Translations under genes and position numbers: made by a program | The notes under the pieces: generated by a model | What the model was told of the DNA's origin: nothing | Database searches by the model: none | What the model saw: the letters and a program-made list of their open reading frames with translations, nothing else | Part shown: in pieces, positions 1 through 42,718 of the stretch | How positions within the stretch are numbered: the first letter of the stretch is position 1 | Layout of the letters: each line of letters starts with the position of its first letter | Source of the DNA: an uncultured Spirochaetaceae bacterium | Lineage (GTDB): Bacteria; Spirochaetota; Spirochaetia; SZUA-6; Bin103 | DNA: 42,718 bases | NCBI GenBank assembly: GCA_964346995.1 | Contig: CAYFXT010000001.1 | Span: 1-42,718, forward strand | Direction of reading: 5' to 3'

Positions 1-93
1 CTGGCGCTGAGCCCGATCGTCTACTACCTCTCCTTCTCGACCGTGCTGGTGTTCCTGACCGTACGCGTGATCGAGCGTAACAGGTGGACCTGA
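1..93 (+). CDS. 3' end of an ABC-2-type transporter permease (GldF-like), truncated by the window start
   Basis: Frame 1 is open from nt 1 and ends at TGA 91-93. It encodes a hydrophobic C-terminus (LALSPIVYYLSFSTVLVFLTVRVIERNRWT). The stop lies 1 nt before the GldG-like start, the usual permease-GldG order. Confidence 0.45.
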   Translation: MALSPIVYYLSFSTVLVFLTVRVIERNRWT

Positions 94-94
94 C

Positions 95-1528
95 ATGAGC
101 GATTTCCTTTCCGCACAGATACGCCGCTTGCGCGAGAGCAAGCAGGTGCGCTACGGCGGCTACGCACTGCTGACCTCGCTCGGCATGGTGGCAGTGCTGG
201 TGCTGATCAATCTGGTCGTGGACCAGTTCGCGCTGGAGGCGGACCTTACCCAGAATCGGTTGTTCACCCTCTCCGAACAGACCTTCCAGGTGTTGGACAA
301 TCTCGAAAGTGACGTCACCGTGTACCAGATCGGCACCACGGGGCGCGAGAATCCGCTGATCACCTCGGTGCTGGAGCGCTACACCCGGCGTAGCAGCCAC
401 GTCAGGATGGCCACCCTCGACCCGGAACGCAACCCGGGGCTGGCCGCGAGGTACGAAGAGGAGGGGCAGGTGCGTCCCGGCGGACTGATCGTCGACGGCG
501 GCGACCGGTTCCGGATGATCAGCCAGTTCGACATCTTCAACGTCAACATGCAGACCCGGCAGGCCACCTCGCTCTCCCTGGAGCAGGAACTCACCGCGGC
601 GCTGCTATACGTGACCACCGGCGACCTGCCCAAGGTGTACCTGCTGGAGGGCCACGGCGAGCAGGCGATGTTCCAGCTCGGCATGTCGGGCCTGAGCGTG
701 CGCGAGCTGCTGGAGAACGACAACTACGAGGTGGACACGCTCGACCTGGTCTCGCGCGATACCGTCCCCGAGGATGTCGATGTCCTGCTGGTGGTCGAGC
801 CGGAGCAGGATCTGACCGCAGCCGAGACCGCGCGGCTCGATGGCTGGATGCGCGACGGCGGGCGCGTGGTGTTCGTGCTGCAAGGGGCACGGCGCAACGA
901 GCTGCCCAACCTGGCCGAGTTGCTGGCCGGGTTCGGGGTGCATCTGGTGCGCGGCATCATCGTCGAGGAGGCGGGCCGCCACACGCCCGACAGCCCGGCG
1001 TTTCTGGTGCCGGAGATGACCTCGCACGAGATCGTGGCGCCGATGCGCGGTGCGCGGCTGTTCACCGTGATGCCCGCGGCGGGGCCGATCGAGGAACTGG
1101 AGACCAGGCGCCGCACGCTGAAAGTGGAGTCGTTTCTCAACACCTCCGAGGGGTCGTTTCTGCGCACCGACTTCAACATCCAGTCGGTGGAGCAGCAGGA
1201 GGGCGAGCCGAACGGGCCGTTCTCGGTCGGTGTGGCGATTACCGACAACGATCTGGACGGCTACGTGAAGTCGCGGGTGGTGGTGTTCTCGTCCGCACTG
1301 TTCCTGAGCCAGCCCTACCAGGCCAACTACGACATGCTGCTCAACAGTCTGAGCTGGGCGCGCAGCCGCGAGGAGTCGATCTCGATCCGCGCCAAGTCGC
1401 TGCGTACCTTCCCGCTGCGCATCACCCGGCTGGCGGCGCTGATCATCTCCGGGGTGGCGGTGCTGATCATCCCGCTGGGCGTGCTTGGCGCCGGCCTGGC
1501 GGTGTGGCTGCGCCGCCGCCACCTGTAA
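95..1528 (+). CDS. GldG-like ABC-transporter-associated protein (ABC-type uncharacterised transport system auxiliary component)
   Basis: 477-aa ORF with an N-terminal TM (YALLTSLGMVAVLVLINLVV) and a C-terminal TM anchor (LAALIISGVAVLIIPLGVLGAGLAVWL). The overall layout is typical of GldG family proteins, and a DUF4340 gene follows. Confidence 0.8.
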   Translation: MSDFLSAQIRRLRESKQVRYGGYALLTSLGMVAVLVLINLVVDQFALEADLTQNRLFTLSEQTFQVLDNLESDVTVYQIGTTGRENPLITSVLERYTRRSSHVRMATLDPERNPGLAARYEEEGQVRPGGLIVDGGDRFRMISQFDIFNVNMQTRQATSLSLEQELTAALLYVTTGDLPKVYLLEGHGEQAMFQLGMSGLSVRELLENDNYEVDTLDLVSRDTVPEDVDVLLVVEPEQDLTAAETARLDGWMRDGGRVVFVLQGARRNELPNLAELLAGFGVHLVRGIIVEEAGRHTPDSPAFLVPEMTSHEIVAPMRGARLFTVMPAAGPIEELETRRRTLKVESFLNTSEGSFLRTDFNIQSVEQQEGEPNGPFSVGVAITDNDLDGYVKSRVVVFSSALFLSQPYQANYDMLLNSLSWARSREESISIRAKSLRTFPLRITRLAALIISGVAVLIIPLGVLGAGLAVWLRRRHL

Positions 1529-1550
1529 GGTAAGGTGGGGGGAACGGCGG

Positions 1551-1806
1551 ATGAGCCACGCAAAGCGCCCTGAAGCCTCGCCTGCGGCGCCGCTACCGAC
1601 CCGAACCAGGCCTGCCCCATGAGCCGTCGCAAATCCGACACGCCCCCAGGCAGACACGCCGCTCCGAAGCAGGTCGCGGCGGCGTGCGGGCGGCGACACT
1701 GGTACCGAGGGGCAGCAGGATGAGCGACCACGCCGAGATGAGCCGTCCGGACGTGGGTCGCGGCGGCGTTCGGCCATGCCACCGGCATCGGGAAGCGGCA
1801 GGATGA
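1551..1806 (+). other. Three tandem mini-ORFs (23, 34 and 28 aa) chained by ATGA stop/start overlaps and running into the DUF4340 start
   Basis: The ATGs are at 1551, 1619 and 1720. The stops are TGA 1620-1622, 1721-1723 and 1804-1806. Each TGA overlaps the next ATG (1619, 1720, 1803), and all four starts read ATGAGC. Confidence 0.4.
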
Positions 1807-1853
1807 GCGACCACACCGAGAGCCGTTCGGACGCGGGGCGCGGCGGTGTGCGG
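1711..1853 (+). repeat. Imperfect direct repeat (~60 bp x2, roughly 88% identical) duplicating the ribosome-binding region and first ~17 codons of the DUF4340 gene
   Basis: Copy 1 is at 1711-1773 (gcaggATGAGCGACCACGCCGAG..GGTCGCGGCGGCGTTCGG). Copy 2 is at 1795-1853 (gcaggATGAGCGACCACACCGAG..GGGCGCGGCGGTGTGCGG). A third, more degenerate copy lies at about 1615-1695. Confidence 0.8.
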
Positions 1854-3251
1854 CGCCTGATCATCCTCTCCGCCATGGTGGTGGTGGTCGCCGCTCTGGT
1901 GGTGCTCCTGACCGTGGTGCGCAACCGTGAGCCGCAGATCCCGGAGGCCGATCCCACGCCCGGCAAGCCGGAGATTTCACGCGTCGATATCGAGCGCATT
2001 ACCGCCGTCTCGCTGACCGGACCGGGGCGCGAGCAGGCGTTCACGATGCAGCGCGGTGAGTCGGGCTGGCAGATCGACGGGATCGGGAGCGAGATTCCGA
2101 TCAAGGAATCACGGATCAAGGATATCCTGTACAGCTTCGGCAGCCTGTACGCGGAGCGGGTGGTCGAGGAGGACGCCGCCGACCTGAAGCAGTACGGACT
2201 CGATCCACCCGCGGTGGTGGCGGTGGCCACGCTCGACGACGGCGGCACCATCGAGGTGTATCTCGGCGACCGTACTCCGGCCGGCAACACCTGGTATCTG
2301 GGGGTGCCAGGCAAACGCATCGTGTACGCGGTGTGGACCAACCACGGCAACCACTACTACTACACCCCTGCCGACATGCGCGGCGACGAGCTGCCGGCGG
2401 TCACCGGCGAGGCGCTCAACTACCTGCGCCTGCGCGGTCCCGAGATCGCCACCCTGGAGATCGTCGAGACCAACCCGCTCGACACCCGTTTCGCCCACCT
2501 GCTGACCCGGCTGGCGATCGTGCAGCCGTACGCGTTTCCGCGCGCCATCGACAGCGAAGAGTTTGCGGGCGTGCAGTCGGCGGTGGCGGCGCCGCGAATC
2601 GACCGGATCGTGAGCGACGACCCCGGCGCGGACGCACGGTACGGGCTGGCGCCGCCGCGCTTCGAGGTGCTGATGCGCGACTCCCAGGACGGCGTGGTGG
2701 AACTGCTGTTCGGCAACGAGCAGGACGGCGAGATCTTCTTCCAGGTGGCGGGGCGGGCCACGGTGTACGCGATGAAGCGGTCGCGCGCCGGCGTGCTCGA
2801 CCTCGATCCATTCGCGCTGGTCGACAAGTTCGTGCTGATCCTCAACATCGAGGCCGTGGACGCCATCGAGATTGCCCATCCCGGCGGCGCCAATCTGCTC
2901 ACCATCGAGCGTACCGGTTCGGGCGACGACCTGGTGGAAAGCTTCGCAATCGACGGCGTGGCAATGGAGGATAAGCCGTTCCGCGAATTGTATCAGCTCA
3001 TCATCGGCCTGCTCGGCGACGCGGAGGTGCCGCCGGACGATCGGGCGGCCGCGCTGGAGACCGAGCCGGAGATGCGCATCGACTACCGTATGAATACGTC
3101 GCCCGATGAGACCCTGTCGGTGGCGTTGGTCCCCTACGACCGCCAGTTCTACGTTGCGGTGCGCGAGGGAGCGGCAGAATTCATGGTTTCGCGCGCGCAG
3201 GTCGCCCGTCTGCTCGACGGCCTCGCGGCGCACAGCGGCGGCTCCAGGTAA
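1803..3251 (+). CDS. DUF4340 domain-containing protein (GldG-associated)
   Basis: The ORF has an N-terminal TM (LIILSAMVVVVAALVVLLTVV) followed by a long periplasmic-type domain. Its position directly after the GldG-like gene is the conserved arrangement. An in-frame alternative ATG at 1776 exists, but 1803 is preferred (ggcaggATG, ATGA-coupled to the upstream mini-ORF). Confidence 0.75.
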   Translation: MSDHTESRSDAGRGGVRRLIILSAMVVVVAALVVLLTVVRNREPQIPEADPTPGKPEISRVDIERITAVSLTGPGREQAFTMQRGESGWQIDGIGSEIPIKESRIKDILYSFGSLYAERVVEEDAADLKQYGLDPPAVVAVATLDDGGTIEVYLGDRTPAGNTWYLGVPGKRIVYAVWTNHGNHYYYTPADMRGDELPAVTGEALNYLRLRGPEIATLEIVETNPLDTRFAHLLTRLAIVQPYAFPRAIDSEEFAGVQSAVAAPRIDRIVSDDPGADARYGLAPPRFEVLMRDSQDGVVELLFGNEQDGEIFFQVAGRATVYAMKRSRAGVLDLDPFALVDKFVLILNIEAVDAIEIAHPGGANLLTIERTGSGDDLVESFAIDGVAMEDKPFRELYQLIIGLLGDAEVPPDDRAAALETEPEMRIDYRMNTSPDETLSVALVPYDRQFYVAVREGAAEFMVSRAQVARLLDGLAAHSGGSR

Positions 3252-3369
3252 CAACCGCACCTACTCCGGGGCAGCCGGCAACGACTCCGCGCCGGCCCGG
3301 TCACTCGTGCCACGGATGACGAGGAACGCTGCACAGGCATCGTCCGCTGACCGGCCACTTTCGGGCCGC

Positions 3370-4125
3370 TTACCGTGCCGGGCTGCTGATACCCAGTTCC
3401 GCCTCGCTGCGCCGCAGGTAGAACGGTCTCAGGTCCGCCGCGGACGTGACCGAGCTGCCGGCGGCAAGTTCCAGCATGGTCAACACGGCAGCGTGGCCGC
3501 GGCGGCGGTCGACGCGCCAGTGTTGCCCGGACGCCGGATCGGCGGCCCTGTCGGGCGAACCGTGCGTGACGGTGGCAGACCTGCGGCCCGCGTCCGACGC
3601 GACTTGCGCCGCGGCGGCGAACGGTATCGCGGCGGGGCCGGTGAGCAGCACCGGCTCTCCGGGCGTTGCCGCGGCACGGACGGTTTCCGCCATCGCTGCC
3701 GGCTGCTGATCCAGGTAGGGACCGACACGCTGTCCGTTACGGTAGCAGGCGCCGTAGAAGCGGCCCTTGCGTGCGTCGATCACCGGTACCACGAGGCCGC
3801 TGACGTGGCGCTGTTCCCAGGCCATGGCGTCCAGGCCGCACACGCCTGCCAGGTGCGCGCCACTCGCGGCGGCGATGCCCTTGGCGGTGGCGACGCCGAT
3901 GCGCACCCCGGTGAACGATCCCGGACCGACCCCTACCGCGATCAGCTCCACCTGTGCGACCGTCATTTCCAGGTCGGCGACCACGCGGTCGATGAGCGGG
4001 GCGAGCTGTGCCGCGTGCTGCAACCCGCAGTGTCGGGAGTGCGCGACCCAGGTGTCGCCGCGGACGGCGGCGACGGCGAGCGTCTCGGTGGCGGTGTCGA
4101 GCGCCAGAATGGTCGCGGTCACCAC
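3370..4125 (-). CDS. tsaB: tRNA N6-threonylcarbamoyladenosine (t6A) biosynthesis protein TsaB (YeaZ)
   Basis: ILALDTATE...GVGPGSFTGVRIGVATAKG is the TsaB/M22-like signature. The GTG start at 4125 (or 4122, giving a GTGA overlap) overlaps the tsaE stop at 4119-4121. Confidence 0.9.
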   Translation of the reverse strand: MVTATILALDTATETLAVAAVRGDTWVAHSRHCGLQHAAQLAPLIDRVVADLEMTVAQVELIAVGVGPGSFTGVRIGVATAKGIAAASGAHLAGVCGLDAMAWEQRHVSGLVVPVIDARKGRFYGACYRNGQRVGPYLDQQPAAMAETVRAAATPGEPVLLTGPAAIPFAAAAQVASDAGRRSATVTHGSPDRAADPASGQHWRVDRRRGHAAVLTMLELAAGSSVTSAADLRPFYLRRSEAELGISSPAR

Positions 4126-4601
4126 TCCGGCATCCCACCGGGATCGGTAATCCGCAACTCGCGGCTCAGATCGTCCGCTATGGTGATGCGTACGTGGATC
4201 GCATCGTCGGGCAACGTGTCGCCGGCGCGCTCAGGCCACTCCACCAGCGCTACGCCGGAGCCGTGGATGAAGTCGTCCAGCGCAAGAGACTCCAGTTGCG
4301 CGGCCGAATCGACGCGGTACAGATCGACGTGATACAGCGTCAGTGGCGCGGCGTCGCCATCTGCGCAGGCGTCGGGGGCTTCATATTCCAGCACCAGTTG
4401 ATAGGTCGGACTGGTAATCGCCTCGTCGATACCCAGTCCCCGGGCGATGCCCTTTGCGAACGTGGTCTTGCCGGCGCCGAGATCCCCTTGCAGCGCGATG
4501 ACTACGCCGCAGCTCGCCGCCAGCCGCTCGCGCAGGCTGGCGGCGAGCTGTTCCCCAGTGGCGATGGTGTCCTGCGGCGTGGCGCAGGTCACGCGCGTCA
4601 T
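4119..4601 (-). CDS. tsaE: tRNA t6A biosynthesis ATPase TsaE (YjeE)
   Basis: Contains the P-loop LQGDLGAGKTTFAKGIARGLG and the SPTYQLV motif. ATG 4601 overlaps the upstream gene's TGA (4598-4600) as ATGA. The ORF track's GTG at 4610 is an alternative start. Confidence 0.9.
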   Translation of the reverse strand: MTRVTCATPQDTIATGEQLAASLRERLAASCGVVIALQGDLGAGKTTFAKGIARGLGIDEAITSPTYQLVLEYEAPDACADGDAAPLTLYHVDLYRVDSAAQLESLALDDFIHGSGVALVEWPERAGDTLPDDAIHVRITIADDLSRELRITDPGGMPEW

Positions 4602-5710
4602 GCGGGCCACGCGCGCATCCGGAAACGGCCGACATTCGCCCGAGACTCGTCGGCAAAACGGTACAGATCATGCATGCGGCTGCACGACCGCCCTGTGAGG
4701 TGCACCAGCATCACGCCACCGCCCACGTTGCGGCGCGGCGATCGCACCACCTTCCCATACAGCGGCAGGCGTACCGTGCTCCCCAGTTCGATCTCCAGCG
4801 TGACCAGACGGCCGGCGGCGACCGGCGCAACGCTGCGGATGCGTGCCCAACAGGCGTCCAGCGAGATGAGGGTACCTAGCGCGGATGAGCGGCGCCGCCC
4901 GCGATCCTGGCGCCGGCTGCCCACCGAGGCCGCCGTCACCGGGGTCACCACGCAGCGCCTTGGCCGGCCCTGCACGCGAGACACGCCAAGTGGCGTGGAG
5001 CGCCGGACGATCAACAGTGCCGGTTGACCTGCCACCGGGGAGGTCCCGAGCACGGTCGCCAGCACGCCGTCCGCCGGCGCGGACGGCGCCGCCCGCCGCA
5101 CGGTCACCAGCATGCCGCGCCGCAACGACGGCGGTTCTCCGGCGTGTTCCCTGGGTAACGAGCAAGCCATCTCGTCGCCAAGGCTGGCCAGCACACGAGT
5201 CGTGATGCCCGGTTTCAGGACCGGTGTGAGGACGACCGACGTACCCGCGGCGCAGGAGGACAGGGAGCGGATGTCGGCCCGGCCGCCCGCCTCGACCTTG
5301 GCCTTGATCGACAGCAGAGCCGCCAACCGCTTGACGTGTGCGCCAGGGTGGCTCGGCGCGGGGTGGGGCAAGGCCGCCCGGCCGCGCTGCAGTACGGCGT
5401 CGAGGAGCGCCTGGTAGCGGAACAACTCCCACTCCTGCCGATAGTGCCCGACGCCGAGCAGGAAATGCAGCAGTCTGGTCTCCGCTCTGCTCAAGCCGAG
5501 CGCGCGTCCCATCCGCAGCAGTCGCCGGTGACCTGCGCCTGCGTCGCCGCCACGAATGCCCGCCCTCGCCAGCGCCACGGCAACGCAGAGGGCGCCCACG
5601 CCACCCCACCATACGACCTCGAAATGGCCCGCCGCCAGCGCGGCCGCCACGAGCTGCCGTGCCGCCGCGTAAGCGGCGTCGAGGATTTTCTGGTCTGCCT
5701 GCAGCAGCAT
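4598..5710 (-). CDS. Hypothetical protein (370 aa); the C-terminal part is possibly a degenerate PilZ-like beta-barrel
   Basis: GC at the third codon position is high throughout this frame. It has an ATG start and is ATGA-coupled to tsaE. The C-terminus (RGRRR...RLVTLEIELGSTVRLPLYGKVVRS...GVMLVHLT) loosely resembles PilZ, but no clean DxSxxG motif is present. Confidence 0.55.
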   Translation of the reverse strand: MLLQADQKILDAAYAAARQLVAAALAAGHFEVVWWGGVGALCVAVALARAGIRGGDAGAGHRRLLRMGRALGLSRAETRLLHFLLGVGHYRQEWELFRYQALLDAVLQRGRAALPHPAPSHPGAHVKRLAALLSIKAKVEAGGRADIRSLSSCAAGTSVVLTPVLKPGITTRVLASLGDEMACSLPREHAGEPPSLRRGMLVTVRRAAPSAPADGVLATVLGTSPVAGQPALLIVRRSTPLGVSRVQGRPRRCVVTPVTAASVGSRRQDRGRRRSSALGTLISLDACWARIRSVAPVAAGRLVTLEIELGSTVRLPLYGKVVRSPRRNVGGGVMLVHLTGRSCSRMHDLYRFADESRANVGRFRMRAWPA

Positions 5711-6017
5711 CGCCGCACCTGCCGCGCGCTACCGCCACGCAGCCGCCGCCCGGCAGCCTGGGCGATCCCATGCTGACGGCCAGAGGAGCGCCCCCGACGC
5801 CGACCCGGGTGCCAGAGCCCGTCGGGGCCGCACAGCGGTCCCCGGATCGCTCGAACGGCGAACGATAGCCCACGATTGCGTAGCGTGGGATAGTCCTGCC
5901 CGGCAGCCGCCCGGACCAAGCACGGTCACGCCATGACGCCCAGGATCGCAAACCGATGCACTCGGTTCGCCGGCTGGAGCGGCGTGTGCCGGCACCTGCC
6001 GCACTCCGACAACCTCA

Positions 6018-7148
6018 CTATGCCCGGAGCTGGTGCAGGTACTTGGGCGCCAGCGGGTCGTCGGGATCCAGCTCGCGAATGGTGGCAAAGTAGCGTCGCG
6101 CTTCGTCGAGCCGCCCCTGTTTCATCGCCAGGATTCCCATGTTCGAGATGATTTTGGTGTTCTCCGGGTCGAGTTGCAATGCGGCGCGCAGATTGCGTTC
6201 GGCAGCGCGGTAGCTGTGCAGCTCCAGGTGGCAGATGGCAAGCTCGTTGTACGTGTCAGCCAATCCCTCGGCATCAGCCTCGCGACCGTGCGACAGCACC
6301 GCTTCGAACGCCTGCCTTGCCTCGGCGAAGGCGCCGCTGCGCCGCAGGGCCCAGCCGCGCAGAAAGTGCGCCTGCCAGACGTCGGGATGGGCGGTGAGGA
6401 ATCGCTCGATCATGCGCAGACCGTCGGCTTCGGAGCCGCTGCGGATCAGATCGTAAGCGGCGCGGAAACTGTCCTCCGCCAACCCGTCGCTCGCCATTTG
6501 CCGCAGCGTGCGCTCCGCCTCGGCACGCCGCTCGGCGTCCCTGCCATGCTTGACGTACACCGCCAGGTGGGGCCGCGCTTCCCCGAAGCGGCGCTGCGTG
6601 AGATAGAAGTGAGCCAGGTTCAGGTGGGTATCGGCATGCAGCGGGTCGAGATCGAGCACCCGTCGATAGGCATGCTCGGCGTTCCGGCGCAGCCCCTCGG
6701 CTGCATCGGCGGTGTCGGTCCGCTCGACGGCGTTGGCGTGTTCCTCGTAAGCGAACGCCAGGTTGAGGCCAGCACTGAGGTCTTCGGGGTGCAATCCGAT
6801 GAGGGCGAGGAACAGCTCCTCGGCGATGGCGAAGTCGCCGTTGTGCGCCTTGATGATGCCCGCCTCGGTGAGTTCTGTCTTGATGGTCGGCTTGGCGGCG
6901 CGAATGAAGCGCCGGTAGTAGGGCGCGTCATGATGGTGGGGCTGATAGGCGAGGATCTTCAGCATGGCGGCGATCGTGGCGTCCCAGGTGAGTTCCTCGG
7001 GACTCACCGAGGTTGCGTCCTCCTCCAGCTCGATCGGCAGCGCGACCGAGGGGTCCACCTTGAACGCATCCAGTTCGTAATCGAAGTCGCCCGGCAGCGA
7101 GACGTAAGCGATGCGCGCCAGCGGATCGGGCACGCCATGCTCCCCCAT
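6018..7148 (-). CDS. Tetratricopeptide (TPR) repeat protein
   Basis: Multiple TPR-like A/Y/L repeats are present (e.g. AEHAYRRVLDLDPLHADTHLNLAHFYL, AERNLRAALQLDPENTKIISNMGILAM). The start was moved to ATG 7148 (MGEHGV...), because the upstream 65 codons are Arg-rich and overlap the divergent promoter region. Confidence 0.8.
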   Translation of the reverse strand: MGEHGVPDPLARIAYVSLPGDFDYELDAFKVDPSVALPIELEEDATSVSPEELTWDATIAAMLKILAYQPHHHDAPYYRRFIRAAKPTIKTELTEAGIIKAHNGDFAIAEELFLALIGLHPEDLSAGLNLAFAYEEHANAVERTDTADAAEGLRRNAEHAYRRVLDLDPLHADTHLNLAHFYLTQRRFGEARPHLAVYVKHGRDAERRAEAERTLRQMASDGLAEDSFRAAYDLIRSGSEADGLRMIERFLTAHPDVWQAHFLRGWALRRSGAFAEARQAFEAVLSHGREADAEGLADTYNELAICHLELHSYRAAERNLRAALQLDPENTKIISNMGILAMKQGRLDEARRYFATIRELDPDDPLAPKYLHQLRA

Positions 7149-7302
7149 GGGTGCAAAGATAACACCGCCATGGTCGGTCCGCCACCGAGTCCGTCGCGGG
7201 CGTGGCGTCCCCCGTTCGATCCGGTACGACGGATCGCCTTGTGACGCAATCCCGCGCCACGTAGGATGCCGTCGGTGCGCGCGGCGCGCACCAGTGCAAT
7301 CG

Positions 7303-8292
7303 ATGGCAAACCATTCGGTAGTGGGAATCGGCTTCGCGATCATGGACCACGTGGCGCACGTGTCGGCAGCGCGGATCCGCGAACTGGGCGTTCATCCTGG
7401 AACGATGCAGCTTGTCGACCAGCGGTTCAGCAGCGAGTTGCGCGGTAGCGAGCCGGCGGCGCGCATCCTGCCCGGTGGGAGCTGTGCCAATACCATGCGT
7501 GGCCTGGGCTGGCTCAATGCCTCCGGCGCTGCTCCCGCACTTGCGCAGCCGCTGTTTATCGGCGTAGTCGGTGACGACGCCGAGGGCCGAGCCTATGCGC
7601 GGGCGCTGCAACGCGAGGGAGTCGCGTGCTCCCTGCAGCGCCGTGCCGGGGCCACCGCCACCTCCACGGTGCTGGTGACACCGGGGGGGGAGCGCACCAT
7701 GTTCACCTGTCTCGCCATGAGTCCCCGGTTTGTCGAGCCGCTGCTACTGTCCGGCGAATTGGCGAACGCCGGCGCGTGTTACGCCACCGCATTCCTGTGC
7801 GACGTGGACACCAGTTGGTGGGCTCTGCGTCGTTGCGCAGCCGAAGCGGTACGGCACGGCGTGCCGGTGGTGTTCGACCTCGCCGACCCGCTGGCCGCCG
7901 AGCGCCACCGCGCCGCCCTTGCCGCCTGGTTGCCGGAAACGGCGGATGTCATCATCGGCAACCGCGCCGAACTGCATACACTGACCTGCTGCCGCCGTGA
8001 CCGCGATGCTCTGGCAGCGGCGGGGACGCTGGCTCCCGTGGTGGTCATGAAGACTGGCGCGGACGGGGCGCTGGTGTGGCAGCGCGGCGAGGTGTGCGAA
8101 GTGCCAACGGAGCCACGGGCACCGGTCGACACGACCGGCGCCGGTGACGCCTTTTCGGCGGGATTCCTGTTCCGGTGGCTGGCCGGCGAGGATGCCGGTG
8201 CCGCCGCCGGACTGGGCAACGCCGTGGCCGGCGGCATCGTCGGCGTGGACGGCTGCGACTACGCCAGCGTGGGACGCGCGCCGACTACCTGA
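7303..8292 (+). CDS. PfkB-family carbohydrate/nucleoside kinase
   Basis: Carries the C-terminal PfkB signature DTTGAGDAFSAGFL and the N-terminal VVGIGFAIMDH beta-strand. ATG 7303 was chosen because the track's 7111 start adds 64 Arg-rich, non-homologous codons. Confidence 0.85.
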   Translation: MANHSVVGIGFAIMDHVAHVSAARIRELGVHPGTMQLVDQRFSSELRGSEPAARILPGGSCANTMRGLGWLNASGAAPALAQPLFIGVVGDDAEGRAYARALQREGVACSLQRRAGATATSTVLVTPGGERTMFTCLAMSPRFVEPLLLSGELANAGACYATAFLCDVDTSWWALRRCAAEAVRHGVPVVFDLADPLAAERHRAALAAWLPETADVIIGNRAELHTLTCCRRDRDALAAAGTLAPVVVMKTGADGALVWQRGEVCEVPTEPRAPVDTTGAGDAFSAGFLFRWLAGEDAGAAAGLGNAVAGGIVGVDGCDYASVGRAPTT

Positions 8293-8378
8293 TCGTGGGA
8301 TCCGCCGCCCATACGGATGGGATGGCCACCCGCTTCGCCGCCTTCGGAGCGCCGTCTACAGACGACGGGTTCGGGGCA

Positions 8379-8759
8379 CTAGGCGTCGTCGGGCTCGGGT
8401 AGCGGAGCAGGCGCGGGTTCCTGGACGGCGGGTTCCTGGACGACTGTCGGCGGGCCTGACGGTGCCGGACTCAGCGCCCGATCGATCTGACCGATCAGGC
8501 GCGAAGCGATCTCTCCTGTTTTGCGCGCCTCTTCGGAAACCGTACCGTTCACCATGCGCTCCTTGAACAACTCGTCGACGATATTGAGCGCGGCAACGAT
8601 GGATACTTTCAGCGGGTCGCTCCAGGATACTTGCGTAGCGGTCGCCTCGAGACGCGCCCGGAAGTAGGGCATTACCTTGTTGAGATAGGCGGGATCCTCC
8701 TCACTGCGGATCATGAAGGAGGTGCCCAGCAGTTCCACGTGGGTCAGATGTTCGGCCAT
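8379..8759 (-). CDS. zapA: Cell division protein ZapA
   Basis: 126 aa. The sequence VELLGTSFMIRSEEDPAYLNKV...LKVSIVAALNIVDELFK matches the ZapA fold pattern. An SD-like AGGAAC sits upstream of ATG 8759. Confidence 0.85.
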   Translation of the reverse strand: MAEHLTHVELLGTSFMIRSEEDPAYLNKVMPYFRARLEATATQVSWSDPLKVSIVAALNIVDELFKERMVNGTVSEEARKTGEIASRLIGQIDRALSPAPSGPPTVVQEPAVQEPAPAPLPEPDDA

Positions 8760-8777
8760 CGTTCCTGATCGCCTGCC

Positions 8778-9284
8778 TTAGAAGATATCGAACTCGCTGC
8801 CCTCGCTGTGTTCCGTATTGCCCTGCTCCGGATTGCCTTCCTCGGCGTCCGCTTCCTCGGTGCCCGGCTTGTCGGAACCATCGGACTGTGCCTCATCGGA
8901 GGCGGCCTCTCCGCGAGCGGCTTCCGACTCGTCCGCCGCATCGAACAGCTTCGGTTCATCCGTCTGCGGCACCGCCTCCGACGATTCCTCGGTACCGCCG
9001 AGCTGCCTGCCGAGTTGTTCGAGGGTGCGGTTGATGGTGGCCGCGATCTCTTCCTGCTCGGAGCGAAGGTGACTCAGCCGTTCCTCCAGATCCTGCCGCT
9101 TGCGGTCCGATTCCTCGCGCGCGCGCTCCGATGCCGACAACCGGGACTGCAGTTCGGCCGACCGCTCCTCGCTGGCGGCCACTTCCTCGCGCAGGCTGGC
9201 ATTGGCTGAGCGCAAATCGCGGACCAGGACGAGAATGCGTTCGACGTGCGTTTCCAGGTGGTGGATCTGTTCGACGGTACTCAC
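8778..9284 (-). CDS. ZapB-like coiled-coil cell-division protein with an acidic C-terminal tail
   Basis: The N-terminal 100 aa are heptad-rich ([43 protein letters not shown]). It lies immediately upstream of zapA. The GTG start at 9284 overlaps the rplT TGA (9281-9283) as GTGA. Confidence 0.6.
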
Positions 9285-9661
9285 GTTGTGCTCGCGGCCT
9301 CCTGCCGGCTCCGTACCGCTTCGCGGGCAACGTCAACCAGCTTGGCGAACGTCTCGGGATCCTGGATCGCCAGGTTGGAGAGCGCCTTCCGGTCCAGGGC
9401 CACCTCGGCCAGAGTCAGGCCGTGCATGAACTCCGAATAGCGCGTGCCCTGCATCCGGCAGGCAGCCGAAATACGCGCGATCCACAGGGTGCGAAAATCG
9501 CGCTTGCGGCGCCGACGGTCACGGTAGGAATAGGCAAGCGCCTTGGCCACCGCGTCCTTGGCCGGTCGAAACAACTTACTTCGGCGACCCCAATAGCCCT
9601 TTGCGGACTTGAGGATCTTGCGCCGCCGGGCGTGACGCCGCCCGCTGCCGGCTCTCGGCAT
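9281..9661 (-). CDS. rplT: 50S ribosomal protein L20
   Basis: The sequence [50 protein letters not shown] is an unmistakable L20. A GGGAG SD lies 7 nt upstream of ATG 9661. Confidence 0.97.
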
Positions 9662-9702
9662 GATCTAGCTCCCTATTAGGTGGTCAGGGTTGACCGCACG
9701 GG

Positions 9703-9900
9703 CTATCCGTACGGAATGAGCTGCTTCGCCCTTTTGGTCTCGGCGGCACTCAAGGTCGCGCCGTGCCGCAGCTTCCTCTTCCGCTTGCGGCTCTTCTTGG
9801 TAAGGATGTGCCGCAGCCCCTGCTTCTTGTACTTGACCTTGCCGCTGCCGGTAATCGAATACCGTTTCGCGGCGCTCTTACGTGTCTTGTTTTTTGGCAC
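9703..9900 (-). CDS. rpmI: 50S ribosomal protein L35
   Basis: The 65-aa product (M)[36 protein letters not shown] is L35. The GTG start at 9900 lies inside the last 23 nt of infC. Confidence 0.93.
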
Positions 9901-10471
9901 GGTTCGATTCTCGTCTTGGCTGAGGCGCAGCGTTCGCCGCCCGCGCCACCGCCTTGGCGGCCGCGCCGGGGCTGAGAAACATCGACATGAAACGCCCTTC
10001 CATCTGCGGTCGGCGCTCGAGAACGGCAAAGTCTTCGAGAATATCCAGAATCCGGCCGAGCACGTCGCGGCCGATTTCAGTGTGAGCCAGCTCCCGGCCG
10101 CGGAAGCGGATCGTGACCTTCACCTTGTTGCCCTCTTCGAGAAACTGGCGCACCTGCCGAGCCTTGAACTGCAGGTCGTGTCTCTCGATCTTGGGCTGCA
10201 TGCGGATCTCCTTGAGCTTGCCAAGCTTCTGCTTGCGCTTCGACTCCTTGATCCGCTTCTCCTGCTCGAACTTGAACTTGCCGTAGTCGAGAATCTTGCA
10301 CACCGGCGGACGGGCCATGGGTGAGACTTCAACCAGATCCAACCCGTTGGTGCGGGCCAACTCCATCGCCCGCTCGGTAGCCACCACGCCGGCCTGACGG
10401 CCGTCCTCGCTGATGAGCCGTACTTCCGGCACGCGAATCATGTCATTTATTCTCAATCTGCGTTCGGCCAA
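9878..10471 (-). CDS. infC: Translation initiation factor IF-3
   Basis: The sequence [24 protein letters not shown]...LDLVEVSP...[17 protein letters not shown] matches IF-3. It uses a non-ATG (TTG) start at 10471, preceded by AGGAGG with a 4-nt spacer. A non-canonical start codon is typical of infC. Confidence 0.95.
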
Positions 10472-10479
10472 TCGACCTC

Positions 10480-10497
10480 CTCAGGACGCGACCTGAG
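10480..10497 (-). promoter_or_regulatory. Stem-loop in the infC leader abutting the Shine-Dalgarno sequence
   Basis: The minus-strand RNA reads CUCAGG-ucgcgu-CCUGAG, immediately followed by GAGGucgaUUG. The 3' arm supplies the first bases of the GAGGAGG SD. Confidence 0.3.
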
Positions 10498-10625
10498 TAC
10501 GACAGCGGTACCTGTTCGCGCCGGAATGTTCATCTCATGTCGCCGGATCGCCACTTCCCGGATGGACACTTCGCCAGGATCCACGCTGCATCCGGATCCA
10601 CACGGTAGCGCACCGACGGGATACC

Positions 10626-10655
10626 AGTATAGCAGGATGCGCGCCGCCGGGTCAA
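10626..10655 (-). promoter_or_regulatory. Sigma70-like promoter for infC-rpmI-rplT-zapB-zapA
   Basis: On the minus strand the -35 is TTGACC (10655-10650), followed by an 18-nt spacer and the -10 TATACT (10631-10626). It lies in the only non-coding stretch between metW and infC and predicts a ~145-nt leader. Confidence 0.45.
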
Positions 10656-10678
10656 AGCGTCGATGCAACTCATGCAGA

Positions 10679-11299
10679 TCATGATGGCGCGGCGCTGCTC
10701 GACAGCACGAACAGTACCTCGGTAGCGCGCCAGTTGGCCAGCCACGGGCTGATCGTGCCGCGCTTGGAGATGGCGATCTCCTTGAGAATGGCGATTCGCG
10801 CCCTGCGGCAATACTCGATGAAGTCCTTGCGCGTGCACAAGTGGATGTTGGGAGTATTGTACCACATGTAAGGCAGATCGCGCGTAACCGGCATCCGCCC
10901 GCTGAACAGGAATTGCAGGCGCACCCGAGAGTAACCGAAGTTGGGGAACGACACGATGGCGCGCCTGCCGACGCGCAGCATCTCGGTCAGGACCAGCAGC
11001 GGTCTATGGGTGGCCTGCAGGGTCTGGTTGAGGATTACGTACTCGTAGCTGCCGGTGGCGTAGTCGCGCAGCCCCTCGTCCAGGTCGCCCTGGAACACCG
11101 AGATCCCCTTGGCGATGCTTTCGATGATCATCGACTCCTGTATGTCGACGCCCCGTCCGCGCACCTGCTTGGCGGCGATCAGGCGGTGCAGCAACTCGCC
11201 GTCGCCACAGCCGAGATCGAGCACGCTGCTGCCCGCGGGGACCAGCTTGACGATCTCGTCGTAGTCGATGTGCGGACGACCCGACTGCGGATCGCTCAT
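10679..11299 (-). CDS. metW: Methionine biosynthesis protein MetW
   Basis: The sequences VLDLGCGDGELL...VILNQTLQATHRP...AIVSFPNFGYSRVRLQFLFSGRMPVT...WYNTPNIHLCT form the MetW signature. It is ATGA-coupled to metX (11296-11299). Confidence 0.9.
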   Translation of the reverse strand: MSDPQSGRPHIDYDEIVKLVPAGSSVLDLGCGDGELLHRLIAAKQVRGRGVDIQESMIIESIAKGISVFQGDLDEGLRDYATGSYEYVILNQTLQATHRPLLVLTEMLRVGRRAIVSFPNFGYSRVRLQFLFSGRMPVTRDLPYMWYNTPNIHLCTRKDFIEYCRRARIAILKEIAISKRGTISPWLANWRATEVLFVLSSSAAPS

Positions 11300-12528
11300 T
11301 GCCGGCTGCCCGGCCGGCTGCTGCCCGCGCTTGCCAGGAAGGAGCGGATGATGCGTGTCTGTCGTTCGGTTTCGATCAGGAACGAGTCGTGGCCGTGCGG
11401 GCTGTCGATCTCGACGTAGGAAACGTCGTTGCCGGCCTGCATGAGGGCGCTCACGATCGCCTTCGATTGGCGCGACGGATAAAGCCAGTCCGAGGTAAAG
11501 GAGACCAGCAGGAACTTGGCGTGGCTCCGGTCGAAGGCGGCGGCCAGGCTGCCGGGGCGGCCGTTCAGGTCGTAGTAATCCATCGCTTTGGTGATGTACA
11601 GGTAGGAGTTGGCGTCGAACTGATCGGCGAACTGGCGCCCCTTGTAATCGAGGTAGCTCTCCACTTCGAATTCGTGGGAGAAGTCGTACTCGAACCGTTC
11701 CCGCTCCTGCAGCTTGCGCCCGAACCGCTTCCCGAGCGACTCGTCCGACAGGTAGGTAAGGTGGCCGACCATGCGGGCCGTGGCCAGACCGCGCCGCGGC
11801 TGGTCGCGGCCGTAGTAATCGCCGTCGCGCCAGCCGGCGTCGGTGGTGATGGCGTTACGTCCGATGGCGTGAAAGGCGATGCCCTGCGCGGAAATGGTAG
11901 CGGTGGAAGCGAGAATGATCGCCGACTGCACCATCTCCGGGAAGCGCACCGTCCACTCCAGCGCTTGCATGCCCCCCATCGACCCGCCGGCAACGCAATG
12001 GATATGGTCGAGGCCGAGGTGGCGCACCAGTTCCCGCTGCGCGGTGACCATGTCGCCGATGGTGATCACCGGGAAGTTCAGACCGTACGGCTTGCCGGTG
12101 GCGGGATCGATCGACGCGGGTCCGGTGCTGCCGTGACAGCCACCGATGAAGTTGGAACAGACGACGAAGTAGCGGTTGGTGTCGAACGCCTTGCCGGGAC
12201 CGATCATCGCGTCCCACCACCCCGGACGCCGGTCTTCGGGCGTGTGGTATCCCGCTGCGTGGTGGCTGCCCGAGGTAGCGTGGAACACCAGCACCGTGTT
12301 GTCGCGTGCGGCATTCAGCTCTCCGTAGGTTTCGTAGCGAACGTTGATCGGGCCGAGGCTGCGACCACTCTCCAGAACCATCAGGTCGGGCGACTCCGCA
12401 AATGCGTAGTCGTACGGCTCCACCAGACCGACCGATGACGGATGCTGCCACGGATGCGGCGTGGCCGGCGAAGTGGGTCTCGACGTGCTGTTCATGTGGA
12501 GAAGGCGCGGGATCCGGTCCGCTTCCAA
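11296..12528 (-). CDS. metX: Homoserine O-acetyltransferase MetX
   Basis: The sequence FVVCSNFIGGCHGSTGPAS...GLNFPVITIGDMV...VAGGSMGGMQALEW shows the alpha/beta-hydrolase nucleophile elbow GxSxGG. The start is either TTG 12528 or ATG 12495, and the putative promoter at 12547-12576 is compatible with both. Confidence 0.92.
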   Translation of the reverse strand: MEADRIPRLLHMNSTSRPTSPATPHPWQHPSSVGLVEPYDYAFAESPDLMVLESGRSLGPINVRYETYGELNAARDNTVLVFHATSGSHHAAGYHTPEDRRPGWWDAMIGPGKAFDTNRYFVVCSNFIGGCHGSTGPASIDPATGKPYGLNFPVITIGDMVTAQRELVRHLGLDHIHCVAGGSMGGMQALEWTVRFPEMVQSAIILASTATISAQGIAFHAIGRNAITTDAGWRDGDYYGRDQPRRGLATARMVGHLTYLSDESLGKRFGRKLQERERFEYDFSHEFEVESYLDYKGRQFADQFDANSYLYITKAMDYYDLNGRPGSLAAAFDRSHAKFLLVSFTSDWLYPSRQSKAIVSALMQAGNDVSYVEIDSPHGHDSFLIETERQTRIIRSFLASAGSSRPGSRQ

Positions 12529-12546
12529 CGAGCGGGGAGTAGCGGT

Positions 12547-12576
12547 ACTTTACGGCCATCATTCCGAATATGTCAA
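12547..12576 (-). promoter_or_regulatory. Sigma70-like promoter for metX-metW
   Basis: On the minus strand the -35 is TTGACA (12576-12571), followed by an 18-nt spacer and the -10 TAAAGT (12552-12547). It sits in a locally AT-rich patch of an otherwise GC-rich intergenic region. Confidence 0.4.
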
Positions 12577-12680
12577 ACCGAACCACTGCCCTTGCACTCT
12601 CACCGGCCTGGGCGCCGCGTGTCCGCGCAGGCGTGGGCGCGCCACGATCACGGCGCCACCCGGACCCGAGCGGGCGGAGG

Positions 12681-13649
12681 ATGTACGCCGTCGCGCTCTC
12701 CCTGCTGGTGGTGGGATGCGCCTCCGGCCCGGCTGCGCGACCGGCGCACGAAGCGGTGGGGCCGGCGCCGGCCGATGCGCAACTGGTCGTTACCGTACGC
12801 CAGCCACTGCTCGACGACGTCCTGGTGCATTTCGATGCAAACGCCCTGCTGCCCGCCGGACTGGATATGGATGCCCAGGCGCTGTCCGCCTCGACCCAGC
12901 GTCTGGTCATGAGCGTGCTGCCCGAGGAACGCGGCACGACGCTGGCACTGGTGCCCTCGGGGCGCTATCCGGCGCAACTGATGGGCTGGCAGCTCCACCT
13001 CAGCAGACTGGAGTTTCACACCGTCGACGACAGCGGGGTGCGGCACTTCTGGAGCAACCCGGCAACCGGTTTCGGCATCCTGGTGTTCCCCAACCTGATC
13101 TTCCTGTTCTGGCTCGATCCCGCCCGGGTCGAGGTATCCGACAGCAACGCCCCCGAGGTAGAGAAGATGATACAACTTGCGCTGTACGGATCGCCGGTAC
13201 CGATCCACCGTTCCGCCGCGCGGCTGAGCGGCGCGGACGTGTTCGTCTACCTGACCGACGCCGTCGCTCTGGCCGAGCAGTACGATCCCTCGATCGGGCC
13301 TGCCGCGGCACGGGTACCGACGCAGGCGGCCTGGATTGCCGGCGAAGTAGCTGGTGGCGGCGCCGGTGAGCAGGTGGCACTGATGGGGGAAATCGCCGTG
13401 CGGGCCGACGATCCCGAGCCGTTCGTGGCGCTTGCCCGGTTGCTGCTGGTCACCCTGTTGCGGCAGTTCGACCTGCTGAACACGGGGCGGCTGCGCGCGG
13501 TGGAGGTGTCGGCCAGCGAAACGGGCATCATCGAGTTCACCGGCCTGCAGCTTCCGCGGCCGGTGATGGTGGAGTTGTTGGAAGCCATGCTGAGTGGAGA
13601 TGACCAGAGAGGTCTCGATGAGGAGGCGCGGTCACGCCGCGACCCATGA
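12681..13649 (+). CDS. Hypothetical lipoprotein
   Basis: From ATG 12681 the product starts MYAVALSLLVVGCASG, a signal peptide plus the lipobox LVVG|C. I recognise no family for the remaining 322 aa. Confidence 0.65.
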   Translation: MYAVALSLLVVGCASGPAARPAHEAVGPAPADAQLVVTVRQPLLDDVLVHFDANALLPAGLDMDAQALSASTQRLVMSVLPEERGTTLALVPSGRYPAQLMGWQLHLSRLEFHTVDDSGVRHFWSNPATGFGILVFPNLIFLFWLDPARVEVSDSNAPEVEKMIQLALYGSPVPIHRSAARLSGADVFVYLTDAVALAEQYDPSIGPAAARVPTQAAWIAGEVAGGGAGEQVALMGEIAVRADDPEPFVALARLLLVTLLRQFDLLNTGRLRAVEVSASETGIIEFTGLQLPRPVMVELLEAMLSGDDQRGLDEEARSRRDP

Positions 13650-13653
13650 GCCC

Positions 13654-14322
13654 ATGAAGATCGAAACCCAGGCAGCGGAGGTTGGCCGTCCTGTTCGGGT
13701 CAGGCGCCGTGACGAACTGGTGATCGTCGACTACGAGGCGGGCAACCTGCGCAGCGTGCAATTGGCGGTGGCGCACCTCGGCGCCGCCGCGGTCACCAGT
13801 GCCGATCCGGAGCGAGTGCGCCATGCGCGGCGGGTGATATTTCCGGGCGTCGGAGGCGCCGACGCCGCGATGGCGGTGTTGCGCAGCCGCGGGCTCGACG
13901 ATTCCCTGCGTGAGGTGCACCGGGCGGGGCGGCCGATGCTGGGCATCTGCGTCGGCTGTCAGGTAGTGTTCGACTCGTCGCAGGAGGGGCCGACCGAGTG
14001 CCTGGGCCTCGTCCCGGGCCGGGTGACGCGCCTGCTGCCGGCACCCGGACGCAAGGTGCCGCACATGGGCTGGAACGTCGTGCGGCAGCGCCGGCAGCAT
14101 CCGGTCGTGGCCGGCATCGCAGACGGGGCCCGGTTCTACTTCGTCCACTCCTACAGCGTGTCGCCCGACCAGCCGGGGGTGACGGTAGGGGCAACCTGGT
14201 ACGGGCGCGAGTTTGCCGCCATCGTCGCCGCCGACAACATTGTGGCGACCCAGTTCCATGCCGAGAAGTCGGGCCGCTGGGGCCTGCAGTTGCTGGCCAA
14301 CTTCCTTGCCTGGAGTCCCTGA
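13654..14322 (+). CDS. hisH: Imidazole glycerol phosphate synthase, glutamine amidotransferase subunit HisH
   Basis: Contains [13 protein letters not shown], the catalytic-Cys block [11 protein letters not shown], and FVHSY...QFHAEKS. ATG 13654 lies just after the lipoprotein stop; the track's 13594 start overlaps that gene. Confidence 0.9.
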
Positions 14323-14323
14323 A

Positions 14324-15121
14324 GTGGCGGACGCACAGAATACGGAGCGGGACGCACTGGCCAAACGGGTGATCGTGTGCCTGGACGTGCGCAACGGCAA
14401 GACCACCAAGGGGGTGCGCTTCCTCGACAACAAGGTGGTGGGTGACCCGGTAGTCATGGCGCAGCGGTACTACCGGGACGGGGTCGATGAGCTGGTGTTC
14501 TACGACATCACCGCGTCCGCCGAGCGGCGCGGCATCATGCTGGACGTGGTGCGCCGGGTGGCGGAGCAGATCTTCATCCCGTTTGCCGTTGGCGGCGGTA
14601 TCGGATCGGTGGCCGACATGCGCGCGGTGTTGCTTGCCGGCGCCGAGAAGGTGTCGGTCAATTCGCAGGCGGTGCGCAACCCGCGCATCATCGGCGAGGG
14701 GGCAGCGGCGTTCGGCACCCAGTGCATCGTGCTGGGGCTGGACGCCAAGCAGGATGCCGCCATGCCGAGCGGCTACCGCGTGATGATCGACGGCATGCGC
14801 CGCGCGACCGATCTCGATGCGCTGGAATGGGCGCAGCGGGCGCAGGAACTGGGCGCCGGAGAAGTGGTGCTCAACGCCATCGACACCGACGGCGTGCAGG
14901 CCGGCTACGAGATGGAGGTGACGCGGCTGCTCGCCGACCGCCTTACCATCCCGGTGGTGGCGTCGGGAGGCGCAGGTACGCCCGACCACCTCTACGATGT
15001 GCTGGAAGAGGCCCATGCCGATGCTGCCCTGGTGGCCTCGATGGTGCACTTCGGCAGCTATACGGTAGGCGACATCAAGCGCGCGCTGGCTGCCCGCGGC
15101 GTGTGCATCCGCGAGCCGTAG
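14324..15121 (+). CDS. hisF: Imidazole glycerol phosphate synthase cyclase subunit HisF
   Basis: The sequence [20 protein letters not shown]...[11 protein letters not shown]...VGGGI...KVSVNS...ASGGAG is classic HisF. The in-frame GTG start at 14324 lies 1 nt after the hisH stop. Confidence 0.93.
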
Positions 15122-15165
15122 CGGTCCGCGCGGCGCCGTCGCCTGGGCCGCCCGGGCCGGTGCAA

Positions 15166-15194
15166 TTGCTTTGGCGACGTGCGGGGATTATAGT
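15166..15194 (+). promoter_or_regulatory. Sigma70-like promoter upstream of the FmdB-family gene
   Basis: The -35 is TTGCTT (15166-15171), followed by a 17-nt spacer and the -10 TATAGT (15189-15194). It lies 42 nt upstream of ATG 15236. Confidence 0.4.
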
Positions 15195-15203
15195 AGAGCC
15201 ACC

Positions 15204-15228
15204 GAATCTGGAGATCAGAATCTGGAGA
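15204..15228 (+). repeat. Tandem 11-bp direct repeat GAATCTGGAGA (x2, 14-bp period) in the FmdB 5' UTR
   Basis: The two copies at 15204-15214 and 15218-15228 are identical. Each contains a GGAGA SD-like core, and the second lies 7 nt from the ATG. Confidence 0.85.
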
Positions 15229-15235
15229 ACATTGC

Positions 15236-15580
15236 ATGCCCACATACGACTATGAGTGCTCGAACGGACATCGGTTCGAATACCTGCAGTCGATTACCGC
15301 TGAACCCCTTACCGCGTGTGTGACCTGCGGCGAGACGGTGCGCCGGCTCATCGGCGGTGGCACCGGTATCATCTTCAAGGGATCCGGTTTCTACGTGACC
15401 GATTCGAAGAATGGAAGCCACGGCAGAAAGGCTGCCGCGAAGGACACGGACGCCACTCCCGCCGCCAAGGACAAGGACAAACCGGCGAAGAGCGAGGCCA
15501 AGAGCGGCACCGACTCTTCCCCATCCGGCAGCTCCCCATCCGGCAGCGACAAGCCGGCCAAGACCGCCGCGGCCACCTGA
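15236..15580 (+). CDS. FmdB-family zinc-ribbon protein (CxxC_CxxC_SSSS) with a Lys/Ala/Ser-rich tail
   Basis: MPTYDYECSNGHRFE...CVTCGETVRRL shows the four-Cys FmdB motif, followed by GSGFYVTD. The tail is low-complexity (SSPSGSSPSGS). Confidence 0.85.
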   Translation: MPTYDYECSNGHRFEYLQSITAEPLTACVTCGETVRRLIGGGTGIIFKGSGFYVTDSKNGSHGRKAAAKDTDATPAAKDKDKPAKSEAKSGTDSSPSGSSPSGSDKPAKTAAAT

Positions 15581-15697
15581 TCGCCGGGCCGCCTCTCCGG
15601 CGGCGACGCACCCTGTAGCCGACCGATCGGCAGGCGCGCCACTCCGCCATGCCTTGAGCCGACGAAACCGGAGCCCGCGCATCGCCGGCTGATCGGA

Positions 15698-16945
15698 TCA
15701 GCCCGCTTCCAGTTTCGGCGTGCGCATCGCGGCCATGCTCCGTTCGAGAAGAGATCCGAGTCCCAGCTTCTCGTAGGACGCCTGCAGTTCCGCCACCACC
15801 GGGTTGATGACCGGGTGGCGCGGCGCGAACAGCGTGCAGCAGTCGGGATAGGGGAGGATGGAAATGGCGAACGTCCCGATCCGCTGCGCGGCCGCGATGA
15901 TCGTTTCCTTGCCCTGACCGATCAGGGGGCGCAACACCGGCAATGCGGCGTAGCTCCCGGTGAGGTGCAGACTCGGCACCGTCTGGCTGGCGACCTGACC
16001 GAGGCTGTCGCCGGTGATCAGGCATTCGTGGCCGCGTTCGGCGGCGATCAGGCTGGCGATCCGCATCATCGCGCAGCGCGTCAGCAGGGTGATCTCCGCG
16101 CTCCGCGCGCGTTCCTTGATGCGCACCTGCACGTCGGTAAACGGTACGACGTGCAGGGCAAGATCGGGCAGGAAGCGGCGCAGCGCGACCGCCAGCCGGT
16201 GCACCTTCTGTTCCGCCTCCGCGGAGGTGAACGGGTAGGCGTGGAAGTACACCGCATCGACCGCCAGCCCGCGCCCGCCCATCAGATAGCCCGCGACCGG
16301 TGAGTCGATGCCCCCGGAGAGCAGCAACAGCCCGCGCCCCGAGCAACCCACCGGCAGGCCGCCCGGCCCGCGGTGCTGGTCGGCGTAGGCATAGATACGG
16401 TCGCGTACCTCCACGCGCACCGTGGCGCCGGGTTGGCGCACGTCGACGGTGAAGTCGGGGAGCCTGGCGCGCAGGAGGTCGCCGAGCAGGCAGGCGATCT
16501 CGTAGGAGTTGAGTGCGAAGCGCTTGTCCTCGCGCGTCGCTTCCACCTTGAAGCTGCGCGGACCCGGAAGTGCCGGTGCGCGGGCGCTACCGGCACTTGG
16601 ATATTCATCGTCTTCCGGGTCACGGAGTGACCTTGCCGACTCGGCACGGCTGCCGGCCAGCTCGGCGGCGACGAAGTCGGCCACCTGCGGAAACGACTCG
16701 GCACGCTTGGCGAATCCGGCCATGCGGGCGTACGACACCACGCCGAAGGTAGATGCCAGAATGTGTTCCGCCTCTGCGGCCAGGTGGTCCTCCACGGTCA
16801 TGAACACCCGGCCCCACGTGCGCCGCACCTGCGCCGCCCGGCGGGGCAGCCGCCGCGCGATGTTGCGCATCAGGCGTTGCTCGAACGCCAGCCGATTGGC
16901 GCCCTTGAGGGAGATTTCCCCGTACTTGACGAGGAACTCGGTCAC
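15698..16945 (-). CDS. thiI: tRNA 4-thiouridine(8) synthase ThiI (no rhodanese domain)
   Basis: It has an N-terminal ferredoxin-like/THUMP region (FLVKYGEISLKGANR) and the PP-loop LLLSGGIDSPVAGYLM. GTG 16945 overlaps the desulfurase TGA (16942-16944) as GTGA. The track's extra 58 N-terminal codons are Arg/Pro junk. Confidence 0.9.
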   Translation of the reverse strand: MTEFLVKYGEISLKGANRLAFEQRLMRNIARRLPRRAAQVRRTWGRVFMTVEDHLAAEAEHILASTFGVVSYARMAGFAKRAESFPQVADFVAAELAGSRAESARSLRDPEDDEYPSAGSARAPALPGPRSFKVEATREDKRFALNSYEIACLLGDLLRARLPDFTVDVRQPGATVRVEVRDRIYAYADQHRGPGGLPVGCSGRGLLLLSGGIDSPVAGYLMGGRGLAVDAVYFHAYPFTSAEAEQKVHRLAVALRRFLPDLALHVVPFTDVQVRIKERARSAEITLLTRCAMMRIASLIAAERGHECLITGDSLGQVASQTVPSLHLTGSYAALPVLRPLIGQGKETIIAAAQRIGTFAISILPYPDCCTLFAPRHPVINPVVAELQASYEKLGLGSLLERSMAAMRTPKLEAG

Positions 16946-18102
16946 CGGGCGACCGCTCGCAGCCGCGGCAGGATACCCGCGAGGCCGTCGAGCAGGAGGG
17001 CGACGTCGGTCTCGGTCGTGGTCCACCCGATCGACACCCGGAACGCGCCGCCGGCGACCTCGACGGGGACGCCCATGGCATCCAGGGCCGGCGAAATCCT
17101 GTGCTTGCCGGAGGAGCACGCCGCGCCGCGCGACACGTAGATGTCCCGGTCGCTGAGCATCCGTACCAGCACCTCCGCGGGAACGCCGGGCGCCGCCAGA
17201 CAGGTGATGTAGGGGGAGAAATGCTCGGCGTGGTCGAGGCGCTGGCGGGGGATTACCCGGAGGTCGAGCCGCCGGGCGCCGGCGGCGAGCTGGTGCTGAA
17301 GCTGCGTCGCGTGGCGCAGATGTTCACCCGCGGCCGGCGTCAGGGCGGCGGCGCAGCGTGCGAAGGCGCGCATGCCGGCGACGTTCTCGGTGCCGGGCCG
17401 CCGCCCGTGCTGCTGACCGCCGCCGCGCGGGAGCGGCGCGGCCGGCGCGGCGGCGCGCAGCCACAGCGCGCCGACGCCCACCGGGCCGCCCAGTTTGTGG
17501 GCGCTCGCCGCGGCGCTGTCGGCCGCGGTGATCGGTACGTCGAGGCCACGGCCCAGTGCCTGCACGGCGTCGGTATGGAAGTGTATGCGGCGACCGATGC
17601 GGTGGGCGTGTGCCTGCACGATCGCCGCCGCCGCACCGAGCGGCTGTATGGCACCGGTCTCGTTGTGTACCGCGATGATCGCCACCATACGGGTCTGTTC
17701 GTCCAGGCAGTCGGCGAGGTGGTCCAGGTCGATGCGCCCGTCGGCGCCGACCCGCACCGTCCTGGTGGGGAAACCCATGCGACCCAGTTGCCGGACCGGC
17801 TCGGCTACCGCCGGGTGCTCGACCGCCGACTGCACGATGCCGCGCCGGAACGCCGCACGGCTGTCGCGCAGGTACGCCAACGGCGAATAGAGGATCAGAT
17901 GGTCCGCTTCGGTGGCGCCGCTGGTGCCCACGATTTCCTCCGCCGAGCGGCCGAACGCCTCCCCGATGCCGGCCAACGCGGCGTCCAGGGCGCGGCGCTG
18001 ACGCTGACCGCAGGCGTGCGCCGAGGACGGATTGCCGAGTTGGAAGTCGGCAGCGCACGGTGGCTGCGGCGGGGCGGTGGCGGCCCAGTCCAGATAGGTC
18101 AC
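16942..18102 (-). CDS. Cysteine desulfurase (class V aminotransferase, NifS/IscS-like)
   Basis: Contains YLDWAATAPP...GNPSSAH, the PLP-lysine block SAHKLGGPVGVGALW, and the C-terminal catalytic Cys loop GAACSSG. GTG 18102 overlaps the upstream TGA (18099-18101) as GTGA; the alternative GTG is at 18144. Confidence 0.88.
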   Translation of the reverse strand: MTYLDWAATAPPQPPCAADFQLGNPSSAHACGQRQRRALDAALAGIGEAFGRSAEEIVGTSGATEADHLILYSPLAYLRDSRAAFRRGIVQSAVEHPAVAEPVRQLGRMGFPTRTVRVGADGRIDLDHLADCLDEQTRMVAIIAVHNETGAIQPLGAAAAIVQAHAHRIGRRIHFHTDAVQALGRGLDVPITAADSAAASAHKLGGPVGVGALWLRAAAPAAPLPRGGGQQHGRRPGTENVAGMRAFARCAAALTPAAGEHLRHATQLQHQLAAGARRLDLRVIPRQRLDHAEHFSPYITCLAAPGVPAEVLVRMLSDRDIYVSRGAACSSGKHRISPALDAMGVPVEVAGGAFRVSIGWTTTETDVALLLDGLAGILPRLRAVAR

Positions 18103-19640
18103 GAGCCGCTGACGCGATCGTAGATCTTGAATACCAGATCCCACACCACGACGGTGAATCCGGCGACGATGGCCAGTTCACCGAGCACATGTCTGGTGCT
18201 GGCCCAGGCGCTCCTGTCGGCGAGGATGGTGGAGCCCGGCGCCGGTTGGGTGAACAGCGTGCCGCGGCTGCGCCGCTGGGCAGCATCGATCACCGTGAAG
18301 CTGGCGCTGCCATCCTCGGTGAGACCGCCGGCCGCGCGCAGGTAGTCGCCGATGGTCAGCGCCGGCTGGTAGGGCACGGCGGCCGGCACGTTCACTTCGC
18401 CGGCGACGTAGACGTTCAGGTCTCGCATCGGTACGTGAAACTGGTCGCCCGGTTCGAGGAACAGGTCGAAGGCGGGGTCGCGGGTCTCCCAGAGCAAGCC
18501 TACGTCCACCGGTTCGCGGCTGCCGGATGCGGCGCGCAGGACGCTGCCCTGCTCGGCGATCGCCAGCGGCGTCGGGCCGCCCATCCGTTCCAGCACCTGC
18601 AGCACCGTGAGCCCGGCCGCATACGGCAGCAGCACGACCACCTGCTCGGTGGGTACGGCGCGTGGCTGGTCGCCGCCGACGGAACCGAACAGCGCGCCCT
18701 GCACCAGCACCATGCGCTCCGGCCGCATCGCCGGTGCAGCCTGGACGCGATCCCCGTCGCGCAGAGGAAAGGTGCTCCACTGCGCGGCACTCAATTCCAG
18801 CACCCGGGTAACCGGGCCGCCGCGCAGCACCGACAGCCGGCTGTCGCGTTCGTCGCCGCGAATGCCGCCGGCGAAACGGATCAGATCGTCGATGCCCTCG
18901 CCGGCGAGCAGGTCGAATACGCCAGGGAACGCCACCATGCCGTCGATCGCCACCAGGCGCTCGGCACGCGGTACGCGGACCCGGTCGCCCGGTGTCAAGG
19001 TCGGGTTGGCGTCCAGCTCGCCGTGGGTGGAGAAGCGGGTCAGATCGATCGCACGGGTAATGTCGTCATGGGTCAGCTCGACGCGGCGCAGGCTGCTGCC
19101 CACCTGCGGACCTCCGGCCACGGTGATCAGATCGGACACCCGCGACAGCGGCGTAACCGTATAGATGCCGGGGTTGCCCACCCCGCCGTAAACGAACACG
19201 TCGAACAGCGCCGGCTGCTTCAGCACGAAGCTCACGAAGCGCGCCGGAACCTGCTCCTTGATGCGCCGTACGATCTCGCGCCGCGCGTCCCTGAACATGC
19301 GCTCGCGGACGTCCACGGCGCCGACGTAGGGAATGTCCAGTTGATAGTCGTCCTGCAGCACCAGCGGAAACGTGTTCACCCGATCGGAACCAAGCTGAAT
19401 CTGCAACTCGTAGGTGTCGCCGGCGGTCATGCGATAGCTGGTGGCGCTGAGGATACGTTGGCGCAGCGTGGCCGCATCGCCGGTGATGGGGCCGAGCGGC
19501 ACCTGCTGCCGAAACTCCTCGGCTGCGAAGTTGCCAGTAGTGGTTTGCGCTGCAAGGGTGGCGGCTGTCGCCAGCATGGTGAACGCGGCCAGCGCCGGTC
19601 GCCAACACCGGCCGGTAGCCGCAGCGAGTCGCCGAGCCAT
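18099..19640 (-). CDS. Polysaccharide export protein (Wza-like; Poly_export plus repeated SLBB domains)
   Basis: It has a signal peptide from ATG 19640 (MARRLAAATGRCWRPALAAFTMLATAATLAAQ). Repeated SLBB-type blocks are present (GGVGNPGIYTV...RVSDLITVAGG; GDRVRVP; GEVNVPAAVPY...TIGDYLRAAGG), and there is a C-terminal TM. Confidence 0.72.
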   Translation of the reverse strand: MARRLAAATGRCWRPALAAFTMLATAATLAAQTTTGNFAAEEFRQQVPLGPITGDAATLRQRILSATSYRMTAGDTYELQIQLGSDRVNTFPLVLQDDYQLDIPYVGAVDVRERMFRDARREIVRRIKEQVPARFVSFVLKQPALFDVFVYGGVGNPGIYTVTPLSRVSDLITVAGGPQVGSSLRRVELTHDDITRAIDLTRFSTHGELDANPTLTPGDRVRVPRAERLVAIDGMVAFPGVFDLLAGEGIDDLIRFAGGIRGDERDSRLSVLRGGPVTRVLELSAAQWSTFPLRDGDRVQAAPAMRPERMVLVQGALFGSVGGDQPRAVPTEQVVVLLPYAAGLTVLQVLERMGGPTPLAIAEQGSVLRAASGSREPVDVGLLWETRDPAFDLFLEPGDQFHVPMRDLNVYVAGEVNVPAAVPYQPALTIGDYLRAAGGLTEDGSASFTVIDAAQRRSRGTLFTQPAPGSTILADRSAWASTRHVLGELAIVAGFTVVVWDLVFKIYDRVSGS

Positions 19641-19855
19641 GTAGCGTGATCCTACCTGCGACTGCCCTCGCCTGGCAACGCGGATCACGGTGCGCGTGCC
19701 CCTGCCGACTGCTGCACGGCGTGGTCGCGAGCCCTGGCGGGCGAGAGCAACCACTGCCAACGGGGTGCCGGCGGCGCACGCCACTCGGTGTCTTCGGATT
19801 ACGGGACTCCATCCGTCCGTTGCCGGTATCGGGTGGGAGCGCTACACTGGTGGGC

Positions 19856-20272
19856 ATGTGGCTGTTTCCGGGGATGGGATTCGTGATCGCCATACTGCCG
19901 TTCCTGTTCATCCTCCTCGCCCTGAACCTGGGCCGCACCGCGCTCCGCGAGACGCGCTGGCGCGATCCGGGCCGGCCGTGGCAGCAGTTGCGGGCACGGG
20001 ATGGAGCCGAATCAGCGCATCGCGGCGCGCGCGACGGTCGCCGACAGAACCGCGTGTTTCGGCTGGCGTACCGGCTGGGCGGCCGGCTCACCGTTTCCGA
20101 TCTGGTGGTGGATCTCGACTTCACCGTCGACGAGGCGGAGCAGTTTCTGGGTCAGCTCGTCGACAGTACGCGCGTGACCATGGAGGTGCGCGCCGACGGT
20201 CTGGTCTACTACGAATTTCCCGAGATCATCGCGCGGCTGCGCCGCGACGACGACCTGCCGGCGCGCGGCTGA
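19856..20272 (+). CDS. Hypothetical membrane-anchored protein (138 aa)
   Basis: ATG 19856 gives one N-terminal TM (MWLFPGMGFVIAILPFLFILLALNL), a basic linker and a small C-terminal soluble domain. The upstream 70 codons in the track ORF look non-coding. Confidence 0.5.
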   Translation: MWLFPGMGFVIAILPFLFILLALNLGRTALRETRWRDPGRPWQQLRARDGAESAHRGARDGRRQNRVFRLAYRLGGRLTVSDLVVDLDFTVDEAEQFLGQLVDSTRVTMEVRADGLVYYEFPEIIARLRRDDDLPARG

Positions 20273-20282
20273 GCGACCCACC

Positions 20283-21266
20283 GTGGAGGCGAACTCACAT
20301 CCCGAAGCGGCCCGGCAGATGGCAGCGGCATGCTGCGATCTGTTGGAGAGCCTGGAGCCGGAGCAACGTTCCCACGCCCTCTTTCCCTATCTGGACGGCG
20401 AGCGTCTGTTCTGGTACTACCCGCCGCTGAACCGCCACGGCCTGCCGCTGCTGGCGATGAGTGACGAACAGCAGCGGCTCGCGAAGCGCGTTCTGGAGGC
20501 GGCGCTGTCGGAGCGGGGCTACGAGCAGGCGTGCGCGATCATCGATCACGAGCGGATCCTCGGTGAGCAGGAGCGTGCCGCGGGGCAACTGCACTGGGCG
20601 CGCGACCCGGGACGCTACTACTTCACCGTGTTCGGCGATCCGCGCGGCAGTGACCCGTGGGGCTGGCGAGCGGAGGGACACCACTTGTCGCTGCACTTCA
20701 GCGTATGGGGCGGACGGGTGATCTCCACCACGCCGTTCTTCTTCGGCGCCAACCCGGCCGAGGTGCTGCACGGACCGAACCGGGGCTTGCGCATCCTCGC
20801 GCGCCGCGAGGATCTGGCGTTCGAGCTCATGGAAAGCCTGGATCAGGCGCAGCGCGCACGGGCGATCATCTACGAGAAGGCTCCGTACGACATCCTCACC
20901 TACAACAGCACGCGCGCGGTGCTGCCGCGCGAGGAGGGGTTGCCGGCAGGCTGCCTCGATGCGACCGGGCAGGCGTTGCTCACCGCGTTGGTGGCGACCT
21001 ACGTGGGGCAGGTACGCACCGACGTCGCGCGTCACAAGCTGGAGCATCTGCACCGCGACGGCGTCGGCCACCTGCGGCTGGCGTGGGCCGGTCCCATAGC
21101 TCGCCGCGAGGGCCACTACTACCGCATCCACGGCGGCAACTTCCTGGTCGAGTTCGACAACTGCCAGAACGAGGCCAACCACGTGCACTCGGTGTGGCGC
21201 GACGTGGAGAACGACTTCGCCCAGGACGTGCTGCGCGACCACCTGCTGCTCTACCATACCCACTGA
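20283..21266 (+). CDS. DUF3500 domain-containing protein
   Basis: Family-typical blocks are present: WYYPPLNRHGL, WGWRAEGHHLSLHF, FFGANPA, NHVHSVWRD..NDFA.D.L..H. The start is GTG 20283, with ATG 20319 as an alternative. No signal peptide is evident. Confidence 0.75.
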   Translation: MEANSHPEAARQMAAACCDLLESLEPEQRSHALFPYLDGERLFWYYPPLNRHGLPLLAMSDEQQRLAKRVLEAALSERGYEQACAIIDHERILGEQERAAGQLHWARDPGRYYFTVFGDPRGSDPWGWRAEGHHLSLHFSVWGGRVISTTPFFFGANPAEVLHGPNRGLRILARREDLAFELMESLDQAQRARAIIYEKAPYDILTYNSTRAVLPREEGLPAGCLDATGQALLTALVATYVGQVRTDVARHKLEHLHRDGVGHLRLAWAGPIARREGHYYRIHGGNFLVEFDNCQNEANHVHSVWRDVENDFAQDVLRDHLLLYHTH

Positions 21267-21279
21267 CGGCGGTCGCGCA

Positions 21280-21298
21280 GGCCGTCCTGCCGACGGCC
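21280..21298. terminator. GC hairpin between convergent genes (DUF3500 / Rieske); candidate bidirectional terminator
   Basis: GGCCGTC-ctgcc-GACGGCC is a 7-bp stem with a 5-nt loop. It is centred in the 50-nt gap between stop codons 21264-21266 and 21317-21319. No U-tract is present. Confidence 0.25.
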
Positions 21299-21316
21299 GC
21301 GGGGAGCGTGCCGCCG

Positions 21317-22381
21317 TTACCGCGACTGGCTGCGCAGCGCGTAGCGCCGCTCGGCGTAGGCGGCGTCTTCGACCCACAGGCGGCGTGCCGATGCCTGCAT
21401 GCGGCGTCGCACCAGTCCGGCGGCACGCATCGCCAAGCGAAATCCGAACCGCTCGGAGGTGGCCACCGTGGCTTCGACGATGGCGCAGATCCCGGGCCGC
21501 ACCGGGGTGGCGTGCGTCTCCACCACCGACCCGGCACCCTCGCCGTCGATGATGGTCATGACGATCGTGCGCGGGTCGGGGCAGTGAAAGCGAGCGTCCA
21601 CCTCCACCCCCATGCTCCGGGTGGCGCGATACAGCACCCGCACGGTGATGCTGTCGTCGCGTTGCTCCAGGACTGCGAGGCTGCCGAACGAGTGCGGATG
21701 GAAGTGCACGCCGTGCCACGGATCGAAGCGGTTGGCGATGATGTCCTGCGGCTCGCAACGCGCCTCCATGCGGATCACGGCGTCGATGCCGCTGCTCGGG
21801 CGGGCGCACAGGTATGGGCGAGGCGACGCCGCCTGCTCGCCGTCGAGACGCACCCAGAACAGTACGCCGTCGTCGTGGCTCGGCAGGGGCCGCCAGCCGG
21901 CGTGCCCCTGCGGCCCCAGTACCAGACCGTGCCAGGGGCACACCACACAGCCGTCGCGCACGCGGCCGTCGGCCAGCGACGCCCCCAGGTGCGGGCACGC
22001 ATTGGGGGCCACCAGTGGTCCGTCCGCGCCGCGCCACGCGACCAGTTCGCGGCCCGCGATCCAGTAGCGGCGTGGCGTATCACCGACGGCGCGCGAGGCG
22101 TCGATCGCATACCAGCCGCCGGAGGGCAGCAGGGCGGCGCGGCGTACCGCCTGCCTGATCCAGCGCGGATCCGATTGCCGCCAGTCGGGCATGGCGCGCC
22201 GGTCGCCGGCGGGGAGCGGACCGGCCGGCGGGCGGCCGAAGCGCACGCCTCCGACGCGAGCGTGCCGGCCGGCGGGCGATGCCCGCGCGTCGTCGTCGTT
22301 CGCCTTTCGCGTCGTGGAGCGGCCGCGCCGATTCGTCCGCAAGTCACGTCCCGCCGGCGATGGGCGTGCATCGGGTTTCAT
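21317..22381 (-). CDS. Rieske [2Fe-2S] domain protein with a ~200-aa C-terminal domain; last gene of the carotenoid operon
   Basis: The Rieske motif is intact as CPH-x16-CPWH (CPHLGASLADGRVRDGCVVCPWHG). The C-terminal part carries His-rich blocks (NRFDPWHGVHFHPHSF). The start is ATG 22381 (31 nt after the upstream stop), with ATG 22192 as an alternative that removes an Arg/Pro-rich N-terminus. Confidence 0.8.
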   Translation of the reverse strand: MKPDARPSPAGRDLRTNRRGRSTTRKANDDDARASPAGRHARVGGVRFGRPPAGPLPAGDRRAMPDWRQSDPRWIRQAVRRAALLPSGGWYAIDASRAVGDTPRRYWIAGRELVAWRGADGPLVAPNACPHLGASLADGRVRDGCVVCPWHGLVLGPQGHAGWRPLPSHDDGVLFWVRLDGEQAASPRPYLCARPSSGIDAVIRMEARCEPQDIIANRFDPWHGVHFHPHSFGSLAVLEQRDDSITVRVLYRATRSMGVEVDARFHCPDPRTIVMTIIDGEGAGSVVETHATPVRPGICAIVEATVATSERFGFRLAMRAAGLVRRRMQASARRLWVEDAAYAERRYALRSQSR

Positions 22382-22412
22382 GGTCTTCGGCGTCGCGGAG
22401 CGGACGTGCCAC

Positions 22413-24581
22413 TCATGCGAAGATTCCGGGAAGCAAGCCGTGACTGCGCACCGAGGAGAGCGGCTCTGCCGGAAGGTTCCAGCGCTCGAGGATGGCGTTG
22501 GCTGCGGTGATGCCGCTCGCCGCGGCGCGCTCCATGAGCGCGGCCGGCTGCTCGAGGCGCACGAAGTCGCCCGCCAGATACACCCCGGGATGTGGCGTGA
22601 CCACGCCCGGCCGGCTGGCGTGCGATCCGGCCCCGAACGCCGGGCAGTCGCGGCGCAGCAGAAACGCTTCGTCGATCACCCGCGCAGCCTGAGTCTCTGG
22701 ATAGAGCCGGTGCAGGCCGGCGATCAGTGCCGCCCTGATTTCCGCGCCGGTGGCGTTCTCCGGCACCGCGTAGGCGTGCAATTCCACCACCGCACCGCCG
22801 TGGACATCGGCCCAGGCGCGGCTCTCGTCCTCGAACAGGTGGAACAGAGAAATGTTGTCCAGCAACGGCAAGCCGGCGGTGCCGGCGAACGGCACCCGGC
22901 CCGGATCGGTGGGGCGGTCCAGCCACAGCCGCCACACCGCGAACGGCAGGGTGGTCGCCAGGGAGCGAAGCGCCGTGGCCCATGCCCCGCGCGGGAGTGG
23001 CGTCTCCGGCAGCAGCCGCTGCAAGCCGGGTACGTCGAGGGCAAGCACCAGGGCGTCGGCGCCGATCGACGCCCGGCCGTGCTCGCGAGGAATCACCACC
23101 CAGCGGCCTGCTTCCCGCCTGATGCGGCTGATCGGGGTTCCGGTCGCGACCTGCACACCCAGGTTGGTCAGGTAGCGGCGCAGCGGTTGCCAGATGGCGG
23201 TCGAGAACGGCGCCCGCGCGACGTCGAAGATCAGTCCCTCGCGGCTCCCGGTGAAGTAGAAGTGGAACATCATGAGCAGCTCGGCCGCCGACATCTCCCG
23301 CTCCGGGTTGAAGAAGGAGTGCGCGAATACATCGAACAGCAGGCGCCGCGCGGCGGCCGGGAAGCGCAGCGAATCGAGGTAGTCGGCGGCCGAACGGCGG
23401 TCGTGGCGCCGGTAGGTGTGGTGGGCATCGAACGCCAGCATCGCCAGCGCCTGGCGCACGCCGACGCGCCGCAGCGCGTGCCGGGTCAGCTCCGGTGTAC
23501 GGCGGGTGAGCGCAACCACGTTCCACGGTGTCCGTTTCGGCAGACCGACCAGGGACTGACGGGCGCCGTCGGGACCCAGGATCGGGTAGTCCTCCAGCGG
23601 CACCAGGATGTCGAGGTCCGGCGAGATGCGCCGCAGCAGGTTGCGCAGGTTGTAGTACTGGCGAAAGAAGGCGTGGAAGCCGCGTGCCATCTGTACGGTC
23701 TCGCCAGTCGCGACGCGCAGCGGGAAGGCGCCGGCGCGGCCGCCGAGCGCGTTCTCCCGTTCCAGCAACACCGTTGCGACGCCGCGTTCGGCGAGTACCG
23801 TGGCCGCCGCCGTGCCGGCGATGCCGCCTCCCACCACCACCGCCGTACGCCGTACCGCGTCGCGGCCGTCGTAAGCGGGCGCCGTGGCCGCCGGCCGGCG
23901 CGCCAGGAAGGAGTGCACGATGCCGCGCTGCCATCCGCTCACCGGTAGCGTGCGCACCGCCGTGAAGCCGGCGCGATTGAGGCGCCGTTCGAAGGCCCTC
24001 CGGCTGTCGAACGCCAGTACGCTGTCCCTGAGGTAGGTGAACAGGCTGCCCTCACCGGCTGCGATGCGCGCCGCCGGACGCACGATCAGGTTGGTCACCG
24101 TACGCCACAGCAGGCGACTGGCGCGTGAGCCGGCAACGGAATATTCGTGGAAGCAGACCGGTGCGGCAGGGCACAGCAGGTCGCGTACGGCGGCCAGGCA
24201 GGCGTCGGCATCGACGACGTTGCGAATGCCGTAGGCCATCAGGACGCCGTCGAAGCGGCCTTCCACGCCGGCGCCGCGCGGGTCCATCGCGTCGCCGTGC
24301 ACGAATTGCACGTCCGCCAGCTCGGGACGGGCCCGCGCCGCCTGCAGCATGTCGGCGGCGGCGTCGAGGCCGACCAGCGTGGCCTGCGGGTAGGTGGCGC
24401 GCAGCGCCAGGGTCGACTGGCCGGTGCCGCAGCACAGGTCGAGGATGCGCGCGTCCGGCGCCAACTCCAGGCGGCGGGCGCTCAACCGTAGATGGCGGCG
24501 GTAGCCGGGGTTGAGCGCCACCAGGAGGTCGTACGCATGGGCTACCCGGTTGAAGCCGGCGGCCAGCTCATCCCCGATCAA
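22413..24581 (-). CDS. Fusion protein: N-terminal class I SAM-dependent methyltransferase plus C-terminal FAD-dependent Pds/Zds/CrtU-type carotenoid desaturase
   Basis: The MT domain shows ILDLCCGTGQS...VHGDAMDP...FDGVLMAYGIRNV. The oxidoreductase domain shows the dinucleotide fold VVVGGGIAGTAAATVLAERG..V.LLER...GGRAG, FHAFFRQYYNLRNLL (plant-type desaturase block) and the C-terminal VYLAGDF. The preferred start is TTG 24581 (GGAG 5 nt upstream, no overlap with crtB). In-frame alternatives are ATG 24647 and the track's 24701. Confidence 0.8.
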   Translation of the reverse strand: MIGDELAAGFNRVAHAYDLLVALNPGYRRHLRLSARRLELAPDARILDLCCGTGQSTLALRATYPQATLVGLDAAADMLQAARARPELADVQFVHGDAMDPRGAGVEGRFDGVLMAYGIRNVVDADACLAAVRDLLCPAAPVCFHEYSVAGSRASRLLWRTVTNLIVRPAARIAAGEGSLFTYLRDSVLAFDSRRAFERRLNRAGFTAVRTLPVSGWQRGIVHSFLARRPAATAPAYDGRDAVRRTAVVVGGGIAGTAAATVLAERGVATVLLERENALGGRAGAFPLRVATGETVQMARGFHAFFRQYYNLRNLLRRISPDLDILVPLEDYPILGPDGARQSLVGLPKRTPWNVVALTRRTPELTRHALRRVGVRQALAMLAFDAHHTYRRHDRRSAADYLDSLRFPAAARRLLFDVFAHSFFNPEREMSAAELLMMFHFYFTGSREGLIFDVARAPFSTAIWQPLRRYLTNLGVQVATGTPISRIRREAGRWVVIPREHGRASIGADALVLALDVPGLQRLLPETPLPRGAWATALRSLATTLPFAVWRLWLDRPTDPGRVPFAGTAGLPLLDNISLFHLFEDESRAWADVHGGAVVELHAYAVPENATGAEIRAALIAGLHRLYPETQAARVIDEAFLLRRDCPAFGAGSHASRPGVVTPHPGVYLAGDFVRLEQPAALMERAAASGITAANAILERWNLPAEPLSSVRSHGLLPGIFA

Positions 24582-24600
24582 TCCGACTCCGGCGTCCGGC

Positions 24601-25566
24601 TCATGCCACTTCCAGATCGGCGAAACGCAGCACGCGGCGCGGTGCATGGAATCTTCCACGCGGCACCCGCCAACGCGCCGGCAACTCGCCAACGGCGGCA
24701 CCGGTGGCGCCGAGCACCGCGGCCAGCTTACCGGCCAGCGGCACTACCGCCCGACCCGCGGTCACGTCGCAGCCCGCCTGTCTGATGCGTCCGCCGATCG
24801 CCGCGTAGATCGCGCGGGCGGCGCGGATCGACAGCGCCGCGCGCCACGGCAGCGCCAGGAACCCCGCCTCGGCGGCGCCGTAGAAGCGGCCGGCATTCGC
24901 CAGCACCTCGCCGACCACGGCGCGCAGCGGATCGCGCGCCGTGCCGGGGAAGGCATGGCCGAGTTGCGCCGGCAGGTCGCCGAGCCGGGCGCGATCGAGG
25001 CAGGTGCGCGGCAGGTAGATGCGGCCCAGATGCCAGTCCTCCAGCACGTCGCGGCAGATGTTGGTGAGCTGCATTGCCACGCCGAGTTGCGCGGCCGCCT
25101 GCAGGGCGGCGTCGTCGCGCAACGTCAGGACGTGGGACATCATCAATCCGACGGTACCCGCGACGCGGTAACAGTAGTGCAGCAGGTCGTGCAGGTCGGC
25201 GTATACCGGTCGATCGATATCCGTACTCATGCCGGTCAGCATCTCGCGCGGATAGTGCAGCGGCATCGCCGTGGCGCGCACCACCGCGCCGAACGCATCG
25301 ACCACCGGGTCGCCGGTCGAAGCGCCTTCGGCGAGGCGCTCCAGCTCCGCGTGCAATTGCGCGAGCGCCACCCGGCTTGCGGCTGGCGGCACGCCGTCGA
25401 CGGCATCGTCGGCGCGCCTGCACCAGGCGTACACCACCAGAGCGCCGCGCCGGCTATGGCGCGGTAGCAGGCGCGCCGCCAGGGCGAAGCTCCTCGACCC
25501 GGCGGCGATGCGGCGCCGGCAGTCGGCCTCCACCGCCGTCGTTATGCGCAGCGCGGTATGGCTCAC
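24601..25566 (-). CDS. crtB: Phytoene synthase
   Basis: Contains SFALAARLLP, YAWCRRADDAVDG (first Asp-rich motif), YCYRVAGTVGLMM and QLTNICRDVLEDWHLGRIYLP. The GTG start at 25566 overlaps the crtI TGA (25563-25565) as GTGA. Confidence 0.93.
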   Translation of the reverse strand: MSHTALRITTAVEADCRRRIAAGSRSFALAARLLPRHSRRGALVVYAWCRRADDAVDGVPPAASRVALAQLHAELERLAEGASTGDPVVDAFGAVVRATAMPLHYPREMLTGMSTDIDRPVYADLHDLLHYCYRVAGTVGLMMSHVLTLRDDAALQAAAQLGVAMQLTNICRDVLEDWHLGRIYLPRTCLDRARLGDLPAQLGHAFPGTARDPLRAVVGEVLANAGRFYGAAEAGFLALPWRAALSIRAARAIYAAIGGRIRQAGCDVTAGRAVVPLAGKLAAVLGATGAAVGELPARWRVPRGRFHAPRRVLRFADLEVA

Positions 25567-27116
25567 GGGGCCAGGTCCGCCAGGACCAGATCGGCCGTGG
25601 CGCGCGCCGAGTTGATCACGCCCGGGATACCGGCACCGGGGTGGGTGCCGGCGCCCACCAGATAGAGCCCCGCGATATGGGGATCGCGGTTGGGCACCCG
25701 AAACCAGGCGCTCTGGGTGAGGGTCGGCGCCAGCGAGAATGCGCTGCCGTGGTAGGCATGCAGGGCAGTGCGGAAGTCCAGCGGCGTCATCCAGCGGGAC
25801 ACTACGACGTGGCGGCGCAGATCGGGAAGGACCCGTTCCAGGGCGGTGAGGATACGTTCCGCGTAGGCCGGAGCGATCCTATCCCAGGTCAGCGCCGCGT
25901 TGCCCAGGTGGGGTACCGGGGACAGTACGTAGAACGCACCGTGTCCCGGCGGCGCCAACGACGGGTCGGTGACGTGCGGCGCGTGCAGGTAGAGTGAGAG
26001 ATCTTCCGGCAGCCGCGCGCCGTGGAAGATGTCGGTCAGCAGTTCCCGGTAGCGTGCTCCGAACAGTACCGAGTGATGGACGACGTTGTCGCGGTAATCG
26101 CGGTCGGTGCCGAAGTAGAGCACGAACAGCGACATCGACCACACCGAGCGTTCCAGGCGGCGCTGGCGCCGCGCCGCGCCCGCGTCGCCGCGGTACAACA
26201 CGGCATAGGTGTGATGCACGTCGGCGTTGGACACCACGGCGTCGAACGGTTCGAGTCGCGCCGCGCCCGCGTGCGCGTAGCTGAGCCGGTGCGTCACCTG
26301 GCCGCGGTCTTCGGTCGGCACGACGTGGCGCACCGGGCAGTCCAGCAGCAGCCGTCCGCCGAGGTCGGTGAACAGCCGGGCCAGGGCGCGCACCAGGACG
26401 CCGACCCCGCCGCGCGGGTAGAATACGCCCCAGCGGCGTTCGAGGAAGTGGACGAGGGTGTAGATGGCGCTGGTCTCGAACGGATTGCCGCCCACCAGCA
26501 GGGTGTGGAAGCTGAGCGCCTGACGCACCCGCTCGTCGCCGATGAAGCGCGCCACGGTGCGGTACACCGAACGGTCGGCGCGCAGGCCGATGAGTTGCGG
26601 CGCGACCCGTACCATATCCCAGAACCGCAGGAAGGGGGTGGCGGCCAGTTCCTCGTAGCCGGTCTGGAACACCGCTCGCGTGTAGTCGTGAAAACGGCGG
26701 TAACCATCCCGATCGGGCGGATTGCGCCGTCCGATCTCCGCGGCCAGAGCGCCGCCGTCGGCGCAGTAGTCGAACCGGTCACCATCCGGCCACAGCAGCC
26801 GGTAGAGCGGATCGACGGCGATCAGCTCTACCCGGTCGGCAAGTGCGCTGCCGGCGACCGCGAACAGGTCCTCCAGCAGCGTCGGGTCGGTGATCACCGT
26901 GGGGCCCATGTCGAAGGTGAATCCACCCTGACGCCAGACGTACGCCCTGCCACCCGGCTCGGCGCGAGCCTCGAACAGCGTGGTCGCGATGCCCGCCGCC
27001 TGCAGGCGAATGGCGGCCGCGAGCCCACCGAAACCGCTGCCCACAACCGCCACCCGGCGGGTGCGTCGGGCGGCGGGCGCTGCGCCGGGCGGCGGCGGCG
27101 CGCGGCTGGCGGTCAC
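25563..27116 (-). CDS. crtI: Phytoene desaturase (CrtI type)
   Basis: Contains VAVVGSGFGGLAAAIRLQAAGI..TLFEA...GGRA and the CrtI C-terminal signature LYLVGAGTHPGAGIPGV. GTG 27116 overlaps the crtY TGA (27113-27115) as GTGA; the track start GTG 27122 is also possible. Confidence 0.93.
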   Translation of the reverse strand: MTASRAPPPPGAAPAARRTRRVAVVGSGFGGLAAAIRLQAAGIATTLFEARAEPGGRAYVWRQGGFTFDMGPTVITDPTLLEDLFAVAGSALADRVELIAVDPLYRLLWPDGDRFDYCADGGALAAEIGRRNPPDRDGYRRFHDYTRAVFQTGYEELAATPFLRFWDMVRVAPQLIGLRADRSVYRTVARFIGDERVRQALSFHTLLVGGNPFETSAIYTLVHFLERRWGVFYPRGGVGVLVRALARLFTDLGGRLLLDCPVRHVVPTEDRGQVTHRLSYAHAGAARLEPFDAVVSNADVHHTYAVLYRGDAGAARRQRRLERSVWSMSLFVLYFGTDRDYRDNVVHHSVLFGARYRELLTDIFHGARLPEDLSLYLHAPHVTDPSLAPPGHGAFYVLSPVPHLGNAALTWDRIAPAYAERILTALERVLPDLRRHVVVSRWMTPLDFRTALHAYHGSAFSLAPTLTQSAWFRVPNRDPHIAGLYLVGAGTHPGAGIPGVINSARATADLVLADLAP

Positions 27117-28462
27117 GGGCACGACTGCGCTGCGCCCCGCCCGGGGCCACGCTGTCGTTTCCGCCGGTCATCGACAGCGTCGGCGTCCGGACGGTCGAAG
27201 CCCGGCGCAGTGCCGGATCCGTGCGGCTCACGCCTGCTGTGCTGCGCCGCTCGCTCGGCAGCGGGCAGGTGCGAGTCTGCTCCGGCCGCGAGGCGCGCGC
27301 GACCGCCATGCGCGGCTCGCCAATGGCTCGGCGACAGGCCGCGCGGCGGGCGACCGCTCAACAGGCGCAGCTTGTCGCCGCCGGTCAGCCGCAGGGCAAA
27401 GAAACGGCGGATGGTGGGCTCCGGCAAACCGAAGAAGCGTGCGAAGATGTTGCGCCGCGCCGCGGCCGGGTAGGCGTGAAACAGCAGCCGGTTGAGCAGG
27501 CAGCAGAAGCGGGCGCGGCGCTGCAGTTGGCCGCGCGCGGCGGCCGCGGCGGCCGGCAGCCGTGCCGCCGGCGTCGTCGCGGCCAGCACCGCCAGCTCGG
27601 CCGCCAGCGGCAGCGAGTAGCCGGTGCCGGGATGGAACCAGCCGCCGCGGTAGCCGCCGTGCACGATGCCGGCCGCCGCCCGGGTCGGCGGATCCGGCAT
27701 CCGCCACGGCATCGGCAGGACGCCCTGCTCCGTTCGGGTCACCGCCTGCGCGCGCCAGCCGTGGCGGCGCAGCCATGCGGCAATGGCCTGCTGCCGCTGC
27801 GCCACGTCGAGGTGCGGTCGATCCGAGAACGAGGTGTCCTCGACCAGAGCGCGGCGCCCGGAGAGCGGCAACACGTACATGAAGCGGAACCCGTCGTACT
27901 GCGGCACGGTGGCGTCCATCACCAGGGGCCACTCCAGGCCGTGCGGTTCGTGCAGCGTGATCTCCTGCCCGTAGAATTTCTGGTAGCCACCGCGCGCGCC
28001 GGCACCATCGGCTCCGCGGGCGTCGACCACGGTGGCGCCGCGCACCGTACGTCCATCCGCCAGGTGCACCATGCCGGGGGCGACCCGATCGACCTGCGCG
28101 TGCTCCCACGCCAGCACGCCATCGCGGCCGGCGAGCAGCGCCAGGACCACGGCGCGCAGGCGCACGCTGGCGATCATGGCGTAAGGGGTGTGCAGGCGGC
28201 GCCGGAATCCGGGGAAGCGCACCTCGTAGCTGCTCCACCTGTGGCTGACGAACGGGTCCACCTGCCGGCGCATGGCCGGTGAGAGATCGCTTTCGTAGAA
28301 ACACCAGGTGTGGTTGCCGCCGATCTCACCGCGCTCCAGCAGAGCCACGCTTGGGCGTGGTCCCGCCGTTCCCAATCCCGGTGAGGCATACAGCGCCGCC
28401 ACGACCAGCGCGTTCTGCAACCCGCCTCCGCACAGAATCAGATCCGCCTCGTGCGCCGCCAC
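27113..28462 (-). CDS. crtY: Lycopene beta-cyclase (CrtY type) with a ~60-aa C-terminal extension
   Basis: Contains DLILCGGGLQNALVVAAL, GGYRGGWFHPGTGYSLP and FFGLPEPTIRRFFALRLTGGDKLRLLSGRPP. The GTG start at 28462 lies 5 nt after the crtE stop. Confidence 0.88.
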   Translation of the reverse strand: MAAHEADLILCGGGLQNALVVAALYASPGLGTAGPRPSVALLERGEIGGNHTWCFYESDLSPAMRRQVDPFVSHRWSSYEVRFPGFRRRLHTPYAMIASVRLRAVVLALLAGRDGVLAWEHAQVDRVAPGMVHLADGRTVRGATVVDARGADGAGARGGYQKFYGQEITLHEPHGLEWPLVMDATVPQYDGFRFMYVLPLSGRRALVEDTSFSDRPHLDVAQRQQAIAAWLRRHGWRAQAVTRTEQGVLPMPWRMPDPPTRAAAGIVHGGYRGGWFHPGTGYSLPLAAELAVLAATTPAARLPAAAAAARGQLQRRARFCCLLNRLLFHAYPAAARRNIFARFFGLPEPTIRRFFALRLTGGDKLRLLSGRPPRGLSPSHWRAAHGGRARLAAGADSHLPAAERAAQHSRREPHGSGTAPGFDRPDADAVDDRRKRQRGPGRGAAQSCP

Positions 28463-28467
28463 CGCCG

Positions 28468-29559
28468 TCAGGGACGCCGCGCCAGAACGGCCCCGATCAT
28501 ATCGAGCAACGCCGCGCGGTGCGCCGGCTCCACGGTCAGCGCCGCAGCCCGTCGCCGCGCTTCGGCCGCGGTGCGCTCCAGGTGGGTGCCGACCAGCTCG
28601 CGGATTCCGGCGCGGTCGACCGCCGCGCGCACGCGCAGCAGGTCATCGAAACGCAGCGCGCGGTTGCCGAACAGCGGAGCGATCGCGGCCCACTCGGCCG
28701 GCCGCAGGCGCCGGCTCAACAGCGCATAGAACAGCGTGTGTCGTCCCTCCCGCGCGTCATTGCCGATCGGCTTGCCCAGCTCCTGCGCGTCGCCGAACAG
28801 GTCGAGCTCATCATCGATGATCTGGAACATCTGTCCCGTGCAGTGCCCGATGGCGCCGAGCTCGGTCACCGTGTCGGCGTCCAGACCGCTCAACAAGCCG
28901 CCGACCGTTAGCGGTAGCGCGCACGAGTAGCCGGCGGTCTTCTGCGCGTATACCTCGAAGATCGCGCTGTCGTCGCACCGATGGTCGAGGGCGAGCCGTA
29001 TTTCGTGCATCTCGCCGAGGCCGGCGGCGCCGACCGTCCGGGTGATGACGGTAAGCAGTCGCTGCTTGGTGGCGGCGTCGACGCCGAGTTGAGCCAGCAT
29101 CTCGAAGGCGAAGAAGAACCCCACGTCGCCGGCGCACAACGCCATGCTGCGCCCCACGTGGGCCGCCCGCCTGGGGTCACGCCGGGCGGCGACCCGCGCA
29201 TAGCGCACGTGCCACGCCGGCAGACCGCGCCGCGCCTCGCTACGGTCGATGAGGTCGTCATGAATCAGCATGGCGGAGTGCAGCAACTCCAGCGCGGCCG
29301 CGCAGCGCAGTACCTCCTCCGGCAGCGGTCCCGCGCGTCCGATCCGATAAGCCAGGATCACCAGCATGGCGCGCATCATCTTGCCGCGGCATACGTACCG
29401 CGCATAGCCGCGAGCCACGTCGCCGTTGGCGTCGCCGTGCTCCTTGGCGTCGAGGAATTGTTCGAGAAACCGCTCTACCGCCTGCCGGTCGCCCGCAACG
29501 AACGGAACCGGCAGGTGCGTCGGTGCGCGCCGGGACTGTGTTCGCAGCGGTGCCGCCAC
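28468..29559 (-). CDS. crtE: Polyprenyl (geranylgeranyl) diphosphate synthase
   Basis: The first Asp-rich motif is LLHSAMLIHDDLIDRS and the second is GQMFQIIDDELDLFG. The GTG start shares 1 nt with the upstream TAG (29559). Confidence 0.88.
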   Translation of the reverse strand: MAAPLRTQSRRAPTHLPVPFVAGDRQAVERFLEQFLDAKEHGDANGDVARGYARYVCRGKMMRAMLVILAYRIGRAGPLPEEVLRCAAALELLHSAMLIHDDLIDRSEARRGLPAWHVRYARVAARRDPRRAAHVGRSMALCAGDVGFFFAFEMLAQLGVDAATKQRLLTVITRTVGAAGLGEMHEIRLALDHRCDDSAIFEVYAQKTAGYSCALPLTVGGLLSGLDADTVTELGAIGHCTGQMFQIIDDELDLFGDAQELGKPIGNDAREGRHTLFYALLSRRLRPAEWAAIAPLFGNRALRFDDLLRVRAAVDRAGIRELVGTHLERTAAEARRRAAALTVEPAHRAALLDMIGAVLARRP

Positions 29560-30836
29560 TACCGGTGCAGGTCGTACACGCGGTAGCCGTCATCGCGGAT
29601 TCGCTTCAGATAGAAGGAATCGCGCGGTATGGACCTCTCGCAGCCGTGGCTCGGAGCTCGGTAGCCGGCGGCGTTGGTGCCGTCGTCGGCCACCCAGCGG
29701 TCGTAGTCGTCGGAGGGCGCTTCCTGTGCGTGGTTGAGGGCGGAGTCCATGTCCCAGCGGCGGATCACCTCCGGAGCGCGCTCGGCGACCTGCCCACTGA
29801 GCGCCACGGCGGTGTTGCCGGAACCGTAGGAAAGCATCAGCAGCCGTTCGCCGACCATGCCGTCGCCGCGTCGCTGGCAGCGGCGGTTCAGCAGGGAGGC
29901 GAGGCTGAGGAACACCGATCCCGAGTACAGGTTGCCGACGATCGCGGCCGGCTGAATCGAAGCGTCGAAGTCGCGCTGCGCGAGGTACCGTTGCACGTCC
30001 GCTCCCGAATAGCCGAGGTACCTGGTGACCAGCGATCCCATCATCTCCAGTGGGAGATGGTGGTAGGGCGCATGGAAGGCGAACAGGTCGGTGTTGCGCA
30101 ACGTCTCGGCCGGGGTTTCGCCAGCGCGGTTGCAGTGGTCCAGGAACGCCTCCTCGATCGTCTCCTTGTAGCAATGGATCGAAAACGAGCCGCGCACGCG
30201 CGGCGTCTTGGCTCCCACCGGGCGGAAGAAGTCGTCCACGTCCCGCGATGCGTAGCCGGCGCTGGCCACGTCCAGCTCCACCAGACCGCAGCCCCGTTCC
30301 GCTATCATGGCGACCGCACCGGCGCCCTGGGTAATTTCGGCGCTGGTACCGGGTGCGTAGCGCGCAACGTCGGTACAGATCACCAGACCACGGTCGTTGC
30401 TGACCCGGCTCAGGGAGAGGAGCGCATTGACGCCGAGCAGTGAATAGGTGCCACCGGCGCAGGCGTGCTGCGTCTGGAAGGTGGCAATGGTGCTCGGAAT
30501 GGGAAAACCGGCGGCCCGCAACATGCCGCCGACGTGGGCGGCGATCGGCTTGGCCAGATCGGTTGCGGATTCGGTGCCTACCGCGATGTAGCGAAGGCTC
30601 GCGATGGCGCTGTCGCTCATGCGCGACAGCACCTGCATGGCCGCCTGAGCGGCCATGGTCACCGCATCCTCCCAGAAATGGGGAAAGCGCACGGAGATCT
30701 GTCCCGTTTTCTGGATGGCGCGGTCGAGAATGCGCTGGATGGTCGGATTGGACAATGCGTAGCGTTCGAGCAGGCGGCTCAAGCGCATGAGCAGCTTGGG
30801 GATGTAGACGGCCATGTCGCCGATACCGGTGGTCAT
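29559..30836 (-). CDS. Hydroxymethylglutaryl-CoA synthase family protein
   Basis: The HMGS catalytic triad contexts are present: GTESATDLAKP (Glu), TQHACAGGT (Cys) and FAFHAPYHHL (His). Also present are GNLYSGSVFLSLASLL and the C-terminal FYLKRIRDDGYRVY block. ATG 30836 has GGAGGA 6 nt upstream; the track's 108 extra N-terminal codons are rejected. Confidence 0.82.
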   Translation of the reverse strand: MTTGIGDMAVYIPKLLMRLSRLLERYALSNPTIQRILDRAIQKTGQISVRFPHFWEDAVTMAAQAAMQVLSRMSDSAIASLRYIAVGTESATDLAKPIAAHVGGMLRAAGFPIPSTIATFQTQHACAGGTYSLLGVNALLSLSRVSNDRGLVICTDVARYAPGTSAEITQGAGAVAMIAERGCGLVELDVASAGYASRDVDDFFRPVGAKTPRVRGSFSIHCYKETIEEAFLDHCNRAGETPAETLRNTDLFAFHAPYHHLPLEMMGSLVTRYLGYSGADVQRYLAQRDFDASIQPAAIVGNLYSGSVFLSLASLLNRRCQRRGDGMVGERLLMLSYGSGNTAVALSGQVAERAPEVIRRWDMDSALNHAQEAPSDDYDRWVADDGTNAAGYRAPSHGCERSIPRDSFYLKRIRDDGYRVYDLHR

Positions 30837-30862
30837 GTGCGCTCCTCCACAATCAGTTCCCG

Positions 30863-31786
30863 TCAAACGGGGTGTTGAACGGTATACCGCAGACGCAATG
30901 TAGCGCGAACTCCATCCAACCCTGCAACTATCGCACCTATCGACTCGATCTCCGGGCGCGCTGCGTCGGCTCCGGCACCGCCGCACAGGATGATTGTACC
31001 CGACTCGATCGACCCTGCCACGACCCGCAAGTCGTGGAGGACGGCCGGCGGCGGGGGGCAGCGGGTCATGCTGATCAGTACCGCACCGGGCCGGTGCACG
31101 GCAACGGTCGCGACGATCCCGGCCGCCGGTACGTCGGCGCCAAGATACACCACGCGCCATCCCTCGCCCGCTGCCACCACGGCCGCCGCCAGGATGCCGA
31201 GCTCATGATGTTCCCCGCTTGCGGTGCCCGCCACCGCCACCGGCGCCTCGACCGAGAGGCGCTGCATGCCGAGCGCTGCGTCCAGGAACGCGCGGAAGGT
31301 AGTCGTGGCAAGGTGCTCGTGGTGAGGCTCCAGGTCGCCACTCGACCATCGCGCACCGATGCGCCGCATCACCGGGGCAATGAGATGCTCGACTACCGCG
31401 ACGTAGCCGTGGTTCACCGCGGCGCGATGCAGCGTGGCCGTCAACCGCCAGGGGTCGAGCACGGATATCGCCTGCTCGCAGTCTTGCATCTGCCGCGCGA
31501 GCGGAACCGCTGACGCGTCCGCGGTATCATGGTGGACCAGCCTGATGATCTCCGCATCGGTCAACCCGGCTATCTCGCCGATCGCCAGACCACCCTGCTG
31601 CGCGGTACGCAGGAGCTGTACGCGCCGAATGTCGCGCTCCGAGTAGCGACGATGCCTGCCTCCGGAACGGTCCGGGACGATCGCTCGATAGCGAAGTTCC
31701 CACATGCGCAATACGTGCTCGCTGAGCCCGGTGCGGCGGGCAACGGCGCCGATCGGGTAGCGGGCAGTTTCGGTACGGCTGCTCAT
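30863..31786 (-). CDS. carH: CarH/LitR-type light-responsive regulator: MerR HTH plus cobalamin-binding domain
   Basis: The MerR HTH is YPIGAVARRTGLSEHVLRMWELRY....PDRS.GGHRRYSERDI. The B12-binding helical-bundle motif W-x9-EH is present (WSSGDLEPHHEH), as is the lower-ligand motif E-x-H-x-x-G (GEHHELG). ATG 31786 was chosen because 31787-31864 has a low-GC, non-coding character. Confidence 0.85.
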   Translation of the reverse strand: MSSRTETARYPIGAVARRTGLSEHVLRMWELRYRAIVPDRSGGRHRRYSERDIRRVQLLRTAQQGGLAIGEIAGLTDAEIIRLVHHDTADASAVPLARQMQDCEQAISVLDPWRLTATLHRAAVNHGYVAVVEHLIAPVMRRIGARWSSGDLEPHHEHLATTTFRAFLDAALGMQRLSVEAPVAVAGTASGEHHELGILAAAVVAAGEGWRVVYLGADVPAAGIVATVAVHRPGAVLISMTRCPPPPAVLHDLRVVAGSIESGTIILCGGAGADAARPEIESIGAIVAGLDGVRATLRLRYTVQHPV

Positions 31787-31801
31787 GCTGGCTTGTTCCA
31801 C

Positions 31802-31830
31802 ATATTCGCGTATGGTGAAACTGGCGTCAA
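31802..31830 (-). promoter_or_regulatory. Candidate promoter of the carH-led carotenoid operon
   Basis: On the minus strand the -35 is TTGACG (31830-31825), followed by a 17-nt spacer and the -10 GAATAT (31807-31802). An imperfect inverted repeat, TTCACCA (31819-31813) and TGTGGAA (31802-31796), brackets the -10. Confidence 0.35.
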
Positions 31831-31891
31831 GATTCGTGGTATCATGATCTAGTAGAGCACGCATATATTTCCATTTTTGTTGAGGTTCGAG

Positions 31892-32797
31892 ATGAAAATT
31901 ATCGTTACCGGGGGTACCGGGCTGATCGGATCGCGGCTCGTGCGGGCGCTGCGGGAGGCTGGCACCAAGTACCAGCCGGTGGTGCTTACCCGTGACCCGC
32001 GGCGAGTTCCGGAAGGCGTGGCCGCGGCGTCATGGCAGCTGGCGAGCGAGGCACCGCCGCGCGGCGTGCTGGACGGCGCCGCCGCGGTGATACATCTGGC
32101 GGGCGAGCCGATCTCCGCCGGGCGCTGGACGGCCGCGCGGCGGGCGCGGATCGAGGAGAGCCGTTGGGCGAGTACGGCGAATCTGGTGCGCGGGCTGGCA
32201 TCTGCACAGCCGTGCCCGCCGGTGCTGCTCGCCGGTTCCGCGGTCGGCTTCTACGGCGACCGCGGCGACGAACTGCTGGATGAGAGCGCCGCGGCCGGAG
32301 ACGGGTACCTGGCCGCGGTCTGCAGGCGCTGGGAGCAGGAGGCGACCGCGGCGGAGAAGCTGGGCGTGCGCGTAGTCTATCTGCGCACCGGTGTGGTGCT
32401 CGCCCGTGAGGGCGGCGCACTGCCCCGCATGGCGGCGCCATTTCGCCTGGGCGCCGGTGGCCGGCTCGGCCACGGGCGCCAATGGATGCCGTGGATCCAC
32501 GTCGACGACGTAGTCGGTCTGCTCCGCCACGCCCTCGCCGATGGCCGGCTGCACGGGCCGCTGAACGTGGTGGCGCCCGGCGCGGCGACCAACGCCGAAC
32601 TGACCCGCGAACTGGGCCAGGTGCTGCGGCGCCCGGCGTTCATGGTAGTGCCGGCACTGGCGCTCAAGCTGCTGTTCGGCGGCATGGGTGCGATGCTGCT
32701 CGCCTCCCAGCGCGTGGTCCCGCGCGCCGCCGAGGCGACCGGCTACCGGTTCCGCTTCGCAAACCTGGATGCAGCGCTGGCCGATCTGCTCGGCTGA
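31892..32797 (+). CDS. TIGR01777-family (SDR39U1/YfcH-like) NAD-dependent epimerase/dehydratase with a DUF1731 C-terminus
   Basis: Begins MKIIVTGGTGLIGSRL and ends with the C-terminal block QRVVPRAAEATGYRFRF..LDAAL.DLL. GAGG lies 6 nt upstream of ATG 31892. It is divergent from carH. Confidence 0.85.
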   Translation: MKIIVTGGTGLIGSRLVRALREAGTKYQPVVLTRDPRRVPEGVAAASWQLASEAPPRGVLDGAAAVIHLAGEPISAGRWTAARRARIEESRWASTANLVRGLASAQPCPPVLLAGSAVGFYGDRGDELLDESAAAGDGYLAAVCRRWEQEATAAEKLGVRVVYLRTGVVLAREGGALPRMAAPFRLGAGGRLGHGRQWMPWIHVDDVVGLLRHALADGRLHGPLNVVAPGAATNAELTRELGQVLRRPAFMVVPALALKLLFGGMGAMLLASQRVVPRAAEATGYRFRFANLDAALADLLG

Positions 32798-32816
32798 CCC
32801 GAATCGTTCCCGGCCC

Positions 32817-32903
32817 ACCATCCGCGCACCGGGAGAACACCGTCCGCACGCCACCAGCGCGACCGTCCGGGCGCACCATCCGCGCGCACCGGGGGAACAC
32901 CCA
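32817..32903 (+). repeat. Direct repeat (~30 bp x2) in a 383-bp gene-free convergent gap
   Basis: The copies are CACCATCCGCGCACCGGGAGAACACC (from 32817) and CACCATCCGCGCGCACCGGGGGAACACC (from 32875). They differ by one mismatch and a 2-nt indel. Confidence 0.8.
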
Positions 32904-33180
32904 AGGCTACCGGGCCGTTTACGGTCGTGTCCCTCGGCTCCACCATGAGCCTGCGGCCAAGCGACTTTCCGAATCAGGACGGCGACCGCATTCCCGGCCT
33001 GGCAAGGGGCTTCCCGTTCGGCCCCGCGTGCTTCCTCCGCTGGGCGGGACCTGCTTCTCCTCGTGCCATTCGCTTCCGGTTACCAGATCACGAAAGCGCA
33101 ACTTCTCGCCTGCGTGCCTCTGACGTGATCTCCAGCACACCCGACGCGACTACGACGGCAACGTCCCGTCATGGCGGTCG

Positions 33181-34089
33181 CTACAGCGAGCTCAGCCAGC
33201 CGCCGTCAACGTAGAGGATCTGCCCGGTGATGTAGTCGGCCGCAGGGGAGGCGAGGAACACTGCGGCCGTGCCGATGTCGGAGGGCGTGCCCCAGGTGCC
33301 GAGTGGAGCGCGTTCGCGCACCCAGGCGTCGAACCGGTCGTCTTCCCAGAGCGGTCGGGTCATTTCGGTCTTGATGTAGCCAGGACCGATGGCGTTGACG
33401 TTGATGCCGTAGCGCGCCCAGTCGACGGCCAGCGCTTTGGTGAGCTGGCGAATGGCGCCCTTGGTCGCCGCGTAGGGGGCGTTCTCTGCGCGTGCCTGCT
33501 CGCTCAGAAGCGACGCGATGTTGATCACCTTGGCCGAGCCGGCCGGTGCCGACTCGCTCCCCACGTGCGTGATCCGGTCGCGCCCGAATGCCTGCGTGAG
33601 CCGGAACACCGAGGTGAGGTTGAGGTCGAGCACGTATTGCCAGTCCGCCGCGGAGATCGACTCGGCGGAACCGCGGCGGGTGCCGCCGGCGTTGTTCACC
33701 AGAATGTCCACCGGACCGTCCGCGCGCACGCGCCGGTACAATTCGTCGATACCGTCGATGTCGGTCAAGTCGCCCGGATAGCTCGCGGCATCGCCGCCGC
33801 GCTCGGTGATCCGCGTGCAGGCCGCCGCCAGCGCGGCGGGGTCACGGCTGACCAGGGCGACCGTAGCGCCCGCGTCCGCCATCGTCAGGGCGACTGCCAG
33901 GCCGATGCCGCGGCTTGCCCCGCTCACCAGGGCGCGCCGTCCGGCAAGGGAGAATGGACTCCGACCCGAAGACGCCGGCCGACGACCGATGCCGGCGCGC
34001 CGATTGTCGTCGTCCTCGGTGGCGCGGAGTGACCGTGTCGTCTCGTCCGCCATGTGCCGACTATCGCCCGCACGGCCAGACTGGTGCAA
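33181..34089 (-). CDS. SDR-family oxidoreductase (classical short-chain dehydrogenase)
   Basis: Contains the cofactor motif ALVSGASRGIGLAVA, NNAG and the catalytic YAATKGAIRQLTK (YxxxK). The real start may be ATG 34053 (MADETT...). Confidence 0.85.
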   Translation of the reverse strand: MHQSGRAGDSRHMADETTRSLRATEDDDNRRAGIGRRPASSGRSPFSLAGRRALVSGASRGIGLAVALTMADAGATVALVSRDPAALAAACTRITERGGDAASYPGDLTDIDGIDELYRRVRADGPVDILVNNAGGTRRGSAESISAADWQYVLDLNLTSVFRLTQAFGRDRITHVGSESAPAGSAKVINIASLLSEQARAENAPYAATKGAIRQLTKALAVDWARYGINVNAIGPGYIKTEMTRPLWEDDRFDAWVRERAPLGTWGTPSDIGTAAVFLASPAADYITGQILYVDGGWLSSL

Positions 34090-34160
34090 GGCACAATTCA
34101 GAGCGCGCCTTGCTCAGGGCGAAGCCAGCACCGGTACGCGGTGGATGACGTTGCCCGGAT

Positions 34161-34193
34161 AGCCGTTCGGATTCCACGACTGGCGGAACGGCT
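34161..34193 (-). terminator. Hairpin downstream of the M16 peptidase gene (candidate terminator, no U-tract)
   Basis: AGCCGTTC (34161-34168) pairs with GAACGGCT (34186-34193) as an 8-bp stem with a 17-nt loop. On the minus strand it starts 18 nt past the stop at 34211. Confidence 0.2.
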
Positions 34194-34210
34194 GTGCGGC
34201 ACCCCGAGCG

Positions 34211-37200
34211 CTAGCGGCGCTGCAGGATTTCGGTAATCGCCAACCGGTCCGCACCCAGCTCGCGGTTGGCCTGCTCCAGCAGGTCACGGCTCGCCACCAC
34301 GCACACGGGGCCCTCCGGGCCGTTGCCGAGCAGCTTCGCCAGGGCCGCCTTCACCGCGGCGGCGGTGACGCCCTTCAGTTGCTCGTGCCGCGCCTCGCGC
34401 ATCTCGGGTGTGATGCCGGCCAGATGGCGTTGCAGCGCCATCTGGGTGGCGGGCCGCGGCCTCGGCGGTGTGAAGCCGCGCTTGGCTACCGCGATGATGG
34501 CGCGTCCGATCTCCTCTCTGCTCCACTGCGCCGCGCCGACCCAGGCGGGCGTGCGTGCGAACACGTCCAGCGTGCGCACGATGTGCGGGTCACGGTAGGA
34601 GCCGAACGACGCCGATCCGCCCAGCGCATCGTAGCGGAACCAGGCGCCATACGCGTTGCCCTTGAAGCGGATTTCCGGAAGGATCCAGTCGAGGTTGACG
34701 ATGTGCGCGCCCACCTCCAGGGGTACCGCCTCCGGCTGCGTATAGTGCGGCGCTGTGATCAGCTTTGCGCAGTAGGCGACATCCATCTGTGCCGCCAGCC
34801 CCTCGCGCGGCGGCGTGGCGAACGGTGTGAAACCGAGGTCGGCGTCGGCAATCGGCTCGTCACGCAGCTTCCCGCTCCAATCGGCCAACGCGGCCGCTAC
34901 CTGCGCGGCGCCGTGCTCGGTGCCGGTATGGCTGACCGTCAGGCGGTCGCGTGCCAGCAGGAAGTCGCGGATCCGTTCGATGCGTGCCATCAGCGCGTCG
35001 TGCTGCGTGGCGAACGATTCGGTCAGCTCTTCGCACAGGGCGAGCTGCGGCAGGCCGTTGGCAATCTCCGCCAGGTGTCCGGCCAGATCGAGCCCGCGCC
35101 CGGCGTGCAGGCTGGCGGTCAGGGCGCCGGCGCGCACCAAGCCGGTCCGGTAGCGCAGGCGCGCCTGAATGAGCACGTCGTTCAGCCGCTCGCGATCGCG
35201 CGGATCGACACCGAACACGAGGCTGCCGAGCAGCGCGAGGGCGTCTGCCATCTGGTCGTCGAGGGCCTTGAGGCTGAACTGCACCCCACGCAGCGTACGC
35301 TCCGCGTGCAGACCGTGGCGGCCAATCGAAAGCGAACTGCGTATGCCGCCGGTGGCGGACGCCTTGCGGCGCGCAATTTCCTCGTAGCCCGCGCCGGCGG
35401 CTCCGAGCTTGTCGATCGCCCCCAGGTAGCGCGGCAGATAGGGCCACAACTCGGCCGGCAGCCCGGTGAGGTCGAAGTCGAGCACCAGATAGTTGACGCC
35501 ATTGGCGAACAGGTCGTTGCGCAGCAGGGTGATGCCGGCAACGTAACGCACCTCGGTGGCGACGTGCTGCAGGGTGGCAGGCAGGTCCGCCACCTGGAGC
35601 TGCGGCAGGCTGGCGAGTTGCTCCGGCGTGTTCGGCGTGCTGTTGAGTTGTTCCAGCTCCGCGGCCGCCGCGCCCGTCGCCGCGATCTGCTCGTCGGTCA
35701 TCCCCTCCTCGATTCGTCGTACACGGGTGTTCAGGCGGTCGTCGAGCTCGCCCTGCATCGCGCGGTCGGGGCGCATCACGATGTCGAGCCGGTGCGGGTT
35801 GTCGATGAGCCGTTCGCGCAGCAGGCGCGCGAACAGACCCGGTTCCCGCTGCCAGCGCTCGCGGCACGTGGCCAGGTGGGTGCCGAGGCGCAGGAAGTGC
35901 AGGGGATCGGTGCCGTAGATCCAGCTTCCCACCACCCGGAACAGGGTGTGCAGCGGAAACATCGGCTGCACTTCGAGGTATTCGAAGGCAGCCTGGTGGA
36001 AGGCGGTCTCCACCATGTCGGCAGTGATGCCGCGGTCGGCGATCTCGACCAGGGTCGAGTCGATCAGCGCGCCAAACCGGTCCGCCCGGTCCGCTTCGCT
36101 GCCGCGGATGCCGATCACGAAGGTGGCCTCACGCCCCACGAAGGAGCTTCCGGAGTAGGTGAGATCGGCCCCCAGGCGCGACTGCACGACCGCCTTGCGC
36201 AGCGGCGCCGCCTCATTGCCGGCCAGGATCAGGGACAGTACGCGCATCAGGGCGGCGTCCACCGGATCGAGCGCATCGCCGGTCAGCCACGCGTTGACCA
36301 GGTAGGTACGTTCCGCGTCGGGCTCGTTGGCGCCGATCGGGTAGCGCTCCTCCAGCGAGCGCGACGCGGACCAGCGGCGCTGGCGGAGCGGGTCGAAGTG
36401 CGCGCCTGCGACCCCGGAGGGCCAGGCAATCTCGCGCCGGGTAAAACCTTGCAGCCGAGCGCCGAGAAAGCTGCAGTAGTCGGCGGTGGCGATATCTCCG
36501 TAGGTGAAGAAGTAGGCATTGCTCGGATGGTAGTAGTTGGCGTGGAACGCGCGGAATGCGTCGTAGGTAAGGTTGGGGATTGCGTCGGGCGTGCCGCCGC
36601 TCTCATGGGCGTAGATGGTGTCGGGCAGCAGATGGTGGTTGAGCAGCCGTCCGAGGCTGGCGTCGGGGTCCGAGAACGCGCCCTTCATTTCGTTGTAGAC
36701 GATGCCGCTGATCGCCAGACGCCCCGCGCCGACTGCGCCGTCGTTGCCGCTGTCGGTGGCTACCGGCGCCAGGTGGTGTCCCTCGCGGCGGAAGGCCTGC
36801 TCGGTCAGCAGCGGATGGAACGTGGCGTCGAAGTACACCTCGGCGAGGTTGAACAGATCCTTGGGCACGTTGCTGGCCACCGGGTAGTAGGTGCTGTCCT
36901 CGCCAGTCATGGCGTTGATGAAGGTGGCCATGCTCATCTTGATCATTTCGAAGAACGGCTCGCGCACCGGAAAGCGGCGCGAGCCGGCCAGCACGCAGTG
37001 CTCCAGAATGTGCGGCACGCCGGTGTCGTTCGACGACGGCGTGGGAAAGGTGACCGAGAACAGGTTCTCCGGGTCGGCGGTGTGCAGGTGCAACAGACGG
37101 GCGCCGCTTGCCGAGTGTTCCAGCAGGTAGGCGACCGAGCGCACCTCCGGTACGGGGGTGGCGCTGCGCAGCCGGAAACCGTGCAGCTCCGTACCCGCTG

Positions 37201-37228
37201 CCAGGGTGATCGATGGGGTTTGCGACAT
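34211..37228 (-). CDS. M16-family zinc metallopeptidase, PreP/insulinase-like (1005 aa)
   Basis: Carries the inverted zinc motif HxxEH (GVPHILEHCVLAGSRRFP) and EPFFEMIKMSMATFINAMT. Its four-domain length is typical of presequence-protease-like M16C enzymes. Confidence 0.88.
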   Translation of the reverse strand: MSQTPSITLAAGTELHGFRLRSATPVPEVRSVAYLLEHSASGARLLHLHTADPENLFSVTFPTPSSNDTGVPHILEHCVLAGSRRFPVREPFFEMIKMSMATFINAMTGEDSTYYPVASNVPKDLFNLAEVYFDATFHPLLTEQAFRREGHHLAPVATDSGNDGAVGAGRLAISGIVYNEMKGAFSDPDASLGRLLNHHLLPDTIYAHESGGTPDAIPNLTYDAFRAFHANYYHPSNAYFFTYGDIATADYCSFLGARLQGFTRREIAWPSGVAGAHFDPLRQRRWSASRSLEERYPIGANEPDAERTYLVNAWLTGDALDPVDAALMRVLSLILAGNEAAPLRKAVVQSRLGADLTYSGSSFVGREATFVIGIRGSEADRADRFGALIDSTLVEIADRGITADMVETAFHQAAFEYLEVQPMFPLHTLFRVVGSWIYGTDPLHFLRLGTHLATCRERWQREPGLFARLLRERLIDNPHRLDIVMRPDRAMQGELDDRLNTRVRRIEEGMTDEQIAATGAAAAELEQLNSTPNTPEQLASLPQLQVADLPATLQHVATEVRYVAGITLLRNDLFANGVNYLVLDFDLTGLPAELWPYLPRYLGAIDKLGAAGAGYEEIARRKASATGGIRSSLSIGRHGLHAERTLRGVQFSLKALDDQMADALALLGSLVFGVDPRDRERLNDVLIQARLRYRTGLVRAGALTASLHAGRGLDLAGHLAEIANGLPQLALCEELTESFATQHDALMARIERIRDFLLARDRLTVSHTGTEHGAAQVAAALADWSGKLRDEPIADADLGFTPFATPPREGLAAQMDVAYCAKLITAPHYTQPEAVPLEVGAHIVNLDWILPEIRFKGNAYGAWFRYDALGGSASFGSYRDPHIVRTLDVFARTPAWVGAAQWSREEIGRAIIAVAKRGFTPPRPRPATQMALQRHLAGITPEMREARHEQLKGVTAAAVKAALAKLLGNGPEGPVCVVASRDLLEQANRELGADRLAITEILQRR

Positions 37229-37418
37229 AGGCTTGCTATCCCTTACGGTAGCGGCTCTGCCCGGCGCGCGGCAACGCGTAGTTGTGGCAGCGCCGCAAAG
37301 CTGGGGCCGCAGCGGTCACGGCCGACTGCACTGGTGTGGCGCGGGCGGGGGTTCACCGGTGAACGGGCCCGGTCGGCGGACGTTGACGCAACTGTAGCCG
37401 GGACGATACCGTCTATCC

Positions 37419-37622
37419 ATGTCAGACCGGGACGACCCGACACTGCGCGCCGTGATTGCTCGCATGGACGACCTTGAGAGATCCGTTGCCAAGGTACTCC
37501 GGGATGGACTCGCAGAGGTTCGGAAGGCGGTTGAGCACTTCGCAACCACGAAGGCAGACCGGACCGATGTGGAGGCGCTGAGACGGGACATCGACGACTT
37601 GAAACGAGCGTCGGGAGAGTAG
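37419..37622 (+). CDS. Small hypothetical coiled-coil protein (67 aa)
   Basis: It has an ATG start and charged heptad-like sequence (MDDLERSVAKVLRDGLAEVRKAVEHF...VEALRRDIDDLKR). It is the only ORF that fits this gap, and I recognise no family. Confidence 0.4.
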   Translation: MSDRDDPTLRAVIARMDDLERSVAKVLRDGLAEVRKAVEHFATTKADRTDVEALRRDIDDLKRASGE

Positions 37623-37656
37623 CGCCGGCTGATATTGCGCTACCACGCCGTGCCAG

Positions 37657-38364
37657 CTATCCGTCGGCGTCCACGGCGACGATGCCGGGCAGGTGACGCA
37701 GGGCGCCGGCGGCGTCGAGACCGTAGCCGGCGACCCACAGGTCCGGGATTCGGAAGCCGATCAGGTCGGGAGCGGCCTTGGCGCGCTGCGCCAACGTGTC
37801 CGGCGAGGGATTGGCGAGTTGTTTGTCCAGCAGCACGCACACCTGTACGTTGCGTACCCCCCAGCTCGCCATCCGGTCGCGCAGCGCGCACAGCGTGAAG
37901 CCGTGATCGAGGATGTCATCGACCAGTAGCAGGGATCGGCCCACCACATCGCCGGGCTGCAAGTCGATCTGCACGCGCCGCCGCTCTCCGTTGGCGCCGA
38001 GCGACTTTCCGTAGGTGCTGGTCTTGGCGAACTCGAAGCGGACGTCGAGCGTGCTCACCGCACCGAGCGCGCGGCCCAAGTCGGCGGCGAACATGAAGGC
38101 GCCGTTGAGTACGGGGGTGATCACCAGTTCGGCATCCGGCGGATGTTGCCGGGCAAGCTCCAGCGCCAGGGCGGTAACGCGCTGCTGCAGCACCCGCTCC
38201 GGTATCAACACACGCGCAACGCGCCCGCGAAACCGTGGCGGCACCTGCGGGTGCGAGGAGATGCCAGCTTCGTGATCGGCCGCGATTCCCTCCCGGGGTA
38301 CGATGATTGCCCCGGTCGTGTCGAGCGCACCGAGCGCCGCCGCGTGGTTGTCGTGGCGGGTCAT
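37657..38364 (-). CDS. hpt: Hypoxanthine(-guanine) phosphoribosyltransferase with a ~45-aa N-terminal extension
   Basis: Contains the PRPP-binding motif LLLVDDILDHGFTL and the C-terminal VAGYGLD block. ATG 38364 overlaps the leuB TGA (38361-38363) as ATGA. The 458-aa track ORF is an upstream artefact. Confidence 0.88.
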   Translation of the reverse strand: MTRHDNHAAALGALDTTGAIIVPREGIAADHEAGISSHPQVPPRFRGRVARVLIPERVLQQRVTALALELARQHPPDAELVITPVLNGAFMFAADLGRALGAVSTLDVRFEFAKTSTYGKSLGANGERRRVQIDLQPGDVVGRSLLLVDDILDHGFTLCALRDRMASWGVRNVQVCVLLDKQLANPSPDTLAQRAKAAPDLIGFRIPDLWVAGYGLDAAGALRHLPGIVAVDADG

Positions 38365-39518
38365 CGGTCCGGCGCCGCGCCGGCGTCCGGCAGCGCGCCG
38401 TTGCCTGGCTCCATACCGGCACGCCCGCTGTCGTGGCGCACGTGTGCCGCCACGACATCCCCGAACGCCGCGGTGGACAGCGCCTCCGTCGGTCCGCCGT
38501 CCGGCGCCAGGTCGGCCGTCACCTGCCCCGCCTGCAGAGCGCCCCACAGCCCGTTCCAGACCGCTGCGGCTTCGTCGTGCAGGGCGAAGCTCTTCTCCAG
38601 CAGCAGGGCGGCGCTGCCGATCAGTGAGAAGGGGTTCGCGATCCCGCGTCCGGCAATGTCCGGAGCCGACCCGTGTACCGCTTCGTAGTAGCTCTTCTCC
38701 GGTCCCACGCTGGCGCTGCACATCAGTCCCAGGGAGCCCACGATGCCGCCCGCCTGATCGCTCAGGATGTCGCCCTGCATGTTGTCGAGCAGCATTACGC
38801 CGTTGAACTGCACCGGGTTCACCGCCAGTTGGAATGCCGCATTGTCCACCAGGATCGACGAATAGTCTACATCCGGGTAGCGTTCCGCAACCGCTTCGAC
38901 CACCACCTCCCACAGCCGCGATGTCGCCAGGATGTTGGACTTGTGTACGACGGTGAGGTGGCAGCGGCGCGCTTCGGCCTCGGCGAACGCCACCTCGGTA
39001 ACCTGTTCGATCTGGGCGCGCGTGTAGTGGCAATCATCGCTCGCGTACCGGCCCCGGGTGTGTTCGCCCTCTACCTTCTCGCCGAAGTAGATGCCACCGA
39101 CCAGTTCGCGGATCATCAGGATGTCGACGCCGTCACCGATGATCTCGGGGCGTAGTGGGGACAGTGCGGCGAGGCGGCGCGGCAGGACCACGGGACGGTA
39201 GTTGGCGAACGTGTTGTAGCGCTGGCGCAGTTCCAGGATTGCCAGCTCCGGCCGTTGATCCACGGGAATGGCCCTCATCTCGTCGAGCGCGACCCCCGCC
39301 GGCCCCTTCAGGATGGCGTCGGCGGCGTCGCACACCTTCTTCGATCGGGCCGGAAATGCGGCGCCGTGCGCATGGTACGCGCCGGCGCCGAAAGGGGTGC
39401 GCTCGAAGGTGAACCGATGGCCGAATCGCCCGGCGACGGCATCCAGTACCTTCACGGCTTCGCTGACGATTTCGGGGCCGATGCCGTCACCTTCCAGGAC
39501 GGCTATTGAAGCGTTCAT
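38361..39518 (-). CDS. leuB: 3-isopropylmalate dehydrogenase family protein
   Basis: Contains IAVLEGDGIGPEI, LRQRYNTFANYRP, ILMIRELVGGIYFGE, HKSNIL and MLLDNMQGDILSDQAGGIVGSLGL. ATG 39518 was chosen (MNASIAVLEGDG). No other leu genes are adjacent. Confidence 0.83.
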   Translation of the reverse strand: MNASIAVLEGDGIGPEIVSEAVKVLDAVAGRFGHRFTFERTPFGAGAYHAHGAAFPARSKKVCDAADAILKGPAGVALDEMRAIPVDQRPELAILELRQRYNTFANYRPVVLPRRLAALSPLRPEIIGDGVDILMIRELVGGIYFGEKVEGEHTRGRYASDDCHYTRAQIEQVTEVAFAEAEARRCHLTVVHKSNILATSRLWEVVVEAVAERYPDVDYSSILVDNAAFQLAVNPVQFNGVMLLDNMQGDILSDQAGGIVGSLGLMCSASVGPEKSYYEAVHGSAPDIAGRGIANPFSLIGSAALLLEKSFALHDEAAAVWNGLWGALQAGQVTADLAPDGGPTEALSTAAFGDVVAAHVRHDSGRAGMEPGNGALPDAGAAPDR

Positions 39519-39576
39519 CGCAGACGGCACCCTATCAGCACTCGCCTGGTATACCAAGTCCGTGGCGTCGCGGATA

Positions 39577-40404
39577 ATGGCTGCGAAGATGGCGGAGCGG
39601 GACGGCGATTCCGGCCCGGCGAAGGGCGTGGGAGACGATCGTGGCGATGGCCAGCACTGGCGTCCGGAGCAGTACCGGCGCTGCGCTCCCTACGTCCCGG
39701 AACTGGGTCGCGGCCTGATCGATCTGCTCGATCCGCAACCCGGCGAGCGGGTCCTGGATCTGGGCTGCGGCGACGGCACGCTCACCCGCCGGCTGGCCGC
39801 TCGCGGCTGCACGGTGTTCGGAATCGACCGCAGCGCGGCGTTCGTGGCGGCGGCGCGGCAGCGCGGCGTGTCGGCGCACGTAGCGGACGCGCGGCGGCTC
39901 ATGGAGGCCGGGTTCGCGGCGGGCAGCTTCGACGGCGTATTCTCCAACGCGGTCCTGCACTGGATACGCGAGCCGGAACAGGTGATCGCCGGGGTGCGCC
40001 AACTGCTGCGCAACGGCGGACGCTTCGTGGCCGAGTTTGGCGGCGCCGGTAACGTCGCCACGGTGCGCGCTGCGTTGCGCGCCGCGTTCCTGCGCCGCGG
40101 AATCGATCCGTCCGCCCGCGACCCCTGGTACTTCCCCACCGCTCCATCATACCGGGCACTGCTCGAGGCGGGCGGCTTCGCGGTGGCAGACATCGAGCTG
40201 TTCGCGCGCCCGACACCGGTGCCGGGTACGCTCGCCGATTGGCTGGCGCTGTTCGCCGCGGCGTGGGTTGCCGATCTCGACGCGGACACGCGGAGCGAGA
40301 TCGTGGCCGAAGTGTCGGCGGCCGCGGCACCGCGGCTGTGCGCTGCCGACGGCGCGTGGAGCGTCGACTACGTGCGGCTGCGTTTGCGCGCGGTGGCAGT
40401 GTAG
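39577..40404 (+). CDS. Class I SAM-dependent methyltransferase (trans-aconitate methyltransferase-like)
   Basis: Contains motif I VLDLGCGDGTLT, FDGVFSNAVLHWI and GGRFVAEFGG. The start is ATG 39577 or 39589; the upstream part of the track ORF overlaps leuB antisense. Confidence 0.8.
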   Translation: MAAKMAERDGDSGPAKGVGDDRGDGQHWRPEQYRRCAPYVPELGRGLIDLLDPQPGERVLDLGCGDGTLTRRLAARGCTVFGIDRSAAFVAAARQRGVSAHVADARRLMEAGFAAGSFDGVFSNAVLHWIREPEQVIAGVRQLLRNGGRFVAEFGGAGNVATVRAALRAAFLRRGIDPSARDPWYFPTAPSYRALLEAGGFAVADIELFARPTPVPGTLADWLALFAAAWVADLDADTRSEIVAEVSAAAAPRLCAADGAWSVDYVRLRLRAVAV

Positions 40405-40502
40405 CGCTCCCGGAGCAGGCGGGTTGGGCTGCCCGCTTCGCGGCCTGCGGATCGTCGCCATGGAGGTTCCCGGCGCCAGACCGCCGACGGCTGGAGCGCG
40501 GG

Positions 40503-41015
40503 TCAGGGCGGGCTGGTGCGCGGCCGGGTCAGAGTGGTCCACTGTGGGCTGCGCATGCGCGCCAGCTCGACGATCTGGCCGCTGTGGTAAGCGGCGTGGC
40601 CGACTGCGCGCAGCAATGCCTGCAGCACGGTGTGCGACTCGCCGCGGATCGTCACCTCGCGGTTCAGGTCGGCCGGCGTAAGCGTGGCGAGGGTCTCTGC
40701 GACGCACTCCCAGCCGGCGTTCCATTGCGCGAGTACGGCGTCATGGTCCACCACGTCGTTGCGGAATTCGGCGTCGCGGTCGCGTGTCGGCTTCTCGCCG
40801 TCGCTGGTCAGGAAGTCGGTGAATCGGGAACGGAGGTTGCCACCGACGTGCTTCATCAGCATCGCGATGCTGTTGGAGCGCTCGTCCGGCAACCAGCCCA
40901 GATCCGCGCGCGGCATCTGCGCTACCGCGCGTTCGGCGAGGCGCCGGTTGAGGGTGAACTCCTCGGCGAGGAAACGCAGCGCATCGGCCGCGCTGCGTGC
41001 GGCTTCGTCACTCAT
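40503..41015 (-). CDS. DinB-family (DUF1572-like) four-helix-bundle protein
   Basis: 170 aa from ATG 41015, with His residues in the spacing typical of the DinB metal triad (MLMKHVGGN ... GHAAYHSGQIVEL). Confidence 0.72.
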   Translation of the reverse strand: MSDEAARSAADALRFLAEEFTLNRRLAERAVAQMPRADLGWLPDERSNSIAMLMKHVGGNLRSRFTDFLTSDGEKPTRDRDAEFRNDVVDHDAVLAQWNAGWECVAETLATLTPADLNREVTIRGESHTVLQALLRAVGHAAYHSGQIVELARMRSPQWTTLTRPRTSPP

Positions 41016-41194
41016 GGCGAGAATGCTAACGCGCACGGCGGTGAGGCGCCAACCGCCGTGCCACGGGCGCCTTCGACGGCGCCCGAACCGTCGCCAGCGG
41101 TGCTCGTTCCGGCGGCCGCGCTGCGTGCGGTCCACCGACCAGCCGCCGGAGTCTGTCGCAATCCGGCCGACTCCGGTAAGATTCATAACGACAT

Positions 41195-42340
41195 ATGCCC
41201 GTTCGGCTGACACCCACGCTCGCCGCTACGGCGGCGGGTTGCCTGTTCCTGCTGGTTGTCGCGCTCGCGCCGACGTCGGCGCAGACGCAGCGGTACTCCT
41301 CCCGCGAGCACGACTTCCTCATCGAAGCGGTCGTACGCGACTTGCAGCATCCCTGGGCGGTGGCATTTCTGCCCGATGGCGGGATGCTCGTAACCGAGCG
41401 CCCGGGACGCCTGCTGCGTATCGGCGCGGACGGAAGCCGCATCACGGTACGGGGGCTGCCGGCGGTCGCCGCGGTCGACCAGGGCGGCCTGCTCGACGTG
41501 ATCCTGGATCCCGCGTTCGGCGACAACCGGCTGATCTACTTCTCCTACGTGGAACGCGCTGGCGGCGGCCTGCGTACGGCCGTAGCGCGTGGCGAGCTGG
41601 ACGGCGACCGGCTGACAGGGGTACGGCGCATCTTCGCCATGAACCGCGCGTCGCACGGCGGCCGGCACTTCGGATCGCGGCTCGCGTTCCTGGCCGACGG
41701 CGACCTGATCGTCACACTCGGCGAGCGCGGCCAGCGGCACCGCGCTCAGGATCCCGCCGACCATGCCGGCTCCGTGCTGCGCATCCGGCCCGACGGCGGT
41801 CGTTCGCCGCGTACCACCGCCGTTGCGATCCCGGACGCGGCTCCGGAGGTGTTCACCTACGGCCACCGCAACGCCCAGGGGCTGGCAATCCACCCCGAGA
41901 CTGGCGCCATCTGGATACACGAGCACGGTCCGCGCGGCGGCGACGAGATCAACATCCTGCGCGGCGGCGCCAACTATGGCTGGCCGGTAGTGACCTACGG
42001 CCGCGAATACTCCGGAGGCAGCATCGGGGTCGGCGCCGAAGCGCACGGCATGGAACCGCCGCTGCTGCACTGGACCCCCTCCATCGCCCCGTCCGGGATG
42101 GCGTTCTACACCGGCGCCGAGTTCCCGCGCTGGCGCGGCGACCTGTTCGTCGGCGCCCTCGCGGCCCAGCATCTGCGCCGCGTCGTGGTGCGCGAAGGCG
42201 TGGTGGTGGAACAGGAGCCGCTTCTGGAGCGGCAGGTGGGACGCATCCGCGACGTCCGCCAGGGACCGGACGGTGCGCTGTGGATCCTTACCGACGCGCG
42301 GCGTGGAGCACTCTACCGGCTGACCAACCCTGACCGGTAG
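41195..42340 (+). CDS. PQQ-dependent sugar dehydrogenase (glucose/sorbosone dehydrogenase family, YliI-like), secreted
   Basis: It has a signal peptide (LAATAAGCLFLLVVALAPTSAQ) and beta-propeller blocks: PWAVAFLPDGGMLVTERPGRL, HFGSRLAF, GHRNAQGLA and GGDEINILRGGANYGWP. Confidence 0.85.
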   Translation: MPVRLTPTLAATAAGCLFLLVVALAPTSAQTQRYSSREHDFLIEAVVRDLQHPWAVAFLPDGGMLVTERPGRLLRIGADGSRITVRGLPAVAAVDQGGLLDVILDPAFGDNRLIYFSYVERAGGGLRTAVARGELDGDRLTGVRRIFAMNRASHGGRHFGSRLAFLADGDLIVTLGERGQRHRAQDPADHAGSVLRIRPDGGRSPRTTAVAIPDAAPEVFTYGHRNAQGLAIHPETGAIWIHEHGPRGGDEINILRGGANYGWPVVTYGREYSGGSIGVGAEAHGMEPPLLHWTPSIAPSGMAFYTGAEFPRWRGDLFVGALAAQHLRRVVVREGVVVEQEPLLERQVGRIRDVRQGPDGALWILTDARRGALYRLTNPDR

Positions 42341-42368
42341 CCACGCTTCCGGTCCCGCCCGGAGCGGC

Positions 42369-42587
42369 CTACAGGCGCGCCACCACCACGGCGAGCGTGA
42401 CCACGATCGCCAGCTCGCCAAGCAGAACGACGCCGAGCGACACGCCGCGCGCAACCGGCAGAGCGCCGCCGGAACTCATCAGCTTGAGAAGTGGCCGGCC
42501 GAGGACGATGACCATGTAGGCCAGCAGCACGGCGACTGCCGCCATGATGACGATGACGATCAGGCTGATCGGCATGTAGTATAGCAT
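42369..42587 (-). CDS. Small hypothetical membrane protein (two predicted TM helices)
   Basis: ATG 42587 gives MLYYMPISLIVIVIMAAVAVLLAYMVIVL...LGVVLLGELAIVVTLAVVVARL. I recognise no family. Confidence 0.45.
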   Translation of the reverse strand: MLYYMPISLIVIVIMAAVAVLLAYMVIVLGRPLLKLMSSGGALPVARGVSLGVVLLGELAIVVTLAVVVARL

Positions 42588-42718
42588 ACCCGCCAACCGC
42601 CGCAGCGTGAATAGCCACTGACCGGCCCAAATCCACGCCTAAGCGCAATACTGTTGCTTTAAGCCGAAGTTCCAGAGGCTAAATCGGACTTAATTCTTTG
42701 CTATAGTGATAGGTAGTG

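Follow-up and report, generated by a model that had tools for sequence, protein, structure and literature searches.

Does a vitamin-B12 light sensor stand at the head of a carotenoid operon in this uncultured spirochaete, and would it control the genes behind it, its own included? The window, by which we mean the whole 42,718-nt stretch of DNA that was analysed, carries eight co-directional genes on the minus strand (21317-31891), which the first-pass annotation had read as a carH-like regulator, an HMG-CoA synthase family gene, crtE, crtY, crtI, crtB, a methyltransferase::desaturase fusion and a Rieske gene. An open reading frame check and profile searches recovered the same genes in the same order, and each product matched the family proposed for it. 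On the sequence evidence, we take the eight genes to be a real pigment operon headed by a predicted CarH-type vitamin-B12 light-sensor repressor, and because independent assemblies show this gene order again, the arrangement is not due to chance. The arrangement is new, and each of its components is already known.

The promoter-proximal gene, carH (30863-31786, minus strand like the seven that follow), encodes a class I LitR/CarH-type MerR regulator of 307 aa with an AdoCbl-binding domain. A 26-nt gap (30837-30862), with the SD sequence GGAGGAG inside it, separates carH from hmgS (29559-30836), which encodes a putative carotenoid-linked HMG-CoA synthase paralogue of 425 aa. The TAG of hmgS and the GTG start of crtE (28468-29559; polyprenyl, GGPP-type, diphosphate synthase; Pfam polyprenyl_synt, 1.3e-46) overlap by 1 nt at 29559, and a 5-nt gap (28463-28467) lies between crtE and crtY (27113-28462; lycopene beta-cyclase; Pfam Lycopene_cycl; TIGR01789, 298.5 bits, cut-off 215). 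GTGA overlaps join crtY to crtI (25563-27116; phytoene desaturase; TIGR02734, 615 bits, cut-off 238) at 27113-27116, and crtI to crtB (24601-25566; phytoene synthase; Pfam SQS_PSY, 3.9e-65) at 25563-25566. The crtT::crtU fusion (22413-24581), an N-terminal class I SAM methyltransferase followed by a C-terminal FAD desaturase (Ubie_methyltran and Amino_oxidase), is separated from crtB by 19 nt if it starts at TTG 24581, the most likely start, and overlaps it with ATG 24647 or GTG 24701. Re-derived from the sequence, these six junctions are as first annotated. The seventh, before the Rieske gene, is not, its start being doubtful: the 31-nt gap described there (22382-22412) exists only if translation begins at ATG 22381, from which the reading frame is open.

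This last gene, which is crtV-like (21317-22246), encodes a Rieske [2Fe-2S] protein with a DUF5914 domain (Pfam; DUF5914, 5.8e-70) and the Rieske motif C129-P-H...C148-P-W-H. The first 45 codons of its longest reading frame lack a coding signature, with a GC3 of 0.73 vs. 0.88 in the rest and GC by codon position of 0.73/0.69/0.73 vs. 0.74/0.57/0.88, and in relatives the start Met of the gene aligns to V43-V46 of the window's reading frame. For both reasons the gene probably starts at GTG 22246, behind a 166-nt spacer (22247-22412) that is probably non-coding and would otherwise, with ATG 22381, encode an N-terminal extension that is poorly conserved. In relatives, crtT::crtU and crtV overlap by 4 nt, with no 166-nt spacer between them. 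Such a spacer could give room for a further signal, and to that extent it counts against reading the locus as a single unit.

The best explanation is nevertheless, and with fair probability, that carH-hmgS-crtE-crtY-crtI-crtB-crtT::crtU-crtV form a single transcription unit with one sigma-70-type promoter under light and B12 control. Six of the seven junctions leave no room for a promoter or terminator. The AT-rich control region upstream of carH (31787-31891) holds a predicted promoter with a -35 of TTGACG (31830-31825), a 17-nt spacer and a -10 of GAATAT (31807-31802), and the pattern TTGAC-N17-GA(g/a)(c/t)(a/t)T is kept upstream of carH in 10 relatives. It is the sole conserved promoter there, and the earlier placing of the regulator as first cistron holds. 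The region is shared with a divergent epimerase-family gene (31892-32797, plus strand; Pfam Epimerase and DUF1731), which is also the divergent neighbor in G003, G004, G009, G010, and L018.

Gene order is the same in relatives with CarH proteins 47-79% identical (L005, L011/G003, and L062 are arranged as in the window), while in L008 carH and hmgS overlap by 4 nt (ATGA) where the window has its 26-nt gap. Most of the same-genus genomes sampled have deleted carH, in several different ways, and have kept the crt genes, an observation that is new here. Because several same-genus genomes keep crt genes without carH, CarH control appears to be dispensable in this lineage, and transcription of hmgS-crt would therefore not depend strictly on the carH promoter; an internal promoter for these genes may exist. 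In G009, from which the carH open reading frame is absent, a carH-type promoter lies directly before hmgS, suggesting that this promoter also serves the crt genes.

These losses bear on a two-promoter alternative, which we consider unlikely, in which CarH would control the upstream promoter while a second one, in the 3′ end of carH or the region of the 26-nt gap, would drive constitutive basal hmgS-crt expression that light then boosts. The carH-less genomes G001, G005, G007, and G008 keep the final 95-190 nt of carH before hmgS with differing deletion end-points, and in them the block TAGTTGCCGGGTTGGA..TTCGCGCTACATTGCG has hardly changed though it is no longer protein-coding; in G001, moreover, a hairpin stands between the carH remnant and the adh_short gene upstream of it. 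All of this would suit a second promoter, but no part of the retained block matches a sigma-70 promoter well (its TTGCCG and TACATT have 19 nt between them), and since the genomes are close (HMGS 87-89% identical), the remnant may have been conserved neutrally. A promoter-like site inside carH (GTGGCA-17-TACAAT, 31021-30993) also speaks for this reading, yet it is missing from the G001 and G008 remnants, and one promoter-like match in 11.6 kb is the number expected from shuffles (0.8). Only tentatively would we propose that carH was lost by several independent deletions in one genus, each of which spared the carH promoter or else the final 95 nt or so of the gene, and that this 3′ segment carries a second promoter. 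If so, the window's operon would be a dual-promoter device combining basal expression with a light boost, and the relatives without carH would be constitutive derivatives of natural origin, a ready-made series for the loss of light control over the pathway, including entry into the mevalonate pathway.

To return to the single light- and B12-controlled unit, its second gene does belong to the HMG-CoA synthase family, as first annotated. Its description as an unusual precursor gene did not stand, given the parallel with the second HMGR of Cystobacterineae crt-carH clusters (PMC9304148). The product exceeds the cut-offs of Pfam HMG_CoA_synt_N (PF01154, 37.7 bits) and HMG_CoA_synt_C (PF08540, 68.4 bits) and falls below that of the equivalog TIGR01835 (244.5 bits, cut-off 360.35). 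Its best PDB match is HMG-CoA synthase 5HWO, presumably the Myxococcus xanthus enzyme, to which the Glu/Cys/His contexts VGTE, QHAC, and FHAP align. In a tree, the crt-linked copies form a clade (support 100/100) that is sister to a second genus-wide paralogue, and the crt-linked product shares only about 50-52% identity with this second paralogue, and likewise with the copy that is linked to HMGR in the sister genus. That hmgS seems to be the sole copy in this genome is an appearance due to an assembly gap. HMGR (class II), MVD, PMK, and MK are encoded on contig C59, whereas searches of this MAG gave neither IspH nor IspG, and five genomes of the same genus with 95-98% completeness gave no IspH. 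By sequence, hmgS is best described as a predicted carotenoid-dedicated HMG-CoA synthase paralogue in a mevalonate-only genus.

It is improbable that the paralogue has some other role, such as supplying HMG-CoA for branched-chain starter units or for acyl decoration of the pigment, rather than mevalonate for carotenoids. The score below the TIGR01835 cut-off, the modest identity to the other copies and the kinship with 5HWO would be compatible with such a role; the Myxococcus enzyme reportedly also serves isovaleryl-CoA synthesis, and a branched-chain starter role is said to have been proposed. However, the catalytic contexts are conserved, a Pfam search of the operon gave no acyltransferase or glycosyltransferase gene, the HMGR precedent is a published analogue, and hmgS stays crt-linked across three different rearrangements (G006, G009/G010, and L018).

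The regulator has the Pfam domains MerR_1 (1.7e-15), B12-binding_2, and B12-binding, and starts at ATG 31786, as had been assumed; homologue N-termini align there, which rules out ATG 31864. CarH proteins are recognized by an RxWERRY recognition helix, a Wx9EH motif in the four-helix bundle and the signature D/ExHx2G-x41-SxT/V-x22-27-GG in the Rossmann module, where the His of the ExHx2G-type motif is the lower axial ligand of cobalamin, and an intact Wx9EH together with the full lower-ligand motif discriminates the AdoCbl photoreceptor CarH from B12-independent CarA (PMC9304148). Regular expressions and alignment located W147-x9-E157-H158 and E192-H-H194-E-L-G197, x41, S239-M-T241, x27, G269-G270 in the window's protein. 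Its key residues are invariant in an alignment of 16 homologues (W147 and H158 fully, E157 nearly so). The recognition helix, RMWELRY (residues 27-33), is of the RxWERRY type with Leu replacing one Arg, where homologues have WERRY. Every published sequence mark of an AdoCbl-dependent CarH thus appears to be present, and the MerR helix-turn-helix, W-x9-EH, and E-x-H-x-x-G first noted were all found again (Pfam, regular expression, alignment).

The assignment to the CarH/LitR type was borne out by these published marks (PMC9304148) and by the best sequence and fold matches, which are to Thermus thermophilus CarH (3WHP and 5C8D by sequence, E about 1e-22). With an AF2 model of the regulator (pLDDT 88, pTM 0.70), the best 12 Foldseek PDB matches are all full-length TtCarH (5C8F, 5C8D, and 5C8E first; E 3e-16 to 2e-13), with target-normalised TM-scores of 0.75-0.81 on the cobalamin-binding domain. 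The two proteins have the three-module fold and the AdoCbl-contacting residues in common, and they differ after the motif Trp147, where the window has Ser and TtCarH has the His of the bis-His photoproduct. The NCBIfam CarH equivalog NF052513 gave 106 bits, below its cut-off of 400, this being a narrow model and the regulator only about 28% identical to TtCarH. In Thermus, carH reportedly belongs to a small regulatory operon that runs divergently from crtB, and does not head a biosynthetic operon. For AdoCbl supply, a CobA/CobO-type adenosyltransferase is encoded on contig C102.

A CarH operator has at least three 11-bp repeats of the form nnnnTnnACAn in tandem, and these overlap the promoter (PMC9304148). 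The candidate operator of the window is made of the tandem 11-bp units DR1 aatcTTGACGc, DR2 cagtTTCACCa (hexamer 31819-31814), and the pseudo-repeat tacgCGAATAt, that is, TTGACG (the -35 itself), TTCACC at +11 and CGAATA at +22: two TnnAC and a pseudo-repeat, none of them a full TnnACA. T..AC stands exactly +11 from the -35, one helical turn as in CarH operators, in 7 of 11 aligned promoters, compared to a mean of 0.4 per offset; in the subclade L005, L016-L018 TnnAC is absent at +11. The repeats overlap both the -35 and the -10, and this repressor geometry, with the intact Wx9EH and full lower-ligand motif that mark the AdoCbl photoreceptor, makes it most improbable that the regulator responds to something other than light, such as B12 availability, or acts as an activator, even though MerR proteins are often activators and LitR proteins of other classes need no B12 (PMC9758184).

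In the scheme that we infer, which extends to B12 binding, light response, repression, autoregulation, co-transcription, and product, the carH product would bind adenosylcobalamin in the dark, oligomerise and occupy the tandem 11-bp repeats over the -35, spacer, and -10 of its own promoter, repressing itself and the seven downstream genes. In the light, photolysis of the Co-C bond would free the repressor from DNA and the whole unit would be transcribed. The hmgS paralogue would raise entry into the mevalonate pathway, the sole isoprenoid route found in the genus. Judging by family assignments, CrtE, CrtB, CrtI, and CrtY would yield beta-carotene, which the Streptomyces-type CrtT::CrtU and CrtV would convert into an isorenieratene-type aromatic carotenoid.

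Parts of this scheme have precedents. In the crt (carB) operon of Myxococcus and other Cystobacterineae, the CarH repressor is likewise encoded within the carotenogenic operon that it controls and is hence autoregulated, the mevalonate pathway is the only one present, and an extra early mevalonate enzyme paralogue can lie inside the crt cluster (PMC9304148). The operator there has 11-bp TnnACA repeats overlapping the -35 (PMC9304148), a likeness that in the window extends to predicted repeats lacking a full TnnACA. In contrast, carH is the first gene here and the last there, the embedded precursor gene is for HMG-CoA synthase rather than HMG-CoA reductase (in some species), the CarA/CarS/CarQRS branch of Myxococcus is absent, and CrtY, CrtT::CrtU, and CrtV (aromatic carotenoid predicted) stand against CrtC and CrtD products. 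In Bacillus megaterium, which differs in phylum and carotenoid pathway, LitR/CarH in its AdoB12-bound form represses light-inducible carotenoid genes (PMC9758184), and its operators have three or four 11-bp repeats overlapping the -35 or -10 (PMC9304148).

The enzymes most resemble the Streptomyces crtEIBV/crtYTU isorenieratene cluster with litR-litQ-litS (PMC8539372), which is controlled by a B12-type LitR (PMC9758184) and whose full E, I, B, V, Y, T, and U set is present in the window. Unlike in Streptomyces, the window has one operon in which crtT and crtU are fused, hmgS is added and direct repression is predicted. The Streptomyces genes reportedly form two convergent operons, with LitR said to act via the ECF sigma factor LitS. 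To our knowledge, neither CrtT nor CrtV has an established biochemical role. The tailoring module had been called unusual; the fusion and the Rieske gene are there, and the epithet fails because both have known crtT/crtU/crtV counterparts in Streptomyces. Given crtT::crtU followed by crtV and this homology, the product is predicted to be an isorenieratene-type aromatic carotenoid. By tblastn, crtT::crtU, which is fused in all relatives examined, spans two adjacent Streptomyces genes, the methyltransferase and FAD oxidoreductase of the crtY-T-U unit (46% identity, 95% coverage), and the crtV-like gene is 48% identical to the DUF5914 gene of a plasmid crtE-I-B-V unit. Against the Streptomyces anulatus plasmid NZ_CP107824, T, U, and V are 45.5, 46.7, and 48.3% identical, respectively, compared to 33-39% for E, I, B, and Y.

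Eight minus-strand ORFs between 21317 and 31786 received Pfam and NCBIfam assignments that agree, gene by gene, with the carotenoid operon proposed in the first-pass annotation. These are carH, a 307-aa regulator starting at ATG 31786, where the homologue alignment begins, with MerR_1, B12-binding_2 and B12-binding domains; hmgS, with the N- and C-terminal domains of HMG-CoA synthase (HMGS); crtE (polyprenyl synthase); crtY (TIGR01789, 298 bits, above the cut-off); crtI (TIGR02734, 615 bits); crtB (phytoene synthase); crtT::crtU, a UbiE-type methyltransferase fused to an amine-oxidase-type desaturase; and crtV (Rieske and DUF5914). The window is the complete contig C1 of its MAG (G000; 2.96 Mb in 341 contigs, 88% complete, about 69% G+C). 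When the junctions were re-derived from the sequence, all except the last were as first described: a 26-nt gap containing GGAGGAG between carH and hmgS, a 1-nt TAG/GTG overlap between hmgS and crtE, a 5-nt gap between crtE and crtY, GTGA overlaps at both crtY/crtI and crtI/crtB, and 19 nt ahead of TTG 24581 for crtT::crtU (or an overlap if its start is earlier). The 31-nt gap claimed before the Rieske ORF, which applies if ATG 22381 is the start, is doubtful. Codons 1–45 of that ORF lack the GC3 bias seen in the other operon genes, and the start Met of relatives aligns with V43–V46, making GTG 22246 the more likely start, with a 166-nt spacer (22247–22412) upstream. This spacer, probably non-coding, is the sole operon junction roomy enough for a regulatory element; in relatives the two flanking genes overlap by 4 nt. 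A 273-kb contig from a different sample is 99.9% identical across 13 kb; there too, the starts chosen in the gene calls differ somewhat.

The identification of the regulator as CarH-type was borne out by a motif check, in which it showed every feature used to define AdoCbl-dependent CarH proteins (PMC9304148). Its RxWERRY-type recognition helix reads RMWELRY (residues 27–33), the Wx9EH motif is intact (147–158), including the Trp that is absent from B12-independent CarA (PMC9304148), and the lower-ligand motif is complete (E192-x-H194-x2-G197-x41-S239-x-T241-x27-G269-G270). The key residues are invariant among 16 aligned homologues. By sequence, the best-matching PDB entries are those of Thermus thermophilus CarH (TtCarH; 3WHP and 5C8D, E ~1e-22), and all top full-length structural matches to the AlphaFold model (pLDDT 88) are likewise TtCarH. 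Two points stand against membership: the regulator scores 106 bits on the narrow NCBIfam CarH equivalog, where the cut-off is 400, and the residue after the motif Trp is Ser rather than the His of TtCarH. A supply of AdoCbl is plausible in this organism, given that the MAG encodes a CobA/CobO-type adenosyltransferase (contig C102) and another B12-domain protein. The CobA/CobO type is the only adenosyltransferase in this MAG. In G003, one of ten other genomes of the genus that were compared (G001–G010), a PduO-type cobalamin adenosyltransferase (C5:4415126–4415602; locus L061, 7079–7612) follows the crt operon at a distance of about 1.9 kb; this family was found in the carH-containing G003 and G004, and no member turned up in G001 or G008, which are complete genomes without carH.

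A region of 105 bp separates carH from a divergent epimerase/DUF1731 gene and contains a carH promoter, TTGACG (31830–31825) and GAATAT (31807–31802) with a 17-nt spacer. The pattern (a/c)TTGAC-N17-GA(g/a)(c/t)(a/t)T is present in all aligned carH upstream regions from 10 relatives, whose CarH proteins are 47–79% identical. In 7 of 11 aligned promoters a T..AC motif lies exactly 11 bp past the −35 T, compared with a mean of 0.4 per offset, and comparative evidence for CarH acting on its own promoter comes mainly from this pattern. The window has TTCACC at +11, followed by a pseudo-repeat, CGAATA, over the −10; its repeats match the full consensus only in part, and T..AC at +11 is missing from one subclade. 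Judged from sequence, the placement of the repeats on the promoter is that expected of a repressor. Apart from the carH promoter, a scan of the MAG for the −35 plus second-repeat pattern returned just two matches, both intragenic-looking. The epimerase/DUF1731 gene (TIGR01777-like; 31892–32797, plus strand) is a candidate second CarH target, since it shares the carH control region and is a conserved divergent neighbor in several relatives.

Within the operon, only the possible spacer before crtV would be long enough to hold a promoter or terminator, and consensus scans for promoters and terminators gave no more matches than shuffled sequence. We infer co-transcription of the operon, its dependence on light and on B12, and its pigment product. 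The main rival explanation is that the 3′ end of carH may harbor an internal promoter serving the crt genes, and it draws on a survey of carH in G001–G010. The gene is full-length in G003 and G004, and probably also in G002, where a fragment lies at a contig edge and the upstream DNA matches that of locus L008, which has part of the operon. In G001 (L043, ~12150–12300), G005 (L035), G007 (L037) and G008 (L046), adh_short is followed by only the last 95–190 nt of carH and then hmgS, with deletion end-points that are not identical. G010 (L025) has a decayed remnant. The 3′ remnants before hmgS would be compatible with an internal promoter. No good sigma-70 match can be recognized in the retained block, and the genomes with remnants are close enough that neutral conservation could explain it. 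In G009 (L024) the carH ORF has been lost, and a promoter of the carH type (TTGACG-N17-GAGCTT; TCCACA at +11) remains some 100 nt ahead of hmgS, an arrangement suggesting that the carH promoter drives the crt genes too. Loss of carH recurs in the genus and has taken several forms. In an HMGS gene tree, which is not a species tree, carH-less genomes interleave with carH-containing ones at about four places, with moderate support. Other candidate signals were rejected: a promoter-like site at 31021–30993 is absent from relatives’ carH remnants, terminator matches at 30204–30189 and 21457–21443 lie inside coding regions and number fewer (2) than expected from shuffles (3.6), and a hairpin in 21267–21316 after the operon is not significant (z = −1.5) and has no U tract. 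Genomes with intact and deleted carH offer a natural comparison for learning under what conditions pigment can do without light regulation.

With hmgS directly behind carH, the predicted light and B12 switch would also govern entry into the mevalonate pathway. Contig C59 of this MAG carries the remaining pathway genes in the order HMGR-MVD-(unassigned ORFs)-PMK-MK (L004, 5071–11870), with no HMGS; MiaB precedes this cluster and alanine dehydrogenase follows it. IspH and IspG were not found in this MAG, nor IspH in five genomes of the genus that are 95–98% complete. From this combination, the genus appears to use the mevalonate pathway only. The crt-linked hmgS is the sole HMGS match in this MAG, and the sequence around its catalytic Glu, Cys and His aligns with the corresponding parts of the HMG-CoA synthase 5HWO, its best relative in the PDB. 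All ten other genomes have two HMGS paralogues, and the genes flanking the second hmgS in G001 have their counterparts at the ends of contigs C283 and C42 of this MAG; the second copy of this organism therefore most likely sits in an assembly gap, the MAG being 2.96 Mb compared with 4.6–8 Mb for more complete genomes of the genus. On the same two observations, the reading that the only HMGS of a mevalonate-only organism is under a light switch was rejected. In the tree, the crt-linked copies group together at 100/100, with the second paralogue of the genus as their sister; the sister genus has a single hmgS, adjoining HMGR. Linkage of hmgS to crt genes survives rearrangement, as in G006 (L030), where hmgS follows crtV, and in G009 and G010, where hmgS adjoins crtY and crtE is missing from between them. 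A parallel exists in five Cystobacterineae, in which a second HMGR within the crt-carH cluster has been interpreted as photoinduced precursor supply (PMC9304148).

The tailoring genes point to a pigment class. In tblastn searches, crtT::crtU spanned two adjacent genes on Streptomyces linear plasmids, encoding a class I SAM methyltransferase and an FAD oxidoreductase (46% identity, 95% coverage). The plasmid context is annotated as lycopene cyclase-methyltransferase-oxidoreductase facing DUF5914-phytoene synthase-phytoene desaturase-polyprenyl synthase, the layout of the crtYTU/crtEIBV isorenieratene cluster (PMC8539372). The Rieske-DUF5914 protein retains the cluster ligands CxH...CxxH and is 48% identical to the product of the DUF5914 gene in the plasmid’s crtE-I-B-V unit, which occupies the position of Streptomyces crtV. 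Because both proteins match this cluster, an isorenieratene-type aromatic carotenoid is the predicted product. The crtT-crtU fusion occurs in every relative examined and argues that CrtT, a still uncharacterized methyltransferase, would work together with the aromatizing desaturase CrtU.

By analogy, the system would function like known CarH/LitR-controlled carotenoid clusters. The predicted mechanism is already known, CarH-controlled carotenogenesis being well understood in Myxococcus, Thermus, Bacillus and Streptomyces; the novelty is the layout, with the photoreceptor gene first in the operon, a dedicated HMGS paralogue directly after it, and CrtT fused to CrtU. The closest system in logic is the myxobacterial carB operon, with its in-operon carH, mevalonate-only host and extra mevalonate-pathway paralogue, whereas here carH comes first and the paralogue is HMGS, not HMGR. 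The Streptomyces isorenieratene cluster is closest in enzymes and differs in that here crtT and crtU are fused and all genes lie in one unit. Such a compact single-promoter unit could be used as a light-inducible, self-contained terpenoid cassette.

Misclassification affects some NCBI “Spirochaetaceae” MAGs (PMC11656744); the FlaA flagellar sheath family had no match in G000, G001, G003 or G011, nor in control genomes. In MAGs of Acidobacteriota and Gemmatimonadota, distant homologues of carH (L012–L014) have no crt genes within 10 kb. The full carH-hmgS-crtE-crtY-crtI-crtB-crtT::U-crtV order recurs at three loci, L005 (6.1-Mb contig), L011 (G003, 7.8-Mb contig) and L062, and the operon is present in part at L008, where an ATGA overlap joins carH and hmgS, and at L015–L018. 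At L006 the order is identical but hmgS is lacking, as it also is from the carH-crt operon at L007 (both ENA sample ERZ26167216), and at both loci the operon adjoins an island of restriction-modification, Abi and Fic genes.

Follow-up and report, generated by a model that had tools for sequence, protein, structure and literature searches.

What do a methyltransferase and a desaturase joined in one gene, followed by a Rieske protein, do in a carotenoid operon that also encodes CrtI, and is the joint between them real? The genes lie in a window of 42,718 nucleotides, the whole stretch of DNA analysed, from an uncultured Spirochaetaceae bacterium (GenBank assembly GCA_964346995.1, contig CAYFXT010000001.1). 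The host lineage is not actinobacterial, and its closest genomes are MAGs labelled Spirochaetia. We consider it reasonably probable that the desaturase, CrtU, aromatises β-rings, that the Rieske protein, CrtV, hydroxylates the aryl ring, that the methyltransferase, CrtT, methylates the product, and that the fusion derives from an overlapping gene pair.

The operon and the fused gene

The carotenoid genes form an operon of one orientation, in the order LitR/CarH–HMG-CoA synthase–crtE–crtY–crtI–crtB–crtTU–crtV, with crtTU and crtV as its distal end. All coordinates below refer to the minus strand of the window unless marked otherwise. The LitR/CarH-type regulator (30863..31786; Pfam MerR_1, B12-binding and B12-binding_2) is likely to be the light switch of the operon, and its gene keeps the same position in relatives. 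The co-oriented HMG-CoA synthase at the operon head (29559..30836; Pfam and NCBIfam) is kept in the related loci L002 and L004. Downstream lie a crtE/idsA-like polyprenyl (GGPP) synthase (28468..29559; Pfam polyprenyl_synt 1.3e-46), the lycopene β-cyclase CrtY (27113..28420; TIGR01789, 298.5 bits against a cut-off of 215), the CrtI-type phytoene desaturase (25563..27116; NCBIfam crtI_fam, 615 bits against 238) and the phytoene synthase CrtB (24601..25566; Pfam SQS_PSY 3.9e-65, with phytoene synthase as best NCBIfam match). As CrtE, CrtB, CrtI and CrtY are all encoded, the route to β-carotene is complete, and CrtY supplies β-rings for CrtU to act on. The CrtI carries the distinct C-terminal ending, LYLVGAGTHPGAGIPGV, that had been noted for it. 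A promoter and terminator scan of 20800–32200 gave nothing above shuffled expectation and thus no evidence on operon boundaries. A DUF3500 gene (20283–21266, plus strand) converges on crtV; it is not conserved in relatives and was therefore left out of the module.

The original prediction placed a methyltransferase and an FAD oxidoreductase in one ORF, and this is borne out by two Pfam domains within a continuous translation of 762 codons, uninterrupted by a stop (22413–24701, the maximal ORF from GTG 24701). The motifs quoted for it all occur (762-codon numbering): LDLCCGTGQS at residue 87, GGGIAGTAAA at 291, GGRAG at 320, FHAFFRQYYNLRNLL at 342 and VYLAGDF at 707. The range up to 24701 holds for the ORF but probably not for the gene: GTG 24701 lies 100 nt inside crtB and is unlikely to be the true start codon. 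Judged from the sequence, better candidates are ATG 24647, the choice of the gene caller, giving 744 residues, and TTG 24581, giving 722, which is preceded by GGAG and fits the N-termini of homologues. With the former start, crtTU spans 22413..24647, a gene backed by its ORF translation, Pfam and fused homologues; an identical 744-residue protein (P0001) is encoded on ENA contig ERZ25070786 ctg149864l. The interdomain linker (23853..23885) is predicted to be disordered, with pLDDT below 50 at residues 255–265 (744-residue numbering) in an AF2 model whose overall pTM is 0.67; the model has no confident interdomain geometry and is uninformative on domain contacts. One near-identical orthologue is split by a frameshift within the G-rich linker.

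It is scarcely credible that a spurious frameshift or a faulty assembly has joined two overlapping genes. Most relatives have the pair one frame apart with a 4-nt overlap, so a single indel error could mimic a fusion, and the split orthologue points the same way. Against this stand more than 50 clusters of fused homologues (90% identity) from ENA, JGI, Logan and NCBI, drawn from independent long- and short-read assemblies that include multi-Mb contigs. The fusion is also carried by two Spirochaetia-labelled MAG chromosomes and, as a 797-aa ORF, by the isolate Actinopolymorpha rutila DSM 18448. The fused linkers are of unequal length in the homologue alignment, yet always remain in frame, and GC3 is continuous over the junction, at 0.78–0.94 in a single frame. 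The artefact of which the original prediction had warned is rejected on these grounds.

The three tailoring enzymes

The CrtU domain (22485..23843; aa 287–739) matches the whole Pfam Amino_oxidase profile (aa 294–738, 1.7e-32) and contains GGGIAG, with NAD_binding_8 at 9.1e-11. In both sequence (1.1e-9) and fold (TM 0.84–0.85, rmsd 3.0 Å) it comes closest to rice PDS (5MOG), and CrtI does not appear among the top 50 fold matches; the domain is therefore Pds-type and not CrtI-type, as anticipated. It differs from plant and cyanobacterial Pds in sharing 20–21% identity and, by analogy with its family, in a reaction that would combine ring aromatisation with a methyl shift. An identity as carotene desaturase Pds or Zds was rejected, the equivalog models TIGR02731 and TIGR02732 scoring 52.7 and 57.7 bits, far under their cut-offs of 569 and 622. 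Characterised CrtU enzymes aromatise β-rings. The domain is ~60% identical to unfused proteins labelled isorenieratene synthase by JGI (KO-style labels) and 47–50% identical to Streptomyces, Mycobacterium and Rhodococcus homologues that have the same crtT–crtU order. It shares the HMM score profile of these actinobacterial proteins, and its placement in a neighbour-joining (NJ) tree agrees with the CrtU family. The suggestion of a CrtU-like Pds/Zds-type paralogue is thus sustained, and on sequence grounds the FAD domain belongs to the CrtU family (“isorenieratene synthase”) of Pds-type flavoenzymes; a putative orthology to characterised CrtU (S. griseus, B. linens, C. tepidum) or CruE would be anchored on the Streptomyces proxies L039 (partly masked) and L067, synteny and database labels. 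The setting is that of the family, with crtY and crtI above their cut-offs and crtB and crtE in the same operon.

A different role for the FAD domain, as a Pds/HpnE-like desaturase of hydroxysqualene or an acyclic carotene rather than a ring aromatase, is very improbable. It draws on HpnE (TIGR03467) outscoring Zds and Pds as the best NCBIfam model, at 155.8 bits, but this score is well under the cut-off of 283, and the Streptomyces, Mycobacterium and Rhodococcus crt-cluster homologues have the same sub-threshold pattern (HpnE 116–156 bits, Zds/Pds 42–73 bits). The isorenieratene synthase labels also count against it, as does an operon that holds crtY, crtI and crtB, a squalene-hopene cyclase not being among the called genes. 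Hydroxysqualene dehydroxylase was accordingly discarded as an identity, on score, crt context and the identical actinobacterial pattern.

The crtV ORF (21317..22381) encodes CPH-x16-CPWH at aa 129 and N-x2-D-x2-H-x4-H at aa 217; its conserved part starts near GTG 22246, the 45 codons upstream being unconserved in homologues. A Rieske [2Fe-2S] domain (~21884–22114; Pfam 8.6e-12, 45 bits against a cut-off of 20) is followed by a C-terminal, catalytic DUF5914 domain (~21323–21838; 5.8e-70, 235 bits against 27), the domain for which a search of this half had been suggested. The Pfam search found no domain in CrtV besides these two, and a literature search on DUF5914 found no papers. Across 24 homologues C66/H68/C85/H88 and N154/D157/H160/H165/D276 are invariant, and the AF2 model (pLDDT 91.6) has DdmC, KshA, guaiacol O-demethylase and SxtT/GxtA as its top Foldseek folds (TM 0.6–0.69). 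The invariant putative iron-site residues and the whole-protein fold matches make this a full oxygenase and not a mere ferredoxin, in line with the original prediction. On its modelled structure, CrtV is a compact, complete α3-type Rieske monooxygenase (DdmC/KshA-like): besides the [2Fe-2S] site, its helix-grip catalytic domain has a candidate mononuclear 2-His-1-carboxylate iron site. It shares with the α3-type monooxygenases the whole-protein fold, the Rieske CxH...CxxH motif and the putative iron site of D-x2-H-x4-H plus a distal Asp. Unlike them it is shorter (~290–310 aa), with 15–19% identity and DUF5914 as its catalytic half; its substrate is presumably a C40 carotenoid, and no cognate reductase gene lies nearby, the operon encoding neither a reductase nor a ferredoxin partner.

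CrtV might instead oxidise a ring methyl, as cyanobacterial CruH does with renierapurpurin and SdmA with the 4-methyls of sterols, to a hydroxymethyl or carboxyl group from which CrtT would make a methyl ester. There is a precedent in CruH, which on the way to synechoxanthin hydroxylates and oxidises an aryl methyl (PMC7395447, PMC8342508), the nearest folds of CrtV include the methyl- or O-methyl-oxidising DdmC and guaiacol O-demethylase, and there is an NCBIfam match to the 4β-methylsterol monooxygenase SdmA. That match is weak, however (E 5.8e-4), and confined to the Rieske domain, while Pfam adds nothing beyond Rieske and DUF5914. The products of a crtTUV-type cluster are 3-hydroxy and 3,3′-dihydroxy ring phenols, not acids (PMC5993118), and we regard methyl oxidation as improbable.

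The CrtT domain (23934..24554; aa 50–256 of the 762-codon ORF) is a class I SAM methyltransferase of the UbiE/COQ5 superfamily (Pfam Ubie_methyltran, aa 50–250, 6.6e-18), directly upstream of, and here fused to, CrtU. Its SAM-binding motifs are intact, with the motif I sequence quoted above and a UbiE-like AYGIRNV. With UbiE, MenG and Coq5 it shares full-length homology, SAM motif I and the G-x-R-N motif after β4; unlike them, it is encoded among crt genes and is fused, or coupled in translation, to CrtU. The NCBIfam UbiE/MenG models match over their full length at 98.8–102.9 bits, below the cut-off of 216, and the MenG_MenH_UbiE subfamily model scores 90–94 bits against 158. CrtT as a UbiE/MenG quinol C-methyltransferase proper was rejected, all curated cut-offs being missed and superfamily membership alone retained.

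These matches bear on where the methyl group goes. CrtT could be a ring C-methyltransferase like UbiE/Coq5 within an otherwise identical pathway, giving tetramethyl-aryl carotenoids rather than methoxy derivatives, with the methyl placed on the ring carbon ortho to the phenolic hydroxyl left by CrtV, or on the aryl ring directly. UbiE/MenG models are the best full-length NCBIfam match of all 16 CrtT family members, the only PDB entry to match the family profile over its full length is Coq5 (4OBW), and single-sequence PDB matches are to CouO and NovO, which are aromatic C-methyltransferases. The resemblance is thus to C-methyltransferases and not to known O-methyltransferases, so that homology does not favour O-methylation, and the “methylated” products of S. 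argillaceus were inferred from molecular formulae, which do not separate O- from C-methylation (PMC5993118). Conversely, the sub-threshold UbiE-family scores point to a separate subfamily, the acceptor atom is hard to predict from similarity between class I methyltransferases, the O-methyltransferase model UbiG also matches 8 of the 16 members, and the one study of the products preferred methoxy groups (PMC5993118). Taken together, C-methylation is the less likely course, with perhaps a modest chance of being correct.

Gene linkage and the proposed pathway

The neighbourhood survey of fused versus split arrangements that had been suggested found crtT directly upstream of crtU in 51 of 80 genome loci, 40 of these 51 having a start codon available that overlaps the crtT stop by 4 nt. 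The two genes are fused in three of the 80, from two unrelated lineages, a Spirochaetia-labelled MAG clade and Actinopolymorpha, and the NJ tree puts the fused clade of the DNA studied here and fused Actinopolymorpha in opposite halves. These placements indicate that the fusion arose independently in each, i.e. at least twice. The 4-nt overlapping pair occurs in Actinomycetota, Gemmatimonadota, Myxococcota and Latescibacterota, and a frame change at its junction would merge both genes. The fusion represents a variant, specific to its lineages, of this very common adjacent, overlapping pair, and supports, but does not prove, CrtT working physically alongside CrtU. Elsewhere CrtU is fused to a heterodimer-type lycopene cyclase and possibly to CrtV. 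The representative of the latter fusion (P0377) is on a 2.5-kb contig that ends at the end of the gene, and no CrtU–CrtV fusion was present in the 80 genome loci.

A crtV gene is nearby in 59 of the 80 loci. CrtV occurs without CrtT in 16, CrtT without CrtV in only five untruncated ones, a bias that fits CrtT acting after CrtV. In the pathway that we favour, the CrtU domain, by comparison with characterised CrtU enzymes, would desaturate each β-ring and shift a methyl within it, yielding aryl end groups and isorenieratene-type carotenoids; φ or χ ring type is not predictable from sequence similarity (PMC10604819). CrtV would then hydroxylate the new aryl ring to 3-hydroxy- and 3,3′-dihydroxyisorenieratene-type phenols, and CrtT would methylate these, both steps being deduced from the fold, the gene context and the products of S. 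argillaceus. The end product, formed in response to light, would be a dihydroxy-aryl carotenoid carrying one or two added methyl groups. The crt cluster of S. argillaceus does yield hydroxylated and methylated isorenieratenes, and the 2018 paper describing them proposed CrtV as the hydroxylase and CrtT as the enzyme of 3,3′-dihydroxyisorenieratene methylation, without gene tests; S. griseus does not need crtT or crtV to make isorenieratene (PMC5993118). No knockout or in vitro demonstration of CrtT or CrtV activity was found in the literature searched. The coupling or fusion of CrtT to CrtU rather than to CrtV has no obvious reason if CrtT acts on the CrtV product.

In at least five phyla crtT and crtV are conserved beside crtU. 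The CrtT–CrtU fusions and the possible CrtU–CrtV ones are evidence of the Rosetta-stone kind for all three enzymes working on one molecule. The fusion by itself leaves the expected chemistry unchanged, and the cultured A. rutila DSM 18448 offers a convenient experimental entry. The cluster is present in uncultured non-phototrophs (Spirochaetia-labelled MAGs, Gemmatimonadota, Myxococcota, Acidobacteriota and Latescibacterota), so aryl carotenoid makers could extend beyond green sulfur bacteria, cyanobacteria and actinomycetes, which bears on the interpretation of isorenieratane-type biomarkers. A bolder and rather doubtful proposal is that CrtT is a UbiE-like ring C-methyltransferase in complex with CrtU and CrtV, through which widespread soil non-phototrophs would make undescribed, extra-methylated phenolic aryl carotenoids; the proposal is motivated by the repeated independent fusions and by the 4-nt overlapping pair seen in four phyla. 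If true, a high-GC lineage labelled Spirochaetia would be among the producers, and the diagenetic products could confuse or extend aryl-isoprenoid biomarker interpretation.

Comparison with known clusters

A literature search for isorenieratene in spirochaetes found nothing relevant. The cyanobacterial enzymes CruE and CruH offer a parallel from synechoxanthin synthesis: there, too, once a CrtU-like β-ring desaturase/transmethylase has formed the aryl ring, a hydroxylase/oxidase modifies it. The rings formed by CruE are mainly of χ type, and CruH converts a methyl to a carboxyl group, unlike the route proposed for crtTUV. CruH also belongs to a different Rieske family (PaO/LLS1-like) from CrtV, and we know of no methyltransferase partner for CruE and CruH.

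The closer counterpart is found in Streptomyces. The original prediction stated that separate methyltransferase, CrtU-like and Rieske genes co-occur in some actinobacterial crt clusters, and these are the crtT, crtU and crtV of the Streptomyces crtEIBV/crtYTU arrangement. What it put forward as a candidate “uncharacterised” module is a named and known trio, and where it stated that no biochemical role is assigned to the methyltransferase and Rieske partners, hydroxylation by CrtV and methylation by CrtT have been proposed (PMC5993118). The isorenieratene clusters of S. griseus, S. coelicolor and S. argillaceus hold the same CrtE, CrtI, CrtB, CrtY, CrtT, CrtU and CrtV, with crtT directly upstream of crtU. 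Streptomyces crt clusters are known to be under B12/MerR (LitR-type) light control. In S. kebangsaanensis (L039) crtY–crtT–crtU occupy one strand and crtE, crtI, crtB and crtV the other, and the homologue in the crtEIBV position is 48% identical to CrtV. By contrast, the genes here form a single co-oriented operon in which crtT and crtU are one gene; it includes HMG-CoA synthase and lacks a sigma-factor gene. Its host belongs to a MAG lineage of high GC content labelled Spirochaetia, and protein identity to the Streptomyces clusters is only about 44–48%. With its crtT–crtU fusion, the cluster departs genuinely but only modestly from a known type, whose gene set is itself well known.

The fused gene and the adjacent Rieske gene

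The crtTU gene is an uninterrupted open reading frame at 22413-24701 on the minus strand (762 codons counted from a GTG), joining a UbiE/COQ5-type methyltransferase domain (residues 50-250, Pfam 6.6e-18) to a full-length flavin amine-oxidase domain (residues 294-738, Pfam 1.7e-32), with a GC3 of 0.78-0.94 in one frame throughout the junction. The GTG at 24701 is unlikely to be the start because it gives a 100-nt overlap with crtB; better candidates are the ATG at 24647, which yields the 744 residues of database protein P0001, and the TTG at 24581, which yields 722 residues, has a GGAG upstream and agrees with the N-termini of homologues. The original prediction, a methyltransferase-desaturase fusion followed by a Rieske gene, was confirmed by the reading frame, the Pfam domains and the quoted motifs, each of which was found where it had been placed.

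The best relative of the FAD domain (CrtU) among solved structures is rice phytoene desaturase (5MOG), which matches the whole domain by sequence (1.1e-9) and by fold (TM 0.84-0.85, rmsd 3.0 Å, E 6e-26). Protoporphyrinogen and amine oxidases follow at about 1e-20 in the fold search, whose top 50 do not include CrtI. JGI names unfused homologues of about 60% identity “isorenieratene synthase”. The NCBIfam matches of the domain include no CrtU model, and the domain scores below threshold on HpnE (155.8 vs 283), Zds and Pds. An HpnE-type function was rejected, since this sub-threshold pattern recurs in the CrtU homologues of Streptomyces, Rhodococcoides, Mycobacterium, Gemmatimonadota and Actinopolymorpha, making the HpnE match a family trait.

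In the methyltransferase domain (CrtT), SAM motif I and a UbiE-like AYGIRN motif are conserved across the family. UbiE/MenG models give the best full-length matches for all 16 aligned members, each below cut-off, and Coq5 is the sole full-length match of the family profile in the PDB. As to whether methylation is O- or C-directed, this homology leans towards the C-methyltransferases.

The crtV reading frame lies at 21317-22381 on the minus strand and encodes a Rieske domain (Pfam 8.6e-12) followed by DUF5914 (5.8e-70). Its conserved sequence begins near a GTG at 22246. The stretch from the crtTU stop to this point (22246-22412, minus strand) is about 150 nt longer than in the closest relatives, where the two genes overlap or abut, and the extra sequence reads as an N-terminal extension of CrtV that is rich in Arg, Pro and Ala and is not conserved. 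Residues C66/H68/C85/H88 and N154/D157/H160/H165/D276 are invariant across 24 homologues. The AF2 model of CrtV (pLDDT 91.6) matches whole α3-type Rieske monooxygenases at a TM of 0.6-0.69, namely dicamba monooxygenase, KshA, guaiacol O-demethylase and SxtT/GxtA, which makes CrtV a compact Rieske oxygenase with DUF5914 as its catalytic domain. Many stand-alone Rieske+DUF5914 proteins (homologues of 21317-22192) bear the same JGI name as CrtU, “isorenieratene synthase”, which may reflect either annotation transfer through CrtU-CrtV fusions or a mixed orthologue group.

Fusion and arrangement across genomes

Fused proteins fall into more than 50 clusters at 90% identity, drawn from ENA, JGI, Logan and NCBI assemblies and differing in linker length, and Actinopolymorpha rutila DSM 18448 carries a fused reading frame of 797 residues. 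The possibility that the fusion is an artefact is therefore excluded for the clade of the window. One split orthologue, encoded on a single 333-kb ENA contig (P0132 and P0129), clusters at 90% identity with the fused protein P0011; here a frameshift in the G-rich linker separates a 251-residue methyltransferase from a 475-residue FAD protein, and this frameshift is a sequencing error or else a natural re-split. In a neighbor-joining tree the fused window clade is placed among Myxococcota and Gemmatimonadota sequences, and the fused Actinopolymorpha protein lies within the actinobacterial half beside split-gene relatives. The distance between the two indicates that crtT and crtU became fused twice, independently.

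A search for other fusions of CrtU-like domains in a representative library of 1.84 billion proteins returned several types of partner. CrtV (Rieske+DUF5914) is attached at the C-terminus in two representatives, each from a contig that stops within the gene, and in other proteins the N-terminal partner is a heterodimer-type lycopene cyclase (PF18916); the cyclase step comes directly ahead of the CrtU step. Further partners are a UbiA prenyltransferase, a fatty-acid-hydroxylase-type domain and a second amine oxidase (P0377, P0379, P0393, P0401, P0402, P0404, P0436, P0488 and P0501 are the fusions with partners other than CrtT). Given this variety, CrtU repeatedly becomes fused with other carotenoid-type enzymes.

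Among 80 surveyed genome loci encoding a CrtU relative, crtT is a separate gene directly upstream of crtU in 51 (Actinomycetota, Gemmatimonadota, Myxococcota and Latescibacterota), is fused to it in three (two Spirochaetia-labelled MAGs and A. rutila) and is absent from 26 (Holophagae, Sorangium, Gammaproteobacteria, Planctomycetota and others). In 40 of the 51 adjacent pairs, crtU has an available start codon that would overlap the end of the methyltransferase gene by 4 nt. CrtV is encoded at 59 of the 80 loci, frequently directly downstream of crtU; it occurs without CrtT at 16 loci, and CrtT without CrtV at only five untruncated ones. At L008-L011, L015, L030, L038, L051 and L056, crtU is directly followed by crtV and crtT is missing. 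Loci of this crtU-crtV type are found in Holophagae/Acidobacteriota, Planctomycetota and Gammaproteobacteria, including a Chromatiaceae-labelled MAG, and with such neighbors in several phyla the CrtU-CrtV pair looks like the core and CrtT like an optional addition.

Operon and host lineage

The window sequence is also found in a 273-kb ENA metagenome contig (ERZ25070786 ctg149864l). Its carotenoid genes form one co-oriented operon encoding a LitR/CarH-type regulator, HMG-CoA synthase, CrtE, CrtY, CrtI, CrtB, the fusion and the Rieske protein; CrtY passes its equivalog cut-off, and CrtI reaches 615 bits on crtI_fam. This operon recurs in two “Spirochaetia bacterium” MAGs (a 7.8-Mb contig and a 5.0-Mb chromosome), whose fusion proteins are 73-78% identical to that of the window, and both keep at its head the MerR/B12-binding regulator and HMG-CoA synthase that precede crtE here (29559-31786, minus strand). 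The regulator suggests that expression is induced by light, and the synthase suggests a tie to precursor supply from the mevalonate pathway. Convergent with crtV is a DUF3500 protein gene (20283-21266, plus strand, Pfam 9.1e-87); it is missing from the corresponding position in the related locus L002, and so probably lies outside the carotenoid module.

The genomes nearest to the window are MAGs titled “Spirochaetia bacterium”, with about 69% GC and sizes of 5-7.8 Mb. The closest named relative of the window LeuB is from a Spirochaetaceae-labelled MAG (86%), farther named matches (58-62%) are from Spirochaetales, Spirochaetota and Desulfobacterota MAGs, and none is from Actinomycetota, so the host is not an actinobacterium. 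No aryl-carotenoid cluster from a Spirochaetia-labelled lineage like this one came up in the literature searches.

Comparison with Streptomyces clusters

The operon encodes a complete β-carotene pathway, a CrtU-family flavoenzyme, a SAM methyltransferase and a Rieske monooxygenase that looks catalytically intact. The β-rings would be aromatized by CrtU, with a φ or χ outcome that is not predictable (PMC10604819); the aryl ring would then be hydroxylated by CrtV, and the product methylated by CrtT. That CrtV would act before CrtT fits its occurrence without CrtT at more loci than the reverse. CrtV would attack a ring carbon or, less probably, a methyl group, as CruH does (PMC7395447, PMC8342508).

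The same crtT, crtU and crtV are present in the Streptomyces isorenieratene clusters (crtEIBV/crtYTU); in S. kebangsaanensis (L039) crtY, the methyltransferase and the FAD gene share one strand, opposite crtE, crtI, crtB and the Rieske/DUF5914 gene. S. griseus makes isorenieratene without needing crtT or crtV, and the S. argillaceus cluster gives rise to 3-hydroxy- and 3,3'-dihydroxyisorenieratene with mono- and dimethylated derivatives (PMC5993118). The same study proposed, without gene-level tests, that CrtV is a hydroxylase and CrtT a methyltransferase, and our literature searches found no later test of this kind. The original interpretation of these genes as a carotenoid tailoring module was essentially right, though the crtT/crtU/crtV trio itself is already known; what is new is the recurrent yet lineage-restricted fusion of crtT and crtU, the gathering of all genes into a single operon with LitR and HMG-CoA synthase, and a host lineage unexpected for this trio.
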